Shown: positions 1 through 30,173 of the stretch, piece by piece
Numbering within the stretch: position 1 is the stretch's first letter
Layout: each line of letters opens with the position of its first letter
Assembly: GCA_903958115.1 (NCBI GenBank)
Contig: CAJBRS010000101.1
Location: 1-30,173 of the forward strand
Direction: 5' to 3'
Source of the DNA: an uncultured bacterium
GTDB taxonomy: Bacteria; Patescibacteriota; Minisyncoccia; Phycocordibacterales; CAWITU01
Length of the DNA stretch: 30,173 bases
Notes under the pieces: generated by a model
Database searches by the model: none
What the model was told of the DNA's origin: nothing
What the model saw: only the letters and a program-made list of their open reading frames with translations
Made by a program: the position numbers and the translations under genes

Positions 1-1563
1 AATTTCCAAGGAGTGGTTATGTATTCCGAATTGTTGGCCGGCATTTTTGTTTTGGGACTTATAACGAGTTACTTGCAAGTTAAAACTATGGGAGGGGTAG
101 GAAGACGATTACTTTTTAATTTGCGTAATAAAATATTTAATAAGCTTCAAGAACTACCGGTAGCTTTTTTCAATCAGAATAAAGCGGGGGATCTTATTTC
201 CCGCATTAACAATGATACAGATAAACTCAACCAATTTTTTGCACAAGCATTGATGCAATTTCTAAGCAACATTATCTTGATTATCGGCACGGGAGTCTTT
301 TTGTTGGTTATTGATTTCAAGCTTGGTCTTGTAGCTCTTGTTCCTGCTATTGTGGCATTGATTTTGACGCAGATTCTTTCTCCTTGGGTTAAGCGGGCGA
401 GTCTAAAGAGTCTTCGAACTCTAGGATCAATGAGTGGAGAAATTCAGGAAAGCATTAATAACTTCAAAGTTATTGTGGCGTTTAATAGACTAGATTATTT
501 CAGAAACAAATTTAAAGAATCTAATGAGGCAAACTATTCAGCTTCTGTCTCTGCTGGCATCGCTGGAAATATTTTTAATCCAATATATGTTTTAGCTTCT
601 TCTTTGGCACAGCTTGTTGTGCTAGTTTTTGGAATATATTTCATATCGGATGGGCATTTTACTGTTGGGTTGCTCATCGGTTTTTTGCTCTATGTAAACA
701 GTTTTTATAATCCATTAAGACAGCTTGCTTCTGTTTGGTCTTCCTTGCAATTAGCTCTTGCCGGGCTAGATCGTATCTCTGAAGTTTTGGCACTTGAGTC
801 AGATATTAAGATAGTCACCTCGGTATCTGCTCCAGATGGTGTTGGCGTAATGGAATTTAGGAATGTCTTTTTTCGTTACGATGACGGCGTAGAGGATGTT
901 TTGAGGCATCTGAATTTTGTTTTGGAAAAAGGAAAAACTTATGCTCTGGTCGGCCCGACTGGTGGAGGAAAGACTACCACCGCTTCTCTGATGGCGCGCC
1001 TGTATGATCCGAGCAAGGGGACAGTATATCTAGAAGGAAAAGATCTGAGATCATATAGCGCAAAAGAGCGTGTAAAAAAGATCGGGTTTATTCTTCAAGA
1101 GCCTTTCCTTTTTACTGGTACGATTCGTGAGAATATCCTTTATGGGAATGAAGAATATCAAGGACACTCCAATGAAGAATTGGTAAAAGTACTAGACGAA
1201 GCAAATCTTACAGGGTTACTCTCGCGATTCTCTGATGGTCTTGATACCAAAATTTCTCAAGGCACAGACGCTATTAGCTTAGGGCAAAAACAACTGATTG
1301 CTTTTATCAGAGCAACTCTTCGTAATCCAGATATCTTGATTTTGGATGAAGCCACTGCAAATATTGATACTGTTACCGAACAATTGTTGGAAGAAATTAT
1401 TAAAAAATTGCCAAAAAAAACCACAAAAGTCATTATTGCCCATCGTCTTAATACGATCGAAAATGCCGATGATATTTTCTTTGTGAATTCTGGTAAAGTT
1501 GCTGAAGCTGGGTCTATGCAGCGCGCAATGGAGATGTTACTTCACGACAAAAGACAGAGTTAA
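1..1563 (+). CDS. ABC exporter, fused TMD-NBD (MdlB/multidrug-like), 5'-truncated by window edge
   Basis: Frame is open from base 1. Hydrophobic TM helices precede Walker A GPTGGGKTT, Q-loop LQEP, signature ISLGQKQ, Walker B ILILDEAT and H-loop IAHR. Confidence 0.93.
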   Translation, partial: NFQGVVMYSELLAGIFVLGLITSYLQVKTMGGVGRRLLFNLRNKIFNKLQELPVAFFNQNKAGDLISRINNDTDKLNQFFAQALMQFLSNIILIIGTGVFLLVIDFKLGLVALVPAIVALILTQILSPWVKRASLKSLRTLGSMSGEIQESINNFKVIVAFNRLDYFRNKFKESNEANYSASVSAGIAGNIFNPIYVLASSLAQLVVLVFGIYFISDGHFTVGLLIGFLLYVNSFYNPLRQLASVWSSLQLALAGLDRISEVLALESDIKIVTSVSAPDGVGVMEFRNVFFRYDDGVEDVLRHLNFVLEKGKTYALVGPTGGGKTTTASLMARLYDPSKGTVYLEGKDLRSYSAKERVKKIGFILQEPFLFTGTIRENILYGNEEYQGHSNEELVKVLDEANLTGLLSRFSDGLDTKISQGTDAISLGQKQLIAFIRATLRNPDILILDEATANIDTVTEQLLEEIIKKLPKKTTKVIIAHRLNTIENADDIFFVNSGKVAEAGSMQRAMEMLLHDKRQS

Positions 1564-1591
1564 AAAACTATTTAGTTTTTTGATTATTGCG

Positions 1592-1600
1592 TGGTAATCT
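1592..1600 (+). promoter_or_regulatory. Extended -10 (TGgTAATCT), 6 nt upstream of hisD ATG; putative leaderless promoter
   Basis: TG-n-TAATCT at 1592-1600, 6-nt gap, ATG 1607; no SD. Confidence 0.55.
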
Positions 1601-1606
1601 TTCAGT

Positions 1607-2875
1607 ATGAAAATAATAAAATATACAGATAAAAATTACTCATCTCTTCTGAGTGAGTTGGATCGTAGGTCAGCCCCATCTCTGGAGGTTGAACAGTCCG
1701 TAAAAGATATTATTAAAAGTGTTCGCGAAGGAGGAGATGCCGCCCTTATTGAATTAACTGTGAAATATGGTGGTCCTCAATTGAAAGCTTCAGATCTTCT
1801 AGAGGTTCGTAAGCCAAAAGTGGATAAGTTAGTAAATGCAGCTCTCAAGGCTTCTTATACTAATGTTCACAATTTTGCATTAAAAAGTTTGAGAAAAGAT
1901 TGGAAGATGAAAAACAAAGAAGGAGCTACGGTAGGAGAAAGATTTGATCCTTTTCAACGTGTGGGTATCTATGTGCCAGGTGGAACAGCCCCTCTGGTTT
2001 CTAGTGCGATTATGACTGTTACATTAGCAAAAACAGCCGGCGTCCCAGAAATTGTTGTTACTACACCAGCTGATGTTTCCGGCAAAATAGATGATAATCT
2101 TTTATACGCTCTGCGTTTTGCCGGAGCAACTGAAATATACAAAGTGGGAGGGGCTCAGGCTATTGCCGCTCTTACTTATGGGACAAAAACGATCAGACCT
2201 GTTCAAAAGATTTTTGGCCCAGGAAATGAATATGTCGTCGAAGCGAAGAGGCAGGTTTTTGGATCAGTCTCTGTGGATTTGTTGCCTGGTCCAAGCGAAA
2301 TAATGGTTATCGCAGATAAAACAGCAAATTCATCATGGATTGCTTCGGATCTTCTTGCCCAAGCCGAGCACGGAAAACACAGCAAAATCATTTTGGTGAC
2401 TGACTCAGAGAAGCTTCTTGTTGGAGTCCAAAATGATATCAATATACAACTTGGTAATTTAAAAAGACAAAACTTTTTAGATGAAGTGTTGAAGAGTAAT
2501 TTTGAAATAGTTTTGGTTGAGTCAATTTCTGATGCTATAAACATTGCTAATAATTATGCCCCAGAACACGTTTCGATTGCTGCAAAAAATGAAGAAAAAT
2601 TAGCTAAAAATATAATGACTGCTGGAGCGATATTTATTGGTTCTTATTCTGCTGTGGTAGCAGGTGATTTTCTTGCTGGCCCTAGTCACACCTTGCCGAC
2701 TGGTGGTGCAGGAAAATCTTTTTCAGGTCTTACTGTAGATATGTTCCAACGACGCACTAGTATTATTAAGTTTGATAAAAAGGCAATAAAAAAATCAGTA
2801 CCAGTAATTAAAATATTTAGCGATATAGAGGGTTTGGATGCTCATGGTGAATCAGGGAGGGTGAGGGGTGAGTAG
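1607..2875 (+). CDS. hisD: Histidinol dehydrogenase
   Basis: Motifs YVPGG, GPGN, PGPSE, DLLAQAEH, APEH, GPSHTLPT and C-terminal LDAH; the Zn-ligand and catalytic positions are present. Confidence 0.95.
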   Translation: MKIIKYTDKNYSSLLSELDRRSAPSLEVEQSVKDIIKSVREGGDAALIELTVKYGGPQLKASDLLEVRKPKVDKLVNAALKASYTNVHNFALKSLRKDWKMKNKEGATVGERFDPFQRVGIYVPGGTAPLVSSAIMTVTLAKTAGVPEIVVTTPADVSGKIDDNLLYALRFAGATEIYKVGGAQAIAALTYGTKTIRPVQKIFGPGNEYVVEAKRQVFGSVSVDLLPGPSEIMVIADKTANSSWIASDLLAQAEHGKHSKIILVTDSEKLLVGVQNDINIQLGNLKRQNFLDEVLKSNFEIVLVESISDAINIANNYAPEHVSIAAKNEEKLAKNIMTAGAIFIGSYSAVVAGDFLAGPSHTLPTGGAGKSFSGLTVDMFQRRTSIIKFDKKAIKKSVPVIKIFSDIEGLDAHGESGRVRGE

Positions 2876-2897
2876 TAGTATGATATAGTTTTGGTAT

Positions 2898-3929
2898 ATG
2901 AAAAATCACAAACGCGGTTTCCTTGGTATTGCCACATTAATTGTCGTTGCCTTAGTGTTAATTGGAGGAGGGACGTACCTTGCTCTTAGGAGTAAAAACC
3001 AAAACCATACCAACACAGCAACTTCTAGTACAGATTACCAACAAGCGAACCGTACAAGCACCACTACTATAAATAATACGGAGAGCCCTAAATTTTCTCC
3101 AAAATTTGAAATTAGTTCTGTTAGTCCAAGTGTTGTAATAGTTGGAGGAGGGATTTCAATTCAAGGAAAAGGTTTTAGCAGTACATCTAAGCTTAATTTT
3201 TACAATAAAAGTCTTTTGAAAGATGGTGGAGTCGTCGGCTATTTGACTAATCCTGAATATGTATCATCTGACGGTACAGAGATAAGATTTGTTGTAAACA
3301 ATGATTTTTTTATCCATGGTCTACAATCTACTGCAGGTGCTTATCAGGTCGCGGTGTCGGACGCGGACGTTTCAAGTAATCTAGTTAACCTTACTGTTGT
3401 TGCCCCTACCTCGGCGCAAAATAGTGCCACCAAATATACTGATCCTACCTATGGTTTCGTTTTATATTATCCTTCGGCTTGGACACTTGTTTCGAAAGGG
3501 GAGAATAAAGATATCGGAATAATTAATTTTGATAACATTGGTCCTGACGGCGGAAATTCAATTGATGTGACTGTACAAGATGGAAACAAAGTTACTACTA
3601 CAGATAATAAATTTGGAGAAGTGAGTTATTTTTATGACACGCATGATGGAGAGTGGATGACAATTGGTAATGATGGTGTGACAAAGCCCGCTAAAATCTC
3701 ATATTACACAGTTTCAGGTTTACCAGTTTTTATGGGGACCAATCGTTGGAAAACAACTATTGTTGCACTCTCGACTACTAAATTCCTAGTAATTCATATT
3801 ACAGGTTCTGGCTGGACAGCTGTTGTAGATTCTCTTACGAAAACAGTACTTAATGTTGGGCAAGATATTGATCTAACAAAGATGGGTGCTGTAATCAGGG
3901 AGGAGTTGACTGCTTCGGTCAATCAATAA
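2898..3929 (+). CDS. Secreted/membrane-anchored protein: pilin-like N-terminal anchor, Thr/Ser/Asn linker, IPT/TIG-like domain, PsbP-like C-terminal domain
   Basis: KRGF followed by a hydrophobic helix; low-complexity linker; ISSVSPS..GGGISIQGKGF (IPT-like); KYTDPTYGFVLYYPSAW (PsbP-like start). Preceded by TGaTATAGT 8 nt upstream. Confidence 0.65.
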   Translation: MKNHKRGFLGIATLIVVALVLIGGGTYLALRSKNQNHTNTATSSTDYQQANRTSTTTINNTESPKFSPKFEISSVSPSVVIVGGGISIQGKGFSSTSKLNFYNKSLLKDGGVVGYLTNPEYVSSDGTEIRFVVNNDFFIHGLQSTAGAYQVAVSDADVSSNLVNLTVVAPTSAQNSATKYTDPTYGFVLYYPSAWTLVSKGENKDIGIINFDNIGPDGGNSIDVTVQDGNKVTTTDNKFGEVSYFYDTHDGEWMTIGNDGVTKPAKISYYTVSGLPVFMGTNRWKTTIVALSTTKFLVIHITGSGWTAVVDSLTKTVLNVGQDIDLTKMGAVIREELTASVNQ

Positions 3930-4358
3930 TTTTGTTAAGAACTCCTCAGTATAAAATGCTTTGTCTTTGGGGTGGGTTAAAATTGTTGTTACTAAATTTT
4001 TGTTTACCCATTTTATTTCTGATGTTATGTCATCTTCAGTGGAGACCTCTTCTTGTGAAGTCTTAAAAACAAAAAGGGTAATTTTTTTGTTTACTACTTC
4101 GATACCATTTGGCGTATAGACGTCAGAGGTTCTTACATAGCTTTCTAATTCTTTTTCTAAAATTAAGTCTTTTATTCCAGTCTCTTCCAAGATTTCTCTC
4201 TTGGCTGCTTCGAGAGGCGTTTCGTCTTTTTCTAAGTGGCCTTTTGGGAATGACCACGATACACTTCCTTGTTTTACTAAGACTATTTCATTTTTTTGAT
4301 TAATTATAATTCCTCCTGCACTGTGTCTTGTGAAAGTTTTGTTTTGAGTCGTCTGCAT
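3873..4358 (-). CDS. Nudix hydrolase
   Basis: Complete Nudix box FPKGHLEKDETPLEAAKREILEETGI. The 3' end overlaps the convergent 2898-3929 gene by 57 nt. Confidence 0.93.
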   Translation of the reverse strand: MQTTQNKTFTRHSAGGIIINQKNEIVLVKQGSVSWSFPKGHLEKDETPLEAAKREILEETGIKDLILEKELESYVRTSDVYTPNGIEVVNKKITLFVFKTSQEEVSTEDDITSEIKWVNKNLVTTILTHPKDKAFYTEEFLTKLLIDRSSQLLPDYSTHLC

Positions 4359-4427
4359 TGTTGATTGAAAAAATTAGAGTAAGGACTGTGCATTATACAG
4401 ACATAAAAAAATATTTGTAAGGGGAGT

Positions 4428-4436
4428 TTATCCACA
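4428..4436 (+). promoter_or_regulatory. Single perfect DnaA box (TTATCCACA)
   Basis: Exact 9-mer consensus in the intergenic gap between divergent genes; only one copy seen. Confidence 0.35.
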
Positions 4437-4460
4437 CTTTGTTTGTGATAAAATATATTT

Positions 4461-4739
4461 ATGATTCATATTTTAAATAGAGACGTTTATAAGGATGGGG
4501 AAAAGGTTGGTTGGGTGGAAGGAGGCCACATTTTTGAAAGTAGTGGCAAAAAGATCGGTTATATTTCTGGTAACGATATTTTTTCTTATTCTGGAAATAA
4601 AGTCGCTTATTTAAAAGGGACAGCTCTTAATAGGGTGGGGCACTCGATTGTTGTCCACACAGATGAGATAAATAAAGAGGTGACCAAGGGTGATTTTTCA
4701 GACCTTGAGAGAGCGGCTGTCTTTACTCTGTTTTCCTAG
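4461..4739 (+). CDS. Small hypothetical protein with ~16-aa beta-repeat (IFxxxGxKIGY)
   Basis: 92-aa ORF with TGaTAAAAT 6 nt upstream. Repeats VYKDGEKVGWVEGGH / IFESSGKKIGYISGND / IFSYSGNKVAYLKG. Confidence 0.7.
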   Translation: MIHILNRDVYKDGEKVGWVEGGHIFESSGKKIGYISGNDIFSYSGNKVAYLKGTALNRVGHSIVVHTDEINKEVTKGDFSDLERAAVFTLFS

Positions 4740-5151
4740 CGACGATCGCTGAATGTATTTCTGACGTGAGATCGTTGTTTATTTTGATTAACTCGTGCAC
4801 TTCATCTTGAATTTTTAGCAAAGCCTCAGCATCTTTGTATGTCTGCAGTGCTTGTTTGTCGGAAGCGGCCGCAGCAACCTTCTGTCCTACCATGATAACT
4901 GATAGAAGCACTAATTGTAGAAAGGTCTGAGCTAGCCAAGAAATAGAGGTGGCTATGCCGCCGTGAATAGCGGCAGGGAGGCTGATAAGAGCTATGATGG
5001 CAAAGATATAGGCGCACCACATTGTACCAACCGCAGCGGTTATTTTTGTTGCCAAAAAGCCGTTAAAACCTATGTGTTCATGTTTCGTTAGGTGAGGTCC
5101 GACTTTTGAACGTTCCTCGATACGAGGGTGGGGGATGTGTTGTTTTGTCAT
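4723..5151 (-). CDS. Small membrane protein, DUF1003-like
   Basis: Start moved to ATG 5151 (MTKQHIPHP) because TATAAT lies 6 nt upstream. Two hydrophobic segments, then FLQLVLLSVIMVGQ and a helical tail. The family resemblance is from memory. Confidence 0.65.
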   Translation of the reverse strand: MTKQHIPHPRIEERSKVGPHLTKHEHIGFNGFLATKITAAVGTMWCAYIFAIIALISLPAAIHGGIATSISWLAQTFLQLVLLSVIMVGQKVAAAASDKQALQTYKDAEALLKIQDEVHELIKINNDLTSEIHSAIVARKTE

Positions 5152-5210
5152 ACAATAATTATATATGTTTAGTTCTATAATCGGAAGCTCGTAAGAGTGA
5201 GTAGAATCCC

Positions 5211-5239
5211 TTGACATAGCCATATTTTTATGCTAGCAT
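5211..5239 (+). promoter_or_regulatory. Sigma70 promoter of the six-gene cluster: TTGACA-N17-TAGCAT with extended TG
   Basis: TTGACA 5211-5216; TG 5231-5232; TAGCAT 5234-5239. Confidence 0.7.
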
Positions 5240-5317
5240 CCGCACCAAACCTGTTTAAGTAAAACAGACTGTTCGTTGAAATTACGAACGCAACAAAAAC
5301 AAAAGGAGAAACAGACT

Positions 5318-6691
5318 ATGCCAACAAAAGCGGCACCAACTACCAGTACACCACCCGACAGTGGCGATGTTTTCGCCCGTCTTCGTCAACAAACTGATGT
5401 GGCCCTTGGCCGCGTTCAGGAGGATCGGACAACGACCCAGGAGGTTATTACCGAAATCAACACTCTTGAAGCCCAGATGTCTGAGGCTTCGAAGGTGACA
5501 GATGACACAGCCCGTGCTGCAAAAATTCGCGCTCTGACCGAGACGACACAGCAACGCGCAGCTCATATTCAGACCGAACGCCAAAACCTCGCAAGAGCCG
5601 TTGCCGGCGTTGAGGCCATGATGAGTGGAATGAGTGCAGAGTTTCAAAAACTCACTCAAGTCACACCCGAGCAGACTGCTCGAATCGAAGCTGCCAAGAA
5701 GGCCATTGTGGATGCGGAAGATGCTGTCACTACGGCGGAGAATACATCCAACATCAGATATCTTCTTTCCGGAGGCAAAGTCAAAGCGGTGAAAGCCGCT
5801 AAGGCTTTGTTGAAGGAGGCTCAAGACCGTTTGCCGATTGTAAAATCGCAGGTGGACGAAGAAGTTCGCGATCGCCTCATGAACGCTAATTTCGAGATGC
5901 TCTTTGCTGAGCTTTCGAATCGCTCAATGGGGACGGCCGCGATCTTGCGCGAAGATGTCAAAGAGGCGGGCGCCAAGATTGAAATCGTGGAAGCCCGTCT
6001 CAAGACGTGTTTGGAAGAGCGCCAAATTGCTACGGAAGCGTTGCAAGAGCTCCGCCAGAAGGTCGAAGAGCAGGAGGCAATCCTCAAGCAAGAGGAAGCC
6101 CACCTTGTTGACTTTGTTTCGGGTACGGCAGATTACTCCACACAGGACTCCAAGATCAAAACGATGCGTTCCGACATCCAAAGGCTTATTAGTCTCCGCC
6201 AGGAGGCGACGGCAGCCTTTGAGGTCAAGGAAAAAGCGGTTGAATACCACGAGGCGAGTCTGAAAGGACTCGAACAGTTGCGGGGAAATCTCCGCACCTG
6301 GATTACGAAGCTTGAGCTGGAAACGGCCGAGCAGAATATTCTCTTCAGTGTTCGTCTGACCACCATGAAGTTGCATGCCGACGAAGACGCCGGCACTCGG
6401 ATTGATGGAATGAACCGTGAAGCGCAGATTGGGAGCTTGGAAGACATCATCAAGATCGCTCGGATTTCCGGCGATCGTGCTGTCGCCATGTTTAAAGGGC
6501 ATCCGGAAACCATGCAACGCATTTCGGCTCTCAAAGCGGCTCAGGCCGAAGACATTGCCAAATTGCGGAAGGAATTCGCCGACATCTACGCTGACTTGGA
6601 GGCCAAGCACGGGATTGCTTTCGGGGCGGACAGCTCGTTCACCTACGATGGTCTCGTGTCCCAGCCAACCGGAGAGCCGGCAGCGGCCTAG
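5318..6691 (+). CDS. Long coiled-coil protein of unknown function (gene 1 of AAA+ cluster)
   Basis: Start moved to ATG 5318, after AAAAGGAGA. Almost wholly helical, A/E/K/Q/R-rich with heptad character, disordered termini, no TM helix. Confidence 0.85.
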   Translation: MPTKAAPTTSTPPDSGDVFARLRQQTDVALGRVQEDRTTTQEVITEINTLEAQMSEASKVTDDTARAAKIRALTETTQQRAAHIQTERQNLARAVAGVEAMMSGMSAEFQKLTQVTPEQTARIEAAKKAIVDAEDAVTTAENTSNIRYLLSGGKVKAVKAAKALLKEAQDRLPIVKSQVDEEVRDRLMNANFEMLFAELSNRSMGTAAILREDVKEAGAKIEIVEARLKTCLEERQIATEALQELRQKVEEQEAILKQEEAHLVDFVSGTADYSTQDSKIKTMRSDIQRLISLRQEATAAFEVKEKAVEYHEASLKGLEQLRGNLRTWITKLELETAEQNILFSVRLTTMKLHADEDAGTRIDGMNREAQIGSLEDIIKIARISGDRAVAMFKGHPETMQRISALKAAQAEDIAKLRKEFADIYADLEAKHGIAFGADSSFTYDGLVSQPTGEPAAA

Positions 6692-6713
6692 GCATTAGCA
6701 CACAACCTACGAG

Positions 6714-6751
6714 AGGGGGAGGAGGACACAAAACCTCCTTCCCCTTTTTTT
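6714..6751 (+). terminator. Intrinsic terminator between cluster genes 1 and 2
   Basis: 12-bp stem AGGGGGAGGAGG/CCTCCTTCCCCT with one G-U pair, 8-nt loop, T7 tract. Confidence 0.75.
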
Positions 6752-6784
6752 CTGAAACGATAAACGAAAGGAAAATGAAAAACT

Positions 6785-7906
6785 ATGCCAGACACAATGG
6801 AAAAAGAGGCTGAAGCCATGATGCTTCCCCAAGACGGGGACTATAAGCGTTACTTCAGTCTCCTTGAGCGAACTTTTGCTTACCTTCGTCGGTGGCAAGA
6901 TTCTCGTATCAAGAATCAAGACCTTGAGCAACTTGCCATCTATGACATGTTTGCTCGGATCCTCTACACTATCCAAGCTCTTGAGATGAAATATTCTCAT
7001 TCTCTTGGTAAAAAGATGATCCTTGATCTTCACTCGTCGGGATTTCCTCATGCTGTCAGTATCATTGAAATGATGGCGGACATGAAGGCAACGCAACGCG
7101 TTGGTCCTGTCGCAAAAGAAGAGACAATACGTAATCAAATGCTTGATCACATGTTTGCTGAACACAAAAGGCCAGATGAGCTTATTGCTCTGATGGCTGA
7201 CGTGAAGTATCACGAGATGCTTGATCCCAAAAAGATCATTCAGCAATTCACTCCCGGGGGGCTTGTCCTTCTCGGAAAAGAATCAGGTGTTCGTCACTAT
7301 TTGTTCTCTTGGCTTTGCTACGATCCTGAATCGAACATTCCTCATATCCACGTCATGCTCTTTGAGCAAGACGAGGAAGTGGAGTTTCTCGAAGAAGGCT
7401 CGAGTACTTATGCAGAATTTATGAAGGCGGTAAAAGCCTTCGGTTCGCATGTGCCAAAACAGATCAATCTTGTTCTGTCCGATCTCGATCGGACAATCAA
7501 CTGGATTCATCCGAAAATGTTGGAGCGATGGAAGATCGGGCCAATCTTGTCTGAGTTTTCTGCTGATGCGGAAACGAAGCAGCCGCTTCTAGTACCACTT
7601 CGGCAATGGGGTAGTCTTGAGGATTTCATCCTCTTGATCAAGGTTGAACTTTGCAATTCAATCTCGGAAAAACAAATCAGCGAAGGGTGGTTGGAATCAG
7701 TGCTTGGTTCGAAAGTTCGTCAGATTTTTGGAGTAAATCAGGTTGATCCTGACTGCTTCGAATCGGGCGCGACGAGTATTACTCGGTACATGATTCTTCC
7801 ACATCACGTTCTACAACACCTGGATCCTTCTGTGGAGGCTTACGAAAAATATGCCACCCATAAGAGGGTTCCTTATCAAGGAGACGACATTCATGAAATC
7901 GACTAG
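6785..7906 (+). CDS. Conserved hypothetical protein (gene 2 of AAA+ cluster)
   Basis: 373-aa ORF, soluble alpha/beta composition, purine-rich leader (GAAAGGAAAA); overlaps the ATPase start by 14 nt. Confidence 0.82.
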   Translation: MPDTMEKEAEAMMLPQDGDYKRYFSLLERTFAYLRRWQDSRIKNQDLEQLAIYDMFARILYTIQALEMKYSHSLGKKMILDLHSSGFPHAVSIIEMMADMKATQRVGPVAKEETIRNQMLDHMFAEHKRPDELIALMADVKYHEMLDPKKIIQQFTPGGLVLLGKESGVRHYLFSWLCYDPESNIPHIHVMLFEQDEEVEFLEEGSSTYAEFMKAVKAFGSHVPKQINLVLSDLDRTINWIHPKMLERWKIGPILSEFSADAETKQPLLVPLRQWGSLEDFILLIKVELCNSISEKQISEGWLESVLGSKVRQIFGVNQVDPDCFESGATSITRYMILPHHVLQHLDPSVEAYEKYATHKRVPYQGDDIHEID

Positions 7907-9845
7907 CAGTATTCCGATTTTGCCGGAACAGCTGACACCTTATCTCTCGCCTGCGAACCTCCAGTTGACGAAGACTAGTTATCGTCCGCTGAAAGGTTTC
8001 AGGCAGGGGAATGGTGAAAGCTGGACGACACTTCTCGGGAGTCAGCAGGTAGAACAGGAGGTTAGCATCGTCAACACCATTAAGGTGGTCATCTGCAAGG
8101 ATGCCCTTCTCATTGGTGAGAATGCTAACGCCGTTCTTCATGCTCTTCGTATGGGTTCTTGTCTCGGTGCATATTTGGCTGATCAGTATAGCCAAGCATC
8201 GGGGCTCGAAGCCTTTAAATTACGTGAATCGAAAAGGGATAGCCTCAGTGCCTTAACGGGTGCTGAAGCCGCCGAGAAAAACCAAAAAAATGGTACGGCG
8301 GGTGCGATTGCTCTTTTTGTGATGTCAGCCTACGTCGTCTGGAAGCTTGGAAGCCTGCTGGATTCGAAAGCGGATTCAATGCAGATGGAACAACCTGCGG
8401 TGCCTGAAACTGTTTTGACAAGCGCGATTGCTTCAACAAAGTGCGCGCTCTACTACTACGGTTTCTATCTGGAAAAAAGTGGATTGGTGAGGAACGAGAT
8501 GGAACTCGTCAAAATCACTTCCCTTTATTTTCAGCAGGTGATGAAGGAAGTTCAATCGCGGGTGCCGAGTCTTCGTTTTACGGAGGCATTCACCGAAGTC
8601 AGCTATCGGCTCAAGGATACAGAATTTGCTATCGATGGTTTCAAAGAACCGTCGTCGGCGATTCTGCCCAAGGTCGTAGCACAACGTGTGGAGTTTGGTC
8701 GTATCGTGGGTAACCACGCTGCCAAGCACACTATTCAACGAGTTGTGGATCGGTTGTGTTGCTATGATCCCATTGCTGGTGCAAATCCTTTTAGCCGTTT
8801 TGGCGGAGTGATTTCCTCAGCAATGGGTTGTGGTAAACCAGGGACGGGCAAGACTCTTCTTGGTAGCGCAGCCTCAACACTTCTCAGTGATCGGTGTGAC
8901 CAGATTGGTTTGCCATACCGATTCCACGAATTGCCAGTCGCCCTGATCTCAAGTTATCAAGGCGATACTGACAGAAACATGTCTGCTTACTTCGAGCCAT
9001 TCTATGACAAGTCAGGAATCTTGCTCGGTCTCTTGGATGATTGCGAAGGCATCTTCCTTAATCGAGCGTTTCCACATGTTTCGGAAGGGCAGAGAGCTGC
9101 CATCAAGGTTTATCTGACCAAGACCGAAGGAGCTAGTGCTCCTCGTCTCGGCAATAGCTTGATGTTGTTCCTGACAAATATGCCGGATCAGATTGATCCA
9201 GCTGTTATGTCTCGTCAGCAACTTCGCTTCAAAATCGAAGGGGCTGAAACGGAAGCCGACTTTGCCGACCAGATAAGGATGGGAGTAGAAACCTATGACA
9301 AGGTGGATCCCAAATTCGTTGGCCTCGCTGACATGTCAGGGTACAGGTTCTTGGAAGCTCAGAAGCAAAGGACGCTAGCAGCGCAGTTAGCGGAGAGCGT
9401 AGAGCTCACTGATGACCGGCTAATAAAGTTGGAGAAGGATGCTAGGGCAAGCTACTCGCTTGATAATCTTGGCTACTTCGCCACCCTCTTTAAACTTCTG
9501 CTTGGGGCTTATCCGCAATTCAGCTCCCGCGATGTGCGTAACATCATGGTGGCCGCGGACAGTCGAGTGATGGATTTCGATCTACCAGGGGAGTGGTTCA
9601 CTAATCTGGACCTATTCTTCGCTAAGGACTTTGAGTCCAAGGTTGAGATCTTGAAGAAGTACATCAGGGAATGTATGGGGAATGTTTCATATCCCCAAAT
9701 CTTGCGCCAAGAGGTGGTGAAGTATCTCAACGTCTTCGTGACGATGGAGAACACTGCCTTTCAGCGTAAGGTTGATCAACGCTTGGAGGAATTCAAAGTC
9801 CACCAGGCAGCGACAGCTGCGTTCGAGAAGTTCGTCGGTAAATAA
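7893..9845 (+). CDS. AAA+ ATPase with large N-terminal domain (gene 3)
   Basis: Start moved to ATG 7893, after AAGGAG. Walker A GKPGTGKT (8832-8855), Walker B-like LGLLDDCE, sensor-1/SRH LTNMPDQIDPAVMSR, sensor-2-like FSSRDVRN. Confidence 0.9.
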   Translation: MKSTSSIPILPEQLTPYLSPANLQLTKTSYRPLKGFRQGNGESWTTLLGSQQVEQEVSIVNTIKVVICKDALLIGENANAVLHALRMGSCLGAYLADQYSQASGLEAFKLRESKRDSLSALTGAEAAEKNQKNGTAGAIALFVMSAYVVWKLGSLLDSKADSMQMEQPAVPETVLTSAIASTKCALYYYGFYLEKSGLVRNEMELVKITSLYFQQVMKEVQSRVPSLRFTEAFTEVSYRLKDTEFAIDGFKEPSSAILPKVVAQRVEFGRIVGNHAAKHTIQRVVDRLCCYDPIAGANPFSRFGGVISSAMGCGKPGTGKTLLGSAASTLLSDRCDQIGLPYRFHELPVALISSYQGDTDRNMSAYFEPFYDKSGILLGLLDDCEGIFLNRAFPHVSEGQRAAIKVYLTKTEGASAPRLGNSLMLFLTNMPDQIDPAVMSRQQLRFKIEGAETEADFADQIRMGVETYDKVDPKFVGLADMSGYRFLEAQKQRTLAAQLAESVELTDDRLIKLEKDARASYSLDNLGYFATLFKLLLGAYPQFSSRDVRNIMVAADSRVMDFDLPGEWFTNLDLFFAKDFESKVEILKKYIRECMGNVSYPQILRQEVVKYLNVFVTMENTAFQRKVDQRLEEFKVHQAATAAFEKFVGK

Positions 9846-9867
9846 GTACAAAATTACGCAAAATAAC

Positions 9868-9903
9868 ACCGGTGGGGAGAAGCAATTCTCCTCACCGGTT
9901 TTC
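9868..9903 (+). terminator. Intrinsic terminator after ATPase
   Basis: 14-bp stem ACCGGTGGGGAGAA/TTCTCCTCACCGGT with one G-U pair, GCAA tetraloop, T-rich tail. Confidence 0.75.
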
Positions 9904-9914
9904 TGTTATTCCTA

Positions 9915-9942
9915 TTGACTTTACTGTATTTTATGGTAAAAT
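9915..9942 (+). promoter_or_regulatory. Internal sigma70 promoter for genes 4-6: TTGACT-N16-TAAAAT with extended TG
   Basis: TTGACT 9915-9920; TG 9934-9935; TAAAAT 9937-9942. Confidence 0.65.
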
Positions 9943-10017
9943 AGGCAACAAACTACGTAAAAAAACGTTTTCAACCGGTCTTTGACAAAAAGATCACAAC
10001 AAAGAAAGAAACACATA

Positions 10018-11301
10018 ATGGACAAACTTATAGCTGCGAACTTGTTTGGAGATCAACTGGCTCGTATTGACTCACCTGAGCTTGTGGGTCGGTACAATGA
10101 GTGTCTGAAAGCTATTGGCTTGGAGCCAACAAAGCTCGAGGCGTTCAGTATCGATGGTATCGGCTGGAGTCCGCAGATTGCTCAAGAAAGGAAGCGCATC
10201 AAGTACTTCTCAATGGGGACGGCGGCACAGTTCGGTATTATTTTAACACCAGCTCAAAAAGGCTTACCCATTTTCACGCCGATTAATTCGTTTGATCGGT
10301 TGGTGATGGAAAAGTATTTTCGCAATTTCGGGAAACACGTTTCTGATCTGACAAGTCGCACAGGCCTTTGGCTCGACTTCAGTCATGATTTGCTTGAATT
10401 TCAATCGCCACTCGATCTCCTTATGGTTGATTCGGTGGTGGTGCGTTCAGCAGACGTTGACGGCTTAATGGAAGCTGCTCGTCAGCAACGGGAACTTGAC
10501 CGACAATTTCGGAGAGCTGAAAAAGCTTGGCAGGATGATTCGCTCATGAAAAAAATCTGCGACAGCGCGGAGAAATACGGAGACCTTCGTTTCCGGGCGA
10601 TGATCATTCCTGACCTTCCTTTTTCGGACTTGCGTTGTTTTGTGACGCAGGCCTTTGGCGGAGTTTATGTTTTTCGGGACACCCCGAAGAACGGACCGCT
10701 TTTGGTGACTGTCGATGATCAGTACAAGCCGATGTCGGAAGATACGGCGACCGTATATCATGCGAGCGATAAAGAATTACCAGCAGTCCTTCTTAAGGAG
10801 GGAATAACGGATGTTCCGCTCGGTTGGTATAAAAACCATCTTTCTGCTCTCGAAGAAATTCGGGACTTTCACATCGTTGACGCCTATTACAAGGCTGGTA
10901 ACGGTGATGTTGAGTTCCAAAATCTCACTTCGGCGCAATTGAAACAATGGATTGCTGGCAATTTGCCAGCATTACCAGTGTGGTTTTCTGAGCTTGGACG
11001 GCTGATCGCTCAGCTTCGTCAAAAGACTTCAGTCAAGACAATCAAAATCTCTCATGAGCTCTCCGCTATCCTGATGCGCCCGTCGCATCAAGTTGCAGAA
11101 TCGCCTGGTGCAGAGGAAGTCACGCTGCAGCTCTTGGCTCGGCTTGACCCAACTGACGTAGAGCGGTTGTATGTTCACAACAAAATTCTCTTCTACGACC
11201 TCTATCGGGGTTGGTCGGAAGGTAAGAAGAAGTGGTGCATCAACTATCTCACTAGTCGCGGACATCCGCGGCACATAAACGCAGAGAAAGACAAGAAATA
11301 A
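10018..11301 (+). CDS. DUF6638-like protein (gene 4)
   Basis: Start moved to ATG 10018. The N-terminus (LFGDQLARIDSPELVGRYNECL..FSIDGIGWSPQI) and FVTQAFGGVYVFRD match my recollection of DUF6638; not verified by search. Confidence 0.7.
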   Translation: MDKLIAANLFGDQLARIDSPELVGRYNECLKAIGLEPTKLEAFSIDGIGWSPQIAQERKRIKYFSMGTAAQFGIILTPAQKGLPIFTPINSFDRLVMEKYFRNFGKHVSDLTSRTGLWLDFSHDLLEFQSPLDLLMVDSVVVRSADVDGLMEAARQQRELDRQFRRAEKAWQDDSLMKKICDSAEKYGDLRFRAMIIPDLPFSDLRCFVTQAFGGVYVFRDTPKNGPLLVTVDDQYKPMSEDTATVYHASDKELPAVLLKEGITDVPLGWYKNHLSALEEIRDFHIVDAYYKAGNGDVEFQNLTSAQLKQWIAGNLPALPVWFSELGRLIAQLRQKTSVKTIKISHELSAILMRPSHQVAESPGAEEVTLQLLARLDPTDVERLYVHNKILFYDLYRGWSEGKKKWCINYLTSRGHPRHINAEKDKK

Positions 11302-11323
11302 AAACGGAAGGAAATAAAAAAAC

Positions 11324-11929
11324 ATGAATCAGTTTCATTCGGACATGTACTATGCCAAAAGTTGGCTTATGGGGTTCTACCTCCTCGCCATCATTTTGGC
11401 AGTCCTGGATCGTTGGCTTGCTACCATCATCTACGGCTGGACGCACGAAAAAGTTAGTGGAAGTTCTGCGCCGCCAACTAAGATCAAGGGTTTGATCTAC
11501 GGTCGGCGAGCATGGACTTGGTTTGTTCACGGAATTATTCTTTCAACACTACAGACAGTTTTCATTACGCCGCTTGTCCTGACAACTCTCAGGAATCCGG
11601 CCATTGAGCTCGTTCTGTGGGTTACGGAAATATTCATTGTCATGATCGGTTATCTTACCGCAAAGGTGGTTTACCGTTTTGGTGGACCATTTATATGTTG
11701 GACTTTCCGTATTACTGAAAAGGTGGATACGGGGGAACTACATGTGACGGAAACCGTAGAAGAGCAAGTCGAGCAAGCGAAGAGCTGGTTCGGCAGGCTG
11801 GTGGCAAAAATCAAAGGTTTGAAAAAAACCAAGCCGTCGGTTATCTCTGTACCACCTCCGACCCCGAAGCCAAAACCTTCGGCGGCCGATATCGAGCGTG
11901 ACATCAACAACTACACGGGAGGTCGTTAG
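11324..11929 (+). CDS. Membrane protein with ~3 TM helices and a Pro/Lys-rich cytoplasmic tail (gene 5)
   Basis: Hydrophobic stretches in the N-terminal two-thirds; tail KKTKPSVISVPPPTPKPKPS. Confidence 0.78.
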   Translation: MNQFHSDMYYAKSWLMGFYLLAIILAVLDRWLATIIYGWTHEKVSGSSAPPTKIKGLIYGRRAWTWFVHGIILSTLQTVFITPLVLTTLRNPAIELVLWVTEIFIVMIGYLTAKVVYRFGGPFICWTFRITEKVDTGELHVTETVEEQVEQAKSWFGRLVAKIKGLKKTKPSVISVPPPTPKPKPSAADIERDINNYTGGR

Positions 11930-11930
11930 C

Positions 11931-13514
11931 ATGACAGAAAAAAATGTGAAGGAAAGAGGAGCGATATTCTGGTTGGCGAAAAATCTGACCGGGGCATTGC
12001 TCCGGTTCACTGATCGGCACTGGATTATCAAGGTTGTTTCTTTGATCTTTGCGGTACTTGCGGTGGTGTTTGTTTTTATCACCCGTGCCGCCTGGCAACC
12101 GATCGTTTTAGAGGTTCGGCTTCATACCCCGCAACTCTTTTTCGGTTTGTTGCTTTGGATCGTGATGAGCACACTCTGGCGAAGTCGCCTGCGTAAGGCA
12201 TTTTGGATTATCGCTGTGTTGACAGTGGTGATGTTCGGATTGGTCGAGCGTTATAACCTCGATCCAGTTCAGTACATTACTCTGTACCTGCGGTATAAGT
12301 CCCTCGATCTGAAAGAACTCAGCGACTTGCCAGAGACCGATCACGAACGCGTTCAGCCTCTTCATTCAATTCGAATGGTGGCTGGTGAAAAAATCACCAT
12401 TGCCGAGCGTGCTTCAGGCCCGAACTTTGTTCGGGTTGGTAAAGATCAGTATCGTTTTACGATGGCCATCGAGCCGTCGTACAACGTGCCGAGGTTGTTT
12501 GGAAACATTCAGGAAATCTTTAATTTGTCGGCGACGTCGCCGGCCTTGGATTTTTCCACTAGTCGAGAGAAGGTACAGTTTGCTGTTGGTGAAGGTTTGC
12601 TGTGGGGCAAGAGTGCTCACGTGAACGTCATCAACACCTTCGGTCTCTTTAAATTTCTCGGCTACAAACCAACTGAGGTGAGATACATCACTGATGATTC
12701 GGGAGCGTGGGTGGAAGTTATTCCTCTCATCCGGTATACCGGTTTATTCCCGCATCCAGAATTTGGGGGTGTTCAGATCATTCATCAAAGTTCTGGTGGA
12801 TTCTGGCACTCCCTGAAGAGTTTGTTTGTTGGTGATGGCTACTGGATTCGTCCTCGCGATATTGGAAAGTTTCCGTATCTGCGCGGACAAAATCTCATCC
12901 CGACTGAAGTTTCCCGTTTTATGGCGGAGAGCTTTAAGTTTCAGGGAGGAATTCTGGCACCGTTGCCAGGGTTTCATAGCGGAGATTTACGTGTTCCAGA
13001 TTTGCCTGGGGATCAGAATGATCAACCATACGTCACTTACGACAGGTTTACCCCTGGTGTCGGTGATGGTAACAAGCTGTATCACTACTTCGCCCTGCAG
13101 GCCTTCCAGAAAAACAGTGAAGGTCTGAACACTAGTCTCTTCGTGCCGGCAGACGGCATTGGGCAGATTGGTGTGTACAGGCATTCTGAGAGGCAGGATG
13201 GATTAACTGGTATCACCGCTGTCGATCCGATGGTTCGTGATAGTCAACCGATGTTCGATTGGTCCTCGAAAGGGACAGCTGAACATCGACCATTCATCCG
13301 AAAGATCGATAGCAAGACGAGGTTCTTCTGGCTTTCGACAGTCGTGACTTACAAAGATGCGAATGGGAAAAAGGCTGGCGATTTTATTGCCGGCACAATT
13401 CCATTGGTAGCTTTGACGGACGCATCCTCAAGGAAAGTTGTTTGGGTCGATGCCGACAAACCAAAAGAATGGGCTGGCCAAGTTGAAAAAGCGATGGGCA
13501 GTATCTGGAAATAG
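11931..13514 (+). CDS. Membrane-anchored protein with large extracytoplasmic beta-rich domain (gene 6)
   Basis: Start moved to ATG 11931, after GGGAGG at 11917-11922 and 1 nt after the gene 5 stop. About 3 N-terminal hydrophobic segments, then a ~400-aa Gly/aromatic-rich domain. Confidence 0.8.
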   Translation: MTEKNVKERGAIFWLAKNLTGALLRFTDRHWIIKVVSLIFAVLAVVFVFITRAAWQPIVLEVRLHTPQLFFGLLLWIVMSTLWRSRLRKAFWIIAVLTVVMFGLVERYNLDPVQYITLYLRYKSLDLKELSDLPETDHERVQPLHSIRMVAGEKITIAERASGPNFVRVGKDQYRFTMAIEPSYNVPRLFGNIQEIFNLSATSPALDFSTSREKVQFAVGEGLLWGKSAHVNVINTFGLFKFLGYKPTEVRYITDDSGAWVEVIPLIRYTGLFPHPEFGGVQIIHQSSGGFWHSLKSLFVGDGYWIRPRDIGKFPYLRGQNLIPTEVSRFMAESFKFQGGILAPLPGFHSGDLRVPDLPGDQNDQPYVTYDRFTPGVGDGNKLYHYFALQAFQKNSEGLNTSLFVPADGIGQIGVYRHSERQDGLTGITAVDPMVRDSQPMFDWSSKGTAEHRPFIRKIDSKTRFFWLSTVVTYKDANGKKAGDFIAGTIPLVALTDASSRKVVWVDADKPKEWAGQVEKAMGSIWK

Positions 13515-13551
13515 TTGCCAGAAGAAAACAACTAAAACAATGTTAGTAACC

Positions 13552-13592
13552 GACGCGAGTCGAGGTTCAACCCTCTTCTCGCGTCTTTTTTT
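13552..13592 (+). terminator. Intrinsic terminator closing the six-gene cluster
   Basis: GACGCGAG/CTCGCGTC outer stem, GAGG/CCTC inner stem, T7 tract; ends 2 nt before the stop of the convergent gene. Confidence 0.75.
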
Positions 13593-13594
13593 AC

Positions 13595-15214
13595 CTAGTT
13601 TTGAGGCGTTGGGAGAATGGTAAATGAAGATGGGGCACTTTCTCCACCACTTGTTTCTACTGTTAGGGTGTACACACCAGGTGTCACGACAAGAAGGGTA
13701 TTAGTGCAAGCTGAACCTTGCTGTCCAAATAGGTTACAAGCAGATTTTGTAATTGTAGGGATAGTGAATGAGAGATTTTTCCCGTCAGAAGATGAAATAG
13801 GGTCTCCGATGATTCTTTCGTTTAGTAGTACAAAAGTTTTAGATGTAAAGCTGCGTCCAACAAGACTTACCGATGTGCCAGTTTGGCCAGAAGTTTGCGA
13901 TTGACCGTAAATTGCCGGGATAGGATTGTTTGCGTTTGGATCGGCTCCAACTACAATTGTGAACTTTCTCGAAGCAGTGTTGCCGTCGAGATCAGTAACA
14001 GTAACAGTAAAAGTAAAACTTCCGGCAGTTTGAGGAATTCCATAGATTACAGAGGGTGCCATGTATCCGTTGACGCTGTTATTCAAAGATAAGCCGGTGG
14101 GTAAACTACCACTAGAGATAGACCATTTATAATCTTTTTGGAAACCTCCCGCAGAAAGATTTGTATCGTAGAGTACTCCTATATTTGCAGATGGTGTGAA
14201 GTCACTTGTTATGTAGTACTTTGAAAATGATGGGGCGATAACTGTGAAAGGTAATTGGTTACTGAAGTTCTTTCCGTCGTTACTTACACTTACACTCGCT
14301 GGTCCGTAACCTGCTCCGATTGGTACAACAAAAACAAGAGATGTTCCGCTAGGATCGACAGAGGTTGGGTTTATTTTAATGTTTTGCCCATTACCTAAAT
14401 ATACTGTACTAGATGCTGTAAAACTATTTCCGTATACGGTCACGGATGTTTGTCCATCATTTGCTGCTGTTACCGAAGAGAGGCTACTTATAGAAAGAGG
14501 CTGGTAGTTTGATGTTTTGGCAACAATATAAAATTGTGAGATATCACTCACACGTTGCTTCGTATTTGATTGCTCTAGAAACATTTTATAATAGCCATCA
14601 CTCAAAATAGCTTTGGAAAAATCTGGAGTAAAAGTACCTGCTGAGTTTATGATAGCTCCGGAGCTCGGTGTAACATCCCAAGTCCCAGATGGATCGGTTC
14701 GGCTTAGAATCGCAATAAATGTTGATGAGGATTCGCAATTTACATTGTTCCAAGTAGGGTTAATGGTGTCTGTGTTTAGGTCAAATCTTTGGTTTAAATA
14801 AGGAGAAGTGAAATTAACACTGCAAGCTGCAACAGCTGGTGTGGCCGTTGGAGTATTTACAGACGGGTTTGTGTTTGATTGTGACGCTGTTCCGCTACAG
14901 CTCAAACTTTTTAAGGAGTTTCTTGTAGTTGGCCCAACATAACCCGTAGAAGATATGTTGTTATCACTTTGGAACTTTTGTACAGCCTTTAGCGTCATTG
15001 TTCCAAAATATCCTGATGGGGAAGTACTTAGATAGTTGGTCTGTTGTAAATATGTCTGTAATTTTGTCACACTCCCCGCAGTCTGAGCATCTCTTGCTCC
15101 TTGTCTCAGGTTGTATGATAGATCTGTGCAAGATGTGCTAGAGGCGTTAGCTGAGTTGATAATGATTATTAATACTAAAGTTGCTGTTGCTAGGAATAAG
15201 ATTTTTTTAAACAT
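13595..15214 (-). CDS. Secreted surface protein: peptidoglycan-binding domain, IPT/TIG domains, putative Ig domain
   Basis: Signal peptide; LRQGA..VTKLQTYL..GYFGTMTLKAVQKFQ..GYVGPTTR (PG_binding_1); YKWSISSGSLPTGLSL..GSFTFTVTVTD (Ig-like). TATAAT lies 6 nt upstream of the ATG. Confidence 0.85.
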   Translation of the reverse strand: MFKKILFLATATLVLIIIINSANASSTSCTDLSYNLRQGARDAQTAGSVTKLQTYLQQTNYLSTSPSGYFGTMTLKAVQKFQSDNNISSTGYVGPTTRNSLKSLSCSGTASQSNTNPSVNTPTATPAVAACSVNFTSPYLNQRFDLNTDTINPTWNNVNCESSSTFIAILSRTDPSGTWDVTPSSGAIINSAGTFTPDFSKAILSDGYYKMFLEQSNTKQRVSDISQFYIVAKTSNYQPLSISSLSSVTAANDGQTSVTVYGNSFTASSTVYLGNGQNIKINPTSVDPSGTSLVFVVPIGAGYGPASVSVSNDGKNFSNQLPFTVIAPSFSKYYITSDFTPSANIGVLYDTNLSAGGFQKDYKWSISSGSLPTGLSLNNSVNGYMAPSVIYGIPQTAGSFTFTVTVTDLDGNTASRKFTIVVGADPNANNPIPAIYGQSQTSGQTGTSVSLVGRSFTSKTFVLLNERIIGDPISSSDGKNLSFTIPTITKSACNLFGQQGSACTNTLLVVTPGVYTLTVETSGGESAPSSFTILPTPQN

Positions 15215-15272
15215 AATTTAATTATACATTAATTATAATGTATTTTGGTTTTTCCTGTGGTACAATATTTTT

Positions 15273-15995
15273 ATGCAAGAAAAACAATCACAATATTTTA
15301 TTCCATTAGCTATTATTATCGCCGGTGGTTTTATAGCGTTTGCTATTTATCTTAACAAAACCCCACAACCTGGCACTAACCCAACTGCTGCCAATGTTGC
15401 TAATCAGCAGGCTCCTGCAGCCGTTGATATTAAGAATGTTAGTTTCGGTGCTGATCCATATATAGGTGATAAAAATGCGCCTGTTACTTTTGCTTTGTGG
15501 ACTGATTTTCAGTGTCCATTCTGCAAGAGGTTTGAAATTTCAAGTGCTGGAGCTTCTGCTCCATTGGATGATCTGATTAAAAATTATGTTAAAACAGGAA
15601 AGGTAAAAATTGTCTTCAAAGACTACCAATTTCTAGGACCAGACTCGATGACAGAAGCTGTATTCGCGCGAGCTGTATGGGATTTGTATCCAGATAAATA
15701 TTTCGCTTGGAGAACAGCTGTCTTTACCGCACAAGACGGAGAGAATTCTGGCTTCGGTGATGAGAAGTCTGTTGTTGTTTTAACAAAGACTGTCAGTGGT
15801 ATTGATACTTCAAAGATAGAGCAGGCAATTTCACAGAAAAAGGATGCATATCAGCAGGCGATTGCTGCAGATTTGTCCGAAGGAAATAAGTTTGGTGTAA
15901 ATGGAACCCCAGCATTTATCATTGGTAAGCAACTCTTTAGCGGGGGAATGGCTTATGCAGATCTAGCTAAACTAATCGACGCTCAACTTAAATAG
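15273..15995 (+). CDS. Membrane-anchored DsbA/BdbD-family thiol-disulfide oxidoreductase
   Basis: N-terminal TM helix, DFQCPFC active site, cis-Pro GVNGTPAF; TGgTACAAT 6 nt upstream. Confidence 0.9.
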   Translation: MQEKQSQYFIPLAIIIAGGFIAFAIYLNKTPQPGTNPTAANVANQQAPAAVDIKNVSFGADPYIGDKNAPVTFALWTDFQCPFCKRFEISSAGASAPLDDLIKNYVKTGKVKIVFKDYQFLGPDSMTEAVFARAVWDLYPDKYFAWRTAVFTAQDGENSGFGDEKSVVVLTKTVSGIDTSKIEQAISQKKDAYQQAIAADLSEGNKFGVNGTPAFIIGKQLFSGGMAYADLAKLIDAQLK

Positions 15996-16463
15996 TTTAT
16001 CAAAAAAGTTTTGAGGATTAAGGCCCTTCTTTAGAAGGAGCCTTTTTCTTATCTTATATTCAATGAGTGAGTATGATCTTATGAAAAAGACTTTATGGTG
16101 CTTAAGCCAAAACATGTCTAGGACTAGGTGAAAGAACATCCCTGACAAAATGACCATAAACAAATTAAGGTGAGTAAAAATGGCTAGAAGGTATACCAGG
16201 AGGAATATCTCTGCGTTATGGCAAAGGCTGAACCCAAGCATTTCAGGATCATTCTTTTCCATTAAAGACATTTTGTCGTAGTAACGGAACATTCTCGCAG
16301 GGCTCCAATCTTTAGCTTTTGTTCTGTATAGATAGTCTAGATAATGATCTGAATCTATCATCACTGCACTAACTAAAAATAAGAGACTGTTTTGTATTCC
16401 CCAAGCAGGGGCTAGGGCTGCTGCTGCGACGCTGCTTATAATAATGTGCTCTTGGAGTCTCAT
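15972..16463 (-). CDS. Membrane metal-dependent hydrolase-like protein (YdjM-like)
   Basis: Hydrophobic helices with a His near the N-terminus, DSDH, CH and HLVLD motifs. Confidence 0.55.
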   Translation of the reverse strand: MRLQEHIIISSVAAAALAPAWGIQNSLLFLVSAVMIDSDHYLDYLYRTKAKDWSPARMFRYYDKMSLMEKNDPEMLGFSLCHNAEIFLLVYLLAIFTHLNLFMVILSGMFFHLVLDMFWLKHHKVFFIRSYSLIEYKIRKRLLLKKGLNPQNFFDKLFKLSVD

Positions 16464-16494
16464 ATAATGATAAACGCTATGGTATCATATTTAT

Positions 16495-17799
16495 ATGCAC
16501 GTTCATATTGCTGAAAGACTTCTACATTTTGTCAGTCAGATTCAACCAATTTGGTCTTATAGTCTGATTTTTATTTCTTCTTTGTTGGAGGGTATTCCTA
16601 TTGTTGGAATTTTTAGCCCTGGGGGTATTTTGGTTACTGTTGGCGGGCTACTTATTAAAATTGGGTTGCTTGATCCTTGGGTGACTTTCCTTATTGCCAC
16701 TATCGCTGCTGTCGTTAGTGACGTTGTTGGCTATTCTATTGGAAAGAAATATGGTTATGGATTGTTGAAAAAATATGGAAAGTATTTTTTTCTAAAAGAA
16801 GAACACCATATCGAAAAAACTCATGCATTAATAAATGACCATCCTGGTAAGGCTATTATTTTAGGTCGTTTCTATTACATAAGTCGATCAGTATCTCCTT
16901 TTTTGGCCGGTACTGCGTCTATCAGTTTTTCTCGTTTTTTTATTCTTGATGTAATCGGAGCATCGCTGTGGACTATTGTTCACCTGGCAGTCGGGTATAT
17001 TTTTGGACTTGGATACGAAACAGCATCAAAATATATAAACTATGTTTTGTTGGCGGCCGTGCTTCTTAGTATCGCAGTGTTCTTTCTCTACGAATTTATT
17101 AATCGCCAACATAACGTGTTCAAGAAATATCATATTTATACTTTGATACTAAATATCTTTTCTATATACGCATTGGCCCAGATTATAGAAGATGTTTCAA
17201 ATCAAGAGAATTTATATTTCTGGGACAAGGTTATTCAGAGTCATATTTCTAATATTTGGTCACCAGTGGGTGTTTCTGTTTTGGGCGCTTTTACTTATTT
17301 GGGTGGTCTCTATGGCGTTGCTTTTATAAGTGTTTGGATTTTAGTTTTGGTTATTCGTAAAAAAAGATGGCATCAAGCTGTGATTTTTAGTTTCGCTGTT
17401 TTTTCTAGTCTGGTCTCTGAATTTGTTATGAAATATGCCTTTCGCGTGCCACGCCCTCCTCAAGCACTGGTTCAGACAGAATATTTCAGCTTTCCTAGTG
17501 GTCATGCCACCATGATCACTACTTTGGGTATTTTAGCTTTTTATTTTTTTAAGAATGATTTTAAAAATGCTTGGGCGAGAAAGCTTTTCATTGTTAGTGA
17601 TGTTTTAATAGTTTTGGCTGTATGCTTTAGTCGTGTTTATCTAAATGCCCACTGGACTTCTGATGTTCTTGCTGGCATGTCCCTGGCCTTATTCTGGAGC
17701 ACCTTGTATATTTTAGTGGTAGTTGGAATTATTCATACCGAGAGGAAACCTCTACATCTTTTAAGAAAGATTTTTCGAAAAAAATATGAAATTACTTGA
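16495..17799 (+). CDS. DedA-PAP2 phosphatase fusion
   Basis: DedA motifs (LLEGIPIVGIFSPG, DVVGYSIGKKYG, LGRF) and PAP2 motifs C1 KYAFRVPRP, C2 FPSGH, C3 SRVYLNAHWTSDV; TGgTATCAT 6 nt upstream. Confidence 0.9.
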   Translation: MHVHIAERLLHFVSQIQPIWSYSLIFISSLLEGIPIVGIFSPGGILVTVGGLLIKIGLLDPWVTFLIATIAAVVSDVVGYSIGKKYGYGLLKKYGKYFFLKEEHHIEKTHALINDHPGKAIILGRFYYISRSVSPFLAGTASISFSRFFILDVIGASLWTIVHLAVGYIFGLGYETASKYINYVLLAAVLLSIAVFFLYEFINRQHNVFKKYHIYTLILNIFSIYALAQIIEDVSNQENLYFWDKVIQSHISNIWSPVGVSVLGAFTYLGGLYGVAFISVWILVLVIRKKRWHQAVIFSFAVFSSLVSEFVMKYAFRVPRPPQALVQTEYFSFPSGHATMITTLGILAFYFFKNDFKNAWARKLFIVSDVLIVLAVCFSRVYLNAHWTSDVLAGMSLALFWSTLYILVVVGIIHTERKPLHLLRKIFRKKYEIT

Positions 17800-18667
17800 T
17801 GGAAAAATTGTGAAGGCGAAGATAGCAGAACACTTAAAAGCTGAGGTGGTTGATTTGGTTGTGAAGCCCAAGATGGTCATTTTGCAGGTCGGAGATTTGC
17901 CGGAATCTAATGCCTATATAGCTCAGAAGAAAAAGTTTGCTGAAGAAATTGGTGCTGAGGTTGTTCATCAAAATTATGCTAATGATGTGACAAGCTTCGA
18001 GATTATTGTTGATATTCGGAAATTAAACATAGACTCGTCTGTTCACGGAATCATTTTGCAATTACCAGTCCCAAAAAATCTGAATGCAAGTGACCTTATC
18101 GACGAAATCAATCCTCAAAAAGATGTTGATGGTATGACATCTACCAATTTAAAGAAATTAGCGCAAAATCGGACTGATGGTTTTATACCAGCTACTACTT
18201 CTGGGATAATGTCACTTCTTGGTTTCTACAATGTTGAACTTGAGGGTAAAAAGGTTTTAATGATTGGGCGTTCGATGTTGGTAGGGAAGCCGACAGCCTT
18301 AGCTCTGCTTAATAAAAATGCAACAGTTTCAATCGCTCATAGTAAGACCAAGAATTTACCCGAACTATCTCGTGAGCAAGACGTGGTTATTGTGGCTATT
18401 GGTAATCCAAGGTTTATTACAGAAGAGTATTTTTCTTCTAATCAGATTGTGGTTGATGTTGGAATTAATCTGGAGAAGGTCGGCCTGAAGGAGGAGATTG
18501 ATGGTCCTCAAAAAACAAAGCTTGTTGGTGATGTTGATTTTGAAAATGTGAAAGATGTTGTCGGCGCCATTTCTCCTGTACCTGGTGGGGTGGGGGCGAT
18601 GACGGTAGCAGCGTTGTTTGAGAATCTTGTGAAAGCTTGCCAGCTACAAAATAAGGGCGTGATATAA
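17786..18667 (+). CDS. folD: Bifunctional methylene-THF dehydrogenase/cyclohydrolase
   Basis: LLDGK, VHGIILQLP, PQKDVDG, GRSMLVGKP, LVGDV, SPVPGGVGAMTVAAL. Confidence 0.96.
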   Translation: MKLLDGKIVKAKIAEHLKAEVVDLVVKPKMVILQVGDLPESNAYIAQKKKFAEEIGAEVVHQNYANDVTSFEIIVDIRKLNIDSSVHGIILQLPVPKNLNASDLIDEINPQKDVDGMTSTNLKKLAQNRTDGFIPATTSGIMSLLGFYNVELEGKKVLMIGRSMLVGKPTALALLNKNATVSIAHSKTKNLPELSREQDVVIVAIGNPRFITEEYFSSNQIVVDVGINLEKVGLKEEIDGPQKTKLVGDVDFENVKDVVGAISPVPGGVGAMTVAALFENLVKACQLQNKGVI

Positions 18668-18698
18668 TTATTATCTATTTAGTAGTTAACCAAAAAAT

Positions 18699-19538
18699 AT
18701 GAAAAATTATTTCGAAGATAAAAAAGGGGTGATGTTTGCAAGTTCAGTTGCTATTGTCTTGCTTGCAGTATTTCTCTTTACACAAATTATTACTAATCTT
18801 AAGGCGTTGGACACTATTGGTGAGCAACCTAACCCAACAAATATTATTACAGTATCAGGAACATCTGATGTTTCTGCTCCAGCAGACACTGCAGAATTTA
18901 GTTTTACTATAACTGGTGATGGCAAAACCGTTGCAGACGCACAAGCAAAAGCAAATCCTGTTTCTAAAAAAGCTCTTGATTATTTAAAAGCTCAAGGGAT
19001 TGCTGATGCCGATATTAATAACGGGGGGTACAACGCATATCCGCAGTATGGTACGGAGCAGGTAGCATGTCCTCAGGTTCAGACGATGATGGCTCCGGCT
19101 AATGGCGCAGCAGCTTCTCCGGTTTATTGTCCACCATCACAGCAGGTGATCACTGGATATGAAGTTAGTCAGACAATTTCTGTTAAGGTTCATGACACAA
19201 GTAAGGCGGGCACATTGCTTGGCGGTGTTGGGGCTCTAGGCGTTTCAAATATTTCTGGTTTGAGTTTTACTATTGATAACGAAGATTCTCTGAAGAATCA
19301 GGCGCGTAGTCAAGCTATCGACAAGGCTAGAGCTCAAGCAGAAGAGCTAGCAAAAGAATTACATGTTCACTTGGGTAAAATTACTAGTTTCTCTGAGCAG
19401 GGTAATTATCCTGGTCCGATTATGTATGCAAAGGCTATGATGTCTGGTGGTGCGGCTGATTCCGCATCTGCTCCAAGTATTCCAACAGGTTCAAATAAGA
19501 TTACTTCGACCGTTTCAATTAGCTACGAAATTCGTTAG
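18699..19538 (+). CDS. SIMPL (DUF541)-domain protein
   Basis: N-terminal TM helix; ITVSGTSDVSAPADTAEFSF; GYEVSQTISV; ARSQAIDKARAQAEELA; C-terminal VSISYEIR. Confidence 0.88.
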   Translation: MKNYFEDKKGVMFASSVAIVLLAVFLFTQIITNLKALDTIGEQPNPTNIITVSGTSDVSAPADTAEFSFTITGDGKTVADAQAKANPVSKKALDYLKAQGIADADINNGGYNAYPQYGTEQVACPQVQTMMAPANGAAASPVYCPPSQQVITGYEVSQTISVKVHDTSKAGTLLGGVGALGVSNISGLSFTIDNEDSLKNQARSQAIDKARAQAEELAKELHVHLGKITSFSEQGNYPGPIMYAKAMMSGGAADSASAPSIPTGSNKITSTVSISYEIR

Positions 19539-19542
19539 CCAG

Positions 19543-19646
19543 ACGAAACATCACACACAAAACACCCTTGTTTCAGAGACCGCTCCGGGCCGCACGCCCC
19601 GCGTCCTAGTCTCTTCAACAAGGGTGTTTTGTGTGTGATGTTTCGT
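19543..19646 (-). repeat. Long hairpin element E1 (core in reverse orientation)
   Basis: Perfect 30-bp IR (19543-19572/19617-19646), 2-nt mismatch, 6-bp inner stem, 28-nt core whose reverse complement is TAGGACGCGGGGCGTGCGGCCCGGAGCG. Confidence 0.93.
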
Positions 19647-19683
19647 TTGACTCACTCTTTTTTGTTATTGGAAAACTGGGCGT

Positions 19684-19772
19684 CCCGCACTCAGAATAAT
19701 ACCCCTAGAGAGACTAAGACTTGGCCAAGCGGCCCGGAGCGGTCTCTCTGGGGGTATTATTCTGAGTGCGGG
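19684..19772 (+). repeat. Long hairpin element E2
   Basis: 31-bp IR (19684-19714/19742-19772) with one T-G wobble around the 27-nt core TAAGACTTGGCCAAGCGGCCCGGAGCG. Confidence 0.95.
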
Positions 19773-19780
19773 GCAATCGG

Positions 19781-19808
19781 TTGACAATAATAGAAAAAAG
19801 AGTATTAT
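19781..19808 (+). promoter_or_regulatory. Sigma70 promoter for secE-nusG-rplK: TTGACA-N16-TATTAT
   Basis: TTGACA 19781-19786 (8 nt after E2); TATTAT 19803-19808. Confidence 0.7.
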
Positions 19809-19872
19809 ATGAGGTATTAACACCCCCGACAGGGGTTTTTTAATAGGGAAACTAGATTTCCCAACAAAATAT

Positions 19873-20049
19873 ATGGGACTAACAGAATATATAAAAGAGA
19901 CAAAAGTTGAGATGAAACATGTTACATGGCCAAGTCGCAGACAGGCGATTGCTTTTACTGTGGTGGTTATTCTTATTTCGATCGGTGTTGCTTTATATCT
20001 AGGATTCTTTGATTTTCTGTTTACTCTAGGACTTGGGAAAATTATCTAA
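19873..20049 (+). CDS. secE: Preprotein translocase subunit SecE (58 aa; absent from ORF track)
   Basis: Hand translation MGLTEYIKETKVEMKHVTWPSRRQAIAFTVVVILISIGVALYLGFFDFLFTLGLGKII: conserved E(M/L)KxVxWP motif plus one TM helix; lies directly upstream of nusG. Confidence 0.95.
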   Translation: MGLTEYIKETKVEMKHVTWPSRRQAIAFTVVVILISIGVALYLGFFDFLFTLGLGKII

Positions 20050-20076
20050 ATTTAAACGGCTAAAAATAAAATAAAC

Positions 20077-20622
20077 ATGGCAAAACAACAATTAGATGCG
20101 GAAAGAAATTGGTACGCAATTCATACCTATGCAGGTTATGAAAATGCTGTAGCAAGAAATTTAAAACAGCGTATTGAATCTCTTGGCATGGAAGATAAGA
20201 TTTTTGCAGTACTTGTCCCAACAGAAAAGAAAATTAAAATTAAGGCTGGAAAGCGTGCCGAAGAGGAAGAAAAAATTTATCCAGGTTACATCTTGGTGGA
20301 TATGATTGTGACTGATGATTCTTGGTATGTTGTTAGAAACACTCCTCGAGTGACCGGTTTCGTTGGGTCAGGAGTTTATCCTGTACCTCTAGATAAGGGG
20401 GAAGTTGAGTCTCTATTTAAGAGAATGGATTCTGCTACAGTTAAACACAATATTGATCTTGATATTGAAGACGCGGTCATCATTGTAGATGGTCCATTTA
20501 AGGATCTTGAAGGAAAAGTTGATGAAGTCGACACAGAGAGAGGAAAGGTTCGAGTCCTTGTATCGATGTTCGGTCGCGAGACACCAGTAGAGCTCGATTT
20601 CTTGCAAGTAAAGAAGATTTAA
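20077..20622 (+). CDS. nusG: Transcription factor NusG
   Basis: WYAIHTYAGYE, IYPGYILV, VRNTPRVTGFVG, KOW domain GPFKDLEG, MFGRETPVELDF. Confidence 0.98.
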   Translation: MAKQQLDAERNWYAIHTYAGYENAVARNLKQRIESLGMEDKIFAVLVPTEKKIKIKAGKRAEEEEKIYPGYILVDMIVTDDSWYVVRNTPRVTGFVGSGVYPVPLDKGEVESLFKRMDSATVKHNIDLDIEDAVIIVDGPFKDLEGKVDEVDTERGKVRVLVSMFGRETPVELDFLQVKKI

Positions 20623-20687
20623 GCTACTATTTCGAAGCTTCTAGCTTGAGGAGAGCTTTTATTTCCTCGAAACTAATATATACAAAA

Positions 20688-21110
20688 ATGGCAAAGAAAA
20701 TTACAAAAATTCTAAAAATGCAGATTCCCGGAGGAAAGGCTGTCCCTGGACAAGCTCTTGGACCTGTACTTGGAGGCGCCGGCATCAACATCGGCGAATT
20801 CGTAAAGCGTTTTAATGATGAGACAAAGGATCGTGTTGGTGAAATTGTTCCTACAATTGTTCAGATCCATGACGATCGAAGCTATACATTAGTCTACAAG
20901 ATTGAACCCGCTTCAAACTTAATCATGAAGGCTATTGGTATTGAGAAGGGTTCAGGATCTAATCTTACAAAGAAAGCTGGTTCTATTACCAAAGCTCAGG
21001 TCAAAGCTATCGCTGAAAAGAAAATGGCTGATCTAAATGCTGGAAGTATTGAAGCTGCTATGAAAATTATCGAAGGAAGCTGTCGTTCAATGGGGATTGA
21101 TGTAAAGTAG
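20688..21110 (+). CDS. rplK: 50S ribosomal protein L11
   Basis: Start moved to ATG 20688 (MAKKITK). GGKAVPGQALGPVLGGAGINIGEFVKRFN, IAEKKMADLNA, IIEGSCRSMGI. Confidence 0.97.
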   Translation: MAKKITKILKMQIPGGKAVPGQALGPVLGGAGINIGEFVKRFNDETKDRVGEIVPTIVQIHDDRSYTLVYKIEPASNLIMKAIGIEKGSGSNLTKKAGSITKAQVKAIAEKKMADLNAGSIEAAMKIIEGSCRSMGIDVK

Positions 21111-21120
21111 GTTGTAACGT

Positions 21121-21211
21121 AAGCACAAACAAAATAACACCCCTAAAGAGAGTAAGGCTTGGCCTAGCGGCCACGAGCGCTCTCTTTAGGGGTGTTATTT
21201 TGTTTGTGCTT
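21121..21211 (+). repeat. Long hairpin element E3
   Basis: Perfect 32-bp IR (21121-21152/21180-21211) around the 27-nt core TAAGGCTTGGCCTAGCGGCCACGAGCG; starts 10 nt after the rplK stop. Confidence 0.95.
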
Positions 21212-21253
21212 GCTTTATGTACCTATTTCACATAATGTTACGAAAAAAGGAGG
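21210..21253 (+). promoter_or_regulatory. Promoter-RBS module overlapping E3: TTGCTT-N17-TAATGT-TACGAAAAAAGGAGG
   Basis: TTGCTT 21210-21215, TAATGT 21233-21238, GGAGG 21249-21253; the same architecture follows E4. Confidence 0.65.
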
Positions 21254-21259
21254 TTGATT

Positions 21260-21868
21260 GTGAAAAAAAATATAGATTTACTACCACCCAAAACATACAT
21301 ACATGTCCTACCAGGAGGAAAGATGCCCAAGCGTCAGACCGCCGGTGCTATTGGATACGATGTTCATCTTCGGGCAATTGTTTCGCCGACAGAGATGAGC
21401 GAAGAAAATCCTGTTCTTCGCAAAACCATTTTTGGTTTTGATCGTATTCCTAGGAGAAATAGTGCTTTGGCTAAGAAAATTTTCAGCGTCAGAAGAAAGA
21501 AAGGGGAGGGACATGAGCTTGTCTATCGGATGGCTCCGCATGAGTCTGTTCTGGTCGGTATAGGTTTTGTTACCGCAATGCCTTTCCCGATGTTTTATTG
21601 GACTGCTCCGCGCAGTGGTCTCGCTTCTAAGTGGGGCATTACAGTTACAAACGCTCCTGGCACTGTCGATCCTGATTATCGGGGTGAGGCGGGCATTCTT
21701 GTTTATAATCGTAACAATCACACTTTTGATCTTAAACAAGATATGCGTATTGCCCAGATCATTTTTCAGTGGGCGCTCATCCCACAGCTAAAAAGAGTTC
21801 GTTCTTACAGTAAATTACCGCCTTCTATCAGAGGGATTGATGGATTTGGCTCGACTGGTTTGGAATAA
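21260..21868 (+). CDS. dut: Trimeric dUTPase, second copy, with ~48-aa insertion
   Basis: Motif I AIGYDV, II PRSGLA, III NAPGTVDPDYRGE, IV RIAQ, V RGIDGFGSTG; GTG start 6 nt after GGAGG. Confidence 0.9.
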   Translation: MKKNIDLLPPKTYIHVLPGGKMPKRQTAGAIGYDVHLRAIVSPTEMSEENPVLRKTIFGFDRIPRRNSALAKKIFSVRRKKGEGHELVYRMAPHESVLVGIGFVTAMPFPMFYWTAPRSGLASKWGITVTNAPGTVDPDYRGEAGILVYNRNNHTFDLKQDMRIAQIIFQWALIPQLKRVRSYSKLPPSIRGIDGFGSTGLE

Positions 21869-21881
21869 AAAAACGTTCCCA

Positions 21882-21912
21882 AAAAGCGGCTGTTCGAAGA
21901 ATAGCCGCTTTT
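21882..21912. terminator. Intrinsic terminator, symmetric A/T flanks, after dut2
   Basis: AAAAGCGGCTGTTC-GAA-GAATAGCCGCTTTT. Confidence 0.75.
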
Positions 21913-21939
21913 GACTATCTCACAAAAGAATGGTAGTGT
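21911..21939 (+). promoter_or_regulatory. Promoter TTGACT-N17-TAGTGT (extended TG) for the DHH gene
   Basis: TTGACT 21911-21916 overlaps the terminator T-tract; TG 21931-21932; TAGTGT 21934-21939; GGAGG SD follows. Confidence 0.6.
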
Positions 21940-21958
21940 TCGCTCGGAGGAAAAAACT

Positions 21959-23014
21959 ATGAAACCATCTGAATTGGCAGATACCTTTACAAAAGTCGTC
22001 GAGTCTTTAAAGCATATCGTTATCGTTGTTGCTCAAATAGACCCAGACGCTCTCGCCTCAGCCTTTGTGCTGAAAGAGATCATCAGTAAAATCTCAGCGA
22101 AGTCGACCATGACGGTTGTGGATATCGTCTTTGGGGGCCACATTGGCAATGCCCAAAATAGGACGATCATCAACCTTTTTGATCTCTCGAGGGCCATGAT
22201 TCCTTCAACGGAATACGATTTCTCAAAATGTGAAGCCGTGGCTCTCGTCGATTCTTCAAAAATGAAGGATGGTCGGGTGACCCTGCCAACAAATCTTTCG
22301 CCAGTCATCGTCATCGATCACCATCGTGATAGTGATTTGCCGACAGGAGGAGGTCAGTTTTACTGGATTGATGAAGTTGGTTCTTGTTCCACTATGCTTG
22401 TTGAGTTGTGGTTGGCGCTTGGCTTCGAAATTGAAAAATTGAACGAGGCTCTTCTTGTAATGCTGGCGCTTGGGGTCTTCACTGATACCCAAGCACTCAT
22501 CCAAGCTGGTGAACGGGATTTCCAGGTTTATCAAAGTATCTCCAAACGCATAGAGCCGAGACAGCTTCAGAAGTTTCTGAGTCCGGCACTTAATAGAGAT
22601 TACTTTGATCAACTGCAAATAGCTTTGCAAAATCGAGTTCAAAAAAATGGTTCTTTGGTGACCGGTCTTGGTACCATTGACCATGATGATGGCGATAATG
22701 TTGCCCTCATTGCCGACCTTCTTATACGAGAAAGCACGGTCTCAACAGTGATTGTGTGGGCGATTGTTGACAATGTCATACGTATCGCCGCTCGCAACGA
22801 TGACGTGTCTGAACCTCTTGAGGATTTTCTTCGGGAGAAATTCGGGCCTGATTCTGGTGCGAAGTTGACCAGCCATGGATTGGGGATTGGAGGGGCTCGG
22901 CTTGAACTGAATTCTGCTCCTTGGATGACCAAGGCGTTGAAGTATGGCGATTCACAGAAGAAGCTCGAAGACTTTATCGGGCAGCTTGTTCAGGATCTCG
23001 TCTTCAACGATTGA
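21959..23014 (+). CDS. DHH/DHHA1-family phosphoesterase (NrnA/GdpP-like)
   Basis: Start moved to ATG 21959, after GGAGG. DPDALASA, LVDS, IDHH, GVFTDT, and a DHHA1-like C-terminal domain ending GIGGA. Confidence 0.88.
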   Translation: MKPSELADTFTKVVESLKHIVIVVAQIDPDALASAFVLKEIISKISAKSTMTVVDIVFGGHIGNAQNRTIINLFDLSRAMIPSTEYDFSKCEAVALVDSSKMKDGRVTLPTNLSPVIVIDHHRDSDLPTGGGQFYWIDEVGSCSTMLVELWLALGFEIEKLNEALLVMLALGVFTDTQALIQAGERDFQVYQSISKRIEPRQLQKFLSPALNRDYFDQLQIALQNRVQKNGSLVTGLGTIDHDDGDNVALIADLLIRESTVSTVIVWAIVDNVIRIAARNDDVSEPLEDFLREKFGPDSGAKLTSHGLGIGGARLELNSAPWMTKALKYGDSQKKLEDFIGQLVQDLVFND

Positions 23015-23032
23015 TTTCTGGACTCTAATCAG

Positions 23033-23068
23033 AAAGCGCGTCTCCTCGGAGACGCGCTTTGTTTTTTT
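23033..23068. terminator. Intrinsic terminator between convergent DHH and folA
   Basis: AAAGCGCGTCTC-CTCG-GAGACGCGCTTT followed by a T-rich tract. Confidence 0.8.
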
Positions 23069-23561
23069 ATTTTAATACTTTGTATTCGAGAAGCAGTGTT
23101 CCACTTGGGGTTTTTTCTTCGGAAACCAATTCGAGTTTAAAATCGATATCCTGATTGAAGATCGTTAGACCCTTGCCAAATACAATAGGTTCGACAGTTA
23201 GATACAATTTTTCTATCAAGCCCGATTTCATAAACATTGTGTAGATACTTTGGCCGCCACAAATTGCTACTTCTTTGAAACCTCTTTCTTCAAGTTTTTT
23301 AAAAAGAATAGCTGGTTCGTCTGTAGTTGTTTCAGCTCCATCAAATGTCTCGTTTAGTGAGTACACAATATTGAGCCGGCCTGGGAGAGGATTTTTTAAT
23401 GTTTTGAATGTTGTCTGGCCCATTACCACGACACCAGCGCGTTTGGTTATTTCGACAAAGCGAGCCTTGTCTTCTTTGCTGGTCCAATAGGCTGCGTGAT
23501 TAGTATCTTTGGCAATAAATCCGTCTGTCGTCAAGGCTGAAATAATGAATGGTTTTATCAT
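23067..23561 (-). CDS. folA: Dihydrofolate reductase
   Basis: ISALTTDGFIA, SKEDKARF, VVVMGQTTF, LPGRLNIV, AICGGQSIY, LYLTV. Start placed at ATG 23561 (TATAAT 6 nt upstream); ATG 23567 is the alternative. Confidence 0.92.
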   Translation of the reverse strand: MIKPFIISALTTDGFIAKDTNHAAYWTSKEDKARFVEITKRAGVVVMGQTTFKTLKNPLPGRLNIVYSLNETFDGAETTTDEPAILFKKLEERGFKEVAICGGQSIYTMFMKSGLIEKLYLTVEPIVFGKGLTIFNQDIDFKLELVSEEKTPSGTLLLEYKVLK

Positions 23562-23624
23562 GCTCATATTATATCGTTTTATTGTTTTCTGTGGAAATAA
23601 AATTATGCTAAAATACCGATACAT

Positions 23625-24230
23625 ATGACCGAGGCCAATATAACAATAAATAAAGGAATTTTTGGTTTAAATGCCAACTTTAGCCATCGGTATATTTCTG
23701 ATTATAAGAAGCTCACCAAGCTCGTTGATCATTGTAAGGGATTGGGGTTGGAGGTTGTTTTGACTCAAGGGACCTATGATATGGTGCATATTGGTCATGC
23801 TAGGTATTTTGAAGAAGCAAAAAAACACGGTGACCTATTGATTGTCGGAGTAGATAGTGATGAAAAAGTTCGAGCGCGAAAAGGCCCGGAGCGTCCAGTG
23901 GTGCCACAAGATGAAAGACTTGAAATGGTGGCGCATCTTCGATCTGTTGACGTGGTTGTTTTAAAACAACACAAAGCTCCTAAGTGGAGTTTAATTAAGA
24001 CAGTAAGGCCTGATGTATTAATTGCCACGAAAGAAACTTACACGAAAGCTCAACTAAAAGAATTAGAAAAATATTGCAAGAAAATAATTGTGCTAGATCC
24101 AATGGCCACCACTTCCACGAGCGCCAAGATTCGACGACTTCAGATAAGTACAGCCAAAAGTCTTGGGAAGCAACTTACCCCTAAAATAATGTCGACGATT
24201 GAAGAGGTTCTAGAAAATTTGAAGAGATAG
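23625..24230 (+). CDS. Cytidylyltransferase-like (HIGH-motif, RfaE-II/TagD-like) protein
   Basis: GTYDMVHIGHARY, LIVGVDSD, KGPERP, DERLEMV, STSAKI. Confidence 0.88.
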   Translation: MTEANITINKGIFGLNANFSHRYISDYKKLTKLVDHCKGLGLEVVLTQGTYDMVHIGHARYFEEAKKHGDLLIVGVDSDEKVRARKGPERPVVPQDERLEMVAHLRSVDVVVLKQHKAPKWSLIKTVRPDVLIATKETYTKAQLKELEKYCKKIIVLDPMATTSTSAKIRRLQISTAKSLGKQLTPKIMSTIEEVLENLKR

Positions 24231-24240
24231 TCTAAAAAGT

Positions 24241-25080
24241 ATGGAAAAAGAAACAATCATTATTGCCCACATTCCTGTATTGCATCAGGGTTATAAAAAG
24301 TTATTCGAATCTCATCCTGAGGCAAAAGAGCTTTATATTCTTGGTCCAGAATTGGTGGGGGAATACCCTCATTTGGCAAAGGATATTCGCCAGCTTGATG
24401 CAGAATTGGTTAAGGAGGCTATCGAAAGTTGGAAGATTTTTGATGTTGTAGAAATTTTAGATAAGGAATTATTAGTAAAAATTGCTGATCTAAAACCACG
24501 AATTGTATTGCCAAATGAGGAGGTAACTAAAGGTCTTGTAGAAAAATATCTATCGAAGATCGAAGTGTTGTACAGCCCAATTTTTTTGCGATGGGACAAA
24601 CACAATACTGTCACAGAGACAGAAATAAATCCTGACAGAAAAATTTCCCGAGAAGAGTTTGATCGAAACATTATGGAAATGGCCGGCAAAGAGGGAGAGA
24701 AGAGTACTGATATCTGGCGAAGAATCGGATCAATTTTGGTAAAGGACGGAAATATTATTTGCTCGGCTCATAATATTGGAACGCCGACAGAGCAAACATC
24801 TATGTACGAAGGTGATCCAAGAAATAATTTTCATAAAGGGGTGCACCTTGAACTTTCAACTTTTCTTCATTCTGAGGCGGGGGTAGTGGCGGAGATGGCT
24901 CGTCGAGGAATTGCCGTAGAGGGAGCTGATATTTATGTAACGACATACCCATGTGCGCCGTGTGCGAAAATGATTGCTTATTCTGGCATCAAAAGAGTTT
25001 TTTATAAAAATGGATATGGGGTATTAGACAGCGAGAGAATCTTGAAAGAGAAAGGAGTGGAGATTATAAGGGTAGAGTAA
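24241..25080 (+). CDS. dCMP-deaminase-like protein with extra N-terminal domain
   Basis: Zn-deaminase motifs HSEAG and PCAPC in the C-terminal half; ~120-aa N-terminal domain beginning AHIPVLHQGY. Confidence 0.85.
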   Translation: MEKETIIIAHIPVLHQGYKKLFESHPEAKELYILGPELVGEYPHLAKDIRQLDAELVKEAIESWKIFDVVEILDKELLVKIADLKPRIVLPNEEVTKGLVEKYLSKIEVLYSPIFLRWDKHNTVTETEINPDRKISREEFDRNIMEMAGKEGEKSTDIWRRIGSILVKDGNIICSAHNIGTPTEQTSMYEGDPRNNFHKGVHLELSTFLHSEAGVVAEMARRGIAVEGADIYVTTYPCAPCAKMIAYSGIKRVFYKNGYGVLDSERILKEKGVEIIRVE

Positions 25081-25089
25081 GTATAAAGA

Positions 25090-25111
25090 GCCTGCCGAGA
25101 TGTCGGCAGGC
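25090..25111 (-). terminator. Intrinsic terminator of the minus-strand HIT2 gene
   Basis: GCCTGCCGA-GATG-TCGGCAGGC; the minus-strand tail reads TCTTTATA. Confidence 0.65.
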
Positions 25112-25124
25112 CCCGCTGTGTTTT

Positions 25125-25715
25125 TTAGCACGCTCCTTTTGGTGCCATCTTGTCTTCCACGAGGGAACGTTCTTCTTCAGAGAGTTCTTCGAAGGACATT
25201 CCTTGTCGCATTTTCTCAAAGACCTGCAGGATAGGTAGTTTTTCCACGAGGTTTTTCGACGACTTTGCAATTGTCACTGTGACCCGATCTCTGCCCGTTG
25301 GCACATGATAATTGAAGTGTAGGTGAGGCATGCTCTTGGCATTGCGAAGTGGATTGCCTGATCGTACCAGTAGAACGCCGCCGTCTATGGAGAATTCTCG
25401 ATTGATCCAACGTGTCGCTTCTGCAAGAAGAAACCATTCCTTGTAGTTTACCTCATCAATATTACCAAGGTGACGTTTTGATGGTATTACGAATTGGTAG
25501 TCTTGCCCTTCTTGTGCTGCGAGGTTGTTTTTCCAGACGCGCCAAGCATCGTTCTCATAAAGCGTCTTGTTTAATTCTGGGTCAATTTGGCAAAAGCCAC
25601 AGACGCCCTGGAGCAATGAATCCACCTTTTTACAGTAGTATGCATAGTTGCTGACATTGAATAGTTGCCAGATATCATCTGGCGATATTCCTGGTACCTG
25701 AAATTCAGGATACAT
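25125..25715 (-). CDS. Divergent HIT-superfamily protein (HIT2, HLHFN variant)
   Basis: CGFC Zn knuckle, FVIPSKRH, NAKSMPHLHFNYH; strong SD AAAAGGAGG upstream. Confidence 0.78.
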   Translation of the reverse strand: MYPEFQVPGISPDDIWQLFNVSNYAYYCKKVDSLLQGVCGFCQIDPELNKTLYENDAWRVWKNNLAAQEGQDYQFVIPSKRHLGNIDEVNYKEWFLLAEATRWINREFSIDGGVLLVRSGNPLRNAKSMPHLHFNYHVPTGRDRVTVTIAKSSKNLVEKLPILQVFEKMRQGMSFEELSEEERSLVEDKMAPKGAC

Positions 25716-25757
25716 AAGCTCTCCTCCTTTTTATTGTTTTACCGACGTTTCGTTCGT

Positions 25758-25786
25758 ATCCTAGTTCAGTAGGAGCTCCTAGTCAA
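25758..25786 (-). promoter_or_regulatory. Promoter TTGACT-N17-TAGGAT for HIT2
   Basis: Minus strand: TTGACT 25786-25781, 17-nt spacer containing the palindrome AGGAGCTCCT, TAGGAT 25763-25758. Confidence 0.55.
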
Positions 25787-26263
25787 TTATTTGTTTTTTC
25801 TATTTTTAGGGTCACCGATTTTGAACCGGATGGCTTCACCCTTTTGATTTTCTAGGTCTGGCTCGATGAGATGGGCGTGGAGATGTAAGACGCTGTTGCC
25901 GTATGTGCCATATTCTGGGTTTGAACCGAAGCGCATCAGGAAAGCTCCACCTGGCATATTATTTTCCTTGCTAACATATTGGAAAAGCTCAAAAAGCTCT
26001 TGAGATGCTTCTGGTAACAAGTCGTTTAAATGTTCGATATGCGTTTTATGAATCGCTAGAAAGTGATGTTTGGTGTTTTCGTACGGCCACTGATTAAAAG
26101 TTAATGTCCAGTATTTGCCATCTTTAATAATGGGTTTTTTGTGATATTTTTTAAGATTTTCGGGACAGAAAGGGCAAACGTTGTCCGCAACAATTTGTTC
26201 CAGAACTTTTTTTTGTTCTTCTTCACGAGCGCTATCTATAATTACAAAATCTTTATCAGCCAT
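25787..26263 (-). CDS. HIT-family nucleotide hydrolase (HIT1)
   Basis: Start moved to ATG 26263, 1 nt after the thyA stop. CPFC, NQWPY, canonical triad VLHLHAHLI. Confidence 0.88.
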   Translation of the reverse strand: MADKDFVIIDSAREEEQKKVLEQIVADNVCPFCPENLKKYHKKPIIKDGKYWTLTFNQWPYENTKHHFLAIHKTHIEHLNDLLPEASQELFELFQYVSKENNMPGGAFLMRFGSNPEYGTYGNSVLHLHAHLIEPDLENQKGEAIRFKIGDPKNRKNK

Positions 26264-26264
26264 A

Positions 26265-27176
26265 TTAGATTGCAACAGGAATGCCTTTAATTCCAGGATG
26301 AGGTTCGTAATCAGAGAGTGTGAAATCTTCTTTTCGAAAATCAAAAAGATTTTTCTTTTCTTTGTTCATTGTAACAGTGGGGAATCGTCGTGGTTCTCTG
26401 GCTAGCATTGTTTCCACTGCTGGGATTTGGTCTACATAAATGTGAGCATCAGAAATGGTGTGGACATATTCGTAAGGAATAGTATTTGTGGCGTGAGCAA
26501 CCATCATTAAAAGCGCTGCATACTGGACCATGTTAGAAGGAACGCCGACCGGCACATCACCAGATCGCTGAATCATGTGAAGGGTTAGTTTGTTGTCGAT
26601 TACTCGAAAGTGAACCCATCCGTGGCATGGAGCGACTACTACTTTTTGTTGCTTTCCTTTGCCTCGCCCAATGTATTGAGGAACCCAAGGACTAACAAAA
26701 TGCGTGCGAAGCTGGGGTTCTTCAATGATTTGTTCAACAATATGTCTGAATTGATTAAAGCTCGGTCCCTCGGAAGTAGGGAAATCATGAAAAACGGCGC
26801 CATAAGAGCCGGGACCTAAATCTCCAGGAGCAAGCCCACGCTTTGCGCATTTTTCTGGTGTACCCCAAAATTTCCACCAATGACAGCCAAAAGATTCTAG
26901 GCCTTCCACTGTGCGAACACCATTTATGAAAGCGCAAATTTCTCCAATCGCTTGTTGCCAAACGGTGACAGGCAAGTGGTCGGAAACTTTAGGATCCATG
27001 TTTCTTTCTGTGATGATAGGGAAACCATTATCCATTCGGAATCGCATTGATCCGGATCCCATCAGGGTAATAGCATCAGTGCCTTGTTGGCTAATAGTAC
27101 GGGTGCCTTCTTTTAGAATTTTTCGAAGGAGATCTTGATATTGAGTGTCTGGTGTGCGTTCTGAATAGGGTTTCAT
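26265..27176 (-). CDS. thyA: Thymidylate synthase
   Basis: QYQDLL, FPIITER, GDLGPGSYG, catalytic PCH, QRSGD, GVPSN (dUMP-specifying Asn), DAHIY, YEPHP. Confidence 0.93.
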   Translation of the reverse strand: MKPYSERTPDTQYQDLLRKILKEGTRTISQQGTDAITLMGSGSMRFRMDNGFPIITERNMDPKVSDHLPVTVWQQAIGEICAFINGVRTVEGLESFGCHWWKFWGTPEKCAKRGLAPGDLGPGSYGAVFHDFPTSEGPSFNQFRHIVEQIIEEPQLRTHFVSPWVPQYIGRGKGKQQKVVVAPCHGWVHFRVIDNKLTLHMIQRSGDVPVGVPSNMVQYAALLMMVAHATNTIPYEYVHTISDAHIYVDQIPAVETMLAREPRRFPTVTMNKEKKNLFDFRKEDFTLSDYEPHPGIKGIPVAI

Positions 27177-27252
27177 ATCGGTATATGATACTTGCTCGCA
27201 AGGCCTTTTTCAAATTGCTGGTTTCAGGTCTTTGTGTTACAGTTTTTAAATT

Positions 27253-27816
27253 ATGATTTTAATCGGACTTGTTGGAGAAAATGGTAGTGGAAAAGAAACT
27301 TTTGCAAATTTGCTTAAGGAAAAATTTGGTACAAATGCCGTCACTCATATTCACACCTCCGATCTCCTAAAGGAAACTTTAACAGCATGGTCTGTGCCTC
27401 TTACTCGTCGCAACCTACAAGATATGGCTATTATTATGGATCATGCTTACGGAAAGGGAACACTTAGTCGTGCCATTAAAGAGAGAATTACAAATGCCAA
27501 GACAGATTTTGTCATTTTGGATGGAGTGCGCTGGCAGTCGGATGTTGATCTAATAAGAAGTATTACTCCTAATAAGCTTGTCTATATTACCGCTTCGGTT
27601 GAGCACCGTTACGAAAGAATCAAAACAAGAAAAGAGAAAGTGGGTGAGGATCAGGCATCATTCGAACAATTTTTGAAGGAAGAGCAAATTGAGACAGAGC
27701 TAGAAATAAAAAACATCGGGAAAGGCGCTGATATCACAATAGTAAATGACGGTTCAATCGAGGATTTGCGTAGGGAGGTGGAAGCAAGCACAAACAAAAT
27801 CACTTGTATTTTGTAG
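27253..27816 (+). CDS. P-loop (d)NMP-kinase-like protein
   Basis: LIGLVGENGSGKET, SDLL, ILDGVR, YITASVEHRYER, IVNDGSIEDL. The last 11 codons lie in the E4 left arm. Confidence 0.8.
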   Translation: MILIGLVGENGSGKETFANLLKEKFGTNAVTHIHTSDLLKETLTAWSVPLTRRNLQDMAIIMDHAYGKGTLSRAIKERITNAKTDFVILDGVRWQSDVDLIRSITPNKLVYITASVEHRYERIKTRKEKVGEDQASFEQFLKEEQIETELEIKNIGKGADITIVNDGSIEDLRREVEASTNKITCIL

Positions 27817-27882
27817 ACTAAGACTTGGCCAAGCGGCCCGGAGCGGTCTACAAAATACAAGTGATTTTGTTTGTGCTTGCTT
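27782..27882 (+). repeat. Long hairpin element E4
   Basis: Perfect 37-bp IR (27782-27818/27846-27882) around a 27-nt core identical to that of E2. Confidence 0.95.
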
Positions 27883-27920
27883 TTCGCATTTCTTTCGCTT
27901 AGTGTTACGAAAAAAGGAGG
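27877..27920 (+). promoter_or_regulatory. Promoter-RBS module overlapping E4: TTGCTT-N17-TAGTGT-TACGAAAAAAGGAGG
   Basis: TTGCTT 27877-27882, TAGTGT 27900-27905, GGAGG 27916-27920. Confidence 0.65.
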
Positions 27921-27925
27921 TAAGT

Positions 27926-28240
27926 ATGACAACGACGTGGTTTGTCTCGTGCAATTCATCCACTAATGACAAAATCCGGCAAAATTTGCCAGAGGAAAAC
28001 ATTCAGCGGGGCATGACTTGTATTGATCTTCAAAAAAGACAGATCAAACTTGATTTGTGGGAATGCGATTTCAAGTTTGTTCAAGAGCTTCAGTCGAATA
28101 AGAAGAATTGGAAGCTATCGTTCCGAGTCTTTCGTCGCGTGGGCCCTTATGGACGTTCTATTCGCGAAGCACCGGCCTGGCTCTACGACGAGTCTGTGCC
28201 AGCTCCAAAGAAATCAAAAACCAAAGTTCCGAGAAAATAG
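27926..28240 (+). CDS. Small hypothetical protein (104 aa)
   Basis: Start moved to ATG 27926, 5 nt after GGAGG. MTTTWFVSCN...KKSKTKVPRK with a basic C-terminal tail; followed by a hairpin. Confidence 0.7.
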   Translation: MTTTWFVSCNSSTNDKIRQNLPEENIQRGMTCIDLQKRQIKLDLWECDFKFVQELQSNKKNWKLSFRVFRRVGPYGRSIREAPAWLYDESVPAPKKSKTKVPRK

Positions 28241-28260
28241 GACTTCTTGTTCTAAAACTA

Positions 28261-28294
28261 CGCCGCGACCACTTAAAAAGCAGGGGTCGCGGCG
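28261..28294 (+). terminator. GC-rich hairpin, probable terminator
   Basis: CGCCGCGACC-14 nt-GGTCGCGGCG followed by CTTCTATTATTT. Confidence 0.55.
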
Positions 28295-28322
28295 CTTCTA
28301 TTATTTGTGCTAAAATAAATTC

Positions 28323-29501
28323 ATGAAAGACAAACAAATTGAAAAGCTTATAAAAGCAGAAAAGGCCCGACAAAAGGGCGTTATTAATCTTATTGCTTCA
28401 GAAAATATTGTTTCAGCAGACGTTCTCAAAGCTCTTGGTTCAGAGCTAACAAATAAATATGCAGAAGGTTATCCTCATAAAAGATATTATGGAGGTCAGA
28501 CTTATACCGACAAGATCGAGGAGTTGGCAAAAGAGAGGGCATTAAAACTTTTTGGATTGAAGGCAGAAAAGTGGCATGTGAATGTTCAGCCACTTTCGGG
28601 ATCGCCAGCCAACTTTGCAGTCTACACTGCTCTAGTAAAACCAGGTGAAAAAATCATGGGAATGTCTCTTGATAATGGGGGGCATCTTACTCATGGTCAC
28701 AAAGCATCAGCTACAGGAAAATTTTGGGTGCAGGTACCTTACGGAGTGGATTCTAAAACAGAGATGCTTGATTATGCAGATTTAAAAAGGATTGCTGAGG
28801 TGGAGAGGCCTAAAATTATCGTCGCTGGTTTTACTGCGTACCCTCGCACAGTTGATTTTAAAAAATTCAGAGAGATTGCAAACGCTTGCGGAGCAATCTT
28901 GATGGTGGATATGTCCCACTTTGCAGGGTTGGTGGCGGGAAAAGCTTACGCGATGTCACCATTTGATTATGCTGATATTGTGACGACCACAGTGCACAAG
29001 ACATTACGAGGGCCACGAAGTGCTATGATTTTTGCGAAGAAAGATGAAAGAGGTTTTGATAAGTTAATTGATAAAGCAATTTTCCCAGGACTTCAGGGTG
29101 GGCCACATATGAATCAAATCGCTGCTGTTGCAGTAGCTCTGAAAGAGGCGGCTGCTCCAGCTTTTAAAAAATATGCTAAGCAGATTGTTAGGAACGCAGC
29201 CATTTTAGCAGTCGAGCTTCAGAAGTTGGGATGGAGAATTATTTCCAAGGGCACTGATACGCACTTGATCCTTGTTGATACTTGGATGGGGGGGAAAGGT
29301 ATCTCGGGTGCAGAAGCAAGTGAGCGTTTAGAAAAAGCGGGGATTATTGTGAATAAGAATACTATTCCAGGCGAGAGCCGTTCGGCCTTTGATCCATCTG
29401 GAATTCGTTTAGGCACAGCTTCAGAGACTACTCGAGGACGAAAAGAAAAGGATATGAAAAAGATTGCACAGAAAATTAATACAGCTTTAAGGAAGAAATA
29501 A
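28323..29501 (+). CDS. glyA: Serine hydroxymethyltransferase
   Basis: LIASEN, NKYAEGYP, GGHLTHG, VDMSHFAG, TTTVHKTLRGPR, FPGLQGGPH, SGIRLGT; TGcTAAAAT 6 nt upstream. Confidence 0.97.
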   Translation: MKDKQIEKLIKAEKARQKGVINLIASENIVSADVLKALGSELTNKYAEGYPHKRYYGGQTYTDKIEELAKERALKLFGLKAEKWHVNVQPLSGSPANFAVYTALVKPGEKIMGMSLDNGGHLTHGHKASATGKFWVQVPYGVDSKTEMLDYADLKRIAEVERPKIIVAGFTAYPRTVDFKKFREIANACGAILMVDMSHFAGLVAGKAYAMSPFDYADIVTTTVHKTLRGPRSAMIFAKKDERGFDKLIDKAIFPGLQGGPHMNQIAAVAVALKEAAAPAFKKYAKQIVRNAAILAVELQKLGWRIISKGTDTHLILVDTWMGGKGISGAEASERLEKAGIIVNKNTIPGESRSAFDPSGIRLGTASETTRGRKEKDMKKIAQKINTALRKK

Positions 29502-29508
29502 AAATTAG

Positions 29509-29934
29509 ATGATTAAGGTAAAAATAAAACGACTTAACGGAGAAGCAAAATTACCAAGCTATGCTCATCCAGGGGATGTTGGCCTGGATTTGTATTCGAT
29601 GGAGGATAGGATTATTGCTCCAATGGAACACGCTCGTTTTTTTAACGGTTTTGCTTTGGAGTTTCCGGAGGGATATGCGGCAATAGTGAAAGATAAGGGT
29701 AGTATTTCAAAAGCTGGTCTGCATACTATGGGGGGAGTTTTTGATGCTGGCTATAGGGGAGAATATAATGTGCATTTGGTTAATTTAAGCCAAGAACCTT
29801 ACACTGTTGAAAAAGGTGATAAGATTGCTCAGCTAGTCATTTTGCCGGTTGCGATTGCTGAATTAGAAGAGGTTGAAGAACTATCTGATTCGTCTCGTGG
29901 GGAAGGGCGCTTTGGTAGTACGGGGAAAAAATGA
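29509..29934 (+). CDS. dut: Trimeric dUTPase (backbone copy)
   Basis: GDVGLDL, GGVFDAGYRGE, KIAQ, RGEGRFGSTG; motif II is atypical (DKGS). Confidence 0.9.
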   Translation: MIKVKIKRLNGEAKLPSYAHPGDVGLDLYSMEDRIIAPMEHARFFNGFALEFPEGYAAIVKDKGSISKAGLHTMGGVFDAGYRGEYNVHLVNLSQEPYTVEKGDKIAQLVILPVAIAELEEVEELSDSSRGEGRFGSTGKK

Positions 29935-30173
29935 TTGAAGAAATTTTAAAAAACAAAATATCAGAGGTTGTTGATACGGCAGATGTCAACGTCTTATTAG
30001 ATCATCCTACGGATTTATCTCGTGGCGATTATTCGAGCAACATTGCCATGGTTTTGGCAAAGAAGTTAAAGAAAAATCCCGTGGCTTTGGCTGAAGAAAT
30101 TGTTGCTGGTCTTTTAAAAAATAAGCCAGATGAGGTGGAAAAGATCGAAGCTGTTGCTCCTGGATTCATTAAC
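29931..30173 (+). CDS. argS: Arginyl-tRNA synthetase N-terminal domain, 3'-truncated (absent from ORF track)
   Basis: ATGA overlap with dut. Hand translation MIEEILKNKISEVV...HPTDLSRGDYSSNIAMVLAKKLKKNPVALAEEI...IEAVAPGFIN. Confidence 0.9.
   Translation, partial: MIEEILKNKISEVVDTADVNVLLDHPTDLSRGDYSSNIAMVLAKKLKKNPVALAEEIVAGLLKNKPDEVEKIEAVAPGFIN

Follow-up and report, generated by a model that had tools for sequence, protein, structure and literature searches.

The six-gene cluster and its signals

The contig stretch of 30,173 nt analysed here (hereafter, the window) holds, between positions 5211 and 13592, a cluster of six genes (g1 to g6), all present as open reading frames on the + strand (Table 1). 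Their coordinates bear out what an earlier note, made from the DNA letters, had described: six co-oriented genes of the claimed sizes, a 14-nt overlap between g2 and g3 and a 1-nt gap between g5 and g6. The promoter-like sites (P1 and P2) and terminators of the two units that it had described are also present, and strong terminator hairpins follow g1 (z -5.8), g3 (z -6.6) and g6 (z -3.5). We stress that, because the promoter scan as a whole was not above chance (6 sites found, 8.8 expected), it is position alone that supports P1 and P2.

Table 1. Genes and regulatory elements of the cluster (positions in the window)
Feature	Position	Strand	Description
Promoter-like site P1	5211..5239	+	TTGACA-17-TAGCAT with TG; 79 nt upstream of g1 start; consensus match only
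Ribosome-binding site AAGGAGA	upstream of g1 ATG at 5318	+	precedes the g1 start codon
g1	5318..6691	+	457 aa; helical, heptad-periodic (coiled-coil type); no Pfam family
Hairpin g1/g2 (terminator or attenuator)	6711..6752	+	15-bp GC-rich stem + U7; dG -30.1, z -5.79
g2	6785..7906	+	373 aa; soluble; no recognised family
g3	7893..9845	+	650 aa; classical AAA+ ATPase, single module
Intrinsic-terminator-like hairpin after g3	9868..9909	+	14 bp + T-rich tail; z -6.61
Promoter-like site P2	9915..9942	+	TTGACT-16-TAAAAT with TG; upstream of g4
g4	10018..11301	+	427 aa; DUF6638 protein
g5	11324..11929	+	201 aa; membrane protein, about 3 TM segments
g6	11931..13514	+	527 aa; membrane protein, N-terminal helical/TM bundle + C-terminal domain
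Terminator hairpin after g6	13552..13592	+	stem + U7; z -3.47; closes the cluster; right edge of GC island

A probable threading motor with unfamiliar partners

Only two of the six proteins, g3 (AAA) and g4 (DUF6638), matched any family. The match of g3 to PF00004 (E 9.5e-9, 36.2 bits at a cut-off of 21.2, residues 327-462 of the long ORF) and its size confirm it as the 650-aa AAA+ ATPase that had been proposed. It carries a Walker A (GKPGTGKT), a Walker B (DDxE), the pore loop ISSYQG, a sensor-1 TN and the SRH arginines, and across 79 homologues the conserved elements are GKPGTGKT, DDxE, TN, SR...R(F/W) and an aromatic pore loop of the form S(S/T)(Y/F)QG. Judged by these motifs, g3 has the equipment of a hexameric polypeptide-threading motor, although its Walker B reads DDxE, not the canonical DE, and its ATP hydrolysis may therefore be unusual. 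A conserved C-terminal extension bears FSSRDVRN and MDFDLPGEWF; the motifs that the earlier note had given for related ATPases (ISSYQG, F(S/T)xRx(V/I)xN and MD(F/I)xLPxxWF) were verified against the rhizobial homologues. The N-domain (about 300 aa) gave in a profile search a lone, marginal PDB match, to a TPR domain (E 0.002), and the nearest solved relatives of the AAA module are the D2 of Cdc48/p97 (E 4e-11), Mpa/ARC (Mpa E 2e-5) and Rpt. Taken alone, g3 is an unremarkable representative of the classical AAA clade, and the novelty sits in the system as a whole.

For g1, described beforehand as a 457-aa coiled coil, the size was confirmed and a helical, heptad-type character was computed from the sequence: residues 14-449 contain just 3 prolines, and a hydrophobic periodicity of 3.5 residues exceeds the 95th percentile of shuffles in 31 of 58 windows along the protein. 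In every phylum the cluster opens with a homologue of g1, and the protein has a conserved C-terminal tail of the form (K/R)(Y/H)GI(D/A)...aromatic. Hairpins with unrelated stems also follow g1 in every Patescibacteria lineage and in many Flavobacteriaceae, an arrangement by which g1 should be in excess over the proteins encoded downstream.

The g2 protein keeps a set of invariant residues (among them SGFP, W176, N184-x-P186, D235, P243-K, R248, G252-P253 and P339-H340...Q344). A language-model search for look-alikes placed it at 0.90-0.92 to clusters partly annotated as YagK_YfjJ_C or REP_ORF2-G2P, and the g2 of this locus contains HIHVML; both would suit a rolling-circle Rep/HUH endonuclease (of the YagK/YfjJ or inovirus gp2 kind) and a cluster that serves as the replication module of a mobile element. 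We consider this reading scarcely credible, and at the level of catalytic motifs it is rejected: the HUH-like HIHVML becomes HVNVML in a relative of 90% identity and YIYIMA or MVFLAT in others, the candidate tyrosines are conserved neither in that 90%-identical relative nor in any other lineage and form no common motif, and the YagK/YfjJ and gp2 Pfam families were matched by none of the g2 relatives even at E <= 1. Furthermore, the edges of the island are devoid of integrases, repeats or other mobility genes.

The g4 protein, announced as DUF6638-like, proved a clear member of PF20343 (E 2.7e-38, 132.4 bits at a cut-off of 27, profile positions 2-394 of 439), a family without a described function. 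Its confident AlphaFold model combines alpha/beta N-terminal parts with a helical C-terminal part and has no relative among solved structures (best Foldseek E 1.6, TM <= 0.11). Hydropathy supports g5 as a 3-TM protein (about three segments; its C-terminal tail is charged and rich in Pro), and an ORF of 175-260 aa with three TM segments occupies the g5 position in the 30 loci listed among those that have both g4 and g6. In g6 an N-terminal TM bundle precedes about 400 non-membrane residues, which form a beta-rich C-terminal domain that, by the positive-inside rule, probably lies outside the cell; the membrane anchor and the large domain are thus as the note had them, and the outer location is probable. 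The confident AlphaFold model of g6 matched none of the solved structures, and distant relatives of the protein occur alone, without the ATPase. A lone, indirect structural look-alike from a protein atlas links g6 with UPF0182. Membership in that family was not supported (no Pfam match to PF03699 at E <= 10; hhalign probability of 2% against a 14-sequence UPF0182 alignment).

One could envisage an export or surface-assembly machine in which g1, as an overproduced structural subunit, is unfolded by g3 and delivered via g5/g6 into an extracellular or envelope structure. Genes for major subunits typically have an attenuator behind the first gene, both ends of g1 show conservation and g6 has its large outer domain. 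We hold this to be quite improbable, as g1 lacks a signal peptide or TM segment, g5 and g6 contribute no more than about three TM helices apiece, Alphaproteobacteria possess a single unrelated membrane protein in their place and, to our knowledge, no secretion is driven by an ATPase of the classical AAA clade.

Distribution, inheritance and the foreign island

Relatives of DUF6638 were recovered from at least 516 species genomes, including those of rhizobia, sulfate reducers and several Patescibacteria, and from Vibrio megaplasmids. Patescibacteria, Desulfobacterota and Bacteroidota (about 70 Flavobacteriaceae among them) carry the genes colinearly as g1-g2-g3-g4-(3-TM protein)-g6, and about 75 of 80 loci, which come from four phyla, share this order. 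The co-occurrence of these genes is far beyond chance; the synteny check across phyla that had been proposed was run, and the homologues do co-occur. As no other conserved neighbour was found beyond the six co-inherited genes, the description of the system as self-contained stands. In Alphaproteobacteria, including Sinorhizobium meliloti (SMc02735-SMc02733), g1-g4 are accompanied by another membrane partner (DUF2333 in rhizobia), which confirms the four-gene cluster that the earlier note had named for the Rhizobiales. The membrane partner of one rhizobial-type locus matched DUF2333 (PF10095) at E 1.9e-20 and showed no BLAST match to g5 or g6, which themselves gave no match to PF10095 at E <= 10. 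Hence, g1-g4 travel together in all lineages, and the membrane partner is exchangeable (g5 and g6 here, DUF2333 in rhizobia). According to the supplement of PMC3616915, the S. meliloti homologues are transcribed as a single operon, which has experimental support and whose start site is mapped.

Within the freshwater Patescibacteria lineage studied here the cluster is a foreign island, gained through horizontal transfer. Its GC content is 0.49 (0.385 in the flanks) and its GC3 0.47-0.59 (against about 0.3), DUF6638 was not found in any of the 400 further Patescibacteria genomes sampled, and the gene tree conflicts with the taxonomy. The island takes up 1.1% of a 724-kb genome, in which it persists, as it does in independent metagenomes from lakes and ponds; no variant without it was seen in four metagenomes. 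Its retention in so reduced a cell, with an envelope unlike that of the diderm hosts, means that the function must be possible without an outer membrane and without a rich host proteome. The Flavobacteriaceae present a different picture, as DUF6638 is found in 62 of 201 sampled members (31% of species), where the cluster is vertically inherited and slowly evolving, keeps its synteny and lies beside an ABC-F gene (inter-genus identity of 88% for g1, 84% for g3 and 78% for g6, compared with 92% for the neighbouring ABC-F). Slow evolution and kept synteny are what would be expected of a cell-maintenance function.

These patterns bear on the alternative of the earlier note, an anti-phage (or abortive infection) role in which the soluble proteins would sense infection and the motor would activate g5/g6 as membrane-damaging effectors. 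Membrane proteins are frequent defence effectors, and the rarity and foreign character of the cluster in Patescibacteria agree with such a role. The search of PADLOC-DB 2.0 that the note had called for returned weak matches of g3 to IetA and TRIP13 (21 bits each, E 3e-5 to 9e-4) and of g1 to LmuB (E 0.025), and nothing for g2, g4, g5 and g6. However, the matches of g3 (E no better than 3e-5) reflect the general likeness of AAA proteins, the other five proteins yielded nothing significant, and no known anti-phage system was matched by several components. Nuclease, protease, NADase and toxin domains are absent from the cluster proteins, phages and viral contigs did not yield the cluster, and both its slow, vertical evolution in Flavobacteriaceae and the lack of island-less variants speak against defence. 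The alternative is weakened by the flavobacterial pattern, and we judge it improbable.

Comparison with described systems and a putative mechanism

The system as a whole is new and has no match among described ones. The term DUF6638 was found in no paper, and our literature search met with no description of the function of the cluster; these results, together with the generic nature of the PADLOC matches, agree with the statement of the note that it recognised no named system. With IetAS and CBASS the likeness is limited to the weak AAA-core similarity of g3 to IetA/IteA and TRIP13 (NCBIfam IteA E 0.005, 16 bits at a cut-off of 510), whereas the scores are far under the family cut-offs and the cluster lacks an IetS protease as well as any HORMA or cyclase partner.

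The resemblance to Vps4/ESCRT-III (in archaea CdvC/CdvB; in bacteria PspA/Vipp1) is one of logic, as an AAA+ motor of the classical clade, equipped with an aromatic pore loop, is joined with a helical, probably self-assembling partner and with action at the membrane, and the conserved tail of g1 could be the handle of the motor, as with the helical partner there. Still, g3 lacks MIT and Vps4_C (Pfam finds PF00004 only), g1 is twice as long as, and without sequence relationship to, PspA, Snf7 and IM30, and the cluster has two extra soluble proteins and two dedicated membrane proteins. Among 22 g1 relatives no match to the PspA_IM30, Snf7 or TelA Pfam models was recorded at E <= 0.05, and an hhalign comparison of the g1 profile with the PspA of the same genome gave a probability of 0.5%. 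Read as homology, the parallel drawn in the note is therefore not supported, and it holds as an analogy of logic only. The adaptor-aided AAA+ disassembly of helical or coiled-coil assemblies at a membrane-bound machine, as carried out by NSF with SNAP and the SNARE coiled coils or by ClpV on the VipA/VipB sheath, is likewise an analogy, as no partner protein matches at the family level.

The best matches of g3 point to Cdc48/p97/VAT (with cofactors of the Ufd1-Npl4 type) and Mpa/ARC, in which a motor also works with two soluble partners. In contrast to Cdc48/p97, g3 has a single AAA module rather than the D1-D2 tandem, no CDC48_N (TIGR01243 12.8 bits, cut-off 802), the DDxE Walker B and a conserved C-terminal extension of its own (FSSRDVRN, MDFxLPxxW), and the partner proteins show no relationship to known cofactors. 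Membrane-protein quality control of the kind performed by Cdc48/ERAD or Msp1 would have the motor pull damaged or surplus membrane proteins (g5/g6 or others) out of the bilayer, with g1 as scaffold and g2 and g4 as substrate adaptors. It would fit the kinship of g3 with Cdc48/p97 D2 and the proteasomal ATPases, the two soluble partners, and the fact that the cluster always ends in membrane proteins that vary by lineage; a fragment bound by the envelope-stress regulator ChvI in S. meliloti SMc02733 (PMC3687685) is a further point in its favour, although this fragment is intragenic and stems from an in vitro screen. We consider this reading unlikely, as the cluster has no protease or degradation partner and the apparent excess of g1 is left unexplained.

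Our preferred reading, which we advance tentatively and at somewhat less than even confidence, is that the products of the six genes form a single protein-remodelling machine, driven by ATP and tethered to the membrane, that acts on g1 assemblies and serves envelope upkeep rather than phage defence. We reason that g1 would assemble on the cytoplasmic side of the membrane and that g3 would take these assemblies apart, or recycle them, by threading, probably from the conserved C-terminal tail, with g2 and g4 as putative adaptors or regulators of the motor. The membrane proteins g5/g6 may anchor or trigger the machine and, by way of the large outer domain of g6, link it with the outside of the cell, and the role would likely be the maintenance of envelope or membrane under stress. 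The remodelling of a g1 polymer by the ATPase via adaptors, as the note had pictured it, is consistent with the aromatic pore loop, the recurrent hairpin after g1 and the membrane pair; g5/g6 or some unrelated membrane protein are equally plausible clients of g3.

A broader proposition, which we find doubtful, is that g1-g4 and their interchangeable membrane partners constitute a widespread, so far unrecognised machine for membrane remodelling or envelope maintenance, a functional counterpart of ESCRT-III/Vps4 or NSF/SNARE with folds not yet present in solved structures, and useful enough to be captured and retained by an ultra-small Patescibacteria genome. If the reading holds, bacteria of many lineages share an unstudied machine in which a familiar threading motor is joined with at least two partners (g4 and g6) that, in their confident models, resemble none of the solved structures. 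Its study would then offer new folds, novel biology of AAA+ adaptors and possibly an undescribed means by which cells handle their membrane. The S. meliloti operon SMc02735-SMc02733 makes the function directly open to genetics.

Organization and conservation of the cluster

The window corresponds to the whole of contig C101, one of the 133 contigs of a 724,501-base genome (93% complete), and ORF coordinates reproduced exactly the sizes and junctions of the six genes that the earlier note had delimited within positions 5211-13592. Its division of the genes into two promoter-terminator units stood as regards the terminators: strong hairpins followed by U-runs lie 3' of g3 (z -6.6) and g6 (z -3.5), and also of g1 (dG -30, z -5.8). 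For the two promoter-like sites only the placement counts, because the scan of the window returned fewer sites than its shuffles.

Features of the cluster and of its left edge in the window
Feature	Position	Strand	Details
"Beta-flower" protein gene	4461-4739	+	92 aa; PF21784, E 4e-7; just left of the island
ORF between beta-flower gene and island	4723-5223	-	166 aa; no family match
Promoter-like hexamers	5211-5239		extended -10 TG; hexamer scan
g1	5318-6691	+	457 aa
g2	6785-7906	+	373 aa
g3	7893-9845	+	650 aa; 14-nt overlap with g2
Promoter-like hexamers	9915-9942		extended -10 TG; hexamer scan
g4	10018-11301	+	427 aa
g5	11324-11929	+	201 aa
g6	11931-13514	+	527 aa; g5 ends 1 nt upstream

The hairpin behind g1 was found at the same position in all Patescibacteria lineages and in many flavobacteria, and was missing from alphaproteobacteria (where g1 and g2 are separated by 9-26 nt). 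Considering that its stem sequences are unrelated between lineages, this recurrence looks like selection for an excess of g1 over the other products. That the cluster serves the export or assembly of g1 itself is, in our judgement, highly improbable.

Conservation was assessed by running HMMs of the six proteins on all ORFs of 80 loci, retrieved via DUF6638 (the family of g4) from one-genome-per-species contigs, a collection holding at least 516 stretches that code for a relative. The earlier note's view of the genes as one system was borne out across phyla, as the homologues do co-occur and the order g1-g2-g3-g4-g6 was retained in nearly every complete locus: in Patescibacteria (two Buchananbacteria, one unclassified and one Saccharibacteria), Desulfuromonadales, an unclassified Bacteroidota genome, Chitinophagales and about 70 Flavobacteriaceae. 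The window's genome is of Patescibacteria (CPR) type, as one homologue of the g3 ATPase is named from Candidatus Buchananbacteria and several of the related loci belong to Patescibacteria. The position of g5 is occupied by an ORF of 175-260 aa with roughly three transmembrane (TM) segments in the 30 loci listed. Desulfonema magnum carries g1-g4 only, and in the alphaproteobacterial loci (including that of S. meliloti, in agreement with the four-gene Rhizobiales cluster cited in the earlier note) g1-g4 are followed by a DUF2333 membrane protein. Two soluble partners always accompany the motor, the membrane module is exchangeable, and no further conserved genes adjoin the cluster across phyla.

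Within the Flavobacteriaceae, DUF6638 was present in 62 of the 201 species sampled, the position beside an ABC-F gene was retained in 46 loci, and mean identity between six genera amounted to 88% for g1, 84% for g3, 78% for g6, 71% for g2 and 68% for g4 (92% for the adjoining ABC-F, used as comparison gene). Such slow evolution, kept position and prevalence fit a cell-maintenance role better than an arms-race gene set, and argue against phage defence, the alternative raised in the earlier note, which we consider improbable. PADLOC recognized no named system (generic AAA or coiled-coil similarity at most); PHROGs, phage genomes and IMG/VR viral contigs gave generic AAA matches only, except that g2 marginally matched one PHROG without known function (E 0.003), and relatives of g4 and g6 were found neither in the phage genomes nor among the IMG/VR contigs.

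Many flavobacterial copies hold small extra genes between those of the cluster (e.g., Algibacter, locus L052:6849-7208, 9201-9818 and 11301-11609), among them a 23S-rRNA-IVS/bAvd-like four-helix protein, a NUDIX hydrolase and a GIY-YIG nuclease, which look like passenger or selfish insertions lying outside the system. In two Buchananbacteria-type loci (L002:1081-3097 and L007:916-2868) three consecutive small proteins with 2-3 TM segments stand immediately upstream of g1; none is encoded in the window, and the trio may represent an extra, lineage-specific membrane module.

The AAA+ motor and its partner proteins

Curated families were matched by only two of the six proteins (Pfam): g3 (PF00004 AAA, E 9.5e-9) and g4 (PF20343 DUF6638, E 2.7e-38), the latter as its "DUF6638-like" label had anticipated. 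Beyond generic AAA or coiled-coil similarity, NCBIfam, PADLOC and PHROGs contributed nothing for the six.

The motor, g3, is a classical AAA ATPase of ordinary type. Across 79 homologues it keeps the Walker A motif GxPGTGK[T/S], the pore loop S(S/T)(Y/F)QG, the sensor-1 TN, two SRH arginines and a Walker B of the form DDxE (DDxD in alphaproteobacteria), together with a family-specific, conserved C-terminal extension. The three motifs given in the earlier note as shared with the alphaproteobacterial ATPases proved genuine: ISSYQG is identical in both, FSSRDVRN of the window corresponds to FTGRAIKN (F(S/T)xRx(V/I)xN), and MDFDLPGEWF to MDIELPDEWF (MD(F/I)xLPxxWF). The closest solved relatives of g3 are Cdc48/p97 D2 (E 4e-11), followed by Mpa/ARC and Rpt subunits. 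It consists of a single AAA module, and Pfam and NCBIfam detected in it neither the MIT and Vps4_C domains that characterize Vps4, nor the CDC48_N domain of Cdc48/p97. The N-domain (~300 aa) gave a sole, marginal PDB profile match (a TPR domain, E 0.002); a TM anchor within it was discarded, as the hydrophobic stretch of the window protein is unconserved in most homologues, so the ATPase is predicted to be soluble. The predicted motor is threading-competent; that it serves to extract membrane proteins appears rather unlikely to us.

The coiled-coil (helical) label given to g1 is justified by a hydrophobic periodicity of 3.5 residues, which exceeds the 95th percentile of shuffles in 31 of 58 windows, and by the scarcity of prolines (3 across residues 14-449). 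Its C-terminus bears a conserved (K/R)(Y/H)GI(D/A) motif with an aromatic tail behind it. Homology to PspA, ESCRT-III or TelA was not supported, as Pfam gave no signal of PspA, Snf7 or TelA and hhalign against a PspA gave none either.

A set of invariant residues characterizes g2 among its relatives, and no family could be assigned to it. A protein-atlas lead towards an HUH Rep/YagK-like protein fails because the HUH-like motif is unconserved, and there was no family match; we therefore give almost no credence to the cluster being a Rep-type mobile module. Paralogy of g2 and g4 was likewise rejected (hhalign probability 0.2%), and PDB-sequence profile searches with g2, g4 and g6 found nothing. 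The AlphaFold model of g4 is confident (pLDDT 87.6, pTM 0.83) and had no solved relatives in the PDB (Foldseek, best E 1.6, TM <= 0.11).

The two membrane proteins conform to their first description: g5 has about three TM segments by hydropathy, and g6 carries an N-terminal TM bundle followed by ~400 residues, beta-rich in the model, which the positive-inside rule probably places outside the cell. The confident g6 model (pLDDT 81, pTM 0.82) found no credible match in the PDB (weak beta-propeller-like noise, TM <= 0.22) and one strong match in BFVD, an unnamed viral protein of 588 aa (A0A6G5YLZ4; Foldseek E 2.9e-16, TM 0.56, 13% identity). With 281 representatives at 50% identity in a set of 1.84 billion proteins, the g6 family is small, and its distant members are solitary, without the ATPase. 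Neither g5 nor g6 matched the rhizobial DUF2333 partner, and a protein-atlas hint that g6 is a half-size relative of UPF0182 was not upheld (hhalign 0.6% against one sequence, 2% against an alignment). UPF0182 membrane proteins show very high conservation across Patescibacteria, with 70-100% identity over 910 aa among the 120 clusters listed (P0162-P0281; locus L092 is contig G028:C18); they were detected in only 1 of the 31 genomes of the order's sample and not in that of the window.

As a system, the six-gene set matches nothing described; both the system put forward in the earlier note and its novelty hold. As for its mechanism, we infer, tentatively, a membrane-tethered remodelling machine, in which g3 would disassemble g1 assemblies at g5/g6, guided by g2/g4.

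A high-GC island in the genome

The cluster forms a foreign island in its genome, with a GC content of 0.486, against 0.385 in both flanks and a genome-wide mean of 0.403 (sd 0.023, 3-kb windows), and its six genes reach GC3 values of 0.47-0.585 versus 0.27-0.36 for most flanking genes. This GC excess recurs in the other Patescibacteria loci, whereas those of Flavobacteriaceae and alphaproteobacteria lack it. Neither 40 relatives nor 400 evenly drawn Patescibacteria yielded a DUF6638 match. A tree built on g2+g3+g4 does not recover the Patescibacteria as monophyletic and places the Buchananbacteria group with Desulfobacterota (83-94% support), which points to several transfers of the cluster. 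Assembly error does not account for the island, because a relative (84-90% identical) from other samples carries it between the same neighbours, a 19.8-kb contig from an independent freshwater run covers window positions 2500-15682 at 98.8% identity, and no island-less joint was present in four sequencing runs.

The beta-flower gene keeps its position in this closest relative, where a 446-aa gene with a TPM_phosphatase domain comes straight after g6 (L003:9895-11235) and the flanks of the 29-kb contig hold extra ABC transporter and shikimate dehydrogenase genes. All of these are missing from the window, so the neighbourhood is undergoing reshuffling or reduction. Elsewhere in the genome, the only other stretch with an island-high GC (0.48-0.52 in 3-kb windows) is C93:1-8000, which may be an rRNA operon. 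Contig C84 encodes a PspA/IM30 protein (L090:1492-2076, + strand, running off the contig end; PF04012, E 6e-13, above the cut-off), which had no match in 30 related genomes; the contig is only 2.8 kb long with a GC of 0.42, so that a second acquisition and a binning contaminant are indistinguishable.

Homologues in S. meliloti 1021

The homologues of g1, g2 and g3 in S. meliloti 1021 are SMc02735 (362 aa), SMc02734 (382 aa) and SMc02733 (638 aa), located between tdk and fhs together with an extra small gene (SMc02732). Apart from an operon listing and one protein-bound fragment, we found no discussion of them in the literature, and they are not listed in the files covered from the Tn-seq supplement of an S. 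meliloti NCR-peptide study. The supplements of a transcription-start study (PMC3616915) give tdk-SMc02735-34-33-32 as an experimentally supported operon, with a mapped start site at 2,590,165 and CTTGTC-N19-TTATAT upstream; this promoter stands among sigma-70-like entries in a supplement whose first table is that of sigma-70 (RpoD) promoters, and the authors themselves caution that the motifs of RpoD and RpoH resemble each other (PMC3616915). A CCTATAT-like -10 box is present in the alphaproteobacterial loci. The envelope-stress regulator ChvI bound a fragment inside SMc02733 (2,587,012-2,587,177) in an in vitro EMSA screen (PMC3687685).

Follow-up and report, generated by a model that had tools for sequence, protein, structure and literature searches.

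The window, the 30,173-nt stretch of DNA from an uncultured bacterium analyzed here, contains four long hairpins, E1 to E4 (Table 1). The start of E1 coincides with the stop codon of a SIMPL gene, and E1 is arranged head-to-head with E2, downstream of which lies secE-nusG; E3 starts 4 nt after the stop codon of rplK; and an AAA-kinase ORF (27253–27816) runs into the left arm of E4, which supplies its final ∼11 codons and its stop codon. The first-pass annotation had described four such hairpins, and an inverted-repeat search of the window recovers all of them, with loop sequences of 27–28 nt identical to those it gave. Its arm lengths and mismatch counts are corrected for E1, the arms of which (47 nt each and 89% complementary in the search) pair over 44–47 bp with 4–5 mismatches. 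The 37-bp arms of E4 are 100% complementary. The arms of E3 are 38 nt long and 95% complementary, and those of E2 are 31–33 nt long, the longer version including two T·G wobbles. Folding energies are 12–16 standard deviations below those of shuffled sequence (z = −12.6 for E2), and the motif GCGGCCNNGAGCG occurs four times in the window against 0.15 occurrences expected. The loop of E1 is a 28-nt variant with the apical helix GGGC-GTGCG-GCCC, and this copy has a covariance-model (CM) score of 37.5 bits; the loop of E3 is of subtype B (TAAGGC...CACGAGCG), with the inner stem GAGAG/CTCTC. E3 is spanned by contigs from three other metagenome runs, and independent assemblies of other samples (NCBI, ENA, Logan) cross the hairpins on contigs as long as 150 kb, so the hairpins are not an assembly artefact.

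Table 1. Positions of the hairpins and leaders, counted from the first nucleotide of the window.
Feature	Position	Strand	Parts
E1 hairpin	19534–19655	− (loop)	arms 19534–19580 and 19609–19655; loop 19581–19608
E2 hairpin	19682–19774 (19684–19772 without wobble pairs)	+	arms 19682–19714 and 19742–19774; loop 19715–19741 (27 nt)
E3 hairpin	21115–21217	+	arms 21115–21152 and 21180–21217; loop 21153–21179
Leader downstream of E3	21218–21262	+	ends in ATAATGTTACGAAAAAAGGAGG
E4 hairpin	27782–27882	+	arms 27782–27818 and 27846–27882; loop 27819–27845
Second leader copy, after E4	27883–27926		

The arms are mosaic, as had been noticed at first pass, in that the outer arm is common to E3 and E4 and the inner arm to E2 and E3. 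The leader is found in the genome at the two listed places only, and these leader copies together with the shared outer arm show that E3 and E4 are paralogous units, the centers of which were replaced later. The combination of hairpin and shared leader is limited to two of 39 copies, and the family overall has no shared flank. In both units the hairpin and the promoter-like downstream leader lie ahead of small genes, one of which, a 105-aa ORF, is missing from a third lineage.

A CM search of the 724-kb genome finds 39 copies, and others occur in further CPR lineages, which places the four hairpins in a dispersed family. Each copy has its own stem of 29–48 bp around a nearly invariant 27-nt loop; in an arm-versus-genome comparison an arm matches its own partner arm and nothing else in the genome, and what the copies have in common is the loop and 5–6 bp of inner stem. 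The arms of different copies are homologous, diverged versions of one another. The conserved center with variable but self-matched arms, first recognized in the window, thus holds across the family. Within the loop, the consensus of which is TAAGAC-YY-[GGSC-NAGC-GSCC]-NN-GAGCG, the apical mini-helix covaries, 26 rows having CG and 15 having GC, which bears out the earlier suggestion of a folded core, and positions 15 and 26 co-vary, possibly as a loop-to-tail pair. About 30 copies show neither shared termini nor direct repeats in their flanks, and no conserved target motif or target-site duplication is found around the copies compared. No description of such a repeat family was found in the literature, and the best reading is that these are undescribed structured palindromic repeats with an unusual layout.

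Long hairpins topped by this loop are present in more than 118 contigs of a species collection, the carriers being Saccharibacteria, Paceibacterota, Kaiser-, Peregrini- and Peribacteria, and Bifidobacterium. Occurrence is sporadic: of the Patescibacteria genomes sampled, about 1% are carriers (2 of 400 from the phylum, 2–3 of 40–60 from the order), and the corresponding loci of related species, 835 kb of syntenic sequence, hold no element. About one third of the copies in other genomes lie in frame within housekeeping genes, in either orientation, with open frames of 360–1100 aa running through the element; such copies occur in queA, tgt and aminoacyl-tRNA synthetases, and also in a membrane protein, and in tgt, one synthetase and the membrane protein they lie at one site in opposite orientations. 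Because the 31-aa insert in queA is missing in six orthologues, the inserted unit is the entire hairpin, comprising both arms and the loop. Copying of the arms from the target site is rejected, as both queA arms are extra relative to the six orthologues and arms are unmatched elsewhere in the genome. A composite transposon between (−)(+) hairpin pairs is also rejected, the gene within the pair on contig C102 encoding an ordinary DUF4430 protein.

Sister strains with flanks about 97–100% identical carry the element at every comparable locus, and the filled/empty-site comparison proposed at first pass yields no strain-level empty site at about 14 loci. Given the lack of presence/absence polymorphism, target-site duplication and target motif, current transposition is not shown. 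Over 12 scored loci the divergence between strains is 13.5% in the arms, 2.7% in the flanks and 6.1% in the loop; stems therefore change several-fold, roughly five times, faster than flanking DNA. The loop is flipped at three of these loci (E4, C54:5067 and C19:3395), which answers positively the question of loop inversion raised earlier, and genera likewise differ in its orientation within tgt and a membrane protein. Changes mirrored in both arms include substitutions (C19:4900, C54:6241), an indel (C115:1540) and block replacements (E2, E4, C54:5067, C102:6746). At C115:2244 the hairpin is imperfect in the sister strain and perfect in this genome, which, like the mirrored substitutions and indels, fits the suggestion that one arm is templated from the other. 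The replaced blocks are similar to arms of other copies and loop subtypes are swapped between strains, so that, besides flipping of the loop, copies exchange both stem blocks and loop subtypes. Several loci are without any change between strains.

Within the window, E1 of the sister strain is identical save one outer substitution, and E3 differs by a 1-nt loop deletion and one arm substitution. E2 has flanks of 99.3% and 96.7% identity, yet in the sister strain the inner ∼24 bp of its stem are different, as mirror-image replacements in the two arms, and its loop reads GGGC/GCCC instead of GGCC/GGCC. E4 of the sister strain has a replaced mid-stem block and an inverted loop; because the hairpin arm encodes its C-terminus, the kinase varies between strains, with 187, 194 or 181 aa across three lineages. 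Flanks near E4 are only 91–95% identical between strains, and part of the strain differences could reflect recombination with divergent lineages instead of in-situ processes.

The preferred reading, to which we assign a probability of about one half, is a non-coding palindromic repeat family in which the loop is a recognition module and the stems evolve by self-templated correction and exchange between copies. The loop would be recognized by a trans-acting protein acting on a folded single strand, either replication-exposed DNA or RNA, and this interaction would keep the loop constant and may originally have spread the element. The stem would need only to pair, its paired state probably being kept by intrastrand template switching (quasi-palindrome correction), which could equally invert the 27-nt spacer, and patchy conversion from other copies would be seeded by the ∼39 bp of shared loop and inner stem. 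Quasi-palindrome template-switch mutagenesis and inverted-repeat-mediated spacer inversion are known from E. coli genetics as a mutational mechanism at single loci, and they explain the mirrored substitutions and indels, the change from imperfect to perfect arms and the flipping of a short spacer. Here, in contrast, they would act on a genome-wide family with a conserved spacer, and we know of no description of template switching as the steady-state mode of evolution of such a family. As in invertons, a segment between inverted repeats is found both ways, at the three flipped loci and in tgt and the membrane protein, but the 27-nt spacer is too short for a promoter. Under the self-templated model, block replacement limited to the middle of the stem, as in E4, needs two steps. 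Read in this way, the family would be a structural repeat, selfish or domesticated, rather than a terminator, guide array or protein-coding module. In-frame copies that are old and vertically inherited have kept the loop whichever way they are oriented, which fits host-level function, continual conversion and selfish persistence equally.

On the sense strand of the loop, G·T-type stem mismatches outnumber A·C-type mismatches by 65 to 22 (p = 4e-6), and the + strand folds better than the − strand by 2–9 kcal/mol. Since the mismatch bias indicates that one strand folds, the preserved fold belongs to the strand carrying the loop as written. This bias toward the sense strand would also be expected of a host-serving structured RNA family. 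In that case each copy would be transcribed, and the hairpin, its loop perhaps pseudoknotted, would bind a conserved partner (protein or ligand) while the stems drift under a constraint to pair only; it would act as an mRNA 3′-end stabilizer, insulator, processing site or small RNA. Such a role is unlikely, yet it has several observations in its favor: the covariation within the loop, including the possible loop-to-tail pair; the conservation of the loop in old copies; the placement of copies in this genome, every one of which is intergenic, mostly directly after a stop codon, with divergent promoter gaps avoided and none in frame; and the B. hapali copies, which have a semi-conserved 5′ motif and are found as head-to-head doublets, a possible sign of divergent promoters. 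Against it, copies lie both ways relative to neighboring or host genes, with a slight antisense excess (51 against the gene, 32 with it), the in-frame copies elsewhere lie within essential genes in both orientations, and about 99% of related genomes lack the element, which is not the pattern of a core cellular RNA. Moreover, pairing-only selection does not explain 40-bp stems with 0–2 mismatches or mirrored indels that arose within about 1% divergence.

Comparison with known RNAs also speaks against this role. Neither the window nor six other loci match Rfam 15 at the gathering threshold, in agreement with the first-pass failure to name the element, and an E-value scan returns generic long-hairpin miRNA models only (29 bits against a threshold of 97); tRNA, tmRNA and other known RNAs were not found and are rejected as its identity. 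On the sense strand 2 of 28 copies have a T-rich tail behind them, and on the other strand none of 28, against a background of 5%. With no U-tract and a mixed orientation relative to genes, an intrinsic terminator is unlikely, and the many in-frame copies in other genomes make the cis-regulatory role considered earlier unlikely as well. Insertion of the loop into pre-existing terminators is also unlikely, given the length of the stems, the copies in coding sequence and the missing U-tracts.

It is distinctly doubtful that the loop is the handle of an active machinery, such as a loop-specific nuclease, primase or polymerase, or a small self-cleaving RNA, that repeatedly re-synthesizes one arm from the other and swaps centers between copies. 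An enzyme would nick or prime in the loop, or an RNA would cleave itself at the UA step after the stem, and snap-back synthesis with template jumps between copies would generate a new, perfectly paired stem at each event. Perfect stems despite extreme divergence between copies are consistent with this mechanism, as are the turnover from the center outward, with outer arms kept and inner arms and loop replaced (E2; E3 versus E4), the half-converted locus C115:2244, the swapped loop subtypes, and a group-II-like reverse transcriptase (RT) in G000 and a Saccharibacteria carrier, albeit with scores below the family cut-offs. However, RT is not found in B. hapali despite its 16 copies, no ribozyme match was obtained, several loci are unchanged between strains, and passive palindrome processes already known can account for most events. 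The co-occurring RT anticipated at first pass is thus not common to all carriers, and neither is TnpB, which is missing from the Saccharibacteria carrier.

Single-strand DNA transposition of the REPIN or IS200/IS605 kind, in which a Y1 HUH enzyme would recognize the folded loop on the lagging-strand template and cut and paste the hairpin, is improbable. The strand-specific fold and the insertion of the entire hairpin without target duplication are in its favor, and in other genomes the loop tracks GC skew, lying on the C-rich strand in 73 of 103 cases (73 versus 30). In this genome, though, orientation does not follow GC skew (21 versus 15), and there is no filled/empty polymorphism between strains. 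An orientation set by replication would fit the bias in other genomes but not its lack here. The HUH enzyme suggested at first pass (RAYT or IS200/IS605 TnpA) is likewise missing: no match to Y1_Tnp (PF01797) was found in G000 (93% complete), G061 and G062, the carriers searched being G000, a Saccharibacteria carrier and B. hapali, whereas six control genomes gave matches. Y1 transposase, missing from all three carriers, and RT and TnpB, each missing from one, are rejected as partner genes, and no candidate enzyme emerged from these searches.

A guide or memory system like CRISPR or TIGR stem-loop arrays, in which the variable stems would serve as spacers, is very improbable and is rejected: although each copy has a variable stem of its own, the loop resembles a Cas6-type repeat in size and shape, and TIGR-Tas systems occur in CPR (PMC12045711), the copies are dispersed rather than in an array, the loop is invariant and has no match in phage or plasmid collections, and the arms are unmatched elsewhere in the genome and are homologous, diverged versions of one another across copies. 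TIGR-Tas arrays consist of tandem units beside a Nop-domain gene (Tas), and each loop carries a pair of variable spacers set between box C/D motifs (PMC12045711). The likeness lies in CPR hosts and in variable palindromic stems around a functional loop.

Among other known systems, integron attC sites have a conserved hairpin base (R″/R′ boxes, RYYYAAC/GTTRRRY) with extrahelical bases and a variable apex. The present family resembles them in conserving the structure over the sequence of a long imperfect hairpin, in strand-specific folding and in the uniqueness of each site, but here the apex is conserved, the base is variable with no conserved motif, and the copies are dispersed with no cassette array. 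Rickettsia palindromic elements (RPEs) are tolerated in frame in housekeeping proteins in several reading frames, and their copies are alike over their entire length and occur in one genus only. In-frame insertion is found here too, in queA, tgt, aminoacyl-tRNA synthetases and the membrane protein, though not in the genome of the window; unlike RPEs, copies share only 27 nt plus 5–6 bp and have hypervariable stems, and both CPR and Actinobacteria harbor the family. RPEs and the repetitive hairpin elements of sponge organelles (RHE, PMC2800124) are, like these copies, palindromic inserts of ∼100 nt. REPINs consist of two conserved terminal REP palindromes with a variable middle and are mobilized by RAYTs (Bertels and Rainey 2011, PMC3116915). 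REPs and REPINs are similarly short non-coding hairpin repeats in tens of copies, mainly behind genes, with single-strand folding implied, whereas here the ends are copy-specific around an invariant center, no RAYT/Y1 gene was found, some copies are in frame, and several phyla are involved. Nor does the family resemble MITEs, which have IS-derived, conserved terminal inverted repeats together with a target-site duplication: about 30 copies have neither shared termini nor target-site duplications, and no parent IS was seen.

REP, REPIN, MITE and RPE families are defined by conserved ends, and the present family reverses this rule. It shows in nature, and across a whole genome, how long palindromes persist, with arms evolving in concert, centers flipping and pieces being exchanged at about five times the background rate. 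The consequences extend to proteins, with in-frame inserts of 30 aa in QueA, Tgt and tRNA synthetases and a strain-variable kinase C-terminus. Ultra-small CPR genomes and Bifidobacterium share the same 27-nt module, a distribution that suggests horizontal spread between epibionts and their actinobacterial hosts. Because B. hapali is a cultured type strain, the folding strand, a loop-binding protein and cutting of the loop are directly testable. If the loop were indeed the handle of an active machinery, the hairpin would be a self-renewing element and would represent a new class of mobile or diversifying DNA, common to CPR epibionts and Actinobacteria, that carries its identity in the loop and not in its ends.

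An inverted-repeat search of positions 19000–28500 returned exactly four long hairpins, E1–E4, bearing out the first-pass annotation of four hairpins with a conserved core; the core sequences it gave match the spacers as read from the window. The arms are 31–47 nt long with 89–100% complementarity and the spacers are 27–28 nt. A 13-mer common to all four elements is observed four times against 0.15 expected in the window, and as single strands the elements fold 12–16 standard deviations better than shuffles. ARAGORN and Rfam gave no match in the window. The family is real and not a product of chance.

Long hairpins found in the window
Element	Positions	Feature	Source
E1	19534-19655	hairpin	inverted-repeat search
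E2	19684-19772	hairpin	inverted-repeat search
E3	21115-21217	hairpin	inverted-repeat search
E4	27782-27882	hairpin	inverted-repeat search

The suspected dispersed family does extend beyond the window: the same loop occurs in other genomes, and successive motif, fuzzy and covariance-model searches counted 35–39 copies in the assembly to which the window belongs as contig C101 (724 kb, 133 contigs, 40% G+C, 93% complete). Across these copies the loop consensus is TAAGAC-YY-GGSC-NAGC-GSCC-NN-GAGCG and the inner stem is AGAGAC/GTCTCT; a subtype B has inner stem GAGAG/CTCTC and loop TAAGGC...CACGAGCG. Stems span 29–48 bp (median 40.5) with 0–4 mismatches, and each arm matches its own partner alone, except for a few cases in which copies have part of an arm in common. 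Several contigs terminate within an element, as is expected where the element is a repeat, and contigs C102 and C110, which lie side by side on a sister-strain contig, owe their separation to an assembly break within one element. All copies in this genome are intergenic, mostly a few bases from a stop codon, and a T-rich tail follows just 2 of 28, indicating that they are not canonical terminators. Two head-to-head (-)(+) doublets are present, at C101 and C93.

Folding is specific to one strand. At non-Watson-Crick stem positions read on the loop-sense strand, G·T/T·G outnumber A·C/C·A by 65 to 22 (p = 4e-6), and the sense strand folds better by 2–9 kcal/mol. The covariation at which the core mini-helix had hinted is present in the 4-bp apical helix of the loop, where the third pair is CG in 26 rows, against 15 with GC. 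Loop position 15, in the NAGC tetraloop, co-varies with position 26 (G-C 163, A-T 6, G-T 3, A-C 2), suggesting a putative loop-to-tail pair; the double change has separate origins on two backgrounds, CPR and B. hapali. The variant of another genome, in which 7-22 changes from U·G to C-G, supports a candidate nested two-pair helix that would be incompatible with the loop-to-tail pair.

The window is found at ∼98–99% identity in contigs of other pond and lake metagenomes, and orthologous sister-strain loci were fetched by exact-protein look-ups. The element is in both strains at every locus compared, and stem evolution is both concerted and accelerated, with divergence at 12 scorable loci of 13.5% in the arms, 6.1% in the loop and 2.7% in the flanks. 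E1, E3 and C54:4179 (contig:position) are unchanged or nearly so. Single substitutions are mirrored between arms at C19:4900 and C54:6241, as is a 1-nt indel at C115:1540, where the flanks are 100% identical. Larger blocks are likewise replaced in mirror: the inner 24 bp of E2, together with a compensatory loop-helix change, a mid-stem block of E4, an outer block at C54:5067, and both inner and outer blocks at C102:6746. The replaced blocks are similar to arms of other copies, the apical loop helix of C54:6241 is swapped for the E1-type variant, and copies exchange sequence with one another. Core inversion, for which a check had been advised, does occur: the loop is flipped between strains at E4, C54:5067 and C19:3395, the last with its arms retained. 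At C115:2244 the hairpin is perfect in this genome, and the sister strain's right arm mismatches the left-arm complement at ∼12 of 40 positions.

E3 and E4 have a common outer arm and unlike centres. The leaders that follow them, at 21218-21262 and 27883-27926, are near-identical (ATAATGTTACGAAAAAAGGAGG), and this 45-nt sequence occurs at these two places only, genome-wide; leader and outer right arm together may constitute a promoter plus ribosome-binding module. Because outer arm and leader are the same while the centres are not, the two are read as probable paralogous units in which turnover would proceed from the centre outward. Within 20646-21868, E3 and a dUTPase/dCTP-deaminase-like gene come after rplK, where rplA would be expected; another dUTPase-like gene occupies 29509-29934.

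The last ∼11 codons and the stop of an AAA-kinase ORF (27253-27816, 187 aa) lie inside the left arm of E4; in the sister strain translation reads through the flipped E4 loop, giving 194 aa, and a third lineage has a 181-aa protein with a different tail. An ORF of ∼105 aa between E4 and SHMT (27927-28240) has no Pfam match. It is missing in the third lineage, where the kinase-SHMT gap is only 128 nt and still holds an element. The pattern resembles the gain or loss of a cassette beside the hairpin.

Copies within genes are tolerated. The queA gene of a Saccharibacteria genome carries the element in frame, with 31 residues that comprise both arms and the loop and are missing from six orthologues; the inserted unit is the whole hairpin. 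Among loci fetched from other genomes, 36 of 120 copies lie within long open frames, in genes that include Tgt, class I aminoacyl-tRNA synthetases and a membrane protein. The Tgt and membrane-protein inserts each occupy one site in orthologues, with opposite loop orientation in L018 versus L035 and in L055 versus L089, respectively. In Saccharibacteria locus L011 (2661-3857), tgt holds a decayed copy at a site whose copies in other genomes are intact, adjoining queA with an intact copy, which indicates that elements decay in place. The loop is read in five of six frames, and selection on protein sequence therefore does not account for its conservation. Copies lie in both orientations to host or neighbour genes, slightly more often antisense (51 vs 32, p = 0.05), and they avoid the promoter gaps between divergent genes. 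Since old in-frame copies have kept their loop, the element may have a host function or undergo continual conversion.

Distribution of the element is sporadic. With one genome scanned per species, the exact loop pattern turned up on at least 118 contigs, belonging to Saccharibacteria, Paceibacterota, Kaiser-, Jorgensen-, Peregrini- and Peribacteria and four Bifidobacterium lineages; among the contigs listed, the motif tops a long copy-specific hairpin in nearly all, some with bulges. Of 400 genomes sampled from the phylum, 2 carry the element, as do 2–3 of 40–60 from the order, one of these with 7 diverged copies. The syntenic secE-nusG-rplK loci of related species, 835 kb in all, hold no copy, and none was found in phage and plasmid collections. 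B. hapali (DSM 100202) has 16 copies with almost perfect stems of ∼30 bp and host-like G+C. In its loci L154-L165 the hairpin is preceded, ∼25 nt to the 5' side, by semi-conserved CGTAACGTT and followed on the 3' side by CGCTGGAAC; four head-to-head (-)(+) doublets are among them, and no (+)(-) doublet was seen in these loci or in the genome holding the window. In L279/L280, the L9-L27 intergenic region of a relative (flanks 78–89% identical), the C93 doublet is replaced by one hairpin with a 23-bp stem and a short loop, TCTAAGGAACG, which reads like the 27-nt loop minus positions 5-22.

No Rfam family matches the element even at permissive thresholds, no terminal repeats or target duplications were found, and a literature search found no description of the family. 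TIGR stem-loops are arrayed, with variable spacers in their loops, whereas this family is not arrayed and its loop has no variable spacers. Three carriers were searched for enzymes (this genome, a Saccharibacteria genome and B. hapali). Reverse transcriptase and TnpB are each in two of the three, neither in all; the 362-aa reverse transcriptase at C93:3734-4822 is nearest to group II intron RT/maturases, below the family cut-off, and its neighbours have no family match. A composite transposon bounded by (-)(+) hairpin pairs was rejected, the gene between one such pair encoding an ordinary DUF4430 protein. A Y1/RAYT-dependent element is unlikely, as no such gene was found in the three carriers.

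The element is a palindromic repeat, dispersed and horizontally scattered, that is defined by its structured 27-nt loop. We infer that the loop would serve as the recognition module through which some protein acts on the folded strand. Intrastrand template switching would keep the stems paired; it is the established mechanism at quasi-palindromes and inverts short spacers too. Conversion from other copies would be seeded by the common centre. The family is classed among small palindromic repeat elements, with their architecture reversed; its interest lies in this reversal and in its unusually informative dynamics, and B. hapali is a carrier in which experiments are feasible.

Follow-up and report, generated by a model that had tools for sequence, protein, structure and literature searches.

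A hairpin repeat and a short lineage-specific header precede two unrelated genes in a patescibacterial nucleotide-metabolism cluster

The window analyzed here, a 30,173-nt stretch of contig CAJBRS010000101.1 from an uncultured patescibacterium, belongs to a 0.72-Mb genome (G000; 133 contigs, 93% complete) that carries about 40 copies of a dispersed hairpin family, in which only a core and a clamp are common to the copies. Four hairpins of this family, E1 to E4, are found in the window. E1 (19537–19652, minus strand) has a core of subtype C, lies in the opposite orientation, and stands directly behind a SIMPL-family gene, in a slot that holds a plain hairpin in a contig of the sister species (L067). 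E2 (19682–19774, plus strand) precedes a strong promoter (TTGACA-16-TATTAT) that serves secE-nusG-rplK. E3 (21115–21217, plus strand) begins 4 nt past the rplK stop codon and consists of two arms (21115–21152 and 21180–21217; 95% complementary) around a 27-nt center (21153–21179), with a subtype B core and the clamp GAGAG/CTCTC. Its central 61 nt are 94% identical to a copy on another contig (C123), and its outer arms resemble those of E4; in the sister species the E3 core is flipped. E4 (27782–27882, plus strand) has fully complementary arms (27782–27818 and 27846–27882) around positions 27819–27845, a subtype D core, and the clamp TAGAC/GTCTA. As RNA, E3 and E4 would fold with −75.8 and −72.7 kcal/mol, respectively, each with a z-score of −13.4.

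Behind E3 as well as E4, the sequence continues with TTGCTT, a 17-nt spacer, TAATGT (E3) or TAGTGT (E4), a 19-nt leader identical at both sites, and a start codon. We refer to this 47-nt combination of putative promoter, leader, and Shine-Dalgarno sequence as the header; E2 has none. In copy 1 (21210–21259, plus strand), TTGCTT (21210–21215) lies inside the right arm of E3, TAATGT occupies 21233–21238, and the 16-mer TACGAAAAAAGGAGGT follows at 21239–21254 with GGAGG at 21249–21253, 6 nt before the GTG start of a dUTPase at 21260. Copy 2 (27877–27925, plus strand) has TTGCTT at 27877–27882, TAGTGT at 27900–27905, and the same 16-mer at 27906–27921 with GGAGG at 27916–27920, 5 nt before an ATG at 27926. 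The predicted transcription starts are near 21245 and 27912. This arrangement of hairpin, hexamers, 17-nt spacing, shared leader, and start codon 5–6 nt after GGAGG, as given in a preliminary description of the locus, could be read directly at both junctions.

The genes behind the two headers are unrelated, as had also been proposed, and each ends in a plain 10-bp terminator hairpin (21882–21912 and 28261–28295). The first (21260–21868, plus strand) encodes a 202-aa long-form dUTPase (PF00692, 1.2e-17) with over 3000 homologs in Patescibacteria, a dN/dS of 0.06 relative to the sister species, and an ATG at the same start position there. It is typical of its lineage and has its own terminator-promoter-Shine-Dalgarno junction in distant relatives too. 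The second (27926–28240, plus strand) encodes a 104-aa orphan protein without an assigned family and with only two homologs among 5.8 billion proteins; its dN/dS of 0.115 relative to the sister species indicates a real gene. Both genes remain at the same loci in the sister species, and the GC3 of header-led genes is only slightly higher, so that foreign composition is not decisive. E4 is preceded by a P-loop (d)NMP-kinase-like gene (27253–27816, plus strand), the last 11 codons and TAG stop of which lie inside the left arm of E4. Its alignments with homologs from 12 other genomes end at residues 176–185 of 187, mostly at 176–179.

Even with two mismatches allowed, the 724,501-bp genome contains exactly two occurrences of the 18-mer TGTTACGAAAAAAGGAGG, which is not due to chance. 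The two header spacers, previously described as unrelated, have 9 of 17 positions in common, and an alignment of both sites extends over 136 nt with 74% identity, outer arms included. This similarity of spacers and outer arms points to common descent, and we regard the E3 and E4 sites as diverged homologs. The E3/header locus is not an assembly artifact, since L092, an independent metagenome contig of 147 kb, has the same layout, and Logan contigs from two further studies span E3 plus the header. DNA contigs from four runs stop at hairpin cores; they confirmed the locus and contained no additional structural variant.

A search for the header in the genome and its relatives found only two sites here, but three in the sister contig L067 and one in a further related lineage, L097. 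All copies lie within one 8-kb cluster of nucleotide-metabolism (thymidylate/dNTP) genes, at 2–3 per genome. GTDB representative genomes contain no true match: 17 hits were all in unrelated phyla and were judged to be chance, and the sole match in JGI metagenomes is the same locus. The header is thus restricted to this species group. It is absent from all of the ~38 other hairpin copies of this genome and, in the sister species, what precedes one copy (H2) is a plain terminator of 12 bp and not a hairpin with the core. Header and hairpin are separable parts, and the header does not belong to the hairpin element. Nor did hairpins qualify as general promoter carriers: promoter matches of at least 9 of 12 positions were found on 9 of 67 hairpin flanks versus 6.5% of random windows, showing no special link. 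Of the earlier idea of a portable insulator plus expression header, the terminator slot of the hairpin, the promoter-like character of the header, and a further unrelated gene behind a header in the sister species are supported; the two junctions themselves represent a local duplication on a small scale, combined with a hairpin repeat of wide distribution.

Is the header a promoter? Six copies from three lineages share an invariant GCTTGCTTT, TA..GT, and an A-rich leader with GGAGGT, and the hexamers are more conserved than their surroundings. The spacer sequence varies among copies while the hexamers stay, and the spacing is exactly 17 nt in the five copies measured (the L097 copy was only aligned). 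Synonymous divergence between this genome and the sister contig amounts to dS values of 0.4–1.2, and 34 nt of copy 1 (TTTCACATAATGT...GGAGGTTGATT) are identical in L097. Conserved blocks extend beyond the hexamers to a GC before TTGCTT and to ACGAAAAA after the −10 box. Retention of hexamers, 17-nt spacing, and leader in these six copies supports a real promoter with a Shine-Dalgarno leader. The functional sigma-70 promoter claimed previously would nevertheless be a weak one in its hexamers, which match the consensus at 3 of 6 positions each, keeping TTG and TAnnnT, and are not called by a consensus scan with a threshold of 9 of 12. The conservation of the −35 box could in part stem from its position inside a hairpin arm, and the E4 arm carrying it must pair with coding sequence. 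We infer that the header acts as a weak-consensus sigma-70-type promoter (TTGCTT, 17 nt, TAATGT) with its −35 box in the last bases of the hairpin arm and a leader of about 15 nt containing a strong Shine-Dalgarno sequence, and that it would provide a small gene with its own monocistronic expression.

Hairpins of the family are built from a conserved, asymmetric 27-nt core whose fold forms a small hairpin at the tip, a clamp of 5 bp, and arms of 30–50 nt that are specific to each copy and almost perfectly paired. Inner arms are common only to small subgroups (E3 with the C123 copy, and the pairs on C19 and C118 and on C78 and C93). All four pair types occur in arm columns, with compensatory changes in 25 of 29 pairs and 89% of cells paired versus 63% in shuffled alignments, none of 500 of which reached the observed value. 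G-U accounts for about 16 of about 100 arm mismatches, a proportion that chance alone would give; the pairing constraint is thus Watson-Crick only. Comparison with the sister species revealed mirroring on both arms for 10 of 12–13 arm changes, including five transversions and one indel. At E2, this holds for 8 of 9–10 changes with a core identical at 27 of 27 positions, while the E4 ortholog in L067 shows two arm changes, both mirrored, plus a single C-G to G-C exchange in its tip stem, and zero unmirrored changes. Covariation is also evident between copies in the tip stem (GGGC/GCCC versus GGCC/GGCC). Of 150 other genomes from the order, 8, all belonging to different families, contained matches to a covariance model, with the core kept and the arms free; in one of the genomes compared (G100), hairpin copies have 115–145 nt in common.

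We infer that the perfect pairing of the arms is maintained at the DNA level by replication template switching, in which one arm serves as template for the other, rather than by selection on an RNA. Template switching has been described as homogenizing inverted-repeat arms, inverting the spacer, and expanding the arms (PMC8604942, PMC13100816, PMC7202029). The present hairpins share with such quasipalindromes the mirrored changes, the core inversion at E3 of the sister species, and possibly arm growth, as their arms reach neighboring stop codons. They differ in that the process is described for isolated repeats and not for a dispersed family with a core conserved across bacterial families. Template switching alone does not explain this conservation, for which function or mobility is needed. 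No transposase partner was found for the family: the genome contains neither Y1/RAYT nor IS110 genes, and no paralogous gene family recurs beside the copies. TnpB is present only in this genome among those compared, and each genome has one full-length Xer-like recombinase. A phage carrier was rejected, as the core pattern is missing from IMG/VR. An origin of the core from a tRNA was also rejected, with no convincing match to the 39 tRNAs of the genome beyond a short D-loop resemblance; ARAGORN detected no tRNA within the window.

The hairpins most likely end the upstream transcript, as they share the slot and the layout of plain bidirectional intrinsic terminators. For about 24 of 36 copies, a gene end, nearly always a stop codon, is no more than 9 nt away or falls within the hairpin; gene contexts on other contigs were assigned with a simple ORF heuristic. 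In the profile of 34 copies, C predominates in the arm at positions −12 to −15 relative to the core and A at −17 to −28, which resembles the plain terminators of this genome, and the order of A-tract, C-run, stem, G-run, and T-tract is that of a plain bidirectional intrinsic terminator, as are the G+C-rich stem base, the flanking A- and T-tracts, and the position behind the stop codon. In the sister species, plain terminators fill the equivalent slots at H2 and E1. The previously suggested cruciform switch is unlikely, because extrusion is strongly disfavored by the 27-nt non-palindromic center.

Several known repeat systems resemble this arrangement in part. Correia elements, MITEs of Neisseria, carry expression signals within the repeat and are present in many copies. 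They are likewise palindromic repeats beside genes that are able to supply promoter or terminator activity; here, in contrast, the promoter is external to the repeat and is found with just 2 of ~40 copies. Rickettsia palindromic elements have their whole sequence in common among copies. The present family resembles them as hairpin repeats of a reduced genome that run into coding sequence, as seen where the E4 arm encodes the end of the kinase-like gene, but only core and clamp are common here and we saw no in-frame insertion inside a gene of this genome. REP/BIME sequences and REPINs of proteobacteria are short extragenic palindromic repeats found behind genes in dozens of copies, and REP hairpins can end or stabilize transcripts (PMC3116915). 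Copy number and position 3′ of genes are similar, but REP stems are conserved in sequence, whereas here this applies only to the 27-nt center and clamp, with arms that differ in each copy. REPs also depend on RAYT (Y1), and no PF01797 gene occurs in this genome, G022, or G100; matches were limited to G066 and G113. Integron attC sites, finally, are imperfect palindromes bordering small, unrelated, often orphan genes that are gained and lost as cassettes. They conserve the outer R/L boxes, whereas here the center is conserved and the outer arms vary, and the ends of E3 and E4 contain no RYYYAAC ... GTTRRRY boxes. Integron cassettes are promoterless and depend on IntI, whereas the genes here come with a header and a terminator of their own and lack an adjacent integrase. 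We found no description of such elements in the literature on Patescibacteria/CPR.

Two hybrid header copies of the sister species enclose a 194-aa orphan gene that has its own terminator and almost no homologs; H1 has a resident-like 5′ end, H2 a resident-like 3′ end. The gene is missing from L097, whose dUTPase is 97% identical to that of the sister species, and from the genome studied here. Neither this protein nor the 104-aa orphan had a match in Pfam, PHROGs, or the protein atlas. The arrangement suggests that header copies recombine with each other and thereby gain or lose genes, and it would be the product of a single crossover between them, through integration or excision of a circle; its direction was deduced from a single-gene tree and a 747-nt contig. 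Taken together, we consider the best explanation, with a probability of roughly 0.65, to be a duplicated junction, in which a single ~135-nt intergenic unit gave rise to both sites, which have since diverged, and comprises two independent parts, a hairpin repeat and a lineage-specific recombining header.

The gene-capture or cassette system raised in the preliminary description gains from the orphan gene behind a header in the sister species; no integrase or attC-like site was found nearby, nor any wider spread, so that a dedicated system stays hypothetical. A true cassette system, in which header copies with or without hairpins serve as attachment sites, header-ORF-terminator units are captured, excised as circles, and reinserted, and the clade systematically shuffles small accessory genes, would fit the three unrelated header-led genes (for dUTPase and the two orphans), each with a terminator, the scarcity of homologs of both orphans, and the hybrid headers around a gene missing in two related lineages, as expected from single-crossover integration. 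We consider it unlikely, given that a single gain or loss event was seen, that the 2–3 headers per genome all lie in one cluster, that the dUTPase and 104-aa genes stay at unchanged loci in the sister species, and that the event is explained by ordinary RecA-type recombination between 47-nt repeats. There is also no common 3′ boundary sequence, attC-like box, or nearby integrase; PF00589 matches are on contigs C58 (full-length) and C133 (weak partial), with none in the window, and four other element-bearing genomes searched have one tyrosine recombinase each. It is similarly improbable that the headers are portable homology sites from which header-ORF-terminator circles leave and re-enter, with hairpins that insulate them and stall replication, promoting exchange; if true, this would allow integrase-free acquisition and shuffling of orphan genes in ultra-small, recombinase-poor genomes.

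Selection for a common regulator of nucleotide metabolism might instead maintain the header as an operator or special promoter class, in line with its confinement to the thymidylate/dNTP cluster and with the blocks beyond the hexamers that persist at high dS. This is quite unlikely, as the similarity extends into spacer and outer hairpin arms, reflecting common descent, the motif is missing before thyA, folA, glyA, a second dUTPase gene, and elsewhere in the genome, and two of three header-led genes are of unassigned function. There is very little to favor the view that the hairpin is a structured RNA, non-coding or cis-regulatory, with the header as part of its gene, despite the very stable fold, the strong covariation up to the tip stem, and the core conserved across families. 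Relative to the gene beside it, the core is sense in about 9 cases and antisense in about 14, G-U pairs are not favored, transversions are mirrored without a wobble intermediate, and all other hairpin copies lack the header. An Rfam identity was likewise rejected, as the window had no match at gathering thresholds and permissive E-values yielded only generic long-hairpin (microRNA precursor) families, far below threshold.

Very little is known about how Patescibacteria delimit transcription units or gain orphan genes. The duplicated junction offers a concrete promoter and leader candidate for such an organism, and the hairpins, notable for their conserved core, mirrored arm changes, and patchy spread across bacterial families, are a candidate class of long terminators with self-repairing arms. 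A clear-cut instance of orphan-gene gain or loss is seen in the sister species, where the event took place precisely between two copies of a promoter repeat. Should this route be a general one, a path of gene turnover in reduced genomes would run through repeated promoter junctions and not through dedicated integrases.

At both junctions, the layout given in the preliminary description could be read directly: a hairpin, TTGCTT, 17 nt, TA(A/G)TGT, an identical leader and a start codon. E3, the hairpin copy behind rplK, has arms of 38 nt each (21115-21152 and 21180-21217, 95% complementary), and E4, behind a P-loop kinase-like gene, has arms of 37 nt each (27782-27818 and 27846-27882, 100% complementary), in each case around a 27-nt centre. 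TTGCTT is the end of the right arm in both, and exactly 17 nt past it lies a -10-like box (TAATGT at 21233-21238 and TAGTGT at 27900-27905, respectively), followed by the identical TACGAAAAAAGGAGGT and a start codon 6 nt (E3 site) or 5 nt (E4 site) past GGAGG. The cargo genes also hold: a 202-aa dUTPase at the E3 site and, at the E4 site, a 104-aa protein with no match in a family search, each with its own terminator, a plain 10-bp hairpin on the 3' side. The spacers had been called unrelated, but 9 of 17 positions are alike, and an alignment of the E3 and E4 sites runs through 136 nt (74% identity) and takes in the outermost 15 nt of each arm; on this alignment we regard them as diverged duplicates.

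The same arrangement is found in an independent 147-kb metagenome contig of the same species (L092), and contigs from two other sequencing studies span E3 with its header. In L092 (1650-1725), E3 lacks 1 nt of the tip stem and has a single arm change without a mirrored counterpart, which could reflect either true polymorphism or misassembly of the hairpin. Within the left arm of E4, positions 27782-27816 encode the end of the kinase-like gene, its final 11 codons plus the stop; since alignments with homologues from other genomes end at residues 176-185 of 187 (mostly 176-179), this tail was apparently supplied by the hairpin. Two dUTPase-family genes, the 202-aa long form (21260-21868) and a canonical 141-aa form (29509-29934), lie within one thymidylate cluster (DHFR, dCMP deaminase, ThyA, kinase-like, SHMT), and rplK is not followed by rplA in the window.

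The header, a 47-nt promoter, leader and Shine-Dalgarno segment, is restricted to this neighborhood. Its 18-mer TGTTACGAAAAAAGGAGG occurs at two places only in the 724,501-bp genome (G000), with 2 mismatches tolerated, and the header is absent from every other hairpin copy there. A degenerate header pattern gave chance matches in unrelated phyla only among GTDB genomes and, in JGI metagenomes, the E3/E4 locus itself as sole match. Its relatives yielded additional copies. Three are on L067, a sister-species contig: H1 lies behind the E3 ortholog and before a 194-aa orphan gene missing from G000, H2 behind a plain 12-bp terminator and before the dUTPase, and H3 behind the E4 ortholog and before the 104-aa-type orphan. 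L097, from a third lineage, has hairpin, header and dUTPase arranged as in G000, the dUTPase being 97% identical to that of the sister. Since the header is local and can be separated from the hairpin, the proposal that the latter carries a portable expression header is unsupported.

All six header copies share GCTTGCTTT, a TA..GT box, an A-run and GGAGGT, and a stretch of 34 nt about the -10 box and the leader is the same in G000 and L097. In the five copies measured, the hexamers lie exactly 17 nt apart (the L097 copy was aligned only); the spacer itself varies, with pairwise identities of 72-85% among five copies. These invariant blocks support the prediction of a working promoter and leader. 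Against it, each hexamer of the putative sigma70 promoter agrees with the consensus at only 3 of 6 positions, and neither site is called by a consensus scan. The full Shine-Dalgarno is not unusual, as AAGGAGGT precedes 13 ORFs in G000. In relatives with a 66-67% identical dUTPase, the gene stands in other contexts; in one of them (L090) it has its own terminator, a TTGACA-17-TATGTT promoter and AAGGAGG, indicating that a private promoter is normal for this gene.

The hairpin, in turn, is widely dispersed. About 40 copies turned up in G000 when it was searched for the centre and for long hairpins, a lower bound for a 0.72-Mb genome (40% G+C) in 133 contigs, with several copies at contig ends. 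The copies have in common only a 27-nt centre and a 5-bp clamp, GAGAC/GTCTC. Most centres read TAAGACTTGGGCAAGCGCCCCGGAGCG; a second subtype is found in E3, a third in E1, and a GGCC/GGCC variant in E2 and E4. The arms (30-52 nt) pair near-perfectly and are copy-specific in sequence. Across 40 aligned copies, compensatory changes occur at 25 of 29 predicted pairs, and 89% of cells are paired versus 63% in shuffles, none of 500 of which reached the observed covariation; the tip stem within the centre also covaries (G-C in 30 copies, C-G in 8). The derived covariance model matched 8 of 150 other genomes of the order, each from another family, with at least 29, 11, 9, 5, 2, 1, 1 and 1 matches. 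The centre is nearly letter-perfect in 7 of these 8, with clamp and arms free, and G036 gave one weak match without the centre. No Rfam family matches the hairpin, and its centre was not found in viral contigs. Two copies in G022 (L049:1457-1655 and L057:94-290) are alike over 200 nt, flanks on both sides included, and copies on L051, L060 and L066 of G100 over 115-145 nt, arms included; the copied unit thus differs between genomes.

The pairing constraint on the arms is Watson-Crick only: of some 100 arm mismatches about 16 are G-U pairs, a proportion that chance alone would give. Between G000 and the sister species (dS 0.4-1.2 across seven shared genes), 8 of 9-10 arm changes in E2 are mirrored, including 4 transversions and one indel, with 27/27 centre positions identical, and in E4 2/2 are mirrored, and one tip-stem pair has turned from C-G to G-C. 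A paired transversion cannot pass through a wobble intermediate. The sister's E3 ortholog has an inverted centre and different inner arms between unchanged outer arms, and over its central 61 nt E3 of G000 matches a copy on contig C123 at 94% identity, which indicates that centres can be inverted and exchanged. With respect to the neighbouring gene, orientation is mixed in G000: a count by hand gave about 9 sense and about 14 antisense centres. Polymerase template switching between the arms of inverted repeats has been described as homogenising and expanding the arms and inverting the spacer (PMC8604942, PMC13100816, PMC7202029); such switching would keep the hairpin arms perfect while allowing rapid drift.

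With gene contexts outside the window taken from a simple ORF heuristic on a fragmented genome, about 24 of 36 copies overlap a gene end or come within 9 nt of one, in nearly every case at a stop codon. Outward from the clamp the arm is T/A-rich, C-rich at -12 to -15 and A-rich at -17 to -28, a profile mirrored on the 3' arm and shared with the plain bidirectional terminators in G000. In L067 the corresponding slots of one header copy and of E1 are taken by plain terminators. Position and arm design support the terminator reading and make termination the likely function of the stem. A DNA-level palindrome doubling as a terminator is most likely what the hairpin is. The cruciform switch suggested for E3 and E4 is unsupported; on established knowledge, extrusion is unlikely with a non-palindromic centre of 27 nt.

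As for partner enzymes, no Y1/RAYT or IS110 transposase was found in G000, and no gene family was found to recur beside the hairpin copies. TnpB was present, among the genomes searched, in G000 only, and each genome has one full-length Xer-like recombinase, with a weak partial match on C133 in G000. The sole full-length Xer-like tyrosine recombinase gene in G000 (C58:1839-2363, minus strand) has a hairpin copy immediately upstream (C58:2755-2867), a linkage not seen in the other four genomes. G000 also contains a second hairpin family, unrelated in sequence, in which a centre of about 67-77 nt is conserved and the arms (20-42 nt) are peculiar to each copy (C3:330-446, C39:443-557, C39:5471-5621, C5 near 2430 and C122 near 3755). 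Self-BLAST of the genome revealed a third, short dispersed repeat of about 33-42 nt (C5:495, C44:491 and 1737, C37:9991, C72:2085, C89:1625, C103:1737, C108:18318, C38:1251 and C9:4803). Between the secE promoter and secE (19809-19875), a leader with two small hairpins (CCCC-cgaca-GGGG, then a T-run, and GGGAAA-ctaga-TTTCCC) is nearly identical in the sister contig despite a dS of about 0.7, and may serve secE-nusG-rplK as a conserved attenuator or regulatory leader.

Gene capture was also proposed, and here the evidence is one event at a single site, in genomes with 2-3 header copies each. In L067 the 5' half of H1 and the 3' half of H2 resemble the resident header, the remaining halves having diverged; one crossover within the header, between the chromosome and a circle of header, 194-aa gene and terminator, would leave this pattern. 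Excision, the reverse reaction, would give an identical pattern. The 194-aa gene is absent from both G000 and L097, and L097 is nearer to the sister, so that a gain in the sister lineage is more parsimonious, a polarity that depends on a single gene and a contig of 747 nt; less probably, the gene was lost twice, by separate deletions between direct repeats. A search of 5.8 billion proteins yielded no homologue of the 194-aa protein apart from itself and two of the 104-aa orphan, which evolves under purifying selection (dN/dS 0.115). A dedicated capture system is not demonstrated by the single L067 event, and we consider a gene-capture role improbable, a minority possibility. What the event does show is recombination among header copies, and that a gene can be gained or lost between them.
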